Part shown: in pieces, positions 1 to 31,128 of the stretch
Numbering within the stretch: the stretch's first letter is position 1
How the letters are laid out: each line of letters begins with the position of its first letter
Assembly (NCBI GenBank): GCA_019247235.1
Contig: JAFAPG010000045.1
Coordinates: 1-31,128 of the forward strand
Direction of reading: 5' to 3'
From: Acidobacteriota bacterium
Lineage (GTDB): Bacteria; Acidobacteriota; Terriglobia; Terriglobales; Acidobacteriaceae
Length of the DNA: 31,128 nucleotides
Made by a program: the position numbers and the translations under genes
The notes under the pieces: generated by a model
Seen by the model: the letters and a program-made list of their open reading frames with translations, nothing else
Told to the model about the DNA's origin: nothing
Database searches by the model: none

Positions 1-9
1 CTCGACCAT
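1..9 (-). CDS. 5' end of a leftward gene running off the window (MVE...)
   Basis: ATG at 9..7 with GAGAGG 8 nt upstream; divergent from 217..468. Confidence 0.35.
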
Positions 10-55
10 GGCAGCAGCCTCTCAAAAACGATGCTCACAACACCGTCCGGAGTAC

Positions 56-132
56 CGTATACTGTCTTGAATCTGCCAGTCAAGTGGTTTTTCAGGAGGG
101 GGTGTCATTATCAAGCCAGATTCCCCTTGAAT
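56..132. promoter_or_regulatory. Divergent control region with candidate leftward sigma70 promoter and inverted repeats
   Basis: Minus strand TTGACT (83..78) with TATACG/TACGGT 16-18 nt downstream; CTTGA-N9-TCAAG at 66..84; TCAAG-N10-CTTGA at 111..130; GAATCTG/CAGATTC at 69..75 and 117..123. Confidence 0.35.
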
Positions 133-216
133 TCGAAACCCGACTTGTGCGATTAAGATCTTCAGACGAGAGCGTGTACTGCTTTTGCCTCGTCGTTAGA
201 GGGGGAGACAAAAACC

Positions 217-468
217 ATGTTTCGCGACGGAAAGGCTTTTGTGGCCGACTGGAAGGACTCTCTCGGCCGAAGGCGGCGCCGCTGGTTTCACTCAGAAAGC
301 GAAGCTCTGCGGCATGAACACCTCATGGCCGCGCAGGTATTATCTGTGCGGGTAGGCGAGCGCATGCGCAAAGCGGCCAACACGGAGCGCGAGCTCATGA
401 ATCTCGCAAAAGAGTGCGCGCGCATTGCGCAAAAGGTTTCTCTTGGCCAAGCCGTACGAGCCGGCTAA
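217..468 (+). CDS. Small basic protein resembling an arm-type DNA-binding (integrase N-terminal/Xis-like) domain
   Basis: GGGGGAG SD; FVADWKDSLGRRRRRWFHSESEA resembles the three-stranded arm-binding pattern. Confidence 0.55.
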   Translation: MFRDGKAFVADWKDSLGRRRRRWFHSESEALRHEHLMAAQVLSVRVGERMRKAANTERELMNLAKECARIAQKVSLGQAVRAG

Positions 469-477
469 AAAGCAAAC

Positions 478-502
478 GGCGCGAGGGCTGTGTTCTCGCG
501 CC
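478..502. terminator. GC-rich hairpin, possible terminator
   Basis: GGCGCGAGGGC-tgt-GTTCTCGCGCC; A-rich 5' flank gives a U-rich tail on the minus strand. Confidence 0.4.
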
Positions 503-585
503 GCCAACTTTGTGAGAACCCCCATCCGGTCGAGGTAGAGGGCTGAACGAGGCTGCTAGTCCACGTTCTGAAGAAGCATCAAGCG

Positions 586-828
586 ATGTCAGATTACCTC
601 AAAATCGGCGGCGAAGAAAGTACAAACCAGAAGCCGCCAGCGGTCTCTCCCTACCTCGTTGAATACCTGGCGGTTCCGATCGAAGAGCTCTACTTCTGCC
701 CCTACTGCGAAGTGCTGCACACGGTAGCCTTTAATCGCGAGTGCGAGTTTGGGCTGATCGGCACCTGCGGCGAGTGCGGCGAGCAATTGTTCAGGCCCTT
801 TACCCGAACAGTGAGCGAGGCCGCATGA
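586..828 (+). CDS. Zinc-ribbon protein
   Basis: CPYC...CGEC; stop overlaps next start (ATGA). Confidence 0.65.
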   Translation: MSDYLKIGGEESTNQKPPAVSPYLVEYLAVPIEELYFCPYCEVLHTVAFNRECEFGLIGTCGECGEQLFRPFTRTVSEAA

Positions 829-1472
829 GGGGCTACTCCCGCCAGGAGGTCCTCGACCTGATCCGGCGAGCCGACTTCTCGGTTGAGCGCGTCGTCTCGG
901 GCACCAAGCGCCATTACGGCCGCGATCACCTGGGAAGTTTCCTCTTGGCGATGTGGGAGGCGGCGACGAAACCCCACGGCGCCCGCATCATGTTTTTTAC
1001 CAGCGTCGAGAAGTACGCCAAGCACGCGAACGACAAATCTGAGCGGGCGGCGCGCTATAACCTCCGCGATCTCGAAGACACCGGGGTTATCGTCCTCAAG
1101 CAGGAAGCAAACACCACGGACGAGCAAGGCGTCTTCATGCACACCGCCCGGCACGAACTGAACCTCGACGAGCTCAACCGCCGCTGCCGCCAGCCCATGG
1201 CCAGAGGTGCCGAGCCCGCGCCAGCGCCTGAAGCGAAGCCTCGCCCAGAAAAGTGCGAGCCTCACACGTTAACCAGCCGCGCGGCGCGGCAATTCATGGG
1301 CGAGGTCAAGCGCCTCGAAGCCGGAAATGAGCACGCGATCGCGGCCGAGCAGTACCGCGCCCCCCTTCCCTTCCCTGAGGCCTTCCTGAAAGTTTGCGCC
1401 GCCTGGAGTCTTGATCCTGTCCGGGCCCGGCGCCGGCTGGTGTACTGGGGCTTCGTCTTCCCCGATCCCTGA
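825..1472 (+). CDS. Winged-HTH protein, candidate phage replication initiator (start refined to ATG 825)
   Basis: TSVEKYAKHANDKSERAARYNLRDLEDTGVI matches HTH_36/O-like N-terminal pattern; Pro-rich linker; ATGA coupling. Confidence 0.6.
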   Translation: MRGYSRQEVLDLIRRADFSVERVVSGTKRHYGRDHLGSFLLAMWEAATKPHGARIMFFTSVEKYAKHANDKSERAARYNLRDLEDTGVIVLKQEANTTDEQGVFMHTARHELNLDELNRRCRQPMARGAEPAPAPEAKPRPEKCEPHTLTSRAARQFMGEVKRLEAGNEHAIAAEQYRAPLPFPEAFLKVCAAWSLDPVRARRRLVYWGFVFPDP

Positions 1473-1512
1473 GCGTCATGCAATTTTTGCATGGCCTAAC
1501 TTTTCCACAAAC

Positions 1513-1549
1513 GAAAGCCCCTCGGAGCCGTGTGCTCAAAGGGGCTTTT
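1513..1549 (+). terminator. Intrinsic, probably bidirectional terminator
   Basis: AAAGCCCCT...AGGGGCTTTT outer stem with inner GAGC/GCTC stem, 40 nt after the 1472 stop. Confidence 0.7.
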
Positions 1550-1638
1550 CCGCCACGATTGTGACCCTACCGCGTTTCCCCCATTTTACTCAGGAGGTTC
1601 CTGCCGGCAGTCGCGCATCATCTTTCTGTGTGTAGACC

Positions 1639-1740
1639 GGGGCAATGATTGCATGGAAAGGGGGCAGATCCTGCTAGGAAGTGGGGCAGAAATTGACCCC
1701 CGAAGTTGCTTTTAGAAGTGATTTCTCTATTTAAAGGTAT
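1639..1740. repeat. Candidate replication origin: three GGGGCA repeats at 22-bp period plus AT-rich tract
   Basis: GGGGCA at 1639, 1661, 1683, each with partial dyad symmetry; AT-rich 1705..1740; non-coding, downstream of the wHTH gene. Confidence 0.5.
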
Positions 1741-1997
1741 CCCCCTTAACCCCCAACTTCGGTGCCGGCTCGAACTCCCGACGAACTCCAACACCTTTTC
1801 GGTGCGCTAACGCGATTTCTGAAACTGCAAATTTGTACGGGGGGCTACCGCCCCCTGCGACCCCCTACTCCATGAAGTGCGGAATGCAATGCGGCTGCCA
1901 GAGGTGGGAGACACCCGAAAAGTAAAGGCGGCGCCGGCAGGATGAAAATCCACCCCAAAACGGATGGGAATCGGAGTTTAGCTGTAGCTAAAGTCGA

Positions 1998-2225
1998 TCA
2001 GGCTGAAGCTCGGGGAAACAGCCGTGAGGCGATCTCTAACTCTTGCGCGTCTTCAATCTGCTGATGCAGGCGGTCGAGTTCGGCGGTTCCGGTGTGGGCG
2101 GCGATCAGGCGCGCAAGTCTATGTACTTCTTCGACTGCTAATTCTTTTTTCCCGGTTTCGATCGCTCCCATAATGGTGGTCAGACGGCTGTGGACGCGAT
2201 GAGCTAAACGCACGGAGATATACGT
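1998..2225 (-). CDS. Small helical protein, paralog A (probable ACG start at 2225; ORF track start 2264)
   Basis: 21/41 identity to 3535..3747 by manual alignment; tandem GGAGG SD 5 nt before ACG. Confidence 0.65.
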   Translation of the reverse strand, partial: TYISVRLAHRVHSRLTTIMGAIETGKKELAVEEVHRLARLIAAHTGTAELDRLHQQIEDAQELEIASRLFPRASA

Positions 2226-2293
2226 ACGGTCCTCCCCTCCCCCTAGTTCCGCCCATTGTGGCACGAAAAAGTACTGATTAGGGAGTCGGGAAA

Positions 2294-2608
2294 CTACGGA
2301 GTCGGTTCGGCAGGGAGAGTAATTTCCTTGAAATCAAAGAACCTGACGGCCGCATGCGCCCAGGCCTTTGGCATTTGCGTGGGCTCGCGTTTGGGATTCT
2401 CGATGGCAGTTTTCATGGGCTCGGTGACCTGAAGCGCAAGATTCTGCGAAATGCGCACCAACTGCCCGTGGCCACCAGCCAATTGACCGAGCTCAAAACC
2501 CAGCCGATCAGAGAGTTCATACTGAGACGCGGCGCGACGTTGGGCGTTCAGCATTCGGCGGTACTTCGAAGCGATCGATTTTTCTTTTCGAGTGAGAGGT
2601 TTCGACAT
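2294..2608 (-). CDS. Hypothetical protein (start refined to MSKPL)
   Basis: Open frame with protein-like composition; fills gap before the divergent region. Confidence 0.55.
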   Translation of the reverse strand: MSKPLTRKEKSIASKYRRMLNAQRRAASQYELSDRLGFELGQLAGGHGQLVRISQNLALQVTEPMKTAIENPKREPTQMPKAWAHAAVRFFDFKEITLPAEPTP

Positions 2609-2744
2609 CAGAAATTTAAAGAAGGGGCGCTCAGTCGAGTCGAGAGAGCGCCCCAACCAGGCATCAGTGTGGAGTTAAAGGGAATCTACCTTGTAAACCA
2701 CTCTCGGCGCGAGATTACAGAGGTAATGGGCGACACTGAGTGCG

Positions 2745-2763
2745 TGGCGCCACCATGGCGCCA
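2745..2763. promoter_or_regulatory. Tandem palindromes TGGCGCCA x2, 11 bp apart (candidate operator)
   Basis: TGGCGCCA at 2745..2752 and 2756..2763 in a divergent intergenic region. Confidence 0.35.
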
Positions 2764-2784
2764 CTCGTAAAAAGGGAGGTTTCT

Positions 2785-3153
2785 ATGGCGGCGAGAGAGT
2801 GTTCGCCCTGCATTCGGTGCAGGGAGGATGTAGAGATTTCAGATGCGGCCGTGGCGCTAAGAATCGATGGCCGAACGGTAGGAATTCAGCCGCGCCGGCA
2901 GAGCGATCAAAAGCAGGCTTATCTATGTGTTGAGTGCGCAATCGCGATCGCCATGGGGCGAATTGAACCCCCGCGAACTCAACCCCTTACCATGGTCGCT
3001 CATTCCATCATCTGCGAGATGGTGGCCAACGATCCCTCGATCGTAGTTGCAGCCTGGAAGCAGCTACGTAAACGCCTGGAGCTGCCGGCGAGTGTAGCCT
3101 TCCCGGAAATCGAGATCCTGCCCCCGGGGGACCGTCTCCGGCTTGCAACCTAA
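2785..3153 (+). CDS. Zinc-finger protein (start refined to ATG 2785)
   Basis: GGGAGG SD; CIRC...CVEC. Confidence 0.7.
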   Translation: MAARECSPCIRCREDVEISDAAVALRIDGRTVGIQPRRQSDQKQAYLCVECAIAIAMGRIEPPRTQPLTMVAHSIICEMVANDPSIVVAAWKQLRKRLELPASVAFPEIEILPPGDRLRLAT

Positions 3154-3187
3154 GGGGTACTATCTTCTCTAGGAGGATTTACTTCCC

Positions 3188-3538
3188 ATGAACAACAGAC
3201 CCACACAGGGTAGGTTTGTAAATTTCACCATCGACAAGATCACAGCCGAGCAGATTTCAAAACTCAATCAACAGGTCCAGACAGGAACCGGACTCAGCGG
3301 CTCGGGAGGTGGGGGAATTGGTGGTGGAGGGCATACGCAACAGCAGACGCGCCATTATGCGCCCGGCGAGCAGGTACCGTTTCTCGTCACCGGCACGAAC
3401 GGCACAACCTGTAACGGCTATCTCTTCCCAGATGGTGGCGGGGGTCCGCTTTATGTCTCAGGAATCCAGTACTCCGCGAACAATTCGCCGAGGACTTGGA
3501 ACTGGATGGAAGGCACGGAGAAAGAGGCCGCGGCTTAG
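3188..3538 (+). CDS. Small beta-rich phage protein of unknown function with Gly/Gln-rich insert
   Basis: AGGAGG SD; PTQGRFVNF...PFLVT...CNGYLFPDG...TWNW resembles a recurring small phage family (from memory). Confidence 0.7.
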   Translation: MNNRPTQGRFVNFTIDKITAEQISKLNQQVQTGTGLSGSGGGGIGGGGHTQQQTRHYAPGEQVPFLVTGTNGTTCNGYLFPDGGGGPLYVSGIQYSANNSPRTWNWMEGTEKEAAA

Positions 3539-3747
3539 CGCTCTTTGGGGGGCTCGGAGCCCGCCCCTTCATCTTCGCGTGTCTTGCGGGCTTGTTCTTC
3601 TTCAGTTGTCTCGGTTTTTGAGGCCAGCAGTTTAGACAGGTTGCGCAGAGTATCGAGCGCCAAGTCGTACCGACCGACGACGATGGCGCCCATGGCAACC
3701 TGAAGCTCGGAGTGTGCCCGGTGCGCGAGACGGCGGGAGATGTACAC
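3535..3747 (-). CDS. Small helical protein, paralog B
   Basis: GTG start; homologous to 1998..2225 with many synonymous differences; stop overlaps stop of 3188..3538. Confidence 0.65.
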   Translation of the reverse strand: MYISRRLAHRAHSELQVAMGAIVVGRYDLALDTLRNLSKLLASKTETTEEEQARKTREDEGAGSEPPKER

Positions 3748-3759
3748 GAGAGAAGGGGG

Positions 3760-4071
3760 TTACTTCAGCGGGAAGCGTGAGAGGAACGCCTGCAGGAGCC
3801 AGCCAATGACCGACCCTTCAGCGGCGACGAGGAAGGTTAGAATTTTGATCCAGATTTTTGCCCAGCCTAATTTCTGAAGCGCCGACTTGCACTGCAACAC
3901 CTGAGTGCGCAGCTCGTCATTCGCGCGAACCAAAAGCCGGATGCGGTCATGAGCCGTGGTAACATCCTTTCGTAGTTCCTCAGGTGAGCGGTCCTCGAGA
4001 TAATGTTTTTTCCATTCATCGGGATGTTTCCATGACGAAGGGTCGGTAAAGAGAGGATCGCGAAAGGTCAC
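3760..4071 (-). CDS. Coiled-coil protein with C-terminal transmembrane helix (lysis-module membrane protein)
   Basis: Heptad region followed by IWIKILTFLVAAEGSVIGWLL; overlaps upstream stop. Confidence 0.7.
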   Translation of the reverse strand: MTFRDPLFTDPSSWKHPDEWKKHYLEDRSPEELRKDVTTAHDRIRLLVRANDELRTQVLQCKSALQKLGWAKIWIKILTFLVAAEGSVIGWLLQAFLSRFPLK

Positions 4072-4541
4072 TTCGTTTCTCCCGCGAACACCGCATGGTT
4101 GCAGTCAATCCAGTTGTGCGAGATACACCCTTGAGCATCCTCGAGCGACATCAGGCCGGCGCACACTCGGCGATGTAACTCGTTTTCAAGTTTGTCTTTA
4201 ACGTGAAAGCCAGGCGAGCCGTCTGAATATTTCGCAAGCTCGGGCCATAGGTTTTTGACGTCGTCCATTCCACCGAGCTCGAGGGGGATGAGATGGTCAA
4301 TTTCCTCTCGCACGGCCTTGGGGCATGGTTTCACTCCGTATGCCTTACACACTTGGCGCTTCATCGCCGCAGTTGTTTTGCGAAAGGGTTTCGTGCGAAA
4401 AGACGCAGAGCAAATCTCGTCCGCATTGGTAGTGCGAATCGCGCCTGGGGTCAAATCGGGATTAGGAAGCTGGGCCTGTAAGGGGGTTAAAGAGAAGCAA
4501 AAAGCCAGGCCCAGCCAACCTATGGCGTGCGATAACTGCAT
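4068..4541 (-). CDS. Secreted HNH-family nuclease-like protein
   Basis: Hydrophobic N-terminus ending LQA|Q; EIDHLIPLELGG..NLWPE..K..LEN..H HNH motif; 6 Cys in mature part. Confidence 0.75.
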   Translation of the reverse strand: MQLSHAIGWLGLAFCFSLTPLQAQLPNPDLTPGAIRTTNADEICSASFRTKPFRKTTAAMKRQVCKAYGVKPCPKAVREEIDHLIPLELGGMDDVKNLWPELAKYSDGSPGFHVKDKLENELHRRVCAGLMSLEDAQGCISHNWIDCNHAVFAGETK

Positions 4542-4556
4542 TGTAAATTGGGCAAC

Positions 4557-4604
4557 GAAAAAGAAGTTCCCGGCCCGCCTGCCAGAGAGGTCGAACGAGC
4601 CGGG
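4557..4604 (-). terminator. Intrinsic terminator after core lysis genes
   Basis: CCCGGCUCG/CGGGCCGGG 9-bp stem followed by aacuucuuuuu. Confidence 0.65.
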
Positions 4605-4623
4605 CGTCGCGACAAACTCCGGT

Positions 4624-4953
4624 TTATGCGGCTGCGAAGTAGCCTTTTAGCGCTTGAACGGCCAGCTCAACCAAAAGATTGAGCAGTGATTCAGCGACTG
4701 TGATGCCCTGAGCTTTTAAGTCGGTTCCAATTTTCTGGACGGCCGCCACCCGTTTCCCCGCGCCGTCAGTTGCGAGAGTAGAAACTGCTTCGACTGCATC
4801 GGCCACGACTTTCCCTTCAGCGGTTTTTAGCAGTGCCAGCGCAGATTGGGCGAACTGCTGGGCGCGCTCCTTGCCAACGAGCTTCTCGAAGTCGGCGCTT
4901 ACTTTTACTTCCGCGCCATGCACAAAATTCTCAATCTTACTAAATAGACTCAT
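4624..4953 (-). CDS. LL-H holin-family-like or amphipathic lysis accessory protein
   Basis: GAGKRVAAVQKIGTDLKAQGITVAESLLNLLVELAV resembles the LL-H holin C-terminus; no clear N-terminal TM. Confidence 0.55.
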   Translation of the reverse strand: MSLFSKIENFVHGAEVKVSADFEKLVGKERAQQFAQSALALLKTAEGKVVADAVEAVSTLATDGAGKRVAAVQKIGTDLKAQGITVAESLLNLLVELAVQALKGYFAAA

Positions 4954-4956
4954 GAC

Positions 4957-5268
4957 TCATTTCTCCTTGTAACTCGTTTCAAATTTCGAAAGGTTGTCGG
5001 CCGCAAGTAGATCCTGAGGAACGGTCAGATTTAGAAAGCCTTTCTTCTCGAGGCTCTCAAGCGAGAGGTACATCGCCGTTGCCGCGTCCTGCAGAGCTTT
5101 GCCTTCGCCGATCCACTGCGCCAACTTGCTGGCCCCACTGCGCCACAAAAAAGAAATCTGCGCGGAGTAAAACATCGAGACGAATGCGTTTACCTCGTCG
5201 CGCTCGAGATTCGCGTTTTTTGCCGACTCGTAAAACTCGACCGGATTCGGAAAGCTTAGGAGCGCCAT
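4957..5268 (-). CDS. Hypothetical protein in lysis module
   Basis: ATG immediately after upstream TAG; operon-like packing. Confidence 0.7.
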   Translation of the reverse strand: MALLSFPNPVEFYESAKNANLERDEVNAFVSMFYSAQISFLWRSGASKLAQWIGEGKALQDAATAMYLSLESLEKKGFLNLTVPQDLLAADNLSKFETSYKEK

Positions 5269-5433
5269 CTACTTCTCGGCCAGCTGCTGCGCGCTTGCGC
5301 GATCTTTAAACTGCACGTAGAGCCGCATCGTGCCTTGAGGGGAATCGACCTGTAACTCACCTGCGAGAAGCAGCGTGCGGATCTCCTCGAGCGACAGCCA
5401 TTGGCTGGCGGTAAAGGCCTGGTTAATTTGCAT
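5269..5433 (-). CDS. Small hypothetical protein (start refined to MQINQ)
   Basis: ATG overlaps end of upstream gene; stop abuts next ATG. Confidence 0.55.
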   Translation of the reverse strand: MQINQAFTASQWLSLEEIRTLLLAGELQVDSPQGTMRLYVQFKDRASAQQLAEK

Positions 5434-5692
5434 TGGCGATAGGCGCGGGTGCGACTGCCGGCACAACCGGAGCTGCGGCCTGGCTGCGGTTGGGCATCAT
5501 ATAGAACGCTCGCGCGGCTACTACTCCCGCCGAAATCGAAATCGCAGCGTAGTGCTTCAGGCATTCCCGGGTGAAGCACATATGCTCACTCCAGGCATGC
5601 GCAAAGGTAGATGCTGCGGCCGAAGCGAAGGCGATAATCAAAGCTTGCACGGGATGCGGCAATGATCCCCACATGGCGCGAAGTTTCGTCAT
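5423..5692 (-). CDS. Two-TM holin candidate (start refined to MTKLR)
   Basis: Hydrophobic segments VQALIIAFASAAASTFA and YAAISISAGVVAARAFY; downstream of endolysin. Confidence 0.6.
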   Translation of the reverse strand: MTKLRAMWGSLPHPVQALIIAFASAAASTFAHAWSEHMCFTRECLKHYAAISISAGVVAARAFYMMPNRSQAAAPVVPAVAPAPIANAN

Positions 5693-5802
5693 GTCCACTA
5701 GAACATCAGGAAGCTGGGGTCGAGGAAAGATGACGAACGCCTTACACCTATGGCGCAAGATGGCGTTAGGAACTTTAGTGCCTAGCATCCTAGTCTGATC
5801 TT

Positions 5803-5991
5803 GTGCACCCGGATGAAGCGCGGTTACTTGAAGAAATCCAACACGAGCACGATTTCGCGAAAGTCGAAAAGCTGATCGATGAACTGCTCAGGCGCTTTCG
5901 CGAGGAAGACGCTATATCCAGACTCCGGTGCGAATCTGCTCGGAGAGGCGATGGGCGCGGGCGCCCACCTGGCGAGCCCACAGCGAGTTGA
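5803..5991 (+). CDS. Possible small antisense helical protein
   Basis: DEARLLEEIQHEHDFAKVEKLIDELLRRF is amphipathic-helical; sits in a minus-strand gap; no SD; 3' part overlaps the endolysin. Confidence 0.3.
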   Translation: MHPDEARLLEEIQHEHDFAKVEKLIDELLRRFREEDAISRLRCESARRGDGRGRPPGEPTAS

Positions 5992-6334
5992 GCATCTCTT
6001 CGGCTGCGCCCTGGTAGTCGCCAGCTTTCAGCTTTGCCAGGAATTGAACAAACTGCTCAAGTTTCCCGTCGATGTTATAAGCCATATTATTTAGCGCGGC
6101 CAGGCGTACATCGTCGAGTGCGAGTGACCACGGGAGATGTGTTCGTACCCAGGCGGCGGTGCGTTCGGCGCGGTTTTGCAGTAGATACATATTTTCTTCG
6201 TGCGTGATGCCTCCGCCGCGGGCGTCGATCAGGATGCCTGAACCAATGGTCCAGTAGCCGAGCGAATCCTGATAGGCATGCAGGATCTCGCCTTCATCGC
6301 GCACTAGTTGGTCGATGAGGTTCGAGGGAGCCAT
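5912..6334 (-). CDS. Endolysin, T4-lysozyme-like (GH24) muramidase
   Basis: LVRDEG...YQDSLGYWTIGSG catalytic E-D-T pattern; AAEEMLNSLWARQVGARA C-terminal motif. Confidence 0.9.
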   Translation of the reverse strand: MAPSNLIDQLVRDEGEILHAYQDSLGYWTIGSGILIDARGGGITHEENMYLLQNRAERTAAWVRTHLPWSLALDDVRLAALNNMAYNIDGKLEQFVQFLAKLKAGDYQGAAEEMLNSLWARQVGARAHRLSEQIRTGVWI

Positions 6335-6338
6335 AGGG

Positions 6339-8327
6339 TTAGTGAGACACCCAGTTCGAGCCGTTGCAATAGACAGGGATTCTCACCGCGCCTCCACCTG
6401 CGACGGTCGCGTTGTAGGTGGGCGCATTGGCGTCAGTGACGATGCGAATTTGATCCTGAGCACCAGCGTTGCAAGTGGGAAGACTGGCGACGGTGCTAGC
6501 CGGACCTATCACGGGTGAGGACAGCGTTTTATTTGCAAGCGTGTCGGTTGTACTGGCGAAAACCAGGGTGTCAAAGGAGCCTGCGGCTGCATTGGTGCCC
6601 TGTGAACATTTCGCGCGATATGCCGTGCTGTCGTAGTAGCAGAGAAACAAATTGGTCGCTGGCCCGATATTGACGGAGCCCACAGCCATCGGAGTCATGC
6701 CCCAAGTGAAAAATTCCGGCGTATCCACCGGCCCCCAGGTCTCGCTATTGTAGGCGGAGCCCCCATTGTTGATCGCCGGGTTGTTGGCCGAACTGGGATA
6801 GCAAGCCAGTCGATTGCCTGCGGTAGCCATCGACGAATCCCCTTTGATGTGCCAGTTATAGCTTCCTCCCGATAGATCGATCAGCGCGTCGCAAATCGCA
6901 AAGCCGCTCTGATCCCAAGGGTTTATTGATCGCCAGCTGTTGTTATGTACGTCCACATCGGCGCAGTTGTTGCTAGTCGATTGGATCCCGTGTGCGTGAC
7001 CTCCTCCGTCGAACTGCACGCCGTTGATTTCCATTCCCAGTACTTTGTCACACACGAGAGCTTTATGCGTGTTGCAGGTAGTCGAGCTGTCACCGCAAAG
7101 CTGAAGCACCGAGTCATGGATGTGAATAGCCGCTCCGTTTCCTATGTGCCACGCCGTGAACGTTCCTCCCAAAGCTCCATAGGAAGCGCTGTAGCACTGA
7201 TCGCATTCAATGCCTGCCGGAGCAGGACCACTCGACGCCCCAATGTCATAAGCAGTGGTCGTAGCCGCGTAGCACTGGATATTTTTCATCACCACATTGA
7301 CAGCCGCGTTGCCGCCGCCTCCATTCACGAGGTTTATGCACTTCGGCATTGTCGAGGACGAGTTGAAATTGATCTGAACGCGCTCGATCTGAACGTCGTA
7401 GATACCTGAAACGGCGTTCTGTTGTTGTCGGATATAGGAGTCTGAATAGTTCGCGGTCGTCGGGCTGTAGTTAACGTCGCGGACTTTGATGTGCGCTCCA
7501 CGCAGCGCGATCGCGGAAACAGCCGTTCCAGAATTGGTAAACACGAGCTTCTCGACCGTGACCCAGTATCCAGTAACGAACTGATCGACCCCTGCGCAAG
7601 ACGTGCATTGAATCTGTGTAGCTTTTTCGCCAGCTCCTCGCCAGATGCAACCACCATTCTTACTGTCGATCTGCGCCGAATGTTGATAGGTGCCCGCGCC
7701 GAAAAGGATGGTGCCAAAGTTCTGAAATCCATCGCCGGCCGTCCCAGCACACACCGCATTGACCGCCATAGTGAGGCCGGTGTCGTTGCTTGCGGCCGAG
7801 TTCGAAGTAGATATGCCGAACCACTCCGCGTACGTATTCGCGATGGCAAGCGGCCCGAGCGTCAATTGTGTCCCAGTGCAATTTTGGAAATGCTGAGAAG
7901 CGTCGGCGACGATCGGCGCGTTTATGGTGAGCGTATTCCCGTTGCAATTTAGGATCGCCCCATTGTCCATCTGCAACGTGACCCCGGCGGGGATGGTAGT
8001 GTTCGCGGTCAGCGAATAGGACGACAATGAAGTAAAAGCGTGAATGTAACCGCTAGATGCGGCGCAGGCGACCGCAGAGGCAAAGGTGTTGTTTGAGTCG
8101 GCGGAGCAGGAGCCCCCTAATTGCTTCAAATTTAGGTTGCCGGAAAATTTCGCTTGCCCCTTCCCGCTCTGCGAGATACACGCATCGTTGCCATCGTCTT
8201 CCCCGACGCAAAACTTGTAAGGCGAGAGCACGCGAACATCAGACGACGACCGCCCACCAAAGTTCTGCGCGAAAAGCGGCAAAGAGCAAGAAGAAAAGAG
8301 AGCGAGAACAAAGACAATCTTTTTCAT
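6339..8327 (-). CDS. Beta-helix (pectate-lyase-like) tailspike/depolymerase with N-terminal signal peptide
   Basis: MKKIVFVLALFSSCSLPLFA|Q; TILFGAGTY..GCIWRGAG beta-helix entry; C-terminal TVASLP..VTDA..VAGGG..PVYCNGSNW fibre motif. Confidence 0.8.
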   Translation of the reverse strand: MKKIVFVLALFSSCSLPLFAQNFGGRSSSDVRVLSPYKFCVGEDDGNDACISQSGKGQAKFSGNLNLKQLGGSCSADSNNTFASAVACAASSGYIHAFTSLSSYSLTANTTIPAGVTLQMDNGAILNCNGNTLTINAPIVADASQHFQNCTGTQLTLGPLAIANTYAEWFGISTSNSAASNDTGLTMAVNAVCAGTAGDGFQNFGTILFGAGTYQHSAQIDSKNGGCIWRGAGEKATQIQCTSCAGVDQFVTGYWVTVEKLVFTNSGTAVSAIALRGAHIKVRDVNYSPTTANYSDSYIRQQQNAVSGIYDVQIERVQINFNSSSTMPKCINLVNGGGGNAAVNVVMKNIQCYAATTTAYDIGASSGPAPAGIECDQCYSASYGALGGTFTAWHIGNGAAIHIHDSVLQLCGDSSTTCNTHKALVCDKVLGMEINGVQFDGGGHAHGIQSTSNNCADVDVHNNSWRSINPWDQSGFAICDALIDLSGGSYNWHIKGDSSMATAGNRLACYPSSANNPAINNGGSAYNSETWGPVDTPEFFTWGMTPMAVGSVNIGPATNLFLCYYDSTAYRAKCSQGTNAAAGSFDTLVFASTTDTLANKTLSSPVIGPASTVASLPTCNAGAQDQIRIVTDANAPTYNATVAGGGAVRIPVYCNGSNWVSH

Positions 8328-8333
8328 GAGACC

Positions 8334-10553
8334 TTATCGAGTGACGCGGAAATTCAAAGTCGCTGCTGTGGGGGTGATGGAGTTCGCGGTCGGATTGCAG
8401 TACTGAAAGTTTACGTTGTTCGCGGTCGGCCAGACGCTGACCACTAGCTGCGCGGGATTCGCGGCCGGCGCGGCGTTGTAACTCCAGGTGATGGCGTCGG
8501 TCGTCGCTACCCCGGTTGCTCCTACCGTGACCGTCGTGCCGCAAGCTCCTGATGCAATCGCGGCCGTGGTCATCGTCGCCGTGCCTGCCGCAAGCGACTG
8601 GGTCATGTTAAAGTAAGTGCCGTTATTGATTGAGCACTTGAGAACGTGATTGGTGGAGTCGCCATAACACCAGTCTTGTCCGCTTACGCCCGCGCCGTTG
8701 TTCGGTGTTCCGGTTTCGTAAAACGTGAGGCTGGGAATTTTTGGCCCGATCGATTTGAAGCTATTGTCGACAAACTCCGCTCCTCCCCCGGTGACGGTGA
8801 AGCTGTTCAAGCCGACTTGAACGGCCGCTGCGGTCGCTCCTGAATCGATTTGTAAGCCGTTCGCGTTGGTGAGTGACACCGGACCATAGTTGCGGTCAAT
8901 CAAGACGCGAAAGCTAGCGGTCTGAACTCGAATGGCCGCAATCGCCGAGTTGGTTCCGCTAGACCCCAAGCGGATGAAGTTGCCCGCGATTTCCGCGTCT
9001 CCGATTCCGATGAACTGGACGCCCATGTCGGTGACATCGATAAAGTTGTCCCGAACGTACTGCTGCCCACTTCCCGAGGTCTCGACCCTGACGCCTGCCA
9101 CCTGGCCGAAGGAGATCAAATTGTTGGTGAGGTGTACGTCGCCCGAGTCGCGAAAGTAAACCCCGTACGAAGAGCCGTTGGTCTGATTGAAGTCGTCGAT
9201 CGCGTTATGATCGATCCAGCTGTCGGCGCAGCCCCAGCAATAGATCCCCGCGGGCGCCGTTCCCGCCGAATCGTTTCTAAAACTGGTTTGCGCGGCAATG
9301 AGGTTGTTGTAATGAATGAAGAAGCCGCCGACCCCGCCACCAGCCGATGCCGGAGAACTCAGGCTGCCGTTATCCACCGCGACTGAGTGCGAAGTGGCGT
9401 TCTTGATTTCCAAGTGATCGAGGTAGGTGGTATTCACCTTCCCCATGTGAATGTCATAGACGGCTGAAGATTGGTTTTGGGCGTTCCCGTCGATCGAGAG
9501 GAAGGCAACCCGGGTCCAGTAGATAGTTCCGGCCGTCTGCCCGGTTTCGGCCGCATTGACCCCGATCAGGACGACAGAATGGTTGAGCGAGTTCGCGGCC
9601 TTTAGCGTCGTCTTTTCTGGCCCGGCTCCGATTAGCTCCATTCCCGAGACAAACTGAATCGGGGTCGAAACCGTGTAAGCGCCCTGAGCCAGCAGAATGG
9701 TGCAGCCCCCGGGCGCGGCCACTGGGCCGACACCAGGAGTGACTTGCGGCCCGGTGTAACTCGGGCAAGTCGCACTTGCCGAATTGATCCAGGCTCCTGG
9801 GTCCGAGCCTCCCCAGCCGGCAGAATTTGCGGTATCGACGCAGCGTATCTTTTGAAACTGGTTACAGGTGGCGGTCCCGGTCAGCGTCACCGTGCTCGAA
9901 AAGGTGTTCGCGCCGGAAAAGGTGTTATTGCCGGAATAGGTTCCCGCGCCCGAGGCATTGATCGCCGATGCATTCACGTTCCAGCGATTGCCGGTTGAGC
10001 CAAGCGAAAGCGTACCGCTGCCTGTGGGAGTAACGTTTGCCTGGAAGGGTTGGTTGGCGCCGTCGAGCCGGGCATAAGTAGTATCCCCGGTTGGCGAGCT
10101 GACGACTGGGTTAGTGGTGATCGGAGCCACCTGGGAGATATCTAGCGTGGTGCCTGATTTCGCATGGACGGGCACCTCCGGTCCGGCTTTGCCGTTGAAC
10201 CAGGCTTGCATGCCGTACCAGACGGCCGTAGTCGAACCCCCGCAATTGATATCCCCGCCGAGCAGGCCGGTTGAATCGCGGGTTGAGTAAAGCGTCCCTG
10301 AGACGGCGCCGGATGAGTTCGCGGCAAGGTCGAAATAGAACACTCCCCCCTGAGAAGGCGCGATGAGCGAGGTTCCAGAGACGCGCGGCTGGTTCCCTCC
10401 GCAGCCTCGGAGCCAAAAGCGCATGAAGGCGTTCGGCGTGGTTGCCCCTGTCCCCAGGTTTTGCATGGTGCCGGTAACCGTGGTCGTGGCCTGGACGATG
10501 GCCGGCACAAAGAGCAAGGCGAGAAGTCGAATGAGTCGTTTCATCATCATCAT
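8334..10553 (-). CDS. Beta-helix tailspike with signal peptide and tail-fibre-N-like domain (start is one of four tandem ATGs)
   Basis: MKRLIRLLALLFVPAIVQA|T; TILLAQGAY..MELIGAG beta-helix entry; N-terminal TVTGTMQN..FMRFWL resembles lambda Stf N-terminal domain. Confidence 0.8.
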   Translation of the reverse strand: MMMMKRLIRLLALLFVPAIVQATTTVTGTMQNLGTGATTPNAFMRFWLRGCGGNQPRVSGTSLIAPSQGGVFYFDLAANSSGAVSGTLYSTRDSTGLLGGDINCGGSTTAVWYGMQAWFNGKAGPEVPVHAKSGTTLDISQVAPITTNPVVSSPTGDTTYARLDGANQPFQANVTPTGSGTLSLGSTGNRWNVNASAINASGAGTYSGNNTFSGANTFSSTVTLTGTATCNQFQKIRCVDTANSAGWGGSDPGAWINSASATCPSYTGPQVTPGVGPVAAPGGCTILLAQGAYTVSTPIQFVSGMELIGAGPEKTTLKAANSLNHSVVLIGVNAAETGQTAGTIYWTRVAFLSIDGNAQNQSSAVYDIHMGKVNTTYLDHLEIKNATSHSVAVDNGSLSSPASAGGGVGGFFIHYNNLIAAQTSFRNDSAGTAPAGIYCWGCADSWIDHNAIDDFNQTNGSSYGVYFRDSGDVHLTNNLISFGQVAGVRVETSGSGQQYVRDNFIDVTDMGVQFIGIGDAEIAGNFIRLGSSGTNSAIAAIRVQTASFRVLIDRNYGPVSLTNANGLQIDSGATAAAVQVGLNSFTVTGGGAEFVDNSFKSIGPKIPSLTFYETGTPNNGAGVSGQDWCYGDSTNHVLKCSINNGTYFNMTQSLAAGTATMTTAAIASGACGTTVTVGATGVATTDAITWSYNAAPAANPAQLVVSVWPTANNVNFQYCNPTANSITPTAATLNFRVTR

Positions 10554-10801
10554 TGGCCGTACATCCGTCGATAGAAGTTCTGCAGGTTCCCCATGGCTGG
10601 CGAGCGCTGGCTGAAAGGGTTCTGGCCCGCCTGGGGCGTAGGATTCTGCTGCTGCATCTGGCCTGAATCCTGAAAGTTGGGCGGCAAGAGCGGCGTCTGC
10701 GGGTTGACCGCCTGAGGCTGAACCGCGTTCACCGAGTTGGCCGCGTCCGATGAGCCATAGGGCGCGGAAGGCAGCATGTACTTGGGCGGAACCTGTCCCA
10801 T
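10550..10801 (-). CDS. Small Q/P-rich putative ejection/internal virion protein (MGQV...)
   Basis: TAAGGA SD; low complexity; stop overlaps tailspike start. Confidence 0.7.
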   Translation of the reverse strand: MGQVPPKYMLPSAPYGSSDAANSVNAVQPQAVNPQTPLLPPNFQDSGQMQQQNPTPQAGQNPFSQRSPAMGNLQNFYRRMYGQ

Positions 10802-10835
10802 TTTGGGAATTCCTTAGTGTGAAAAGAGTTGCAGC

Positions 10836-10864
10836 TTGCTAGCTAAGCGGTAAGGTGGCACAAT
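10836..10864 (+). promoter_or_regulatory. Sigma70-type promoter for the antisense membrane gene
   Basis: TTGCTA (10836..10841), 17 nt, CACAAT (10859..10864) with extended -10 TG at 10856..10857. Confidence 0.55.
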
Positions 10865-10872
10865 GCGAGACG

Positions 10873-11037
10873 GTGACACTGGAGAGAGCGTTTGCCTTTT
10901 CGGTTCTCGTTGCTGCGGGATGGGCTGCTGACAAGTGGCTCTATCCGCGCCTGGGAGCGCCGCGCGTAATCGCCTGGCTGCTCTTTGCTGGTGTCGGAAT
11001 TTTGGTCTGGCTCGTGATGAACGCTGGATTACGCTGA
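10873..11037 (+). CDS. 54-aa two-TM protein, moron/superinfection-exclusion candidate (leaderless GTG)
   Basis: Two hydrophobic helices; occupies a 300-bp gap in the minus-strand operon; GTG lies at the predicted transcription start. Confidence 0.55.
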   Translation: MTLERAFAFSVLVAAGWAADKWLYPRLGAPRVIAWLLFAGVGILVWLVMNAGLR

Positions 11038-11100
11038 TGCGATTCCCCGACTGGGTACTCCCGGAACAGCGCATGCCTTGGGGGGATTATTTTCGCCCTG

Positions 11101-12123
11101 CTACTGCCCCCGCCTTGCCTTTGCTTGCGCAACTGACCTTTGTAGAACATCGGTCAAGTCGCCCGAACCCGAAGCCTGGGAATCCGTGCCGCCGCTCCTT
11201 ACGCCAGGTGTCTTTGTATATTTTACGGGCCGATCGGCCGTCCCCGTCAAGACGCTCTTAGGCGTTCGAGCCCTGGTGTTTCGTGCCCAGCCTTCCGCCT
11301 CACCTTGCCGCCGCAATGCTTCGCTCTCCCCTTCCGCTTGATTTCGTACTTGATCTTGAATTTGCGCAGTCTCAGCGATGTCTTCCGCACTGCCCGGCAA
11401 CGGACCCTTGCCCGGCGAGAACTGCATCTGCGCCTTTGGCGGCATCCAGGGGAGTTGAGCTTGCGGTGTCGGCGCGGGAGCTTCGACGGGCGAAGGTTGC
11501 GCGGCTCTGACTTGTGGAGCGGCAGTTTCGGCTTCCGCTTCCGCTGCTGCTCCTTCTCCCTTGCCACCAGTGAAAAGAAACGGCAGCCACTCAGCCGCAG
11601 AAGGAATGAAGCGTCCGACTCCGGGGATTTGCCTAGCCTGGTGGACCGCCTGCTGAGCCACCATGGCTGTAATGACCGGATGCTGTGCTGCTTGGCGGCC
11701 AAGAAAAGGGAGCGCCACTCTGCCAGCTGCTCCCACTCCCGTAGTAGCCGCAAGCGCTCCAGCACCCATGAGCGCATCTTCCGGGGTGGGATTCGAGGCA
11801 GCATCGGCGGCGTAGATGTTTCGATTCATTCTTTGCAGGTCGGGGTCGCTGTTGTCCTGTTTCCCAAGACGCGATTGCTGCATTTGCCGTGCCGCTACTT
11901 GACGCGACGGCGGGGCTCCGGCCGCCGATGGTGGGGCGAACAGGTCTGGCCTTGTTAGCTGAACTTTCTGAGTCGCGCGCGAGACGTACTGTTGCGTATC
12001 TTCGTCACTCAGCGACCCAAAGCTCTGATCTCCAGTGGCGCGCGAGAGTACAGCCCGTTGATCGCCTGGAGCTAGAGCCTGGAAATCCTTGTCGGCGATG
12101 AGGGCGGCGAGATCAGAAGCCAT
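11101..12123 (-). CDS. Putative DNA ejection protein
   Basis: Ala/Gln/Pro-rich with Gly/Ala hydrophobic stretch LMGAGALAATTGVGAAG; position between nozzle and tailspikes. Confidence 0.7.
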   Translation of the reverse strand: MASDLAALIADKDFQALAPGDQRAVLSRATGDQSFGSLSDEDTQQYVSRATQKVQLTRPDLFAPPSAAGAPPSRQVAARQMQQSRLGKQDNSDPDLQRMNRNIYAADAASNPTPEDALMGAGALAATTGVGAAGRVALPFLGRQAAQHPVITAMVAQQAVHQARQIPGVGRFIPSAAEWLPFLFTGGKGEGAAAEAEAETAAPQVRAAQPSPVEAPAPTPQAQLPWMPPKAQMQFSPGKGPLPGSAEDIAETAQIQDQVRNQAEGESEALRRQGEAEGWARNTRARTPKSVLTGTADRPVKYTKTPGVRSGGTDSQASGSGDLTDVLQRSVAQAKARRGQ

Positions 12124-13759
12124 GTTTTTTTAGGAGTGAATCGACGTTGCCGGAGGAAGCCGCTGCCTGTTGTCCGTACTGGCGCACAAGATAGCGGTTG
12201 GTTCCGACGAGCGCAGATTTTCGGGCCGAGATGTCCTGGCGCATGATCGCGATGGCCCCAGCCAGCTGTCCCTTTGAGTAACTGGCACGCAAGAGCGAAA
12301 GCGCCTGATCGCGGCCAGTGTCCGAGGAGATTCCGCCACCCATGACTTTGCTGTACTCGTCCGCAAGCCCGAGCATGGCGGTGTGAAAATTCGACGCAGC
12401 AGTTGATCCGAATTCCGTCGACGCTGCGTTGAAAACCTTATTGAGCGTGGCTTCATCGAACTGTGGCAGATTGGATGCCTGTTTCTCCGCGATCTCTATG
12501 GCTCCACCCTTCTCGGTCATGCCGTTGATCATCTTCAGCGTGTTCTGGGTCTGCGGGTTCCGAGCATACTGGTAGTCGCTCGATGCTTGCGCGATGTCGA
12601 AGGGCTTCCCGTACTTCTGCTGGGAGTACTTATCGGCACGGTCGAGAATGATGGGATATCCCTTGTCATCCTTCTTCAGCTGCGACGGGTCCATGTCGCC
12701 TTCGACCAATCGCCGTGCAGTTGAATCAATTACGCTCCCGTTGCCGCCACCAGCAGCATTGCTATTGCTGCCACCCGCAGGAGCTCCAGCGCGGCGAGCT
12801 CCGCCGCTCGATGCTTGCGGGACACCTGAATTTGCGGGCAGCTGTTTGGTTTTCGTGCTGGTTGTGGTAAGCCCGAGCGGGTCAGTGGTACTCGTGGTCG
12901 TCGGTGCCGCATTGATCTGGTTTCGCTCGAGCTGTGCGAGATTGGCGACGGTCATAGGCTTGCCGACGAAGTTCGCGGGAAGACCGTAATCCTGAGCCAT
13001 CTCCGATGTGATGGTGACGCCTTGTTCCGAGCCGGGCAGTAGTTGGCGAGATTGCGTGTCGTACAGCCCAACTCCCGGTACCGCCATGAATCGTTTGTTA
13101 ACTTCAGCCGCCTGAACTCGACCCTGCGCCCCGATATCGGCACTCTGAACGCGGCTCTGGCCACCGATCTTGGCGGCGTCAACTTTTCCTTGGTACCCCA
13201 GATATGGGCTCAGGATCTTCGAGGCCAGCGCGGCCGGCATGTTTCCGTAAGGGGTCTCGACTGGCTGTAAGCCTGCCTGCGCAAGTCCCGTTTCCGCTTG
13301 TTCCTTCTCGAGCTGGAGCGGCATCGCCGCCCGCAGAAATGGAAGTTGATAGCCTGCCTGAAATCCTGTCCCTACGCCTCCCGATCTTCGTCCGCCCGAC
13401 TGAATGACAGCTTGTTCTGAAGCCGCGCGGCCGGCGAGTGCGCCCTGTAGCCCGCTCATCAGAAGCGTTGCCAGTTTCCCGCCCTTGGTGAGCGCCGGGC
13501 TCATCGCGTTAGGAATTCCTGCCGGTCCGGTTGCCGCTGCTTGTTGCAGGTTTGGTGTCCCCATTGTGGGTAGATTGTTCGCGTTCGGCCCCTGAGAATC
13601 TTTGTTAGACAAAAGAAACGCTGGTTGGGTCTGGTCGATAGCTTGATTCGCCCGGCTCATAACCTGTTGCGGAGAGCCGACAAACGTAGGCTGGCCTTGG
13701 GAATTGCTGAGCATGGAGTTTGGAACCGTCAGCCCCGCCGATTCGAATAAGTGTCCCAT
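12113..13759 (-). CDS. Putative DNA ejection/transfer protein (MGHL...)
   Basis: Gly-rich hydrophobic N-terminal region, 11-residue repeats, helical C-terminal domain; GAGGA SD. Confidence 0.75.
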   Translation of the reverse strand: MGHLFESAGLTVPNSMLSNSQGQPTFVGSPQQVMSRANQAIDQTQPAFLLSNKDSQGPNANNLPTMGTPNLQQAAATGPAGIPNAMSPALTKGGKLATLLMSGLQGALAGRAASEQAVIQSGGRRSGGVGTGFQAGYQLPFLRAAMPLQLEKEQAETGLAQAGLQPVETPYGNMPAALASKILSPYLGYQGKVDAAKIGGQSRVQSADIGAQGRVQAAEVNKRFMAVPGVGLYDTQSRQLLPGSEQGVTITSEMAQDYGLPANFVGKPMTVANLAQLERNQINAAPTTTSTTDPLGLTTTSTKTKQLPANSGVPQASSGGARRAGAPAGGSNSNAAGGGNGSVIDSTARRLVEGDMDPSQLKKDDKGYPIILDRADKYSQQKYGKPFDIAQASSDYQYARNPQTQNTLKMINGMTEKGGAIEIAEKQASNLPQFDEATLNKVFNAASTEFGSTAASNFHTAMLGLADEYSKVMGGGISSDTGRDQALSLLRASYSKGQLAGAIAIMRQDISARKSALVGTNRYLVRQYGQQAAASSGNVDSLLKKHGF

Positions 13760-13763
13760 CGCG

Positions 13764-14024
13764 TTACCGTCCTCTCCCTCGCTTCGGTTTGACGCCCATC
13801 ATGGTTCCCGCTGAGGTCGTATCTCCGTACGGCTGCATCTGGCGCGCCGCAAATTCCGTACCCACGCTCGCGGGAGTGGGAGCCTGGGGAATGAACGGCC
13901 CACCTGTGGGATTGAGACCCCCTGAGTTCGGGTCGTACTGCGGCCAGTTGTTCAGGCCGGCAAGCTTCTGGCGCACTCCGTCGAACGCTCCCGCGCCGGT
14001 TGAACTAGCTGGAATCTGTCCCAC
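13764..14024 (-). CDS. Small putative ejection protein (GTG start, MGQI...; ORF-track start 14255 is too far upstream)
   Basis: GGAAGG SD 9 nt before GTG; GTG 2 nt after upstream TAA. Confidence 0.65.
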   Translation of the reverse strand: MGQIPASSTGAGAFDGVRQKLAGLNNWPQYDPNSGGLNPTGGPFIPQAPTPASVGTEFAARQMQPYGDTTSAGTMMGVKPKRGRGR

Positions 14025-14026
14025 GG

Positions 14027-14329
14027 TTAGCTGCCTTCCCCGTAACCATAGAAAAACGGGTTCTTGGTCGGACGCGGTCCTGAGCCGCCCGGGGTAAAGT
14101 TTTGCGCGCTGAATTGAATGTTCGAGGGAACTGCCGCGGCCACTTGCGGCATTGCGCCTCCCCCGCCCTGGCGCATCTGGGAGTTCTGCTGCTGCATATT
14201 CGAAAAGCCGTTCAGCAGACCTTTGCCCGCGCCGCCCAAGAAGCGCGCGCCCCACTCAGAACCCGAGAATCCGGACGGGTCCGCGTCAAAGGTGTTCGGA
14301 TTTTTAAACGCTGCTCCTACTTGTCCCAT
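14027..14329 (-). CDS. Small G/Q-rich putative ejection protein (MGQV...)
   Basis: AGGAG SD; low complexity. Confidence 0.7.
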   Translation of the reverse strand: MGQVGAAFKNPNTFDADPSGFSGSEWGARFLGGAGKGLLNGFSNMQQQNSQMRQGGGGAMPQVAAAVPSNIQFSAQNFTPGGSGPRPTKNPFFYGYGEGS

Positions 14330-14341
14330 AGCGAGTGTCTC

Positions 14342-14887
14342 CTAAAAAGGAAGTGCCGAAGCCATGCCGCCAGCGAGTCCTCCGAGCAATCCCCCAAGAC
14401 CAGGGGATGCGAGCGGCGCGTTCATCACGCTAGCGTTCCCTTGAATGGCTTGACCGGAGTACTGTGCCGGGTTGGCGATCTGGGCTTGCCCGAGCAGTCC
14501 TGAGGCGCCGGCCTGGCGTGCAGCGAAATTTGAGCCAAGATTCTGTTGTAGCTGCTGATCGAACGCTCGCGCCTGTTGTGAGGCGAGATCGGTGCGCGCC
14601 TGCTCGGCGAAGCCTGAGGGAAGCATGTTGGTCTGTTGTCCGAGCTGCCGCTCGAGCTGCGCCTTGGCCGGCTGAAATGCCTGCGCCGTGGTGCCCGATG
14701 AAGCGTCGGTCAAGCTGTTGAAGTAAGGCAGGCCCTTATCCATCATCGACGTATAGAAGGGATTGGCCTTATTCTGTTGCGCCTGCTGAAACTGAAACTG
14801 CTGGCCGAAAACATTCGACAGCTGGTTATCGAGGTTGGCTTGCGCCGTAGCTGCCTGTTTTTGTTGCGGGCTTGGTCCGCCGCCCAT
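14342..14887 (-). CDS. Putative DNA pilot/ejection protein, P22 gp7/T7 gp14 position (MGGG...)
   Basis: AAGGGGAG SD; Gln/Ala-rich helix with C-terminal GLGGLLGGLAGG. Confidence 0.8.
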   Translation of the reverse strand: MGGGPSPQQKQAATAQANLDNQLSNVFGQQFQFQQAQQNKANPFYTSMMDKGLPYFNSLTDASSGTTAQAFQPAKAQLERQLGQQTNMLPSGFAEQARTDLASQQARAFDQQLQQNLGSNFAARQAGASGLLGQAQIANPAQYSGQAIQGNASVMNAPLASPGLGGLLGGLAGGMASALPF

Positions 14888-14900
14888 AATGTATCTCCCC

Positions 14901-15347
14901 TTAAATCTTGACGCTCAGCCGGTCCGCAGGCTGCGCTCCCACTGCACGGAGCGATTCTTTCCATTTTGCGCAGCGCTGTTCCGGGCGCTCTTTTGAGCTG
15001 ATGTGAATAAAGGCTTCATGCCCACGCGCGCCTTGATCCTGAAAAAATCCCCTCATGCGGTCGGTCAGCATCTTCGTGGCTCGTACCGCGTGATCTCCCG
15101 AGACGCGAAACACCGGAAGATCGATCCGCATGACGTAGCCGGTAATCCCCAGGATCTCCTTGTAGGAGCCGTCGGCATCAAGTGATACCGCCACCCAAAC
15201 TTTGGCGAAGCGCGCGAGGTTCAAATCTTTGCCGCCTTCAAGTTCACGCGCGCAGTAGTCAACCGCGAGGTCGTGGAGCTTTTTGTCGACTGGCTCTAAG
15301 AGCGCGCCCTGGCCTTGAAAGTCGAGCGGATAAACTGCGATTCGCAT
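14901..15347 (-). CDS. GNAT-fold-like protein (position of T7 gp13-type acyltransferase-like genes)
   Basis: alpha-beta pattern KVWVAV...ILGITGY...; TGATG coupling to the Hint gene; position before ejection genes. Confidence 0.55.
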   Translation of the reverse strand: MRIAVYPLDFQGQGALLEPVDKKLHDLAVDYCARELEGGKDLNLARFAKVWVAVSLDADGSYKEILGITGYVMRIDLPVFRVSGDHAVRATKMLTDRMRGFFQDQGARGHEAFIHISSKERPEQRCAKWKESLRAVGAQPADRLSVKI

Positions 15348-16198
15348 CAGTTGCCGTAGGGCTTCAAGTTGTGCGCGAAGCGCCCATTCACCAGGCGGTA
15401 GCAGTGGTCATCGTCGAGCTTTGAAGGTGTATCGAGCTCGAGGTTATAGACCTTGCCCGAAAATTCGACGCGGGGATAGCGTTCGGTGTTCTTCAAAACC
15501 TCCGCCGCCGGCTTCCAATAGCCATAACCGGCAAACATCAGATGCTCAGGCGTAACCAGCTCGCCTTTCCCCATGTCGATCATCTCGCCAGAAAAGTCGT
15601 GCACTTCGACAAACGCTACACGCTTCCACCCAAGCCGCGAGCAGACGCGATCGCCAATTACCAGTTCCTCGATCGGCTTTAGGCGATGCAGGGTAAAAAC
15701 CCGCGTGTTGCCGGAGAAGCAGGCTCCTCCGTAGCGGCTGACTGAAGTTGCCGAAGGCGCGTAGTCGGTCGTATAGGTTGGAGGGGTTACGGGCATCGCC
15801 GGCGCGCCAGTCTCGGCCGTCGCCGAGCCTTGAATCATCACCTTTTGCGATTCGCGGCCAATCTTTGAAACCGAAGAAATGAAAAAGTTCGTGGTTGGTG
15901 GCGTCGTGCCGGCCGTGCAATCGACGAAGTGCTGAGTTGCCAGGGGATCGCGAATCTCAGCGAACAGCGAAGTTTCAGAATCCTTGTACACCCGGTAGCC
16001 GGCGAGGTCGGTAGCATAAAACGGAGGCCGCCAATTAAGCAGCACGCCCCGCGGCGCGGCGGTTGCAATGACGTCGCGCGGTGGATCGGGTTTACGGTCG
16101 GTTCCTCGGGTGATAGTTGTGTCCTGCGCGTCCCGGCGCGCCTGAATACGTTCGTTCGGGGTCATGTTGATCCCGTAGTTACGCCGAATGATCTTCAC
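15347..16198 (-). CDS. FN3-like domain + Pro/Thr linker + C-terminal Hint (intein-like) domain
   Basis: PDPPRDV...VLLNWRPP...LAGYRVY...FFISSVSKIGRES (FN3); GGA|CFSGNT, VTPEH, VYNL...NGRFAHN (Hint). Confidence 0.85.
   Translation of the reverse strand: MKIIRRNYGINMTPNERIQARRDAQDTTITRGTDRKPDPPRDVIATAAPRGVLLNWRPPFYATDLAGYRVYKDSETSLFAEIRDPLATQHFVDCTAGTTPPTTNFFISSVSKIGRESQKVMIQGSATAETGAPAMPVTPPTYTTDYAPSATSVSRYGGACFSGNTRVFTLHRLKPIEELVIGDRVCSRLGWKRVAFVEVHDFSGEMIDMGKGELVTPEHLMFAGYGYWKPAAEVLKNTERYPRVEFSGKVYNLELDTPSKLDDDHCYRLVNGRFAHNLKPYGN
15368..15721 (-). other. Hint/BIL-type autoprocessing domain (Cys160..Asn277), no homing endonuclease
   Basis: Block A Cys-Phe, block B TxxH, terminal His-Asn followed by Leu. 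Confidence 0.85.
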
Positions 16199-16204
16199 CG
16201 CGGC

Positions 16205-18787
16205 TTATCTTTCGCGCTCGTCGCCAATCGCAGGAATCAGTTCGTACAGTCGCCCGTAGGTCTCAAGCGGCACGTGCGGAGGAGAGTTCAGTGCGAGATT
16301 TCCATCCGCCGAGTGCGAGCTCAGCTGAAAGCGCAAATACACGTGCTGAATTTCTGGCGCCGAAAGGTAAGCACGATAAAGCGAATCATTCTCGGCTCCC
16401 TGGACGGCTTGCGCCGGGTTGTCAGACGGGGTGAGGGCTTCAAATGCAAACTGCGCGCCCGCGGCCAGGGAGGTTGAAAGCGTCTTGCCCACGGAGACGT
16501 TAATCAGCGAGTCGCCGTACCAGTCGATGAACGGCACGCTTGGGCGATCCGTTCCTCCGTTTACGAGCAAGATCAAATCCGCGGCGTACTGATTTCCGAT
16601 GTCATCCGCTCCGGAATAGAGCTGATAGAGCTGGCCGTTGGTTGAGCCGGCATAAATCTGGAGCGCCCCAGTCGCGTCTCTCACTTGGGCGACGGTGAAA
16701 GCGTTTGAAAGCTGGCCAACGTACTGCTCGGCGTAGCCTTGGCCATAGACCGAGCCTGGCGCCTGCATATACTCGCGCAGCTTGAAGTCGTGTTTTACGG
16801 TGTAAGGCACGCCCCCGGATTGGCCTTCAATGCGCAGCTCGTCTTTCCCTTGCTGGGCGTTACGGTAGTAGACGAGCTCTACCTGGGAGAGATACGTCGA
16901 ATCGATTTTGAAGAGCTCCGCGGCTTCATATTCGTCTGAGACCACAACCGGCACGCCGTTCTGAAGCGTAACCAGCTGCTTGTCGCCTGAGAGCCAAAAG
17001 AATCCGTGCGAGCCGCATTTCGTGCCCGCGCGCCGCCCCGCTATTCCCACGTTGAAGGGGCCAACCCATTGCTGAATGCCGGCCAGGTTGACCGAGAGCG
17101 CGCAATCGTGGAGCGTGCCCATCAAAATCTCTTGATCAATCTCAAAGATGGCGGTTGCTGCTTCGCCCGTGGGAAAAGTATCGATATCGTTTGCCGCCCA
17201 GCTCTGTTCTGGGCGGCCGGTAACGACTCCCGAACGGTCGTCGGCGAGAGACCCCGAGCGGCGAAGCGTAGGAGATCCGGTGTCGGCGGCGTAACAGTAG
17301 TCTCCTGCCACGGCGAACATATTCGACTGCGCCGGGATGATGCCATTCCTGGTAGGGAGTTCGTGGTTGCCATCGGTGATTGCCTGATAGCCAATCAAGG
17401 ATGTTGAGCCGTTCTGCCCGTACAGCCAATTGCCAGCATTGTCGGTGGCGACATAGGGCACGAGGACTCCGTCGCCGGTTCGCCCAACCAGAAACGACCA
17501 TTCCGTATCGGTCCCTGAGTAGTCGGGCAGGCCTTGAATATGAAAGTTGCAGCGGTTAGGCTGCGCGGCAAAAGACTTCCCTGGAAGATAGCGCCCGCCG
17601 ATCGCGATCCTGTTGCCTGCATGGCCCCCGCCGTTTGGGTTATAGATCGCGCCATAAAACTGGTATCCGGGATTTGAACCGCCCACGGTTGATTGCGCGA
17701 GCCCTCGGTTCTCGTTGGCGATAGGCGTAGGGCCGACTAGGTTCTGAGTCGCCAGCACATCGACCGAGGTGGCGGCGTTCGCGGCCGTCACCGCTTGCGA
17801 GATCGAGCCTCCGCTAGAGGCGACGCTGGGGCCGTAATTCGTATAGGCAAGCGTGGCCGAGTTGGGCACGCTGGCGACCTTATAGACGCCATTGAAACTG
17901 TCATCGGCTACGAGATTCACGACGATGATGTCGCCGACGGAGCGTCCATGTGCGCTCTGGGTACCGATGGTGACCACATTAGCCGCGCGCGAGACGGAGG
18001 CGTTCTGGACGAGCGTTCCTGGCTGGTAAACGAAATAGCCAACGTTCCCGCCGTCGTAAGTCGTGGCAATAACCTTGATCCAATTGGCGTTGACGCCTGA
18101 AAGATTCGGGAGAGTTGCGACGGTTACTTTTTGGTTCAGCGCGACGTTTACCCGCGCGCCTGATCCGGCGACGATGGTCGCTGGCCCGCGTTCGTTGTTT
18201 GAGCTATCAAAAATGGCGACGTAAAAGAGCAAGCCGATTGAAGTTGCCGCCGATTGCCCGCCCCCTGCAGGCGTGAAAGTGATCGAAGTGTTTTCGGCTG
18301 TGGTTAGCTCTCTGACGCCATCGACGATGGTGACGTTTTGCACTTCGGCTGAGGTTGGAGCCCGCAATCCGTTGGTGCGCCAGGTCGTGCCGTCAAACCA
18401 TTTCTGGTCGGTTCCGTTTCCGTAATGGAAGCGATTGTTGGCGAAATAGCCTGCGCCTTTTGCCGAGCTGCCGACCGCCGCGCCTCGCACCGTGGGAGTG
18501 GTGACCACTCCGGTTCCGGTGTTTAAAACCTGGAGCGTCGTGCCGCTCATGAACAGTACGTACTTCGTTCCGTCCCAGGTGCGATAAGGAAACATCGAAT
18601 GAATGGCCGACGATGCGGTTGAATTCATCGTGACCGTCGAATAGCCCCAGCGCAGCTCCCAGAACCCCGCTTGCTTCGGTACCCAGTTCAAGCACCGAAG
18701 TGCCCGATTTCTGGGCATATTGATCGGGTTTGAGCGCGAATCTACGCCGCCCGCGTCAATTTGCTCAAACGGTTGGAGGCGAGCCAT
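16205..18787 (-). CDS. Tail nozzle/stabilization protein (T7 gp12/P22 gp10-like position)
   Basis: 860 aa beta-rich; N-terminus GGVDSRSNP..MP..ALRCLNW..ELRWGY typical of podoviral tubular protein B; follows adaptor. Confidence 0.75.
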   Translation of the reverse strand: MARLQPFEQIDAGGVDSRSNPINMPRNRALRCLNWVPKQAGFWELRWGYSTVTMNSTASSAIHSMFPYRTWDGTKYVLFMSGTTLQVLNTGTGVVTTPTVRGAAVGSSAKGAGYFANNRFHYGNGTDQKWFDGTTWRTNGLRAPTSAEVQNVTIVDGVRELTTAENTSITFTPAGGGQSAATSIGLLFYVAIFDSSNNERGPATIVAGSGARVNVALNQKVTVATLPNLSGVNANWIKVIATTYDGGNVGYFVYQPGTLVQNASVSRAANVVTIGTQSAHGRSVGDIIVVNLVADDSFNGVYKVASVPNSATLAYTNYGPSVASSGGSISQAVTAANAATSVDVLATQNLVGPTPIANENRGLAQSTVGGSNPGYQFYGAIYNPNGGGHAGNRIAIGGRYLPGKSFAAQPNRCNFHIQGLPDYSGTDTEWSFLVGRTGDGVLVPYVATDNAGNWLYGQNGSTSLIGYQAITDGNHELPTRNGIIPAQSNMFAVAGDYCYAADTGSPTLRRSGSLADDRSGVVTGRPEQSWAANDIDTFPTGEAATAIFEIDQEILMGTLHDCALSVNLAGIQQWVGPFNVGIAGRRAGTKCGSHGFFWLSGDKQLVTLQNGVPVVVSDEYEAAELFKIDSTYLSQVELVYYRNAQQGKDELRIEGQSGGVPYTVKHDFKLREYMQAPGSVYGQGYAEQYVGQLSNAFTVAQVRDATGALQIYAGSTNGQLYQLYSGADDIGNQYAADLILLVNGGTDRPSVPFIDWYGDSLINVSVGKTLSTSLAAGAQFAFEALTPSDNPAQAVQGAENDSLYRAYLSAPEIQHVYLRFQLSSHSADGNLALNSPPHVPLETYGRLYELIPAIGDERER

Positions 18788-18789
18788 AG

Positions 18790-19509
18790 CTAGGTCGAGC
18801 GGACCGCGTCTTCAGACATGGCGAGCTGGAGTTTATAGTTTGGGTCGAACTGGCGCTTGGCCATGAGATCGAGGATTCCCTGCTCGTACTCTTCCTTCGC
18901 GTCTTCTGTTTTCTGGTTGGTCGAGCCGTATGCCCACTTGAAAATCTTCCATACCAGCCCCGAGACGATGGTGTTGTGCCCCCAGGCGGGAATGAGCGGC
19001 ACAGCGTCGTTTGTCGAGTCGGTCGCCGGGTTCGGGATCGCCCAGCCCACTACATAAGCCGTATACGCCGCGTCTGGCGGATCCATGCGAATAACGTTGA
19101 TCCCGCTTGGGTCAAGCGTGTAGCGCCCGCCTGGCGCGTTCACGTTTCCCTGCGTAGGCGAGGTAATGGTCGTGTTCTGGATCATCTCGAGCAGAGTCTC
19201 GGGATCGTACATCGGGAGCATTTCGGCCGTCTGAAAGGGATTGGTTGGGATGATGAGCGAAAACTTGGTGATTTCCTCGAGCAGGATCTCGGTCATCGCT
19301 CCGGCTGGCGTGGTCACGACCGAGGTTAGATCATACGTCGGCTGGGCCACGACCGTCTGAAAGCTAAAGACCAGGCGCCGCCACCAAAACCGCTGGCGCT
19401 TACAGATGTCCTGCAAGACCAGGCGGTAGAGGTTGGGCAGGGATAGAACCTTTTCGCCCTTGCGCTCAGAGAGCTGGTTGGCCAGCTCGAGGATTTCGGT
19501 TCGAGTCAT
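18790..19509 (-). CDS. Head-tail adaptor (T7 gp11/P22 gp4-like)
   Basis: MTRTEILELANQL N-terminal helix; PLIPAWGHNTIVSGLVWK..AYG C-terminal motif; position. Confidence 0.7.
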   Translation of the reverse strand: MTRTEILELANQLSERKGEKVLSLPNLYRLVLQDICKRQRFWWRRLVFSFQTVVAQPTYDLTSVVTTPAGAMTEILLEEITKFSLIIPTNPFQTAEMLPMYDPETLLEMIQNTTITSPTQGNVNAPGGRYTLDPSGINVIRMDPPDAAYTAYVVGWAIPNPATDSTNDAVPLIPAWGHNTIVSGLVWKIFKWAYGSTNQKTEDAKEEYEQGILDLMAKRQFDPNYKLQLAMSEDAVRST

Positions 19510-19514
19510 GGGAA

Positions 19515-19598
19515 TTAGTTCAGGGAATCAAGAAAACAGATGAGCCAGACGGCAGAAATCATGCCCAGAAGAAACCAGCAGAGATCGCGAACTTTCAT
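19515..19598 (-). CDS. 27-aa single-TM micropeptide MKVRDLCWFLLGMISAVWLICFLDSLN (not in ORF track)
   Basis: ATG overlaps dehydrogenase stop (ATGA); fills the gap; stop 5 nt before adaptor ATG. Confidence 0.6.
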   Translation of the reverse strand: MKVRDLCWFLLGMISAVWLICFLDSLN

Positions 19599-20887
19599 AC
19601 CGCGCGCGGATCGAGCAGGGCGGCAGATTGCAATGCGCGGTCTTTCGAACTGAGCACGCCGCGCCTCTCGCCTTCCCCGATGCGAATTACTTCAACCCCG
19701 GGAACGTCCGGCATGTAGCGAAAGGGGTCAATGACGATCGAGCCCGGCGCGAACTGATACCGGGTGTAACGCTCGTGCTGGCAGCCGATAAAAACCAGAT
19801 GCGGGGCTTTCGTCACGTCCTTGTCTTCGGTGCACGAGTGGGCCACTCCGCGCCGTTTCAGGATGAAGGAGAGAAGCCTCGCCGGCGATCCGGTGTCGAT
19901 GTTGGTTTCTGGCTTGAACGCCCGCCCCAGGATTACGACCGGAAGCTGGTGCACCTGCCAGCGGTACTCTTCGACGAGGTCTGCCAGGAATTCGCAGTGC
20001 TTTTCGCGGGCCACCATCAGCGACTCGAAGAAGTCGTACGAGAGATTCACATTGCGGGCCAGCCAGGAGAGCGCGATATTGTCGCGCGGGTGGCATCCGC
20101 CTCCGTCGCCCATGCCGGCCTTCAGGTACTTGGTCGAGATAAGGCGTCTGGTCGAAAGCTCGAGCGCCCGGTAGATGTCGTCCACTTTCATGCCGCAGCG
20201 GTGCGCCATCTCGCCGTAAAGATTCGCGAGCACAGTTTTTGCCGTGATGAAGGTGTTGTACAGCACCTTGATGCCTTCGGCGGTGCGGATGTCGGTCTTG
20301 AGCGCCGGCGCGCCATAGCAAATTGTTTCGTAAAAGTGAGCGAGCAGCGTGGCCGCTGCTGGCGAGCGAGCGCCGATCAGCCAAAATTCGGGATTAAGGA
20401 AGTCGTTGTAGACCGTCCCCATGGCGATGAACTGGGGCGAATAGACCAAGTCGAATTTCGCTCCGATGATCGGCAGCACCTCGCGCTCGATCGTCCCCGG
20501 AAGTACCGTCGAGATGACGACGCAGGGCGTCCGTTGAATCAGGTAGCGATTCACTTCTCGGACGCACTCAACCAGATAGTCGTAATTAAAATCCGCGCGC
20601 GTGTCAGGGAGAGGCGTAGCGCCTTCGTAGGCGTCGATGTGCGGTGTCTGGGGTGCCAGGAAAAGAATGTCGGCCCACTGGCAGAGCTCTTCGAGCGAGA
20701 CCATCTCCATCTGCGTCTTTCGGAGCAGCTCTTCGGAATGTGCTTCCTTGAACGGGATCTCGCGCTTCAGTAGATACTGTTTAGGCGCGGCGGAAATGTC
20801 ATAGCCTCGAACCCAGTGGCCGCGCGACTCGATCGAGAGAGCGACCATCAGGCCCAGCTTGCCGCAGCCAACCATGCCCACGTTCAT
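19595..20887 (-). CDS. ugd: UDP-glucose/GDP-mannose dehydrogenase family protein
   Basis: GCGKLG Rossmann motif; PQFIAMG (PEF-like); EGIKVLYNTF; GDGGGCHPRD with catalytic Cys; GRAFKPET. Confidence 0.9.
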   Translation of the reverse strand: MNVGMVGCGKLGLMVALSIESRGHWVRGYDISAAPKQYLLKREIPFKEAHSEELLRKTQMEMVSLEELCQWADILFLAPQTPHIDAYEGATPLPDTRADFNYDYLVECVREVNRYLIQRTPCVVISTVLPGTIEREVLPIIGAKFDLVYSPQFIAMGTVYNDFLNPEFWLIGARSPAAATLLAHFYETICYGAPALKTDIRTAEGIKVLYNTFITAKTVLANLYGEMAHRCGMKVDDIYRALELSTRRLISTKYLKAGMGDGGGCHPRDNIALSWLARNVNLSYDFFESLMVAREKHCEFLADLVEEYRWQVHQLPVVILGRAFKPETNIDTGSPARLLSFILKRRGVAHSCTEDKDVTKAPHLVFIGCQHERYTRYQFAPGSIVIDPFRYMPDVPGVEVIRIGEGERRGVLSSKDRALQSAALLDPRAV

Positions 20888-22542
20888 GCGAGGACCAGCT
20901 CCGGCTTCTGCTCGAAGGCGACGCCGAGCCTCGCCTTCAACTTGCGAATATCTTCAGCCCGCGCGGGTGCAAGGTTTTGGTAGAGCTCGTCCACGTTGTC
21001 CGCTTTATGCCGCTCCAGGCGCTCTTTGTGGGTTTTGTCCCACTCGGCCTTTCCTGTAAGCGGGTGCATGTGCTCGGTGACAAAGGGCAGCGGCACGCGC
21101 CGGCCGATCGCGCTTGCGACTTCGTTCAGCCAGGTATCGTTGTAGTCACTAGAAAAGTAAGGTGGACAGAAATATCCGACCGTCTCGATCCAGGCGCGAT
21201 GCAAAAAGCCATGCGTGCCAAACTGGTCGCCGTACACTCCGTCATCGCCGTGCACGAATACTAGGCGGTCCGGGAAGGCGGCAAAGGCGCGCCGTACGTA
21301 GTCGTCCCAGCCCTTGGTCTTGAAGACGATGTCGTCGCCCGCGTGCATCAGAATTTCGCCAGTTGATACTTCGGCGCAGCGGTTCCACATCTTCGAAAGC
21401 GTGATGCGCGGCCCAAGGACGTTCTTAATCTCTACGCCTTTCCAGAATTCTGGGCCGGGCGTGCAGTCGTCTAAGTCTCGGTAGAGGACAATCTCAGGCA
21501 TTACCGTAGAGGTCTCTAGTAATGAGTCGATCAGCCGTTTGATATTCTCCGGCCTTCCCCTGGTCGGGCAGAGGATTGAAATCTTCATCTCCGGCACGTC
21601 CATCGGATACTGCCCGTGCACCTTGGCTTTCAGGATCGATTGCTCGCGATAAGGCTCAAAATCTCGAATCGAGTAAGAGTAGTGGCCGATGTGTCCAGGC
21701 TGGATTGAGGTGTCGCAGTAGCTCGAGATCCCGGCGTAGCGCTTGGCGACCATGCAGAACCCGACGTCTTCTCCGTACTCGATCGAAGATTTGAATGCTG
21801 GCAGAAATCGGAACCAGTAGCAGAGCTTCTGCTCGTCGAAGGCTTTGAGGCGCGCCGTCTTGATCTCTTCCGCGCGTTCGCTCGAGATCCCATAAAACTC
21901 TTTCTCCCACAGGCAATCAAAGTACGATTGAGCGACTTGCTCGAGCGCGTGCTGAGTGATCAGCATCAGGCCTGTGCCGACGCCTCCAACCTCGAGGAGT
22001 TGCCCTTCCGGCCATTCCCAGATTTGCCCAAAGTCGCCGGTCTCTTCGTTGAAGTGGCGAATGTTTGGAATTGGCGGGTCGGTCCTCCGGGTACAGAGTC
22101 CGGCCACGATGTCCTTTTTATGGGAAAGCAATTTCTCGAGGTGGTCTTCTTCGACCACGATGTCATCGTCGACAAAGAGAATGTGCGTCCAGGGCTTCCC
22201 GCTCTTTAGCTGTTCGGTAATCAGGCCGTTCCGTGACCAGTGCACAACCGAGGCTGAAAGCGGCGCGCCTGCGTAAACCGTGGCGATATCTTTCTCCCGG
22301 GTGTAACGCACCATGCGGCCAAGCGCGTCTTGCATCTGCGGCTCAGGGGCGCGGTACGTGGGGCAGAGAATGCATACGATGGGCTTCTGCTCGGCAGGGT
22401 TCTGTTTCTGGTCCTCGGGCGCCTCAACCGAGATGCCGTAATCTTTGAGTGCGGCGCGGCCGTTCGCCGAGAGCAAGAGCAGTTTCGCGCGCTTACGCCA
22501 TTTCTCCGCCTTCTGCGCTTCGAGTTTGTCTTTGAGGCTCAT
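20884..22542 (-). CDS. Glycosyltransferase with two tandem GT-A (GT2-like) domains
   Basis: Domain 1 ILCPTY..SRN..LFVDDD..GTGLMLI..GEDVGFC..GHIG; domain 2 ILCPTRGRP..WN..GDD..DYNDTW..EHMH. Confidence 0.88.
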   Translation of the reverse strand: MSLKDKLEAQKAEKWRKRAKLLLLSANGRAALKDYGISVEAPEDQKQNPAEQKPIVCILCPTYRAPEPQMQDALGRMVRYTREKDIATVYAGAPLSASVVHWSRNGLITEQLKSGKPWTHILFVDDDIVVEEDHLEKLLSHKKDIVAGLCTRRTDPPIPNIRHFNEETGDFGQIWEWPEGQLLEVGGVGTGLMLITQHALEQVAQSYFDCLWEKEFYGISSERAEEIKTARLKAFDEQKLCYWFRFLPAFKSSIEYGEDVGFCMVAKRYAGISSYCDTSIQPGHIGHYSYSIRDFEPYREQSILKAKVHGQYPMDVPEMKISILCPTRGRPENIKRLIDSLLETSTVMPEIVLYRDLDDCTPGPEFWKGVEIKNVLGPRITLSKMWNRCAEVSTGEILMHAGDDIVFKTKGWDDYVRRAFAAFPDRLVFVHGDDGVYGDQFGTHGFLHRAWIETVGYFCPPYFSSDYNDTWLNEVASAIGRRVPLPFVTEHMHPLTGKAEWDKTHKERLERHKADNVDELYQNLAPARAEDIRKLKARLGVAFEQKPELVLA

Positions 22543-23021
22543 GCTTGCGCGGCCTGGGAGGACGCTTTCTGGATCCAGCTCTGCAGCTCCGCTTCCCGGG
22601 CTTCTTTCACGGCCTGGGCGTGCGACTGCTCGATCGCGCCGGCAAGAATTCTTGCTTTCGCGATTGCCTGCTCGAGCTCGGCCGGGGTCATCGGATCGGT
22701 GCGACGGGATGCGCGTTTATTGGCTTCGGCTCGCTCTTGCGCTTCAACGTCGTCCGCGCACGGCTGTTTGAGTTTCTCTTCCTGCTCGGCCCGGTATTCA
22801 GGCTTGCGGATATAGAAGACGCCGTCTGAGTCGTAGCGCTTTTCGTATTCGTTGGGATGGGCTTCAAAGCCCATGTGGATCTTTTTGTCCGAGGGCGTGG
22901 TGAATTTCTCGAAGGTACGAGGCGCGCAGCTGGGGCACTCGTCCGCGAGCTGTACGCCCTTGTCAGTCCAGCGCGAGCGTACGCGCCGGGATTCAGACTT
23001 GCAGTTCGAGCAGATTGCCAT
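22539..23021 (-). CDS. Zinc-ribbon protein with helical C-terminus
   Basis: CSNC...CPSC; overlapping coupling on both sides. Confidence 0.7.
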   Translation of the reverse strand: MAICSNCKSESRRVRSRWTDKGVQLADECPSCAPRTFEKFTTPSDKKIHMGFEAHPNEYEKRYDSDGVFYIRKPEYRAEQEEKLKQPCADDVEAQERAEANKRASRRTDPMTPAELEQAIAKARILAGAIEQSHAQAVKEAREAELQSWIQKASSQAAQA

Positions 23022-23518
23022 TAGGCGGGCTGTTTCTTCTGTTGCTTAACCTGCGCGAGCAGTTCGTTCCTCTCGTTTTCGAGACGCTGCTCGGCGGCGC
23101 GCAGCTCGTGCTCTTTTTGCGCCAGGCGCTCTTCGGCCGTCTTCCACATCTGATCCCACTGCTCTTGTGTAGCCTGATAGCTGGGTTTCTTGTCGAGCCA
23201 GTACTGAATCTCGGGATCTTTGGTCGAGTATGCCCCGTTGATAAATTCAACCGAGCCCTCGCCGACGAGTTTCACTTCCCCGCCTTCCATGACTTTTTTG
23301 GCGGGCGGAATGTTGCAGACGACAGTTCGGCCGCGAATTACGGGCGCCGTAGAGCCCTCGGCAGGTTTTCCGGGGTCAAGCGGCGCGTCAAGGCAGCGAT
23401 AGGTCTTCTCCTTGACCACGTGGTTCGATTGGCCATCGGCGCATGTCCACTCGCCGATTCCGAATTTCTTCCCGCAAACTTCGCAGGCCCACTCGATAGG
23501 TTGTTTCGCTTGTGACAA
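23021..23518 (-). CDS. Hypothetical protein, N-terminal Cys/His cluster, C-terminal coiled coil (TTG start)
   Basis: GAGGAG SD; WACEVC..WTC..H. Confidence 0.7.
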   Translation of the reverse strand: MSQAKQPIEWACEVCGKKFGIGEWTCADGQSNHVVKEKTYRCLDAPLDPGKPAEGSTAPVIRGRTVVCNIPPAKKVMEGGEVKLVGEGSVEFINGAYSTKDPEIQYWLDKKPSYQATQEQWDQMWKTAEERLAQKEHELRAAEQRLENERNELLAQVKQQKKQPA

Positions 23519-23522
23519 AGGC

Positions 23523-23837
23523 TTATTTCTCCTCGTCGAAGTCGGCCAGCCGTGGCGGGCGCTTCAGGAGTACGGGCGTCGAGGCGACCTGGGCGGAAAC
23601 CTCGAGCCGTGGAGTTTCCAGGTTCACTCCGGATGCTACCTGCACATCTTTCTTTTCGACAGTTACGCCGGTAATCTCGTCGTTCGGTGTAGAGATGAAG
23701 GCGCTCGCGGCCTCAGGCGTGTCGGCTACGACGAAGGCGACTTTCTCGGCGCCGTGGCGATGCACGAACTCTTGTCCGCGCACCAGTTCCCGGGTACGCC
23801 CGGTGACGTGAAAATACGAAACTCGGTAGAGGTTCAT
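23523..23837 (-). CDS. Hypothetical protein after capsid gene
   Basis: GGAG SD; tight packing. Confidence 0.7.
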   Translation of the reverse strand: MNLYRVSYFHVTGRTRELVRGQEFVHRHGAEKVAFVVADTPEAASAFISTPNDEITGVTVEKKDVQVASGVNLETPRLEVSAQVASTPVLLKRPPRLADFDEEK

Positions 23838-23851
23838 CGGTCGTTCACTCC

Positions 23852-23885
23852 AAAAGAATCGGGAGAGGCTTTCGAGGCCCCTCCC
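23852..23885 (-). terminator. Intrinsic terminator after major capsid gene
   Basis: GGGAGGGGC/GCCUCUCCC stem, 7-nt loop, followed by gauucuuuu. Confidence 0.75.
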
Positions 23886-23908
23886 GTTAAAGCAACCAGG
23901 GCGAAACC

Positions 23909-25120
23909 TCAGGCGTAAGCCGAGAGGTCGAACACCCAGGCGTGTTTCTTCTCGTGGCGAATCTCCCAGCCCAACTGCGAACGATACTCGTCCGTTCGAG
24001 TGGTCGAGCCGTCTGGCAGGACGTTCTCGAAGAGCTTGGTGTCTCCGATGAGGTTGTCGCCGCCTCCTGCCAGGTAGCGCATGGCCACTGAAGGCAGGTC
24101 GATGGAATAGGCGTGGTTAGAGAACGAGTTTCCGCCCGGGAAGCCGATATCACCGGTTCCCAAACGGTAGTCGTTGGCGAGCAGGAACTCGCCTAACGCC
24201 ATTTCGAATCGAGCAATCTTCACTCCAAAAACTGTGTCGCCCACGCGGGTGAGCAACTTGTTCTGGGAGTAGAAGTTTAGAGCCGAGATCACCTTGGGCG
24301 CGCAGAGCAAGAGTTTTTGCTTTTCTCCGTAACGAAAGGAGGTCTCTGCAAATGTGTTCCACGTGGTAATGGTCGCCGTGGTGTTGGCGTCGGTCTTGTT
24401 GGTCGAGATGCGGCTCAGCCATCCCATCGTGGTCCACCGTGAAGACGGGGAGTTCAGGGTTTCTGAAGCGCGACCCCAGAGGCCCATGGCCTCGATCTCG
24501 GAGCGATGCCGGATCAAAGCCTTAACCAGCTGGAATTTACGCTCGCCTTGCGGCGCCCCGTACTGCTTGGTGGAAGCAGCGGTGTGGGTAACCTTGATCG
24601 GCGTTTTGAAGATTTGCGCATAGGAGATCTGCACGGTTTTCGCCGTGTACCTCTGAGCTCCGATGTTGTCGTCTTCTTTGAACGCCGAGCCGATGATACG
24701 CAGCGAGCCGGTGGCGGAGATGGTGTCCGCTCCTGATCCGCCGATGCCTCGGGTGATGGTCAAGGTGTTCGAGGCGATTGCGGTCACCAGGAACGTTTCG
24801 GGCGCGGCGTTTGAAGACTGCGCCTTAGGCACGGCCACGATATCGCCCACGCCAAAGAGCGTGCCATCGGCGACGCCGATGTTGGTGATATTTGAAGCGG
24901 TGTCGGCCGCCATCGAGGCCTGGCCCCACAAGCTGACTTCGGTGTCTTCGACCCATTCAAACCGAGGGCCGATCGTCGGCTGCTTACGCTTGGCTGCGTT
25001 GGTAAGCACAAACAGTGGTGCTGCATCGGGTTCGAGCAGGATCATCTGTTCCGAAACGTCACGCACGTTGGTCGTGTCGGTGACGAATTGATTAAAACTG
25101 CGGGCTACGTTTAAAGCCAC
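23909..25120 (-). CDS. Major capsid protein (SU10/DUF5309-like)
   Basis: RDVSEQMILLEPDAAPLF..FEWVED..NY/YAQIFKTPIKVTHTA..RHRSEIE pattern; 403 aa; after scaffold; CAGGAG SD; followed by terminator. Confidence 0.88.
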   Translation of the reverse strand: MALNVARSFNQFVTDTTNVRDVSEQMILLEPDAAPLFVLTNAAKRKQPTIGPRFEWVEDTEVSLWGQASMAADTASNITNIGVADGTLFGVGDIVAVPKAQSSNAAPETFLVTAIASNTLTITRGIGGSGADTISATGSLRIIGSAFKEDDNIGAQRYTAKTVQISYAQIFKTPIKVTHTAASTKQYGAPQGERKFQLVKALIRHRSEIEAMGLWGRASETLNSPSSRWTTMGWLSRISTNKTDANTTATITTWNTFAETSFRYGEKQKLLLCAPKVISALNFYSQNKLLTRVGDTVFGVKIARFEMALGEFLLANDYRLGTGDIGFPGGNSFSNHAYSIDLPSVAMRYLAGGGDNLIGDTKLFENVLPDGSTTRTDEYRSQLGWEIRHEKKHAWVFDLSAYA

Positions 25121-25151
25121 GGGTTAGTCTCCTGTGCGCTTCGCGGGTACG

Positions 25152-26306
25152 TCAGAGTCGGCCGTGCTCCTGCTGATAGCGGCCCATCGCCTCATCGTCG
25201 AAGAGGTCGCTATTGGTTTGGAAACGGCTTGAGTTCTGGCGGCCGGAAGCCGCTCTAGATTGTCCGGAGCCGAGGTTTGCTCCCTGGCGGCGTACATCTG
25301 CGCGCCGGGCGGCGCGGGCACCTGCCTCCGCTGCTTGCCGCACGAGTCGGGGATCGACCGCTTGTCCGGAGGCAATTTGAGCGAGCATCGAATACTTGCG
25401 CGAGGCATTCTCCATCATGGATAGAGGCTTGCCGTCACGCCCGGTGAACTGCATCTCGTCAAACCCGGGTATCTGCGCCGCCGCGTCTCTCAGAGCTTTT
25501 GAGAACTCCTTCGAGCCGTAAGCCGGTAGCGATTGATACTGCGGGTTTTGATTGCGCACCCGGTCCCACGCCATCGCGTAAGCCGAGCGCTCATACATTT
25601 CACCGAAGCCCGGATAGAGCTGGGCGATCTGCTGGCTCATTTGCGCAGACAACATCTCGGGCAGGAATGTGCTAACCAGGTTCAGCATGTATTTCGAAGC
25701 CACCGCGGTAAACTGCTGAGCTTGCTGCGGCGGAATCTTTGCGATCTCAGCCTCGGGCACGCCAAAGGAACGCAGGAAATCCGAGTGGAACGCTTTCGCG
25801 ATCTCGGGATCAGTGCGCTCGGTAATGGCGCGGTCTAAGGTCTGAAACCACTGCTCTCTGGTCAGCTGAGGCTGAGTCGCTTGCTGGGTTGGTTCCGCTT
25901 GGGACTCGTCCTCATATTCCTGGGATTGGTCGAACTCCTGCTCTTGCTGCTCAAGTGATTGCAGGTAGATATCTGTATTCAGCTTGTCGTGGAGCAGTTG
26001 CTTGAGCGTCCCGTTGGTTGGGTCGTTCTCAAGTAGCCGGAGAATGTCCGGATAGCGCTGCTCGGCATACTGCAACAGCACTTCGTCGGGAAACACCTTC
26101 TGCTGATCAGTGGGTAGCTGATATTCGTCGGCTGTTTCGTCTGACTCAAGTTGCTGTTGGGGATCGGACTGCTGCTGATCGATCTCGCCCTGAACCTCTA
26201 CGCCTTCCTCTGCTCCGTAATCCTGGGCGCTCGGGTCTTGGGATTGATCGCCGAGAAGACTTTCCGCTATGGCGTCTTGCTCGGGGGCGGTGAGTACGTC
26301 TGTCAT
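25152..26306 (-). CDS. Capsid scaffolding protein
   Basis: Acidic Q/E-rich N-terminus, helical body, basic C-terminal tail; directly upstream of capsid gene; AAGGAG SD. Confidence 0.75.
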   Translation of the reverse strand: MTDVLTAPEQDAIAESLLGDQSQDPSAQDYGAEEGVEVQGEIDQQQSDPQQQLESDETADEYQLPTDQQKVFPDEVLLQYAEQRYPDILRLLENDPTNGTLKQLLHDKLNTDIYLQSLEQQEQEFDQSQEYEDESQAEPTQQATQPQLTREQWFQTLDRAITERTDPEIAKAFHSDFLRSFGVPEAEIAKIPPQQAQQFTAVASKYMLNLVSTFLPEMLSAQMSQQIAQLYPGFGEMYERSAYAMAWDRVRNQNPQYQSLPAYGSKEFSKALRDAAAQIPGFDEMQFTGRDGKPLSMMENASRKYSMLAQIASGQAVDPRLVRQAAEAGARAARRADVRRQGANLGSGQSRAASGRQNSSRFQTNSDLFDDEAMGRYQQEHGRL

Positions 26307-26321
26307 TTATTTCTCTCCTTT

Positions 26322-26357
26322 GCGGGGTTGGTTCCCGCTGCACCGGGTTGGTCCCGG
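26322..26357 (-). promoter_or_regulatory. Twin stem-loops with ACCAA loops abutting scaffold SD (candidate translational operator)
   Basis: mRNA CCGGG-ACCAA-CCCGG ugca GCGGG-AACCAAC-CCCGC then aAAGGAG. Confidence 0.5.
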
Positions 26358-26370
26358 AGAACACTTGGGC

Positions 26371-27381
26371 TTACTGCACTTGCTCTACTGTTGCGGAAGC
26401 TTTTGCAGAAAATGAAGTGCCGCTAAAAGTTAGTTTGACGACGATGGCGGTCTGGCTGGTGTCGATGTCCACGAGCGCCGTGCCGTAATAATTGCCGGCG
26501 GCGCTAGTGGTGAACGTGAGAGCAGGGGCTGCAGTTCCGCTCTGCACGAGCGACAAGTTTGCCGGCGCTTGCGCGTTGCCATTCGAATCTTTCCAGGTCG
26601 CCGTCCATCCCAGAGTCGCGGTATTAGCAGCCGAAACCGACAGCACGAAGTGGATTCGATAGGTACCAGTCGAGGCATATGGGGGCGTGAATGTTAGAAC
26701 GTTAGAATCGGCTGCACTCTCCGACTTTTGTGAGGTGGCACCGTAGATCCCAACGACGCCTAAGCCAGCCGTCGTGACTCCGTTGTACTTGGTAAGCAAA
26801 TTCACTTGAAGGTTCGAATTGGTGTTGCCGGGAGCAGTTCCGATGCTGAGTGTATTCGAGGTTGCGTAAGAGAGATAAACACTGGGCGTGAGCCCATCGG
26901 TGTTGGCGCTGCTTACAAAGCCGTATCCGCCCGCGCCGCTCATAACCGTTGAACCGTTGTTCGCGAGGATTGCTAGGTGTTCGTGAGACCCATCCATGAC
27001 GCCGATGCGATCGGTCGCCGACCGCGAAAAGCCTAAGCCGGGTTGGTTCGCAAAACTGTAGCTCGGCGCGGTGAGCGAGCCATCTGGTAGCAAGATGGGT
27101 AGAGCCGCGGTAAGCGTCGCGCCGTTGTTGGTCCATCCACTGCCCGCTGCATTCCCGAGCTGAATGTTTGCCCAGTTCGAACCGTTCGACGGGCAGCTAT
27201 AAAGGACGTGGTTCGTCGTGTCGAGATACTGCTGCCCGCCGTTTACGCATGGATTCGAAGGTGCACCGGAGCCCGTGATCTGCGGTGATACCTGGGCAAA
27301 GACGTAGCCGATACAGAGAAGGCAGGCGACGAGCGAAAGCCCGATCGTGAGAGGGAGCCACTTGCGGCGAATCTTGGTCAT
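26371..27381 (-). CDS. Fibre/decoration-like beta protein with signal peptide (start refined to MTKIRR, 336 aa)
   Basis: MTKIRRKWLPLTIGLSLVACLLCIGYVFA|Q; GSLTAPSYSF and YLDTTNHVLYSC fibre motifs; Ser/Thr-rich beta C-terminus. Confidence 0.75.
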   Translation of the reverse strand: MTKIRRKWLPLTIGLSLVACLLCIGYVFAQVSPQITGSGAPSNPCVNGGQQYLDTTNHVLYSCPSNGSNWANIQLGNAAGSGWTNNGATLTAALPILLPDGSLTAPSYSFANQPGLGFSRSATDRIGVMDGSHEHLAILANNGSTVMSGAGGYGFVSSANTDGLTPSVYLSYATSNTLSIGTAPGNTNSNLQVNLLTKYNGVTTAGLGVVGIYGATSQKSESAADSNVLTFTPPYASTGTYRIHFVLSVSAANTATLGWTATWKDSNGNAQAPANLSLVQSGTAAPALTFTTSAAGNYYGTALVDIDTSQTAIVVKLTFSGTSFSAKASATVEQVQ

Positions 27382-27388
27382 CGGCGTT

Positions 27389-27655
27389 TCATCCTTGAGC
27401 CTTCGCCAGCTGCTGCTGAGCGAAGTACTTGAGATTTGCTTCGATCGTTTCGTAGGCCTCGATATAGCCGGCCTGGCGTGCCTCATACATCGTGTCGCGC
27501 TCTGACTTCCGAACGGCGCTTAGTAGATTCACGACGGCGTCATCGCGCTCGTCGCTAAGGTAGGCCTCAAAGGCAGACTTAAAGAGCGGGTCGTTTAGCA
27601 CTTCCCAGAGCTGCTGAGCTTCAGCGAGTCGGAGTTGGCGAGGGATTGTTGACAC
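27389..27655 (-). CDS. Small helical protein following portal (Bbp19-like)
   Basis: 88 aa helical; EARQAGYIEAYETI resembles the family; conserved position after podoviral portals. Confidence 0.6.
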   Translation of the reverse strand: MSTIPRQLRLAEAQQLWEVLNDPLFKSAFEAYLSDERDDAVVNLLSAVRKSERDTMYEARQAGYIEAYETIEANLKYFAQQQLAKAQG

Positions 27656-29930
27656 CTTTCGTCATCGGCGTATTCTTTTCCGCCTGGGCTTGAGCTTCCT
27701 CATCGGCGCCGTGCGTACTCATCAGGTTGTCGGCATGGTTGGCCGCGGAAGATAGCTTCTCGATACCCTTGAGCGTGTCGTGGATCTGCAGCTCCTGCTC
27801 GACGCCAGGCGTAATCTGTCCGCCCGCGGCTTGGAGCATCTGCATTTGAACTTCTGCAGGCAGCTCCGGCCACTTGACCGCTATAGTGATGGCAACTTTC
27901 GGCGGCGGAGGCGCGGGAGGCTGCGGTTGCTTCACGGCTTTATCTACGTCCACGCCGCGAATTGTGGATACGTACGCCCGGGCCGCGTAGAACGGATCAA
28001 TCACGTTCGGCATCTGGCCGGCCATCTCGACCAGCTGCAGGGTTCCGGTACGCCGTATGTCGTCGTCGACCGAGAGCATCGACATTGCCGCGGGCTCGAC
28101 CTGGATCTCCTGCTGAATCTCCATGAAGTCAAGCGAAGCCACATGCGCCTTTCCGTACCGTTGGGTGATGCCTTCGACCTTCGAGGTGTACTGGCTAGGA
28201 ATTTGGTAAGGCTTATAGCCGGAGTCGGAGTCGCCGTCCTGGTCAGGCTCGATCTGTTGCAGCATCGCGAGCTTTTTCTCGTTCGCCTCTTTCAGGTACC
28301 AGTTGAGCGAGTCGAGCTCGAACTGTGTGAGCGCGTCGGCGGATTTCGCGGCGAGTACAGCCGTGGTTGCGGTCTTGCCAGCCTGCGGGTTTGAATCCGT
28401 TCCCGTCTCGACGTTGGTGAGGTTGGGCTCGGCCAAGGCCATCATGCGCAGGTTCTGAGCTTCTTCTTCGGTTGCCGCTTGAATTGCCGGAGCGGCATTG
28501 ATCGGATCGAGTAGCGGCTCGATGTCGGCAGGGTTCCTCATCTGCACCACACGGAAGAGCACGCGGTCGATCTGCTCGTCGGGCACATCCGCCCCTGCCT
28601 TCATCTTCATCAAGGGGCGCAAGAGGTTGGCGGCGAGATCGCGCCGGCCACCGACGATCGAGTTGTGCAGGAGCCACAAGAATCTGAGCAGCAGCGGCGT
28701 CGAGTCGCCATAAGCCGAGAGCAGGTCGAACATCGGCACCAGCTCGGTGTAGGCGTATTTCCCGTAGAGGTCGACCGCGTAAGGCTTCTTGCCGAGGAGG
28801 ACTTTCTCGTTTCCAACGTACTCAATCCAAAACTTGCCGTCTTTGTCTTTGGTATGACACTCGAGGATGTCGTAGCGCTTGCCTTTTAGGAGTTTTGTTG
28901 GCCAGAGCGGGAGCGTCTGACCGAGAGCGTTCGTCCGCAATCTGGAACGCAGGTCAAAGGGCTGCTGCTGGTAGATCGGTTGCCAGCTCGGCATGTCTTC
29001 GAGTTCGGCGATCGCTTTGGGATCGAATACCTGGCGCTCTTCCCCGGATTCAGGGTCGATATAGACTTCATTCGCCATCTTCTCGAGCCAGACATCGCCT
29101 TCAAAATAGTTCTCGATTGCCCAGCCAGAAACGTTCAAGTTGGCGGCGCCAGGCTCGAGAAAGAAATCGCCGATGAAAATGTTTTTTGATACTGGGCCTT
29201 CAAACTGTCGGGCCCGGACCGGCACTTGCGCCGTAGGGCCGTATTTCGCGAGCGCCGCTTGGATTTCTTTCGGGGAAAGCTCTTCCCCGCTTTCTTTCAC
29301 CGCGCCCGAGATCTCATCGTCCGGAGCGCCCTGGAGCGACATCAGCCCGCGGCGGTTGACCGAGTAGGGTTGGCCGTTCTTAACAAACGAGCGATAGAAC
29401 TGCCGGGTAATCTCGACCGTGTCCCAGTACTGCTTCATGACCCCGTAACCAAAGGTCTGCGCGCTCTGTACGAGCTTGCGGTGCTCCAGGGCCTCGCCCG
29501 AGCGGTCAAACTGCATGTAGTTCCATGCGGTCAGCCGTTCAGAAAGAAAGCGCTCGCCGTCTTCAGAAGTAGTGAAGTTGATCTGGGGAGGGTTGGCGGT
29601 TAGCCTCGCGGTTTTCCTGCGAATGATGAGCGAGAGCTCAGGCATGGCCACGTTGGTGCGCGTGGTGTCTTCGACCTGGTTGCCTGACTTGTCGGTCACC
29701 ATGATGGGTTTCGTGCGGCACTTCAAGGCGCGATAAACGTCCTCCCACATATCCCAGTAGTTGATCTGGGCATAGCGGCGGGATTCGTTGCGGCGGTCAA
29801 GGATGTCGGCGACGTTGCCGTCGGTGCGGCGCACACTGGCAGCCTTACGGCGCGAGCTCTTGTACTGACGCTCGGCGGCGTCGCGCCCCACAGGGGCGGC
29901 GCCTGAGGTGCCTGGGAGTTCTTGTGGCAT
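27621..29930 (-). CDS. Portal protein (P22-like)
   Basis: 769 aa directly after terminase; helical with TATTAV motif, AAMSMLSV and Q/P-rich tail. Confidence 0.85.
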   Translation of the reverse strand: MPQELPGTSGAAPVGRDAAERQYKSSRRKAASVRRTDGNVADILDRRNESRRYAQINYWDMWEDVYRALKCRTKPIMVTDKSGNQVEDTTRTNVAMPELSLIIRRKTARLTANPPQINFTTSEDGERFLSERLTAWNYMQFDRSGEALEHRKLVQSAQTFGYGVMKQYWDTVEITRQFYRSFVKNGQPYSVNRRGLMSLQGAPDDEISGAVKESGEELSPKEIQAALAKYGPTAQVPVRARQFEGPVSKNIFIGDFFLEPGAANLNVSGWAIENYFEGDVWLEKMANEVYIDPESGEERQVFDPKAIAELEDMPSWQPIYQQQPFDLRSRLRTNALGQTLPLWPTKLLKGKRYDILECHTKDKDGKFWIEYVGNEKVLLGKKPYAVDLYGKYAYTELVPMFDLLSAYGDSTPLLLRFLWLLHNSIVGGRRDLAANLLRPLMKMKAGADVPDEQIDRVLFRVVQMRNPADIEPLLDPINAAPAIQAATEEEAQNLRMMALAEPNLTNVETGTDSNPQAGKTATTAVLAAKSADALTQFELDSLNWYLKEANEKKLAMLQQIEPDQDGDSDSGYKPYQIPSQYTSKVEGITQRYGKAHVASLDFMEIQQEIQVEPAAMSMLSVDDDIRRTGTLQLVEMAGQMPNVIDPFYAARAYVSTIRGVDVDKAVKQPQPPAPPPPKVAITIAVKWPELPAEVQMQMLQAAGGQITPGVEQELQIHDTLKGIEKLSSAANHADNLMSTHGADEEAQAQAEKNTPMTKGVNNPSPTPTR

Positions 29931-30098
29931 TTAGATTCTAGGGATTCGCCCAAACCTCATATAGAAGTCGGCTTCGGAAAGTTGTTCAGTGCGACTACAG
30001 AGCGAGCAGTAACGCGCAGGGCCTTTCGAGGTTAGTGCCGGCCGCCAGGAATGCGGACAGCGAAATATCGCCAGAAAACGCCTGAACAGCTTTAGTAT
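29931..30098 (-). CDS. 55-aa Cys/His (zinc-binding-like) protein, probable ATA start
   Basis: CPHSW...YCSLC; AAGGGG 5 nt before ATA overlapping terminase stop; own stop abuts portal ATG. Confidence 0.45.
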   Translation of the reverse strand: MLKLFRRFLAIFRCPHSWRPALTSKGPARYCSLCSRTEQLSEADFYMRFGRIPRI

Positions 30099-31078
30099 GC
30101 GATCCCCTTGGTGATCGGCTTCCAGTTCGACTTCATCGTCCTCTGCGGCACGTACTCGAGCCCTGCCATGCACAGATACCTGAGGTCGTCCGTCAAATGG
30201 TTGCGCTTGGCCATGGGCTTTCCTGTAGGGTCTTGCCGTTCGGCTAGAGTCGGCGTCAGCTGTTGAAAGCGGTTATTCTTTAGCTGGTGGATCAGCTCCG
30301 GACAGCGATCGCTAAAGATGTGCAGCCGGGATTTCGGCTTGAACGTTCCGTCGCGCTGCTCTACGTCGCGCGGCTTCAACCACTCGTTGACCGCTTCGTA
30401 GCCGGCCTGGTGGTCTTTGATCGAATCATCGAATGACCAGCCGGCGAGGTCTTCGTACTTCCTCTGAAAGTTATAGTCCGGGTCTTCGTCCGACATGCCT
30501 TTGCCCATGGCGCGGGCGGCGTAGTCAATTACCCGGCGATAGATCTTTTCTCCGACCAGCTCGCCTGATTTCGATTTGAGATGCGTGTTCTCCGGATTCT
30601 CCGGGCCCTCGAGCCACTGAATGGTTTCGACGTACTCTTTTATTGAAAATCGGTGATCGTCCTCGGGAGCGGTTCCTGGGATGCCATATATTCTTGAAGG
30701 CCAAAGCTCTCGGTATACCCACGCATCTCCGAATCGGTCAACCGCCACCCAAAGGCATGCGTGTGGAACCACAGGATGTGGATCGAGAGCAAAGTATCGG
30801 GTCCAGTCGCCGGGAATAGGAAAGCTGCGCTCAAGACTTGCCTCGTCGTGTAGCTGATAGATCAGCGTCCCTAGTTTCGCCGAGAAGTTGATCTCGAACT
30901 CCTGCAAGTAGTCCGCAGGGTTCGTCATGGCCTTGCGCTGCGCCTCCGCCCAAGCCTTGTCTTTGTCCGGGTCGGCCGAGTAGTGCAGGCGAAAGATGCG
31001 GATGCCGTGCTGGTTGGTCCAAACCTCGATCCCCTTGTGCGGGAATTCGATCGGAGAAACTGGCGCCGACTGGATCAC
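30092..31078 (-). CDS. terL: Terminase large subunit, lid plus RNase-H-like nuclease domain only
   Basis: RLHYSADP..YLQEFEINF; YFALDPH; WVAVD..WVYREL; NHLTDDLRYL; no Walker A/B in ORF. Confidence 0.85.
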   Translation of the reverse strand: MIQSAPVSPIEFPHKGIEVWTNQHGIRIFRLHYSADPDKDKAWAEAQRKAMTNPADYLQEFEINFSAKLGTLIYQLHDEASLERSFPIPGDWTRYFALDPHPVVPHACLWVAVDRFGDAWVYRELWPSRIYGIPGTAPEDDHRFSIKEYVETIQWLEGPENPENTHLKSKSGELVGEKIYRRVIDYAARAMGKGMSDEDPDYNFQRKYEDLAGWSFDDSIKDHQAGYEAVNEWLKPRDVEQRDGTFKPKSRLHIFSDRCPELIHQLKNNRFQQLTPTLAERQDPTGKPMAKRNHLTDDLRYLCMAGLEYVPQRTMKSNWKPITKGIAY

Positions 31079-31080
31079 GA

Positions 31081-31128
31081 CTACTGATAGATCGCGCTCG
31101 GCCCTACGTTGACCACGTTGTCGATGAC
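31081..31128 (-). CDS. 3' end of upstream gene (...VIDNVVNVGPSAIYQ*), possibly the terminase ATPase part
   Basis: 13 of 15 codons end in G/C in this frame; TAG at 31083..31081, 2 nt before the GTG of the nuclease ORF. Confidence 0.6.
   Translation of the reverse strand, partial: VIDNVVNVGPSAIYQ

Follow-up and report, generated by a model that had tools for sequence, protein, structure and literature searches.

Two tailspikes of a putative SU10-like phage begin with apparent export signals and may meet their particles only at lysis

The receptor-binding protein g3p of filamentous phages carries a Sec signal peptide and disulfides and folds in the periplasm. Inoviruses assemble at the envelope and are extruded through it, whereas tailed phages fill their heads in the cytoplasm and are released by lysis. 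The tailspikes of podophages (P22 gp9/Sf6 type; KP32 gp37/gp38; phi297 gp61; LKA1 gp49) join a conserved N-terminal anchor to an exchangeable beta-helix or distal part and, to our knowledge, lack a signal peptide and are assembled in the cytoplasm. In dual receptor-binding protein systems of this kind, the structural module ends in two consecutive spike genes, of which the second brings a short adapter module of its own. The locus described here shares these arrangements; unlike the podophage tailspikes, however, both of its spikes have a predicted signal peptide and cysteines that behave as disulfide pairs. As we propose them, these spikes would resemble g3p in Sec signal, disulfides and periplasmic folding, and differ from it in the envelope assembly and extrusion of inoviruses.

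Sec-exported phage lysis proteins include the fOg44 endolysin Lys44, SAR endolysins and the T4 antiholin RI (PMC6116005). Like the proposed spikes, these are late products exported through the host Sec system that stay in an envelope compartment until the holin fires, but they are not virion parts and none must join a particle later. SPase I signals have been described in genes of Porphyromonas gingivalis phages (Matrishin et al. 2023, PMC10367356), and some of them leave Gln at the N-terminus, as is predicted here for the second spike; that report lists capsid, spanin and unknown genes as their carriers, is silent on fibres and tailspikes, and includes no comparative export test. WceF of Pantoea stewartii, a trimeric beta-helix depolymerase, is exported, carries a Tat signal and has a P22-like head-binding domain (PMC7949094). 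It shares with our locus export and a phage-type, head-binding-like N-terminal domain, but its gene is chromosomal and belongs to an exopolysaccharide cluster, its signal is Tat rather than Sec, and it has no particle to dock on. In lambda, gpStfN is the docking domain that attaches twelve copies to the tail tip (PMC12617516; PDB 9E7M); gpStf of Ur-lambda, a siphovirus, differs from our primary spike in that this domain begins at residue 1, with neither leader nor Cys pair.

The window (the whole 31,128-nucleotide stretch of DNA that was analysed) is best explained as the late region of a short-tailed, SU10-like soil phage that fell into the bin of an acidobacterial (Terriglobia-like) MAG; the host assignment comes only from this binning and the name of one homologue. 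The two spike genes occupy the classic fibre position, with ejection-type proteins on one side and lysis genes on the other (Table 1). The primary spike gene (P0002) forms the last structural gene block ahead of the lysis genes, as in the relatives L001, L002 and L005, and a gene of the second-spike type (P0001) directly follows it in L005 and L002. The endolysin gene adjoins the second spike gene, directly after it, and its product begins MAPSNLIDQ, with no leader or SAR segment; in L005, a GTA_holin_3TM gene comes after the lysozyme. The order of the adaptor and nozzle-like genes is identical in L001 and L002, and their products (16205..19509) likely form the cytoplasmic docking platform. 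The sequence-only reading had noted no other obvious cytoplasmic fibre gene in the window, and we likewise found no further fibre-like gene there or at the same position in the relatives. In L001, whose spike is leaderless, the gene order is the same and the primary-type gene is the sole spike.

Table 1. Positions of the spike genes, their parts and neighbouring genes in the window
Feature	Position	Strand	Remarks
Holin-like gene, lysis module	4624..4953	-	PF09682 Holin_LLH, E 2.7e-05; PHROG holin families
Endolysin (phage lysozyme)	5912..6334	-	PF00959, E 3.5e-13; phrog_7
Second receptor-binding protein gene, 662 aa (P0001)	6339..8327	-	ORF; mosaic, 24 mature Cys
P0001 C-terminal two-Cys module, ~55 aa	6342..6515	-	LPTCNAG ... 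VTDA.APTYN ... GGGA ... C.G..W..H
P0001 conserved N-module, ~residues 21-75	8103..8267	-	Q-x-F/W-x-G-R/Q-S-S ... PYKFCVG.D.G.D.C
P0001 leader, residues 1-20	8268..8327	-	Predicted site between LFA and Q
Primary tailspike gene, 739 aa (P0002)	8334..10553	-	ORF; leader, docking-type N-domain, beta-helix, C-terminal beta-sandwich
P0002 C-terminal beta-sandwich, residues 650-739	8337..8606	-	Cys 671/719; pLDDT ~90
P0002 right-handed beta-helix region, residues 279-527	8973..9719	-	PF12708, E 1.8e-07; PF13229, E 3.8e-06
P0002 N-terminal beta-sandwich, residues 23-150	10104..10487	-	Candidate virion-docking domain; C51/C104; pLDDT >90
P0002 leader, residues 1-22	10488..10553	-	Predicted SPase I site between VQA and TTT
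83-aa Pro/Gln-rich ORF (MGQVPPKY...)	10550..10801	-	Just upstream of P0002
Nozzle-like protein, 860 aa	16205-18787	-	No leader
Adaptor	18790-19509	-	PF24175 SU10_adaptor, E 1e-08; no leader
Major capsid protein, SU10 type, 403 aa	23909..25120	-	PF17236, E 6.7e-29; 1 Cys, no leader

Both spikes had been described as starting with Sec-type signal peptides, and we recovered canonical Sec/SPase I-type leaders on both. The primary spike begins MMMMKRLIRLLALLFVPAIVQA, followed across the predicted cleavage site by TTTVTG; it has four Met codons at its start, the first ATG overlaps the stop of the 83-aa upstream ORF (ATGA), and residues 4–20 were predicted as helix in the AlphaFold model. When homologues were checked for the hydrophobic leader, 102 of 120 had one, the region common to the family being only the N-terminal 20–30%, and leaders also occurred in distant homologues at 28–37% identity. 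In the 83 short leaders used for statistics (modal length 18), position -1 was A (71), G (10) or S (2), position -3 was A (53), V (14), L (9), S (5) or C (2), and position +1 was T in 81; two K/R lay within the first 8 residues in 72, and 80 contained no D/E. Pairwise identity was 0.26 in the h-region versus 0.61 over the next 15 residues, and 0.18 was expected for the leader segment from composition, which indicates near-free drift. A strict home-made signal-peptide rule accepted 75 of the 120 family members versus 10.9% of long ORFs from the same MAG. The leaders thus exceed chance, keep their character while their sequence varies, and behave as genuine Sec/SPase I signal peptides do. Start codons called too far upstream, with the true proteins beginning past the hydrophobic stretch, could mimic such leaders, and the 739-aa ORF does offer four candidate ATGs and no strong Shine–Dalgarno sequence. 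However, position +1 of the leader-bearing genes offers neither a Met nor a conserved alternative start, the family does not conserve the next Met (M30), and a read-through 5' region would not preserve an n/h/c architecture across about 100 diverged genes. Truly leaderless genes, by contrast, have their own start at +1, and we give such an artefact almost no weight.

Those leaderless genes are 14 orthologues in the same gene position, whose first residues, M-[STAP]-T-T, coincide exactly with the predicted +1; in the two checked at the DNA level (L001 and L007), this start is closely preceded by a Shine–Dalgarno sequence of its own or by a stop codon. They do not form one clade, the starred branches implying no fewer than 2 changes and the best tree calling for 8, although the number of independent events is soft because the tree of leader gain and loss used 148 columns only; the sign test on supported branches had only 2 pairs.

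The leaders are accompanied by a distinctive cysteine content. Our recount agreed with the 12 and 24 mature cysteines, mostly in neighbouring pairs, that the sequence-only reading had set against the single one of the capsid protein: the primary spike has 12 and none in its leader, and the second has 25, one of them in the leader. The adaptor, nozzle-like, capsid and ejection-type proteins are leaderless and Cys-poor, with 0–2 Cys in the portal, scaffold and ejection-type proteins and 5 in the nozzle-like protein. By spacing, the positions in the primary spike pair as 51/104, 230/238, 263/284, 439/442, 629/640 and 671/719, which fits putative disulfides between neighbours. The C51/C104 pair was present in 101 of 102 leader-bearing proteins (the exception being P0098) versus none of the 14 leaderless ones; the distant leader-bearing homologues L016 and L019 also lack C51. 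Even mature Cys counts were found in 82 of 102 leader-bearing proteins (p 4e-10) versus 2 of 14 leaderless ones, in 68 of 79 after de-replication of unrelated distal parts and in 61 of 79 for the distal parts alone; among leaderless long ORFs of the MAG, 55% were even. Because leader and Cys pair covary and the parity test points the same way, the Cys content supports folding in an oxidising compartment. Of the earlier proposal that the spikes are secreted and disulfide-folded, export and oxidised folding are thus backed by leader conservation, Cys-pair covariation and parity.

The hydrophobic segment might instead be an uncleaved membrane tether or assembly element that, until docking, retains the spike at the cytoplasmic side or anchors it in the inner membrane. 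Leader cleavage is itself a prediction, and the Pro/Gln-rich 83-aa ORF, which also precedes the leaderless orthologue in L001, is fused in frame ahead of the leader in at least 13 homologues, placing the leader about 75–100 residues inside a longer ORF; at least 5 of the fused ORFs lack an internal Met, and in them the segment would therefore be an internal signal-anchor. We nevertheless consider a tether unlikely, as the -3/-1 rule is satisfied in 83 of 83 short leaders and in the fused forms too, leaderless orthologues manage without the segment altogether, and its drift is unlike that of a structural contact. A cytoplasmic spike would also leave it unexplained that the Cys pair and an even number of Cys go with the leader.

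The second spike begins MKKIVFVLALFSSCSLPLFA, followed by QNFGG. After cleavage, it and two other leader-bearing ORFs would start with Gln. An exhaustive phmmer search resolved it into three separately shared modules, and most of the best 150 of 2002 cluster representatives (E <=0.001) match its C-terminal stretch; holders of this C-terminal module are mostly leader-bearing, with even Cys counts in 46 of 51. The protein itself had no Pfam match, and its identity as a beta-helix would rest on relatives of its modules, which have Beta_helix, Pect-lyase_RHGA_epim or Phage_T7_tail domains. Its N-module, which we aligned with P0124, P0143, P0150 and an 1889-aa protein of L002, is probably an adapter to a partner protein. 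The suggestion that LFSS before C is a lipobox, so that SPase II would cut before Cys14 and leave a membrane-anchored depolymerase, did not hold up. Residues 11–14 (F-S-S-C) are loosely lipobox-like, but position -3 is Phe rather than L/V/I, and all four N-module homologues lack the leader Cys while keeping a leader that ends in A, G or S before the Gln-starting module. A lipoprotein is therefore highly unlikely.

Downstream of its leader, the primary spike appears to begin with a known docking fold, since residues 22–147 of the model superpose on the first 94–110 residues of virion-attached fibres. The best match was Ur-lambda gpStf 1–94 (Z 9.4, rmsd 2.5 A), followed by the cyanophage A-1(L) neck fibre (Z 8.8), the Bxb1 tail tip (8.5) and the XM1 neck (8.4), although the fold is a common transthyretin-like sandwich, for which Z 8–9 is a score that generic matches also reach. 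No Pfam or PDB profile match linked this domain to gpStfN by sequence; the attachment domain that had been called Stf-N-like is thus modelled as Stf-N-like by fold. Model confidence is low in the beta-helix part (pLDDT <50). The C-terminal sandwich matches the same domain of the tailspikes and depolymerases KP32gp38 (Z 8.0), phi297 gp61, LKA1 gp49, AP22 gp54 and Pam1, with Z 7–8 for the first three.

A serious rival to virion docking is that the exported spikes never join a particle and act as free or envelope-associated depolymerases, clearing slime or destroying receptors on the lysing cell or its debris, while the virion adsorbs via another, unrecognised protein. Leaders and Cys signature agree equally well with this, and bacteria do export tailspike-like enzymes such as WceF (PMC7949094). 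Burkholderia phage Bm1 carries the same C-terminal module on a leader-bearing protein of 1001 aa that lies outside an obvious structural block, and in G286, a genome of the host's class, a leader-bearing homologue adjoins a non-phage-looking gene. The N-domain, however, retains about 65% pairwise identity across phages with unrelated distal parts and is about equally conserved in leaderless and leader-bearing members, which argues for one conserved partner; in leaderless phages this can only be the particle. The fibre position of the genes and the lack of an alternative fibre candidate here or in single-spike L001 also speak against free enzymes, which we regard as possible but doubtful. The conserved docking-type N-domain, alike in both classes of orthologue, favours docking.

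Since both spikes start with apparent export signals, they are probably disulfide-folded outside the cytoplasm and meet their particles only at lysis. We put a probability of roughly 0.5, as a joint figure with the phage assignment, on periplasmic maturation of the spikes, followed by docking on particles from the cytoplasm once the holin triggers lysis; that the spikes are translocated, cleaved and disulfide-bonded, and when and where they dock, is what we infer. Both receptor-binding proteins would be made as precursors with cleavable Sec-type signal peptides and traverse the inner membrane unfolded. Signal peptidase I would cut the 739-aa protein after VQA and the 662-aa protein after LFA, and both would then fold in the periplasm, where disulfide bonds would form mostly between consecutive cysteines. 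The leaderless heads, adaptor and nozzle would be assembled in the cytoplasm. Opening of the inner membrane by the holin would let the cytoplasmic and periplasmic pools mix, the primary spike docking through its Stf-N-like N-domain and the second attaching through its own conserved N-module. We found no published account of tailed-phage spikes docking after lysis in the literature searched. If true, this would be a route of tailed-phage assembly without described precedent in that literature.

The two spike ORFs, encoding the 739-aa primary tailspike (P0002) and the 662-aa second receptor-binding protein (P0001), lie on the minus strand at the positions assigned to them in the sequence-only reading, and its description of them as cysteine-rich was borne out. 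P0002 contains 12 cysteines and P0001 contains 25, one of which falls in the leader and leaves 24 in the mature protein, against 1 in the 403-aa capsid protein; the portal, scaffold and ejection-type proteins hold 0-2 each and the nozzle-like protein holds 5. The spacing of the spike cysteines is compatible with neighbouring pairs. The N termini read MMMMKRLIRLLALLFVPAIVQA/TTTVTG for P0002 and MKKIVFVLALFSSCSLPLFA/QNFGG for P0001 (slash, predicted cleavage site). The first ATG of P0002 shares ATGA with the stop codon of the 83-aa ORF upstream. The spike junction, caATGATGATGATGAaa, contains four in-frame ATGs for P0002 and reads as four TGA stops in a row in the frame of the upstream ORF, an unusual repetition of a start/stop overlap. 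We considered and rejected the reading that the spike ORFs had been assigned wrong starts. Two further ORFs have leader-like N termini, one of 336 aa (...CIGYVFA/QVSPQ) and one of 157 aa (ending A/Q; 7 cysteines in the protein), and neither gave a Pfam or PHROG match.

Features of the window and of homologous loci
Feature	Location	Strand	Remark
Overlap with contig C69	1-25		25 nt
157-aa ORF	4068-4541	minus	end of lysis block
P0001, second spike, 662 aa	6339-8327	minus
P0002, primary tailspike, 739 aa	8334-10553	minus
Spike junction	10541-10556	minus	end of 83-aa ORF and start of P0002
83-aa Pro/Gln-rich ORF (MGQVPPKY...)	10550-10801	minus	always precedes the spike gene
283-aa protein	15347-16198	minus	after nozzle-like gene
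Sugar-nucleotide dehydrogenase and glycosyltransferase-like genes	19595-22542	minus	between capsid and adaptor genes
336-aa ORF	26371-27381	minus	between portal-position ORF and scaffold genes
Homologue in genome G286, 626 aa	L021:1438-3318		leader-bearing
P0182	L022:620-2368		T7-type fibre N-domain
Module holder	L023:9001-11553		fibre position
Module holder	L024:9001-11802		fibre position
Burkholderia phage Bm1 PP183292 CDS_0099, 1001 aa	L004:3160-6165		leader-bearing

Sec signals cleaved by signal peptidase I combine a basic n-region, a hydrophobic h-region without charges, some 7-15 residues long, and a c-region with small uncharged residues at -1 and -3 (AxA type), often with proline or glycine at -4 to -7. 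Both spikes have such n- and h-regions, and the c-regions of the P0002-family and P0001-type leaders are of this type. Of 120 P0002-family proteins, 102 bear a leader, which is short in 83 and lies behind a longer N-terminal extension in 19; 14 are leaderless and 4 truncated, in agreement with the proposal of Sec-type signal peptides. Position -1 of the short leaders is A (71), G (10) or S (2) and position -3 is A (53), V (14), L (9), S (5) or C (2); F or W is frequent at -2, and 81 of these proteins have T at +1. Their modal length is 18 residues, with two K/R within the first 8 residues in 72, D/E absent in 80 and Pro/Gly at -4 to -7 in 50 of 83. Pairwise identity was 0.26 in the h-region, against 0.18 expected from composition, and 0.61 over the 15 residues past the site; constraint on character rather than on sequence is typical of signal peptides. 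The hydrophobic leader also persists in IMG/VR homologues of just 28-37% identity. A strict home-made rule, standing in for a trained signal-peptide predictor, was positive for 75 of the 120 proteins and for 10.9% of ORFs in the metagenome-assembled genome (MAG); an earlier relaxed rule was dropped because it fired on 43% of control ORFs. We rejected a Tat signal, which is defined by the twin-arginine motif S/T-R-R-x-F-L-K: the n-regions are mostly K-R, K-K or R-K, and RR occurs in a few leaders, without the remaining motif.

The 14 leaderless proteins begin M-[STAP]-T-T-[IV]-x-G, one residue ahead of the predicted mature N terminus. At locus L001 the leaderless gene has a GTG start preceded by GGAGG, and at L007 a stop codon directly abuts the ATG. 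Synteny at L001 is identical, including an 83-aa-type ORF ahead of the spike, and the leaderless spike is the sole spike there. The N-domain has two conserved cysteine columns, C51 and C104, and both residues were present in 101 of 102 leader-bearing proteins (the exception is P0098) but in 0 of 14 leaderless ones. In a tree built without these two columns, the leaderless forms were not monophyletic: at least 2 changes are required by the supported branches, and 8 by the best tree. Two of these forms nest within a clade of 81 proteins (96% support) that is otherwise leader-bearing. Because the tree rests on only 148 columns, the number of independent leader events is soft.

A protein whose cysteines are all paired in disulfides must have an even number of them. 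The mature count was even in 82 of 102 leader-bearing proteins (binomial p = 4e-10), compared with 2 of 14 leaderless ones; among long MAG ORFs the background was 55% for leaderless ORFs and 68% for those with a leader. With distal parts clustered at an identity of at least 40%, which left 79 clusters, the even share was 68/79 (p = 3.5e-11), and 61/79 for distal parts alone (p = 1.3e-6). Even counts thus recur across many unrelated distal modules and track the leader, so the sequence-only remark on parity holds beyond the two spikes for which it was made. The odd counts in 12 of the 14 leaderless spikes (within P0084-P0118) put their even share under the chance expectation of about 50%, which may reflect relatedness or a single leftover cysteine after loss of the pair. 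As purely computational evidence goes, the case that the spikes are exported and oxidatively folded is strong, and we put its probability at roughly 80-85%.

The second spike, P0001, is a mosaic, as revealed by an exhaustive phmmer search; a word-based homologue search with the whole protein and with residues 1-100 gave no match. Its N-module is common to P0124, P0143, P0150 and a 1889-aa protein of locus L002, and the P0124 gene directly follows a P0002-like gene in locus L005. It had been suggested that this leader might instead contain a lipobox, making P0001 a membrane-anchored depolymerase, a lipoprotein processed by signal peptidase II. A lipobox has the form [LVI][ASTVI][GAS]C with an invariant cysteine at +1. 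P0001 does have a cysteine in its leader, in the sequence F-S-S-C, but none of the leaders of its four N-module homologues has one, and all five leaders end A/G/S before a Q at +1; we rejected the lipobox reading because the homologous leaders lack the cysteine. Relatives of P0001 modules have Beta_helix, Pect-lyase or T7-tail-fibre domains; P0001 itself had no match in Pfam, and its AlphaFold model was of low confidence (pLDDT 35, from a 7-row alignment).

The 83-aa ORF is fused in frame ahead of the leader in at least 13 relatives (P0004, P0023, P0036, P0040, P0041, P0043, P0045, P0057, P0061, P0065, P0070, P0107; loci L008-L010), at least 5 of which have no internal methionine. The predicted architecture is a head of cytoplasmic appearance followed by an internal signal-anchor and then the spike. 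In the fused forms that lack an internal methionine, the leader segment would serve as this anchor and may nevertheless undergo cleavage.

What the 120 family members have in common with P0002 is its N-terminal 20-30%, where identity is about 60-70%; beyond it they diverge, and homologues cover 18-49% of P0002, a stretch corresponding to the N-terminal domain, at 37-77% identity. Pairwise identity is 0.65 in the N-domain, whereas the distal parts form 79 clusters unrelated to one another; a conserved anchor with an exchangeable body is the usual design of tailspikes and receptor-binding proteins. The model of P0002 has a helical leader, a beta-sandwich over residues 23-150 and a C-terminal sandwich over residues 650-739, both sandwiches predicted with confidence, and a middle of low confidence. 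In a structural search the C-terminal sandwich matched those of known tailspikes; the beta-helix body matched PF12708 and PF13229. In an exhaustive structural search, residues 22-147 superposed on the first ~94-110 residues of virion-attached fibres. The best match was Ur-lambda gpStf (9e7m chain Ta; Z 9.4, rmsd 2.5 A, 92 of 94 residues), followed by the cyanophage A-1(L) neck fibre, the Bxb1 tail tip and the XM1 neck. In lambda, gpStf docks on the tail tip through residues 1-94 (PMC12617516), so the modelled docking fold begins where the leader ends. An Stf-N-like domain had been proposed directly after the cleavage site; the model supports the fold, a six-stranded antiparallel beta-sandwich, and not membership of the sequence family. 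A search of 35 N-domains against Pfam at E up to 1 returned six unrelated single-member matches, none meaningful, and a profile of the N-domain had no match among PDB chains at E up to 10. Because the fold is common and a sequence-level link is lacking, this is a resemblance between predicted and known structures rather than proof of homology.

The window, an entire 31-kb contig of a 958-contig MAG, is the late region of an SU10-like podophage. The gene order runs from a fragment of the large terminase through a 769-aa ORF without a family match, at the portal position, to an SU10-type capsid protein (PF17236, E = 6.7e-29). A sugar-nucleotide dehydrogenase, a glycosyltransferase, an SU10-type adaptor (PF24175, E = 1e-08) and an 860-aa nozzle-like protein come next, and then cysteine-free low-complexity ejection-type proteins, the 83-aa ORF, P0002, P0001, a leaderless lysozyme and holin-like genes. 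This order is kept in L005 (the closest relative), L002/L003 and L001, and in L001, L002 and L005, as here, the spike genes close the virion module and adjoin the lysis genes. The dehydrogenase is of the UDP-glucose/GDP-mannose family, and similar sugar-nucleotide genes occupy the equivalent place in L001 and L002. The 283-aa protein has weak Hint/Vint matches behind an Ig-like stretch (E = 6e-05 and 1e-03, under Pfam cut-offs).

The left end of the window overlaps the end of C69, a 5.4-kb contig of the same MAG with phage early-type genes (one ORF resembling a YqaJ-like exonuclease and a 512-aa one resembling an ATPase), so the phage genome appears to continue there. The base composition of the window is near that of the MAG, and host assignment rests on binning and on one homologue whose name points to Candidatus Angelobacter (Terriglobia). 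Among 300 searched genomes from the class of the host, one further carrier came up, G286, which makes a common prophage unlikely. In G286 the homologue lies on a large contig, with a cupin-like gene as its neighbour, and may be domesticated or a remnant. A tblastn search with the P0002 N-domain had no match among 50,697 phage records and hence found no cultured relative; the Tunturi acidobacterial phages are thus not close relatives, and the paper describing them reports neither signal peptides nor virion proteomics. The MAG has a DSBA-family match, which carries little weight: cytoplasmic enzymes also belong to this family, and only binning makes the MAG the host.

The sequence-only reading had the exported spikes either docking on virions at or after lysis or acting as free or surface depolymerases. 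Export is supported by the leader, the cysteine pair and the parity. Docking of the exported spikes on particles at lysis is what we infer, at about even odds, from three observations: the N-domain is equally conserved in leaderless and leader-bearing forms, no other fibre gene was found in the window, and the endolysin is leaderless and accompanied by holin-like genes. Lambda-type holins make very large membrane lesions. The main rival, a serious one, holds that the spikes are free secreted depolymerases; the leaders and the cysteine signature are equally compatible with it, and the conservation of the N-domain favours docking.

Leaders extend beyond the P0002 family. The C-terminal two-cysteine module of P0001 accounted for most of the best 150 of 2002 cluster representatives in the phmmer search. 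The strict leader rule was positive for 51 of 79 long holders of this module, against the 10.9% of MAG ORFs, and 46 of these 51 have an even cysteine count. Two holders lie at fibre positions, one closing a podovirus-type module and the other just after Baseplate_J/wedge genes in a myovirus-type cluster. The only cultured holder found is Burkholderia phage Bm1, in which the gene sits among small genes of unknown function. In P0182, a T7-type tail-fibre N-domain (PF03906, residues 36-116) stands behind a well-formed leader (MKLKR...AQA/T), which suggests, from a predicted start codon on a short contig, that canonical T7-like fibre anchors can carry leaders too.

Signal peptides have been described on endolysins, SAR endolysins and T4 RI (PMC6116005), and Matrishin et al. 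(2023) reported leader-bearing genes in Porphyromonas phages without mention of tail parts. WceF is an exported bacterial look-alike of a tailspike. Our literature search found no tailed-phage receptor-binding protein with a signal peptide.

Textbook assembly of tailed phages takes place wholly in the reducing cytoplasm. We advance only tentatively, at odds short of even, the idea that a large and mostly uncultured set of tailed phages, of podovirus and myovirus types and reaching beyond Acidobacteriota, builds its virions in two compartments, with heads and tail cores made in the cytoplasm, disulfide-bonded receptor-binding proteins made in the periplasm and completion around holin-triggered lysis. 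Were export of receptor-binding proteins routine, virion assembly would reach its final step at or after lysis. Pipelines that count a signal peptide against virion or phage origin would then misfile such genes; one paper takes its absence from fibre-like proteins as support for their origin in phages (PMC6199706). To express such depolymerases heterologously, periplasmic or oxidising conditions would be required, and the leaderless orthologues provide a natural control pair for experiments. For the phages themselves, spike folding would need the Sec, signal peptidase and disulfide-oxidation systems of the host, and these would count as new host factors and new routes to resistance; a depolymerase would be placed in the envelope ahead of release, and disulfide-locked spikes may account for the stability of particles in acid soils.

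Follow-up and report, generated by a model that had tools for sequence, protein, structure and literature searches.

The locus analysed here raises the question whether an autoprocessing Hint domain, a GNAT-fold protein and a group of proteins with an N-terminal glycine belong to one coupled maturation system, as a first-pass annotation of this DNA had proposed. The window, i.e. the whole analysed stretch of 31,128 nucleotides, contains capsid and adaptor genes that match the Pfam families SU10_MCP and SU10_adaptor. The block of interest codes for the tail tip and the ejection proteins of an uncultured podophage from soil with an SU10-type capsid, and the host phylum of this phage is probably Acidobacteriota. 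Seven ORFs, from the 860-aa gene in the nozzle position to the 548-aa gene, are contiguous, with overlaps or gaps of at most 13 nt (Table 1). ORF calls and junctions agree in this respect, so that the proposed contiguity of nozzle, FN3-Hint, GNAT-like and four Met-Gly ORFs was confirmed.

Table 1 Features of the tail-tip and ejection block, with positions referring to the window
Feature	Position	Strand	Remarks
860-aa tail protein, nozzle position (T7 gp12 / SU10 gp17)	16205..18787	-	positional assignment
283-aa FN3+Hint protein	15347..16198	-	GTG start, alternative ATG at Met12; 6-nt gap after 860-aa gene
FN3-type beta-sandwich, approx. residues 38-125, after N-terminal helix	15824..16087	-	predicted (AF2 model, Foldseek)
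Linker, Pro-rich then disordered, residues 126-159	15722..15823	-	pLDDT and alignment of relatives
Hint (bacterial-intein-like) autoprocessing domain, Cys160-Asn277	15368..15721	-	predicted (Foldseek, motifs)
Tail LKPYGN, six residues past the Hint Asn, and stop	15347..15367	-	stop overlaps ATG of next gene
148-aa GNAT-fold protein (predicted), T7 gp13 position	14901..15347	-	ATGA overlap with 283-aa gene
181-aa ejection protein (gp14 position), MGGGPS	14342..14887	-	13-nt gap after 148-aa gene
100-aa Gly/Gln-rich protein, MGQVGA	14027..14329	-	12-nt gap after 181-aa gene
86-aa predicted protein, MGQIPA	13764..14024	-	GTG start; least certain gene
548-aa ejection protein (gp15 position), MGHLFE	12113..13759	-	4-nt gap after 86-aa ORF
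340-aa ejection-module protein, MASDL	11101..12123	-	sole member without Gly2
83-aa protein, MGQVPPKY, fifth Met-Gly gene	10550..10801	-	directly upstream of first tailspike gene

A Shine-Dalgarno-like run precedes every Met-Gly start. In the case of the 86-aa ORF it reads GGGGAAGG, with the GTG located 2 nt past the preceding stop; the homologues of this ORF amount to a single weak match (locus L030, E 1.6e-4). The 860-aa gene directly follows the gene matching SU10_adaptor, and its product is kept at 47–65% identity in related loci. The label 'nozzle' is positional, since no sequence similarity to SU10 gp17 was found.

In the AF2 model of the 283-aa protein, the strands of a seven-strand beta-sandwich, the arrangement of a fibronectin type III domain, span residues 41–124. 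Foldseek returned the FN3 chains 2w1n, 6hyf and 1k85 with E values from 4.5e-5 (2w1n) to 8e-4, and the Pfam fn3 match is weak (0.096). This FN3 part is common to all related loci. The pLDDT is below 50 at residues 138–156 and about 90 across residues 160–277. Structural matches of the Hint region include BIL2 (6y75, E 7.8e-7), the gp41-1 intein (6qaz, 3.6e-6), Vint (8r2c, 1.8e-5) and BIL (2lwy, 1.2e-4). The corresponding Pfam matches are below the curated cut-offs, both for Vint (5.9e-5, 23.4 bits, cut-off 27) and for Hint (1e-3, 19.2 bits, cut-off 29.7), and the relative P0176, which is 76% identical to the window protein, carries a precomputed PF14623 match. The catalytic residues are all present (Cys160, block-B T-P-E-H and A-H-N277), and C-F-S-x-N, V-T-x-x-H and A-H-N are invariant in six members of the Hint subfamily. 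Predicted structure, Foldseek matches and motifs are in line with the proposed FN3-Hint protein with residues capable of thioester formation.

The residue following Asn277 is Leu, and not Cys, Ser or Thr, while Hint relatives have Leu, Ile or Thr after the Asn and then 2–7 residues. The combination typical for a splicing intein, a +1 Cys/Ser/Thr plus a C-extein to ligate, was not found in the 283-aa protein. Since the +1 nucleophile is missing, as in BIL domains, cleavage or transfer would be expected instead of splicing. Hint domains of the BIL and Hedgehog types, including BIL2 of the Tetrahymena BUBL, resemble the phage domain in fold, Cys1, block-B T-x-x-H, terminal His-Asn and absence of a +1 nucleophile. 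They differ from it in that the phage domain, the activity of which is putative, constitutes the extreme C-terminus of tail proteins with 3–8 residues past the Asn, and has neither a sterol-recognition nor a downstream cargo domain. Elsewhere, the subfamily is likewise found at the extreme C-terminus of phage proteins (270–1339 aa), behind Gly/Ser linkers.

Co-occurrence of the Hint domain, the GNAT-fold gene and the Met-Gly genes was judged within one syntenic clade of related loci. The Hint domain is absent from 22 of the 23 related FN3 proteins with readable C-termini (21 aligned relatives and L035), and P0176 is the sole relative sharing the FN3+Hint form. In the alignment of the 21 relatives, the FN3 proteins terminate in the linker or a few residues past it. 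The contigs of the 22 Hint-less relatives retain the GNAT-fold gene and Gly-first genes, and the 181-aa MGGGP[ST] gene is located directly after the GNAT-fold gene in nearly all informative related loci. Neither the GNAT family nor the 181-aa gene was found in six further viral loci that have this type of Hint domain. Across relatives the three features fail to occur together, and the three-part coupled system is therefore unsupported. Sequence comparison indicates that the Hint domain is an add-on of one lineage and does not belong to any conserved system that includes the GNAT-fold and Gly-first proteins. The association of the GNAT-fold gene with the Gly-first genes reflects shared ancestry and not independent co-occurrence, because the related loci form one clade.

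The 148-aa protein is confidently predicted to have a GNAT fold, as had been suggested before; structure prediction yielded the element order b1-a1-(a2)-b2-b3-b4-a3-b5-a4-b6, which is that of the GNAT fold, and Foldseek is in agreement. The N-terminal acetyltransferases Naa80, Ard1, RimI and Naa10/50/60 are among the tied best matches of the model. PanZ, a GNAT-fold activator acting by binding, also belongs to the best structural matches, and GNAT toxins were observed among the weak ones. As all GNAT structural matches tie, the matches to N-terminal acetyltransferases are not specific. The canonical CoA loop Q/R-x-x-G-x-G/A is partly present (R81-V-S-G84-D-H86). Some close relatives have Asp in place of G84, and the loop region varies in length and sequence, with indels, over the wider family. 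Because CoA is bound mostly by backbone atoms, the sequence alone does not decide on the loop. Registered by eye, the position of the usual alpha-4 Tyr seems to be occupied by Leu.

No Pfam acetyltransferase matched the window protein or any of 66 family members at E values up to 1, and the family, with 66 diverse members included, yielded no match to PHROGs or PDB sequences. A tblastn search of GenBank phages gave no match for the 148-aa protein, for two distant relatives or for the 860-aa protein. Three single distant proteins of the family had no match in IMG/VR, and the family was not found in 400 other genomes searched of the same phylum. One further MAG contig with the family was found in Terriglobales. 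In the searches made, the family is confined to viral-type contigs. It comprises 124 clusters, compared to 298 for its first neighbour, the 181-aa family.

Met-Gly starts are present in five of the six ejection-module genes and in none of the other 22 genes of the window (Fisher p = 6e-5). The Gly-first ejection proteins are mutually unrelated according to BLASTP, and Gly2 is kept in four or five of them. About 104 of the 106 full-length clusters of the 181-aa family (298 homologous clusters) begin with MGGGP[ST]; the first five residues are invariant, position 6 is Ser or Thr in 103 of 106 orthologues and positions 7–11 are variable. The C-terminus of the 181-aa protein is Gly-rich and hydrophobic. 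Orthologues of the 100-aa protein begin with MGQ or MGS in 11 of 11 loci, with differing Gly codons, and all of them have a small residue at position 6. For the 548-aa protein, an MG start was observed in 15 of 18 loci, the exceptions being MSNLLAKLF (L018, L019) and MNILQKLF (L030). The 83-aa orthologues begin with MG[QS] in L001, L015 and L018 and have the same start in L019; an orthologue is also present in L035. Gly2 codons vary synonymously among orthologues (GGA, GGC, GGT, GGG), and no substitution of Ala or Ser for Gly was found at the Met-Gly starts of four orthologous groups. Start conservation and synonymous codons support the view that the N-terminal Gly is a real feature selected at the amino-acid level, and in this part the first-pass annotation stands.

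Two other accounts of these starts were ruled out. A fusion peptide does not account for the Gly N-termini in general, as four of five such proteins are hydrophilic over their first 20 residues. A nucleotide motif TGGGACA at the starts is ruled out by the variation of the Gly codon and the following codons among orthologues.

T7 gp13 probably has a role in infectivity. The T7 gene order is gp11-gp12-gp13-gp14-16, and gp13, the internal virion protein A of 138 aa, is listed in Pfam as 'probable scaffold protein' (PF11090, phrog_308). Similarly, the 148-aa gene is small and lies between the nozzle gene and the gene for the first internal virion protein. The 148-aa family showed no sequence or profile match to PF11090 or phrog_308, and an hhalign comparison of T7 gp13 with the family alignment reached a probability of 0.5%. 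A weak structural match was obtained to the BFVD model of a 135-aa 'host specificity protein A' of a T7-like vibriophage (E 1.4e-2, TM 0.41–0.44), which we take to be gp13 from its entry name. The likeness to T7 continues downstream with a gp14-sized protein (196 aa in T7, 181 aa here), larger ejection proteins and then fibres or spikes (PMC8954989). In contrast to T7, an extra FN3 gene is located between the nozzle gene and the gp13-position gene, and the T7 ejection proteins lack a Gly start.

GNAT-like genes, putative in the case of T7 itself, hold the gp13 slot in T7-like, SIO1-like and HTVC010P-type podophages, the ejection proteins of which lack a Gly start (PMC6775973). In the Cobavirus paper, the SIO1 GNAT is treated as the equivalent of T7 gp13, for which a morphogenesis or scaffold function is described (PMC6775973). 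As in the window, a stand-alone GNAT-like gene of about 140–160 aa is found in the tail/ejection module of SIO1-like phages (Cobavirus), VpV262 and HTVC010P-type phages (PMC6775973; PMC8477408); their proteins are weakly recognisable by Pfam acetyltransferase models or phrog_308, whereas the 148-aa family is not. HTVC010P gp14, encoded directly after an 854-aa tail protein, matches the T7 gp13 PHROG at 3.3e-7 and Acetyltransf_4 weakly, and the genes downstream begin with MSF, MPK and MDL, not with Gly. BLASTP and hhalign comparisons with SU10 gp17 and gp22, HTVC010P gp13-gp22 and T7 gp13 revealed no homology. The earlier statement that no described system is known to have this combination overlooks the T7 gp13-gp16 arrangement, in which a putatively GNAT-like gene is found together with internal virion proteins.

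Kuravirus SU10 (gp11 adaptor, gp17 nozzle, gp18 needle, gp20-24 ejection) shares the capsid and adaptor families and likewise has several ejection proteins after the tail genes. The starts of its gp21 (MS-LFG) and gp22 (MG-LFG) resemble the MGxLF of the 548-aa family. Unlike the window, the corresponding SU10 region lacks a gene of GNAT size as well as FN3 and Hint proteins, and its ejection proteins are larger than those of the block.

Our best explanation, to which we give slightly better than an even chance, combines a T7-type ejection module, a gp13-like 148-aa factor, specifically recognised Gly N-termini and an independent Hint domain. The layout corresponds to T7 genes 11-16, with adaptor, nozzle, a small FN3 protein, the GNAT-fold protein in the gp13 slot and the ejected proteins. 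The 148-aa protein would act like T7 gp13 as a morphogenesis factor required for loading or maturation of the ejection proteins, and may either transfer an acyl group or merely bind them. Host methionine aminopeptidase, to judge from its known specificity, would remove the Met, so that the mature ejection proteins begin with Gly. This terminus would be specifically recognised, since the Met-Gly starts show no exchange of Gly for Ala or Ser. The Hint domain would be an independent, lineage-specific C-terminal module that cleaves itself off at Ala159|Cys160 via a thioester, a self-cleavage suggested by its residues; its removal would leave an FN3 protein of the relatives' size, similar to the way in which C-terminal modules of other phage fibre proteins remove themselves. 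The explanation gives no reason for Gly in particular.

Several other readings have to be weighed against this one. The Met-Gly starts might be explained by no more than Met removal plus an N-terminus that has to be small, flexible and stable, or by the context of the start at the RNA level, with no dedicated recognition. The SU10 starts without a GNAT gene and the three 548-aa orthologues with non-Gly starts are in favour of this reading, which we nevertheless regard as unlikely: Ala and Ser would be equally good for Met removal, yet replace Gly at the Met-Gly starts in none of the four orthologous groups, the first five residues of the 181-aa family are fixed while positions 7–11 vary, and other genes of the same operon have no Met-Gly start. 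A low probability is also assigned to the GNAT-fold protein being an N-terminal acyl- or acetyltransferase that modifies Gly1 of the ejection proteins and so aids membrane insertion or packaging. The ejection proteins would then be counterparts of picornavirus VP4 and HBV preS1, which they resemble as small internal virion proteins that have a mature N-terminal Gly followed by polar residues and are released at entry. N-myristoyltransferase (NMT) is a GNAT-fold enzyme, and eukaryotic N-Gly acylation has the habit G-x-x-x-S/T, to which the Ser/Thr or small residue at position 6 fits. Gly would be exposed after Met removal, as in NMT substrates, in the five Met-Gly genes conserved in relatives. 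Further points in favour are the fold with N-terminal acetyltransferases among the tied best matches, the location immediately upstream of the invariant MGGGP[ST] gene, the amino-acid-level selection that keeps Gly2 unreplaced in unrelated proteins, and N-termini that are polar and not fusion-peptide-like. However, NMT is a host-supplied tandem-GNAT enzyme of about 400 aa, whereas the 148-aa protein is a single domain with no tandem-GNAT architecture and no NMT Pfam match. The partial and variable CoA loop, the lack of a Pfam acetyltransferase match in 66 members, the apparent Leu at the alpha-4 Tyr position (by eye) and the unspecific, tied structural matches also argue against acylation, as do the same-slot genes of T7, HTVC010P and SIO1-type phages, which accompany non-Gly ejection proteins, and SU10 with its MG/MS-LFG N-termini and no such gene. 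We regard it as quite unlikely that a phage-encoded, highly diverged GNAT of one domain would acylate or acetylate the invariant Gly terminus of several co-encoded ejection proteins ahead of packaging.

It appears distinctly unlikely that the GNAT-fold protein is a packaged, co-injected effector which acetylates a host target (cf. T4 Alt, TacT, AtaT) and is unrelated to the phage's own proteins. Its gene is tightly coupled inside the ejection module, GNAT toxins are among the weak Foldseek matches and the family was seen in viral-type contigs only, being absent from the 400 other genomes of the phylum; on the other hand, toxin GNATs are not specifically similar as all GNATs tie, the CoA loop is unconserved and T7 gp13, its counterpart by position, has been described as a factor in morphogenesis or scaffolding (PMC6775973). 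With no +1 nucleophile available, the putative Hint thioester has to be resolved by water or by an external nucleophile, and it had been proposed that the Gly amine of an ejection protein or the Thr of the spike resolves it, which would tether that protein covalently to the tail via FN3. We consider such a tether highly improbable. Points in favour are the presence of all residues for the N-S acyl shift and the behaviour of Tetrahymena BIL2, the best structural match, which links its own N-terminal domain to other proteins at their Lys amines (PMC8616854). Comparative support for the attack of Gly on the thioester was not obtained: the Hint domain is missing from 22 of 23 readable FN3 relatives, whose phages keep the Gly N-termini, and Hint loci elsewhere are without the GNAT family and the 181-aa gene. 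Self-cleavage by itself would restore the protein length of the relatives, and attack of an alpha-amine on an intein thioester without Cys is slow.

If true, Gly acylation would be the equivalent, in a bacterial virus, of the N-myristoylation of animal-virus entry proteins, and would assign an enzymatic role to the gp13 slot of podophages, which has long lacked an explanation. In the absence of both modifications, the block would be an ordinary divergent T7-type ejection module. The clade adds a gp13-slot gene with a confidently predicted GNAT fold and no sequence-level annotation, together with otherwise unrelated downstream neighbours having one invariant feature, the N-terminal Gly; with 124 and 298 clusters, the GNAT-fold family and its first neighbour offer sufficient material for comparative and biochemical studies. 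As a separate lead, the Hint subfamily found C-terminally on phage tail proteins may be a maturation module that removes itself, or possibly one that ligates. One phage protein carries two tandem copies of this domain.

The genes for the 860-aa protein, the FN3 and Hint protein, the GNAT-fold protein and the four Met-Gly ORFs form a single, tightly packed operon on the minus strand. Intergenic gaps measure ≤13 nt and a Shine-Dalgarno-like run precedes every Met-Gly start. Such starts were found in five of the six ejection-module genes, compared to none of the 22 other genes of the window (Fisher p = 6e-5). On these grounds, the first-pass annotation described gene order, spacing and Met-Gly starts correctly. 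The term nozzle is a label by position only for the 860-aa protein.

Genes of the block and neighbouring phage genes
Feature	Position	Strand or placement	Remark
SU10-type major capsid protein	23909-25120	upstream side of the minus-strand genes	Pfam
SU10-type adaptor	18790-19509	upstream of 860-aa gene	Pfam
860-aa protein	16205-18787	minus	nozzle position
283-aa protein	15347-16198	minus	FN3 + Hint
148-aa protein	14901-15347	minus	ATGA overlap
181-aa protein	14342-14887	minus	N-terminus MGGGPS
100-aa protein	14027-14329	minus	N-terminus MGQVGA
86-aa protein	13764-14024	minus	N-terminus MGQIPA, GTG start
548-aa protein	12113-13759	minus	N-terminus MGHLFE
340-aa protein	11101-12123	minus	N-terminus MASDL
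83-aa protein	10550-10801	minus	N-terminus MGQVPP
Two tailspikes		downstream of 83-aa gene	signal peptides present

The weakest gene of the block is the 86-aa ORF. No stop codon interrupts its frame between the chosen start and a GTG further upstream at 14255 (13764-14255); beginning there, it would share 229 nt with the 100-aa gene, read in a different frame. The internal GTG at 14024 was taken as its start, and its coding status is weakly supported. The window spans the whole of contig C354 (31 kb), and the genome bin to which it belongs has 958 contigs and a completeness of 79%. A search of 400 other genomes of its phylum gave no member of the 148-aa family. Rather than a prophage, the contig is probably a piece of a free phage genome that was binned together with a host.

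The gene order is that of T7, in which genes 11 to 17 code for adaptor, nozzle, a small protein, a protein of ~180-200 aa, larger proteins and fibres. By position, the 148-aa protein is the counterpart of T7 gp13 (138 aa, Pfam 'probable scaffold protein'), to which, in line with the Pfam name and the Cobavirus paper, a role in producing infective particles is ascribed. GNAT-like genes hold the gp13 slot in other podophages. In HTVC010P (8086-11095 of the compared locus), a gene for an 854-aa tail protein is directly followed by that of gp14 (151 aa). The latter matches the PHROG of T7 gp13 (3.3e-7) and, weakly, Acetyltransf_4, and thereby connects the gp13 family with the GNAT fold. Among the weak structural matches of the 148-aa model is a T7-like vibriophage protein of 135 aa. 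Since no sequence link to T7 gp13 was found, the 148-aa family is not classed as a member of the gp13 family.

The 148-aa protein yielded no sequence match in Pfam, PHROG or PDB. Its close homologues (n=50) share 52-78% identity, and an exhaustive profile search gave 124 clusters, all of stand-alone proteins of ~145 aa. From 25 homologues, AlphaFold gave a confident model (pLDDT 81, pTM 0.77), in which the order of strands and helices is that of GNAT proteins. Foldseek agreement with GNAT structures was weak for both PDB and viral models. In a language-model atlas the protein adjoins viral Acetyltransf_1 clusters. The GNAT-like assignment of the first-pass annotation is hence borne out as a predicted fold, which does not in itself imply a cofactor site. 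At the motif-A position the sequence is R81-V-S-G84-D-H; some close relatives lack its Gly, and the loop differs in length and sequence in the wider family, across which only R143, D76, R97, D104 and G109 are kept. None of 66 family members matched the Pfam acetyltransferase models.

The 181-aa gene directly follows the GNAT-fold gene in nearly all informative loci. It is represented by 298 homologous clusters with a length almost fixed at 181 aa, exactly this number in most of them, and about 104 of 106 full-length homologues begin with MGGGP[ST], followed by variable positions 7-11. Orthologues of the 100-aa protein start with MGQ or MGS (11 of 11 loci), those of the 548-aa protein with MG (15 of 18) and those of the 83-aa protein with MG wherever the start was read. 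The Gly codons vary synonymously (GGA, GGC, GGT, GGG), indicating selection at the level of the amino acid. BLASTP shows no relationship among these Gly-first proteins, whose N-termini are polar. The ejection proteins of T7, HTVC010P and, mostly, SU10 lack a Gly start. Because the compared loci constitute one syntenic clade, the GNAT-fold gene and the Gly starts were inherited together and their association is not independent evidence of coupling.

In the model of the 283-aa protein, an N-terminal helix precedes an FN3 sandwich (residues 41-124), and residues 138-156 form a disordered linker to a compact domain (160-277). With Foldseek, the FN3 part matches FN3 modules and the compact domain matches the Tetrahymena BIL2 domain (7.8e-7), mini-inteins, a Vint domain and a Clostridium BIL domain. 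In the six members of this Hint subfamily, C-F-S-x-N, V-T-x-x-H and A-H-N are invariant, and the final Asn precedes Leu, Ile or Thr and only 3-8 more residues. Judged from these motifs and the short tail, the domain should form a thioester at Ala159|Cys160 and cannot splice. One subfamily protein of 985 aa (P0178) carries two tandem C-terminal copies (748-861 and 866-982) joined by AHNLKAGG|CFSGN; the Cys of the second copy could serve as +1 nucleophile of the first.

A homologue of the 148-aa gene is present on 30 contigs from metagenomes, on one from IMG/VR and on one from a Terriglobales MAG. Wherever these loci show the gene upstream of it, the encoded protein matches the 283-aa protein over residues 1 to ~140-170 and no further. 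The 21 aligned relatives, and likewise the FN3 protein of locus L035, end close to the Cys160 position, and the FN3 and Hint form is shared by a single other protein, P0176, at 76% identity. Elsewhere, the Hint subfamily follows Gly/Ser linkers at the very C-terminal end of phage proteins of 270-1339 aa; six IMG/VR loci carrying it have no member of the GNAT family and no 181-aa gene. The Hint domain is therefore a lineage-specific add-on of the FN3 protein. For the proposal of one coupled maturation system of Hint thioester, GNAT protein and N-terminal Gly substrates, the first-pass annotation named a lack of co-occurrence across relatives as the refuting result, and such a lack is what this comparison shows for the three-part system.

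We somewhat favour the joint reading that the block is a T7-type ejection module in which the GNAT-fold protein, by analogy with gp13, would act on loading or maturation of ejection proteins. The Gly N-termini would be peculiar to this clade and recognised specifically, and the Hint domain would cleave itself off the FN3 protein and have no connection with either of the other features. The most interesting rival, acylation of Gly1 of the ejection proteins by the GNAT-fold protein, appears improbable. The tied top structural matches include N-terminal acetyltransferases as well as the binding-only activator PanZ, and the predicted structure does not tell the function. We regard a purely generic reason for Gly at the starts as equally improbable.

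Less probable still is an injected acetyltransferase directed at the host. Ligation of Gly N-termini through the Hint thioester is the least likely explanation by far, even though amine attack on such a thioester occurs in nature in BIL2 (PMC8616854). Our preferred reading of a gp13-like protein in an ejection module treats the Hint domain separately.

In locus L002 (1-329), no FN3 gene lies upstream of the GNAT-fold gene, but an apparent tyrosine-integrase-type N-terminus on the opposite strand, a layout that may stem from rearrangement or from chimeric assembly. SU10 has no small gene of the GNAT-fold kind; the M[SG]LFG starts of its gp21 (MSLFGK) and gp22 (MGLFGGGG; KM044272, 21904-23937) resemble that of the 548-aa family, which in many relatives is MGxLF(S/G)GG. 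Apart from this shared motif, similarity between these SU10 proteins and the 548-aa family was not detectable. In the 181-aa family, a hydrophobic, Gly-rich stretch is followed by an invariant C-terminal G[LM]ASA[IL]PF. Some database entries for this protein, several in number, extend upstream through an Ile codon just ahead of GGGPS, which suggests ATT, ATA or ATC start codons in some phages.

Follow-up and report, generated by a model that had tools for sequence, protein, structure and literature searches.

Hint domains known so far belong to inteins, to Hedgehog processing domains, or to BIL or toxin-releasing domains. In Hedgehog the Hint domain forms a thioester which is transferred to cholesterol; in some other domains of the Hint fold activity has been lost. 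Phage tailspikes and fibres carry Peptidase_S74, a C-terminal intramolecular chaperone which removes itself after folding. Type A BILs have an N-terminal cysteine (Cys1) and a C-terminal His-Asn without a nucleophile at position +1; their definition and mechanism (Amitai 2003; Dassa 2004) are summarised in PMC4031507. In Tetrahymena thermophila BUBL BIL2, a C-side lysine acts as the nucleophile, giving an isopeptide and conjugating the N-side domain to other proteins (PMC8616854). Polymorphic toxins carry the PT-HINT releasing peptidases (PMC3482391). In the literature, ordinary inteins, BIL reviews and toxin HINTs were found, and no description of a Hint family capping the C-termini of phage surface proteins.

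The stretch of DNA analysed here, referred to as the window, is 31,128 nucleotides long. It contains a gene whose product joins an FN3-like domain to a Hint domain, and the source of this gene is an uncultured group of short-tailed, SU10-like phages; in a search for cultured relatives, the major capsid protein gave one weak match only among 50,697 phage records. The gene, its parts and its neighbours are as follows.

15347..16198, minus strand: the whole gene, encoding the FN3-linker-Hint protein of 283 aa, with a GTG start and a TGA stop (list of open reading frames and translation)
16094..16198, minus strand: residues 1-35, an N-terminal segment, MKxIxRxYG...RGT, common to all orthologs (alignment; R31, G32 and T33 invariant)
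15824..16093, minus strand: residues 36-125, the FN3/Ig-like domain, which is the family's conserved core (Pfam and PDB profile matches)
15722..15823, minus strand: residues 126-159, a Pro/Thr-rich linker ending in ...SRYGGA, the N-side flank of the Hint domain (translation)
15368..15721, minus strand: residues 160-277, the Hint domain, 118 aa from Cys160 to Asn277 (family HMM, AF2, Foldseek)
15719..15721, minus strand: TGC codon of Cys160, the predicted nucleophile of the N-S acyl shift; the scissile bond would be Ala159-Cys160 (raw-sequence codon)
15542..15553, minus strand: Thr216-Pro-Glu-His219, the block-B TxxH (family HMM position, raw-sequence codons)
15368..15373, minus strand: His276-Asn277 of block G, codons CAC AAC, with a predicted role in Asn cyclisation and C-side cleavage
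15350..15367, minus strand: residues 278-283, the tail LKPYGN, followed by the stop; +1 is Leu278, which is no nucleophile, and +2 is Lys279
15345..15349, minus strand: TGATG, a one-base overlap between the stop of the Hint gene and the ATG that starts the 148-aa gene
14901..15347, minus strand: neighbouring gene for a conserved 148-aa protein, a core gene of the phage group (weak GNAT/PanZ-like fold)
16205..18787, minus strand: upstream neighbour, encoding an 860-aa virion structural protein at the nozzle position (phrog_3287; synteny in loci L001, L007 and L026)
18790..19509: SU10-type adaptor gene, immediately ahead of the 860-aa gene (SU10_adaptor Pfam 1e-8)

The motifs quoted in a preliminary description of this DNA, namely YGGA/CFSGNT, TPEH at residues 216-219, AHN at 275-277 and LKPYGN at 278-283, are all present in the translation and the raw codons, and the TGATG coupling to the next gene at 15347 is real in both the open reading frames and the raw sequence. 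The GTG start is supported because orthologs share the N-terminus MK[IV]I[LR]RxYG. The same description placed the gene between ‘nozzle’ and ‘ejection’ genes; an SU10 adaptor does lie upstream of the 860-aa gene, and the two names go no further than such positions. The FN3-Hint protein itself has no match in NCBIfam or PHROGs. Its N-side domain is probably FN3-like, as first proposed. Single-sequence Pfam matches to this region fall below threshold (Ig_RIMBP2 0.0023, fn3 0.096) and phmmer against the PDB finds a RIM-BP FN3 at 1e-4, while the family profile matches FN3 domains in Neogenin (4e-6) and in RPTP-delta (4.7e-5).

The family HMM, the predicted fold, the Foldseek matches and the catalytic residues together identify residues 160-277 as a genuine Hint domain, in agreement with the first description. 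A Hint family profile matches the window protein with 140 bits (E = 3e-45). Three Pfam models of the Hint clan fall on the same junction, each under its gathering score: Vint at 5.9e-5 (23.4 bits against a threshold of 27), Hint at 1e-3 (19.2 bits against 29.7) and Hint_2 at 0.07 (13.9 bits against 28.4); the Vint threshold is passed by some other members of the family. The AF2 model, which was built on an alignment of 92 sequences and covers only the Hint part (residues 146-283), has a pLDDT of 90 and a pTM of 0.83, the first 10 modelled residues (146-155), which form the linker start of the model, being at pLDDT 49. All 34 Foldseek matches in the PDB with E <= 0.001 are BIL, intein or Vint structures of the Hint superfamily; the best are BIL2 6y75 (7e-7), the gp41-1 intein, Npu DnaE, Vint 8r2c and BIL 2lwy, and Hint proteins also rank top when the profile is run against PDB sequences. 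As in other members of the superfamily, the Hint fold is accompanied by a block-A cysteine (Cys160) and a block-B Thr216-x-x-His219. No further Hint copies were found within the window or its 4.5-Mb assembly. A recent foreign origin of the segment was considered and rejected, since its composition matches its surroundings (GC 0.56 against 0.58 for the window; GC3 resembling that of the FN3 part).

The domain belongs to a large family of 221 representative clusters, in which architecture was counted over 138 complete modules. These have a median length of 114 aa, are without an endonuclease insert and, in 118 of the 138, end no more than 12 residues from the C-terminus of the protein; the tails that follow are mostly 3-7 aa and nearly always 3-12 residues. 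At +1 there is Ser in six modules, Thr in another six and Cys in none, and Lys occurs at +1 to +3 in 66 of 118 family members, compared to a background of 2.5%. The 92-sequence alignment has no variation at Cys1, at the block-B His or at the C-terminal His-Asn, and almost none at the block-B Thr. Other carriers of the family are phage tail fibres, tail proteins, lectin-type proteins (Laminin_G_3, PA14, CBM) and decoration proteins, a range that fits a portable end-cassette. A search of viral contigs with a 12-sequence Hint alignment gave 7 relevant loci, and a query with P0110 had no match among the viral contigs searched. Two loci from this search, L021 and L022, look like ordinary inteins with Cys at +1 and were set aside.

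Canonical splicing is not expected of the window Hint because its +1 residue, Leu278, is no nucleophile, a point on which the preliminary description holds good. In fold and in blocks A, B and G it resembles the class 1 mini-inteins gp41-1, Npu DnaE and Ssp DnaB (Foldseek 4e-6 to 1e-4), to which it is also similar in size (~120-140 aa). Unlike them, it has neither a +1 Cys, Ser or Thr nor a functional C-extein and, as a sporadic end-cassette, it does not interrupt an essential protein at a conserved site; of the marks of a class 1 intein, both the +1 nucleophile and conserved-site insertion with contiguous exteins in intein-less homologs are lacking. That the domain is nevertheless a canonical intein, splicing the FN3 part to LKPYGN, might be argued from the three blocks, from the structural closeness of mini-inteins and from the tails of Hint-less sister sequences (...GGELK... 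or ...GGDVK...), which are loosely like YGGA plus LK around the Hint. This is hardly credible in view of the leucine at +1, the complete absence of Cys there across the family modules (0/138), the lack of an endonuclease and a site which lies in a variable tail, not at a conserved host site; the closest relative, which reads SRSS/Hint/LKP, also makes the likeness to an ‘empty site’ a weak one. A precise insertion into such a site was rejected on the same comparison.

The junction had also been likened to the GG/CF of Hedgehog. The residue before the cysteine is in fact Ala, not Gly, and such a junction is not conserved, because the closest relative reads SRSS/CF. With Hedgehog Hog/Hint (1AT0) the window protein shares a two-part precursor whose C-terminal part is the Hint domain, a junction at which Cys-Phe is preceded by a small residue and, for the window Hint by analogy, a thioester resolved by an external nucleophile. 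However, Hedgehog is without a His-Asn end and has a sterol-recognition region, whereas in the present family His-Asn is invariant, and in the window protein no more than 6 residues come after it; a Hog domain, which combines a sterol/adduct region with the absence of a terminal His-Asn, is not what is seen. The structural match is also weaker (3.7e-3, rank 46), and the Gly-Gly before the cysteine is not conserved in the nearest relative.

The arrangement of Cys160, His276-Asn277 and Leu278 is that of a type A BIL as defined in PMC4031507. The two share the Hint fold, the N-terminal Cys, the block-B TxxH, the C-terminal His-Asn and the lack of both a +1 nucleophile and an endonuclease, as well as a position in a non-essential region, at a part that varies; the C. 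thermocellum BIL 2LWY is matched at only E = 0.007 by profile and at 7e-5 by Foldseek, with 20% identity. Described BILs, in contrast, are embedded in secreted or hypervariable proteins of bacteria and are followed by true C-terminal flanks, whereas the window module stands at the extreme C-terminus of a phage virion-module protein in a family with tails of 3-7 residues. The window family is also a separate sequence family, and Pfam scores the window protein below threshold. BUBL1 BIL2 (PDB 6Y75/6TMM) is the best structural match (7e-7), and has Cys1 and a terminal Asn. It has a lysine in its flank; the window tail has Lys at +2, which may by analogy play a corresponding role, and tails are enriched in lysine family-wide. 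It differs in being eukaryotic, in its ubiquitin-like flanks, in conjugating ubiquitin-like proteins and in an identity of only 17%.

PT-HINT is a self-cleaving Hint, as the window Hint would be, and is placed towards the C-terminus in long surface proteins, of which some have tail-fibre repeats, but it frees a C-terminal toxin domain, whereas only a hexapeptide follows the window Hint. Peptidase_S74 is a functional analogue, a C-terminal self-removing module on a phage surface protein; it has an unrelated fold and Ser-Lys chemistry and is needed for trimer folding, whereas the window Hint is dispensable among orthologs.

Taken from the sequence, the probable chemistry of the window Hint is N-terminal autoprocessing. 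After folding, Cys160 would attack the Ala159-Cys160 bond, helped by Thr216 and His219, to give a thioester by an N-S acyl shift, and Asn277, helped by His276, would cyclise and free the hexapeptide LKPYGN. The thioester could then be resolved by hydrolysis, or by attack of the freed LKPYGN through its alpha-amine, in the manner of type A BILs, or through Lys279, in the manner of BUBL BIL2. By either route the 13.6-kDa Hint would be discarded, leaving a protein of ~17.4 kDa essentially the same as the Hint-less orthologs. Type A BILs cut themselves at both junctions and splice to a minor extent. Both the cleavage itself and the manner in which the thioester is resolved are what we infer from these residues; simple N-terminal cleavage does not explain why His-Asn is so strongly conserved or why the tail is enriched in lysine. 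The product sizes first given, ~17 and ~14 kDa, agree with computed values of ~17.4 and ~14.3 kDa. The N-side product would have 159 aa, its linker end ...YGGA becoming the mature C-terminus; Hint-less orthologs have 133-175 aa, mostly 155-169 aa, and their C-termini fall within ~10 residues of the linker end.

Among the conserved core genes of the SU10-like phage group is the FN3 gene, placed after the gene at the nozzle position. When conservation of the FN3-Hint arrangement at this locus was checked, 45 of the 48 close orthologs in the same syntenic slot had no C-terminal extension of any kind, and this Hint was carried only by the window and one relative. In the inspected loci L001, L004, L007, L010 and L012 no room is left for a Hint remnant because the next gene abuts or overlaps the FN3 stop. 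The 860-aa neighbour is 74.9% identical to that of the window in the Hint-less L001, compared to 73.9% in the Hint-bearing L002; by this measure the two loci are equally close to the window. The Hint-bearing sequences P0001 and P0003 form one clade (support 100/96), which lies within the Hint-less sequences and has Hint-less sisters. Because 45/48 of its closest counterparts lack any extension, the Hint is best taken as an optional add-on, not a required maturation step. The preliminary description had it as a built-in step of tail maturation and named sporadic occurrence among close relatives as the pattern expected of a passenger insertion; sporadic occurrence is what was found.

A Hint also occurs on the FN3 family in the distant syntenic L026 lineage (at least 24 contigs) and on P0104. 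A mere passenger would not be expected to turn up again and again on one small FN3 family, and this hints at some benefit. An ancient FN3-Hint fusion with many later losses may also account for this distribution, as in an AU test on a 46-row subset a single clade for the window, L002 and L026 Hints was not rejected (p = 0.19). The C-terminal extension of P0015 is perhaps a different Hint-type module; it scores 2.5 bits with the Hint-family HMM, which is no match, and its likeness to other Hint families appears by language-model features only.

The Hint domain is under purifying selection, as judged from a pN of 0.137 against 0.168 for the FN3 core, synonymous sites being saturated. Selection on the whole domain, together with the loss of activity in some Hint-fold domains, would be compatible with a catalytically silent Hint which the mature protein keeps as a structural domain at its C-terminus. 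This is highly improbable: the catalytic positions are all kept in the window Hint, in that of its relative and in the family, and the orthologs show no need for a C-terminal domain. The reading preferred here, to which we give a probability of about 0.6 on the sequence comparisons and the model, is that of a conserved small FN3 virion-module protein which, in this lineage only, bears a facultative, type-A-BIL-like C-terminal Hint that removes itself. The Hint would be a portable cassette, present at the ends of many other surface proteins of phages, and dispensable here for the function of the FN3 protein; its catalytic ability is proposed to have been preserved because leaving the appendage uncleaved would do harm.

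The gene coupled to FN3-Hint by TGATG had been called GNAT-like and linked to the Hint. Its 148-aa product (AF2 pLDDT 84.5) has PanZ 4crz_B as its best Foldseek match in the PDB (E = 1.8e-3, TM 0.56/0.63), followed by GNATs at E 0.016-1. It has no Pfam match, none of its 50 homolog clusters is annotated by Pfam, and no clean Q/RxxGxG/A acyl-CoA motif was seen by eye; the label GNAT-like is a weak one. The link to the Hint is not specific. In every relative the FN3 gene is followed by the 148-aa gene, whether a Hint is there or not, Hint-less relatives also show an FN3 gene abutting or overlapping the next gene, and the 148-aa family profile matches every FN3 locus and no unrelated Hint locus; the gene is present regardless of the Hint and absent beside unrelated Hint genes.

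These observations bear on the idea of a single dedicated maturation system, in which the Hint thioester, the GNAT-like protein and downstream proteins starting with Met-Gly act together. The overlap of stop and start does couple the FN3-Hint and 148-aa genes, PanZ is itself a GNAT-fold activator of the self-cleavage of another protein, and three downstream genes start with Met-Gly. Nevertheless such a system is very unlikely. The Hint-less L004, L007, L010 and L012 share the 148-aa gene as well as the Met-Gly starts; the 148-aa profile finds nothing beside the unrelated Hint genes of L014-L022, and Pfam no GNAT among four genes downstream of unrelated Hint proteins; tblastn with the window proteins matches only the Hint part in L024 and L025; and the GNAT assignment is itself weak.

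Ligation to another component, as the preliminary description also envisaged, is possible, without support specific to the FN3-Hint locus. The thioester would pass the ...YGGA carboxyl of the FN3 part to a nucleophile on another molecule, be it a virion protein, through a lysine or its N-terminal amine, or a component of the host envelope or surface, so that FN3 became irreversibly attached. There are precedents in Hedgehog, with cholesterol, and in the Tetrahymena BUBL BIL2 that is the best structural match here (PMC8616854). The location of the family on surface or adhesin-type phage proteins, the presence of such modules on the FN3 family in several lineages, the purifying selection on the Hint and the lysine-enriched tail would all be in keeping with it. 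Covalent coupling is still judged unlikely, since 45/48 close orthologs manage without a Hint in otherwise syntenic phages and no partner gene co-varies with it, the GNAT-like gene and the Met-Gly proteins being present regardless, while an intramolecular resolution, like that of BIL-A or BUBL, is what the short tail and the conserved His-Asn suggest.

Closely related phages have this gene in one and the same slot, some with the Hint and some without, and the locus thus offers a natural comparison. In this comparison the module is dispensable for its carrier protein, kept catalytically intact and independent of the GNAT-like neighbour. If the coupling were true, it would be a case of energy-independent protein ligation in tailed phages, akin to BUBL or Hedgehog chemistry, and would give a reason for the repeated capture of the module. 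With ligation, phages would then have a novel means of assembling or attaching their particles, and compact self-cleaving or ligating tags could come from such modules.

The Hint domain, an intein-like autoprocessing domain, lies at the C-terminus of the protein encoded by the FN3-Hint gene. The gene and its key residues are located as follows.

15347..16198, minus strand: FN3-Hint gene, a single ORF with a GTG start, 283 aa
15719..15721, minus strand: Cys160 codon (raw sequence)
15542..15553, minus strand: TPEH, residues 216–219 (raw sequence)
15368..15373, minus strand: His-Asn within AHN, residues 275–277 (raw sequence)

The ORF starts 6 bases past the stop of an 860-aa gene, and at its own 3' end TGA and the ATG of a 148-aa gene overlap as TGATG. 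This overlap is present as first described, as are all the motifs quoted at that time: ...SRYGGA|CFSGNT, TPEH, AHN and the six-residue tail LKPYGN. The N-terminal half is FN3-like, as the preliminary description had it; a profile of the orthologues matches FN3 domains from Neogenin (4e-6) and RPTP-delta.

The C-terminal domain is a Hint domain, a claim on which Pfam clan matches, a family profile, an AlphaFold2 model, Foldseek and invariant catalytic residues now agree. Pfam Hint-clan models share one junction (Vint, 5.9e-5; Hint, 1e-3; Hint_2, 0.07), all under the curated cut-offs. Used as a HMMER query in an all-against-all search, residues 156–283 match 221 representative clusters at E <= 1e-3, 66 of them at E <= 1e-10. 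A profile made from 92 of the 221 scores the window's Hint at 140 bits, and its top matches among PDB sequences are Hint proteins—Vint 8r2c, the gp41-1 intein, PI-SceI and 2lwy, a bacterial intein-like (BIL) domain. All sequences of this alignment share Cys1, the block-B His and the terminal His-Asn, and almost all share the block-B Thr. The AlphaFold2 model built on it (pLDDT 90, pTM 0.83) is closest in Foldseek to the Tetrahymena BUBL BIL2 domain (6y75, 7e-7), followed by gp41-1, Npu DnaE, Vint and a C. thermocellum BIL, whereas Hedgehog (1at0) ranks far lower (3.7e-3).

The wider family was surveyed as 138 complete modules in 133 proteins. Modules have a median length of 114 aa, and thus lack an endonuclease insert; 118 of the 138 end within 12 residues of the protein C-terminus, most commonly at a distance of 4, while 8 are directly followed by a second Hint and 6 by long C-terminal regions. 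Both residues ahead of the Cys are mostly Gly. Of the 118 short tails, 66 have a Lys at +1 to +3, against a background of 2.5%. Carriers range, among the matches listed, from under 100 to 3916 aa; they include proteins with Laminin_G_3, PA14 and CBM lectin-type domains, PHROG tail fibre, tail, head-decoration and virion proteins, and one that resembles the GTA baseplate protein megatron. On viral contigs, most loci read poly-Gly, Hint and a 3–6-residue tail, ending proteins of 355–1367 aa.

Type A BILs combine Cys1 with a terminal His-Asn and lack a +1 nucleophile; they mostly cleave, and can ligate via the freed alpha-amine (PMC4031507). The present family behaves alike, but at the extreme end of phage virion proteins. 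A literature search for C-terminal Hint modules of such proteins found no description of them; what it returned were accounts of ordinary inteins in phages, reviews of BILs and toxin-releasing HINTs. We class the FN3-Hint module as type-A-BIL-like, in an architecture and a setting that are new.

The most likely activity, with a probability of roughly 0.6, is self-cleavage by thioester formation and Asn cyclisation. Cys160 would form a thioester at Ala159–Cys160, cyclisation of Asn277 would free LKPYGN, and the thioester would then be hydrolysed or be attacked either by the alpha-amine of the hexapeptide, as in type A BILs, or by Lys279; attack by Lys has a precedent in BUBL BIL2 (PMC8616854). 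The products would be a mature protein of ~17.4 kDa, equivalent to the Hint-less orthologues, and a discarded Hint of 13.6 kDa. The main rival, considerably less probable, is that the FN3 carboxyl end is passed on to another protein or to a surface nucleophile. Canonical splicing, which was not expected at the outset, is still judged unlikely: in most of the 138 modules His-Asn is followed by K, V, A, F, I, L or M, whereas Ser/Thr follows in 12 and Cys in none.

Other arrangements occur in the family. Tandem Hints end P0029, P0031, P0032, P0039, P0051, P0090, P0106 and P0162, with linkers of only 3–6 residues and a Lys in all five linkers inspected (e.g. HN-KIS-C, HN-LKAGGG-C); they are hard to explain by simple self-removal, and may reflect repeated appending of a cassette. 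In a minority (P0102, P0105, P0115, P0132, P0152 and P0161) the Hint lies near the N-terminus or mid-protein with a real, long C-side flank, which in several opens with a similar Thr/Tyr-rich, Cys-containing stretch (e.g. ...TYTYQKAVTVTGLYQCTTAGTSG...).

The neighbouring 148-aa protein had been called GNAT-like. It has no Pfam match, but its AlphaFold2 model (pLDDT 84.5) best matches PanZ (4crz_B, 1.8e-3, TM 0.56/0.63), with other GNATs following weakly; the label is a tentative one. PanZ is a GNAT-fold activator of PanD self-cleavage, a suggestive analogy. However, the 148-aa gene does not track the Hint: its family profile matches every FN3 locus, Hint-bearing or Hint-less, and has no match in the unrelated Hint loci L014–L022; window proteins match two further loci, L024 and L025, by tblastn in the Hint part only; and there is no Pfam GNAT among four genes downstream of unrelated Hint-bearing proteins. 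The three genes after it (window 10550–15347, minus strand) start Met-Gly (MGGGP..., MGQ[VI]G..., MG...), starts that are conserved in Hint-less L004, L007, L010 and L012. A dedicated system joining Hint, GNAT and N-terminal Gly thus finds no support in co-occurrence and is unlikely, since both partners occur regardless of the Hint. Together, the GNAT-like gene and Met-Gly starts may constitute a separate feature; a GNAT-fold protein beside N-terminal-Gly proteins might modify the N-termini of internal or ejection proteins, independently of the Hint.

The window spans an entire 31-kb contig, from an SU10-like podovirus, that is binned in a 4.5-Mb assembly and encodes a beta-helix spike besides matches to the SU10 major capsid protein (6.7e-29) and the SU10 adaptor; no close cultured relative was found when the major capsid protein was compared with 50,697 phage records (one weak match). 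The order adaptor, 860–957-aa protein, FN3, ~140-aa protein and 181-aa protein is kept in L001, L004, L007 and L009–L012, and the FN3 gene is a core gene of the group. The 860-aa protein in the nozzle position (window 16205–18787) matches PDB 26fb_K, 'Structural protein', over residues 12–186 (8.5e-6), its sole annotation. UDP-glucose/GDP-mannose dehydrogenase and glycosyltransferase-like genes lie in the structural module, in the capsid–adaptor interval (window 19595–22542; also L001:1-2486 and L007:1-2405); relatives carry radical-SAM genes there, and the placement is conserved across the group.

Two word-based searches and viral contigs gave 48 close FN3 orthologues. Forty-five are Hint-less, with 133–175 aa, and stop a few residues beyond the window's junction; no Hint remnant follows them in the loci inspected, because the next gene abuts or overlaps the FN3 stop. 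This sporadic occurrence among close relatives, which the preliminary description had itself named as refuting evidence, counts against the proposal made there that the Hint is a built-in step of tail maturation in which the thioester is hydrolysed or ligated. This Hint is found only in the window protein and P0003 (locus L002). The remaining orthologue, P0015 (L003:85-873), carries another kind of C-terminal extension, of 110 aa, attached at an earlier point of the linker (...TYQGNRG|CPLSG...IGHN|NKNIGGNG); it has no match to the HMM of the window's Hint family, and its similarity to PT-HINT and intein-splicing clusters comes from language-model features only, which makes it a lead.

In the FN3-core tree the two Hint-bearing proteins group together (100/96), and their clade, which has three Hint-less proteins as its sister (100/96), lies deep within Hint-less sequences. 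Identity of the 860-aa protein to the window's is 74.9% in Hint-less L001 and 73.9% in Hint-bearing L002; by this measure the two are equally close. Synonymous divergence between the window and L002 has reached saturation (pS 0.69–0.79), their pN is 0.137 in the Hint, below the 0.168 of the FN3 core, and every catalytic Hint residue is retained; a silent structural domain is unlikely. Hint GC and GC3 are in line with the genome. The module is not decaying. Low divergence would be expected of an intein-like element, whose failed excision would burden a virion protein with a 14-kDa appendage, and fits a useful function equally well, so conservation does not discriminate between the two.

The FN3-family profile also matches Hint-bearing P0110 (4e-34) and P0104 (1e-12). 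P0110, found on at least 24 contigs, occupies the same slot in the distant phage L026 (identities: adaptor 27%, 860-aa homologue 37%, 148-aa homologue 32%), where a polyvalent protein of >2000 aa (ddrB-ParB and LPD38 domains; L026:8604-10819) lies a few genes downstream. FN3-hosted Hints fall in three places in the Hint tree; an AU test rejects a single clade of all four (p = 0.012) but does not reject a single clade of the three syntenic ones (p = 0.19). These results allow two histories: an old FN3-Hint fusion with six or more losses in the close group, or two to three captures of Hint modules. P0104, if it truly belongs to the FN3 family, would imply at least two captures. Under either history the module is facultative, and the special worth of the locus is that it offers a natural presence/absence comparison.

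Follow-up and report, generated by a model that had tools for sequence, protein, structure and literature searches.

What do two enzymes of sugar chemistry do between the capsid and adaptor genes of a phage? The question is raised by a window of 31,128 nt (the whole stretch of DNA analyzed), from which about 15 kb of the phage genome, the early region included, is absent. The phage is an uncultured podophage whose host is probably acidobacterial; the only host clue comes from a Terriglobales bin, which holds a relative whose capsid is 89% identical. All features discussed here are on the minus strand. As the initial annotation had claimed, the cassette is flanked by an SU10-type major capsid protein gene (23909-25120; PF17236, E 7e-29) on the upstream side and an SU10-type head-tail adaptor gene (18790-19509; PF24175, E 1e-8) on the downstream side. 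It comprises a fused glycosyltransferase (GT) ORF of 552 aa (20884-22542) and a 430-aa homologue of NAD-dependent NDP-sugar 6-dehydrogenases, termed UGD* (19595-20887; PF03721, E 1e-17; PF00984, E 2e-15). Most likely, this is a strain-variable virion glycosylation cassette that provides a swappable oxidised sugar coat.

Gene layout and the fused glycosyltransferase

The interval between the capsid and GT genes holds three small ORFs, among them a 165-aa Cys/His-motif ORF (23021-23518) that belongs to no known family and was detected by tblastn in 22/23 relatives, and a 160-aa Cys-motif ORF (22539-23021), a possible accessory without a Pfam, PHROG or NCBIfam match. The latter occurs in 23/23 relatives, always immediately upstream of the GT, which it overlaps here by 4 nt. 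A hairpin resembling an intrinsic terminator by consensus match only (23860-23886; 10-bp stem with 8 G-C pairs, T-run) lies 3' of the capsid gene. Both enzymes had been described as overlapping neighbors in the late operon; this holds for the UGD* and GT genes (4 nt) but not for UGD* and the adaptor gene, which are 85 nt apart, with a 27-codon hydrophobic ORF in the gap (19515-19598) that is not seen in the closest relatives and may not be a gene. In line with the initial annotation, no transmembrane segment was found in the GT or UGD* (highest 19-residue hydropathy 1.18 and 1.51). The cassette genes share the GC3 of the flanking structural genes, and both are under purifying selection when compared with the closest relative (pN/pS 0.19/0.66 and 0.17/0.62 for GT and UGD*, ratio ~0.27-0.29).

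The AlphaFold2 model of the 552-aa protein (pLDDT 92.7) contains two GT-A domains, each matching GT-A structures with Z of 15-17 and each having a metal-binding acidic motif, an acceptor-site Asp and a distal His. The predicted two-domain GT-A enzyme was thus recovered, and structural classification assigns the GT-A fold to both halves. The N-terminal domain, GT_N (residues 1-312; 21607-22542; phrog_1574, E 8e-16), is a proposed priming, protein-acting transferase with invariant D125-D126-D127, E258-D259 and H284 in 84 homologues. The C-terminal domain, GT_C (residues 313-552; 20884-21606; phrog_14945, E 8e-34), is an optional module and a proposed extending transferase with invariant D356, D358, D403, D404, D469 and H491.

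The earlier label of a tandem GT2 is correct as to two GT-A domains, but the PF00535 score of 18.4 bits is below the gathering cut-off of 23.3, and the GT_C profile gave only weak N-terminal matches to solved GT2 enzymes. Tandem duplication of a single GT2 domain was rejected, as the halves show no sequence relationship (best E 0.06) and occur apart. Rather than a repeat, the protein joins two unrelated GT-A enzymes, both restricted to viruses, as separate modules that differ in their partners: GT_C is found on its own, joined to GT_N or joined to the dehydrogenase.

In 23/23 relatives GT_N, a core gene of the phage family, stands behind the capsid gene, and its distant homologues in two unrelated phages, Microcystis phage Mel-JY34 and ctyzp037, follow the capsid gene immediately or at a distance of one gene. 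Among 48,161 chains, the top VIA-align match of GT_N is STIV A197 (PDB 2c0n; Z 17.1, rmsd 2.4 over 171 residues, 21% identity), and high structural scores were also obtained with two protein-glycan enzymes, yeast Mnn9 and collagen galactosyltransferase. Clusters of GT_N look-alikes in the Atlas are 73-100% viral.

A dehydrogenase clade without the hydrolytic glutamate

UGD* scores above the cut-offs of PF03721, the N-terminal Rossmann domain, and PF00984, the central helical domain (64.6 and 57 bits), and conserves G7, G9 and G12 of GxGxxG and the acidic D30 that follows beta-2. C265, K207, N211, T127 and D269 are invariant in sets of 120 and 93 homologues, and Arg248 and Lys325 of the family are also kept. 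The AlphaFold2 model (pLDDT 93.8) resembles GDP-mannose dehydrogenase 1mfz (TM 0.80). PF03720, the UDP-binding domain, has no match on UGD*, though it does on some homologues; in this region the model shows a compact C-terminal alpha/beta domain, with Lys325 invariant. For TIGR03026, UGD* reaches 165.7 bits against a cut-off of 189.8, and all equivalogs remain far below cut-off.

The initial annotation called this a UGD-family enzyme with intact motifs, which is true of the Rossmann motif and Cys265 but not of the thioester-hydrolysing Glu. Gln152 aligns with that residue of solved enzymes (human Glu161), and Glu was found at this position in 0/120, 0/93 and 0/150 sequences of three homologue sets; within the clade the position is Q, F, Y, L, S or A. 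The second Glu of canonical enzymes is Met in UGD*, and two aromatic or hydrophobic positions by the Cys loop have become Asp261 and His266. These mostly viral sequences form one clade with support 100 in a tree computed after removal of the motif columns, whereas four host-bin copies of the dehydrogenase retain the hydrolytic Glu. A literature search, with most subscription papers outside its coverage, found nothing relevant on a glutamate-less UGD clade or on UGD with NadE in phages.

Loss of the general-base Glu cuts the kcat of human UGDH 610-fold (PMC3265891). Gln152 is the natural equivalent of the crippling E161Q mutation, and a radical-SAM gene carried by six close relatives is absent here, neither a remnant nor a second copy having turned up in the rest of the window or in the bin; both would fit a degenerating cassette with a dead dehydrogenase. 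We regard such decay as very improbable, since hundreds of divergent sequences show no change in Cys, Lys, Asn, Thr, Asp, Arg or the NAD motif, the pN/pS ratio is low, and the layout most often met elsewhere is GT_C beside UGD* with no radical-SAM gene. A dead dehydrogenase was rejected on residue conservation and pN/pS.

In a working enzyme, UGD* with NAD+ would oxidise C6 of a host NDP-sugar through a Cys265 thiohemiacetal and thioester, and the new Asp261/His266 pair with water would probably replace Glu in releasing the thioester as NDP-uronate. The uronic-acid product proposed in the initial annotation is weaker than was assumed because the whole clade lacks this general-base Glu; we give this predicted product about an even chance. 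Otherwise, UGD* would transfer the uronyl group to another nucleophile or release a part-oxidised or epimerised sugar. CoA-acylating aldehyde dehydrogenases, which have no base Glu, offer an analogy. A UGD* that acylates rather than hydrolyses, with an amine or alcohol taking over the uronyl group from the thioester (uronamide or ester), or that lets go of a part-oxidised or epimerised sugar, with GT_C installing the new sugar on the capsid, is the less favored but tangible option. If true, this reaction would be new to the UGD superfamily and would supply the donor for variable virion glycans across hundreds of viruses. Everywhere, members of the clade carry the annotation 'UDP-glucose dehydrogenase' and are therefore taken for ordinary auxiliary metabolic genes, though a residue regarded as essential is missing. 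Since UGD* is present in the cultured phages HTVC008M and Bellamy, its chemistry and target are testable now.

GT_C and UGD* constitute one module. A UGD-family gene lies within 7 kb of GT_C at 53/79 loci (32/45 groups), GT_C occurs at 37/93 UGD* loci, and fusions of the two, in both gene orders, were seen in 8/150 distant representatives. Complex prediction for UGD* with GT_C returned no answer (score 0.00) and weighs neither way. The module moves among unrelated viruses mostly without GT_N, which is near only 10/93 UGD* loci, as would be expected if the fusion were incidental and GT_N alone glycosylated the virion, with GT_C and UGD* yielding something else, such as a small molecule bearing an acyl or sugar group or a modified host defence protein. 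The non-standard chemistry permitted by Glu loss (PMC3265891) would suit such a division. We find it quite unlikely, however, as the GT_N-GT_C fusion is retained in ~80 homologues (40-72% identity), and phages without it carry other second GTs (GT4, MTase-GT2) in the same place, the pattern that would arise if different second sugars were put on a single primer. When contigs are paired by length, fused GT_N accompanies UGD* in 16/70 cases and lone GT_N in 0/15 (p 0.06), a difference between non-independent kin that is not relied on.

The swappable slot and its candidate targets

Downstream of GT_N, and bounded by the adaptor gene, relatives have a slot that holds only glycan-type enzymes: GT_C, methyltransferases, GT4, SDR epimerase/dehydratase, B12 radical SAM and UGD. 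Its content changed 5 times across the capsid tree of 16 phages and differs between the sister phages L028 and L029 (support 99); the present phage has a stripped version of the cassette.

Could these enzymes act on the host surface? Soluble GTs could alter a lipid-linked or LPS/EPS precursor at the cytoplasmic face, in lysogens or late in infection, and so block superinfection or re-adsorption. Integrases in 2/5 relatives, the presence of the UGD* clade in large, partly cellular-looking glycan clusters and the structural resemblance of GT_C to glycan-extending GTs are compatible with this. However, no membrane GT, flippase, polymerase or bactoprenol GT was found in 14 complete slots, neither enzyme spans a membrane, the cassette is translationally coupled to late genes, with no sigma70-like minus-strand promoter detected by a weak scan of 18.5-26.5 kb, and L025 retains GT_N in an otherwise empty slot. 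Host-surface modification is accordingly rated as rather unlikely.

Much the same low standing is given to DNA hypermodification, in which an acidic sugar would be added to phage DNA bases late, before packaging, and block nucleases. Transfer of hexuronic acid to 5hmC is within the reach of GT-A enzymes from phages (10.1101/2023.12.21.572611), and in some marine phages UGD* lies between DNA polymerase A and a NadE-like gene, with genes for a ThyA-like protein and a C5 methyltransferase close by. These NadE-like neighbors keep the usual NAD-synthetase motifs, so that amidoligase and true NadE are not separable. Against DNA as the target, no ThyA-type hydroxymethylase was found in family records (0/5 and 0/3; two terminal-repeat genomes and one 100%-complete UGD*-bearing relative) by a search that recovered its positive control, and no TET/JBP match by a search that rang in no control genome; moreover, the cassette lies inside the head-neck operon and its best folds are protein/glycan GTs. 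Palindromes gave a mixed result as a test of DNA protection: avoidance of 6-bp palindromes is slight in the window and three nearest relatives (0.80-0.94 of expected), which would favor DNA modification, but strong in full-cassette L061, L029 and L075 (0.28-0.58 of expected), which speaks against it, and avoidance does not differ by cassette type (p 0.45). Both alternatives had been named by the initial annotation and are kept, as less likely ones.

Virion glycosylation is the best-supported reading because the position of GT_N is fixed, its fold is A197-like, a tailoring slot follows it, and neither a hydroxymethylase nor a membrane GT or flippase was found. We think it probable that head/neck proteins are O-glycosylated late and in the cytoplasm, with GT_N as the priming enzyme and GT_C as the one that attaches a C6-oxidised sugar. 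Late read-through past the capsid terminator would give two soluble cytoplasmic enzymes at a lower level, in catalytic amounts. With a host NDP-sugar as donor, GT_N would place the first sugar on Ser/Thr of head/neck proteins that assemble in the cytoplasm, most likely the major capsid protein, and GT_C would link the UGD* product to this primer. In close relatives, the B12 radical-SAM enzyme and O-methyltransferases would methylate the glycan. The late cytoplasmic glycosylation of virion proteins put forward in the initial annotation is thus the favored reading on gene position, fold and slot.

The candidate acceptor has an inserted, Ser/Thr-rich and more variable region at residues ~61-140; its S+T fraction is 0.26 in 61-140, 0.41 in 216-260 and 0.13 elsewhere. 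The last capsid residue is Ala, Ser or Gln, and Ser/Thr occurs within the last four residues in 21/21 capsids. The nearest cultured capsid matches are 22-27% identical. Counting against virion glycosylation, tblastn gave no homology to mycobacteriophage GTs, the capsid here ends in Ala, and GT_C and UGD* also occur outside structural operons. Because Streptomyces phages have their GT_C homologues among replication genes and some marine phages have UGD* beside polymerase, this chemistry is not tied to virions everywhere. A core capsid-linked transferase with a swappable slot implies, for soil podophages, variation of the coat glycan akin to that of O-antigen in bacteria, and raises the question of what selects for coat variation (mineral adsorption, proteases, capsid-sensing defences or grazing).

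Comparison with known systems

GtrABC serotype conversion by lysogens employs a membrane GT, a flippase and a bactoprenol GT; the present cassette differs in having no transmembrane segments and no such genes in the complete slots. Phage DNA glycosylation clusters (the T4 type and 5mYOX/TET-GT clusters) likewise combine soluble GT-A enzymes with a nucleotide-sugar tailoring enzyme, but here the site is a structural operon and no enzyme making hydroxymethylpyrimidine was found in complete relatives. With dehydrogenases of the human UGDH, AlgD and WecC type, UGD* shares the fold, the NAD motif and Thr127, Lys207, Asn211, Arg248, Cys265, Asp269 and Lys325; it differs in lacking Glu, in Asp261/His266, in falling below the TIGR03026 cut-off, in being mostly viral and in its genetic tie to GT_C.

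Further points of comparison are the paired GTs (phrog_14945) of Streptomyces phages of the Stanwilliamsviridae and the glycan clusters of Pelagibacter phage HTVC008M and Synechococcus phage Bellamy. The GT_C homologues among them are 28-35% identical; in HTVC008M one occurs together with UGD*, and UGD* is also present in Bellamy. In contrast to the present locus, these are uncharacterised clusters outside the capsid operon, with partners that are nucleotidyltransferase, or NadE-like, carbamoyltransferase and methyltransferase genes.

STIV A197 is an essential viral GT-A proposed to act on the glycosylated capsid protein B345, its acceptor itself being unproven (PMC10551542). GT_N shares its minimal viral GT-A fold, but A197 is a single-domain enzyme of an archaeal virus with no donor pathway.

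To our knowledge, virion glycosylation of tailed phages has been shown only in a few actinobacteriophages. As described in two published accounts, mycobacteriophages Che8 and Corndog each encode several soluble GTs, proposed to decorate capsid or tail proteins in the cytoplasm (PMC11256854, PMC12619734), and the Che8/Corndog-type glycan is reported at the capsid C-terminus, on the terminal Ser (PMC12619734). The likeness is one of soluble phage GTs and proposed cytoplasmic decoration. No Mycobacterium phages were among 74 and 71 tblastn matches of the GTs, which leaves room for remote homology, and the present phage differs as a podophage of a probably acidobacterial host without a conserved terminal Ser, with its own donor-making enzyme and a swappable slot behind the core GT.

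The late operon

The window spans a complete contig from a metagenome bin and carries late genes of a podophage-like virus, all of them on the minus strand. Terminase, portal and scaffold genes lie upstream of an SU10-type major capsid gene (23909-25120), which is followed by three small ORFs, a glycosyltransferase (20884-22542), a UGD-family dehydrogenase (19595-20887), an SU10-type adaptor (18790-19509), and nozzle-like, ejection-like, spike and lysis genes. Many relatives whose capsid is 73-91% identical turn up in viral and metagenome collections, and their genomes measure 45-47 kb when complete. One was binned with a Terriglobales genome, integrases occur in two of five, and no close cultured phage was found. 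At 15347-16198, a C-terminal extension absent from most relatives resembles intein (Hint) regions.

Both cassette ORFs are real, since their codon composition is like that of the flanking genes and non-synonymous change against the closest relative is well under synonymous change (0.19/0.66 for the glycosyltransferase, 0.17/0.62 for the dehydrogenase). They lie between the capsid and adaptor genes, as the initial annotation had it, and its report that neither enzyme has a transmembrane segment was confirmed. The overlap with neighbours that it described for both enzymes holds for the glycosyltransferase (4 nt on each side), whereas the dehydrogenase lies 85 nt from the adaptor. A 27-codon hydrophobic ORF (19515-19598), coupled to the dehydrogenase stop, sits in this gap and is not present in the nearest relatives. 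Between the capsid and glycosyltransferase genes lie two small Cys-motif ORFs (22539-23518) that belong to no known family; they are conserved to the same degree as the N-terminal glycosyltransferase domain and could be glycosylation accessories or head proteins.

Given the strong hairpin 3' of the capsid gene and the absence of hits in a search of the cassette region for sigma70-like promoters on the minus strand, we simply infer that the cassette would be expressed late by read-through, in line with the timing first proposed. With neither a promoter of its own nor membrane components found, the cassette is also less likely to convert the host surface.

Two glycosyltransferases and a swappable slot

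The AlphaFold2 model of the glycosyltransferase (pLDDT 92.7) contains two GT-A domains, here GT_N (residues 1-312) and GT_C (313-552). In both domains, the metal-binding acids, the catalytic acids and a distal His do not vary among aligned homologues. An earlier reading as tandem GT2 was right about the two domains but not about their kinship: they have no similarity to one another, and PF00535 scores below its cut-off. Both families are almost exclusively viral.

GT_N occurs in 23 of 23 relatives, frequently as a stand-alone 315-aa protein. Its gene lies downstream of the capsid gene and in every case follows one and the same small Cys-motif gene. Among distant homologues of GT_N, that of the cultured Microcystis phage Mel-JY34 comes after the capsid gene, that of another unrelated phage lies between the genes for the capsid and for tail tubular protein A, and a third is not in a structural context. 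Of 48,161 chains compared, STIV A197 matches GT_N best in structure (Z 17.1); this essential viral GT-A enzyme has been proposed, though not proven, to glycosylate B345, a capsid protein that is glycosylated (PMC10551542).

The slot between GT_N and the adaptor gene is swappable, as judged from 14 relatives with the entire capsid-to-adaptor span. In six, a fused GT_C is accompanied by a B12 radical-SAM enzyme and the dehydrogenase (plus an additional methyltransferase in two of them); five carry a methyltransferase, a GT4 and an SDR epimerase; and one each has a methyltransferase-GT2 fusion, GT_C with radical SAM and SDR, or GT_C alone. These types are dispersed over the capsid tree with five changes each, and the sister phages L028 and L029 (support 99) have different ones. 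In the window, GT_C and the dehydrogenase meet at a clean junction without a radical-SAM gene or remnant. All slot genes are glycan-building or glycan-tailoring, and none encodes a membrane protein. One relative, whose slot lacks the dehydrogenase, has a second, lone GT_C gene among ejection-type genes (L025:19036-19752). On a 116-kb ENA contig (L074), a block of radical-SAM, dehydrogenase and adaptor genes adjoins bacterial genes with no upstream capsid gene, and is either a truncated prophage or a misjoin.

A dehydrogenase clade without the hydrolytic glutamate

The predicted dehydrogenase fold (TM 0.80 to GDP-mannose dehydrogenase) retains Thr127, Lys207, Asn211, Arg248, Cys265, Asp269 and Lys325, and the Rossmann and catalytic-Cys motifs first described as intact are present; residue 152, however, is Gln, at the position where solved enzymes have the Glu of their PEF motif. 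In human UGDH, thioester hydrolysis uses Glu161 as its base, and the E161Q exchange reduces kcat 610-fold and leaves the thioester trapped (PMC3265891). Our query scored 51.8 bits against the E161Q structure 3khu and 50.4 bits against the wild-type chain, as expected if the two positions match. Glu at position 152 was found in none of 120 close homologues, 93 further viral loci and 150 representatives (50% clustering); four UGD-family copies in the host bin retain it. In a FastTree phylogeny built without the motif columns, the Glu-less sequences group into one clade (support 100). Of its 121 scorable rows, 118 also have Asp261 and His266, whereas Glu-bearing enzymes have aromatic or aliphatic residues there. 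Clade patterns are matched by at least 593 viral stretches, and no member was found among 300 genomes of the bin's phylum; some copies lie within cellular-looking glycan clusters. By sequence, the enzyme is thus not a canonical UGD, and a literature search found no paper on the clade. Inteins interrupt the catalytic Cys motif in about 30 of 150 representatives and at L194:10807-13269, L201:11969-14683 and L243:11719-14673.

The supposed production of a uronic-acid sugar becomes less certain with the missing Glu, and we give a free uronate roughly even chances. It is favoured by the new Asp/His as a replacement base, by NadE-like neighbours that could amidate a carboxylate, and by the few GT_C genes whose partner is a Glu-bearing sister enzyme. 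Alternatively, given what is known of the fold, Asp261/His266 may alter the shape of the nucleotide pocket. Acyl transfer is improbable, as is, equally, an aldehyde, keto or epimerised product; a non-hexose substrate is less probable still.

GT_C and the Glu-less dehydrogenase form one module. Co-occurrence fractions are upper estimates, because the GT_C search was seeded by an alignment including dehydrogenase-linked members and kin are not independent: a GT_C homologue lies within 5 kb of the dehydrogenase in 37 of 93 loci (28 of 50 groups), and a UGD-family gene, nearly always Glu-less, near GT_C in 53 of 79 (39 of 51 with wide flanks; 32 of 45 groups). Free of both biases are fusions of the two in 8 of 150 distant representatives, in both orders. 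Most GT_C loci without a UGD-family gene have an SDR sugar enzyme; other recurrent dehydrogenase partners in the 93 loci are B12 radical SAM (19), NadE-like (18, 15 adjacent) and carbamoyltransferase (7) genes. In two loci (L091, L095), a single GT_C gene has a Glu-less homologue on one side and a Glu-bearing one on the other; the two are therefore not redundant. The dehydrogenase would thus make the donor of GT_C.

Proposed acceptors and known cassettes

Most likely, GT_N would attach a first sugar to Ser/Thr of head or neck proteins, to which GT_C would add a C6-oxidised one. Candidate acceptor sites are Ser/Thr-rich capsid regions (S+T 0.26 in an inserted region and 0.41 in a second stretch, versus 0.13 elsewhere). 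Signal-peptide-like leaders occur in two spike genes (6339-8327 and 8334-10553), making spikes less likely acceptors for cytoplasmic enzymes, and in a gene between portal and scaffold (26371-27381).

Modification of phage DNA is a possible alternative, given that GT-A enzymes can add hexuronate to DNA (10.1101/2023.12.21.572611). Such use of the clade is possible in marine phages, where it occurs among DNA-metabolism genes: L009-L016 and L129-L135 have consecutive genes for DNA polymerase A, Glu-less dehydrogenase and a NadE-like protein, with ThyA-like and C5 methyltransferase genes nearby. However, the usual acceptor-making enzyme was not found in complete relatives, and 6-bp palindromes are strongly avoided in three full-cassette relatives, though not in the window itself. 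A TET/JBP search gave no hits, in control genomes either. Within the family (window, L029, L061, L028, L038), the degree of avoidance varies from none (0.9) to strong (0.3) and follows GC content, not cassette type. The cultured marine myophages HTVC008M and Bellamy, which carry a Glu-less dehydrogenase with NadE-like, carbamoyltransferase, methyltransferase and glycosyltransferase genes, are good test material for this enzyme.

The glycosylation cassette is real and probably virion-directed. Virion glycosylation cassettes are known from mycobacteriophages, and that of the window is a variant of the same kind; new here are its division into a core capsid-linked glycosyltransferase and a mobile GT_C-dehydrogenase module, and the sequence-based placement of the dehydrogenase in a large viral clade that lacks the hydrolytic Glu.
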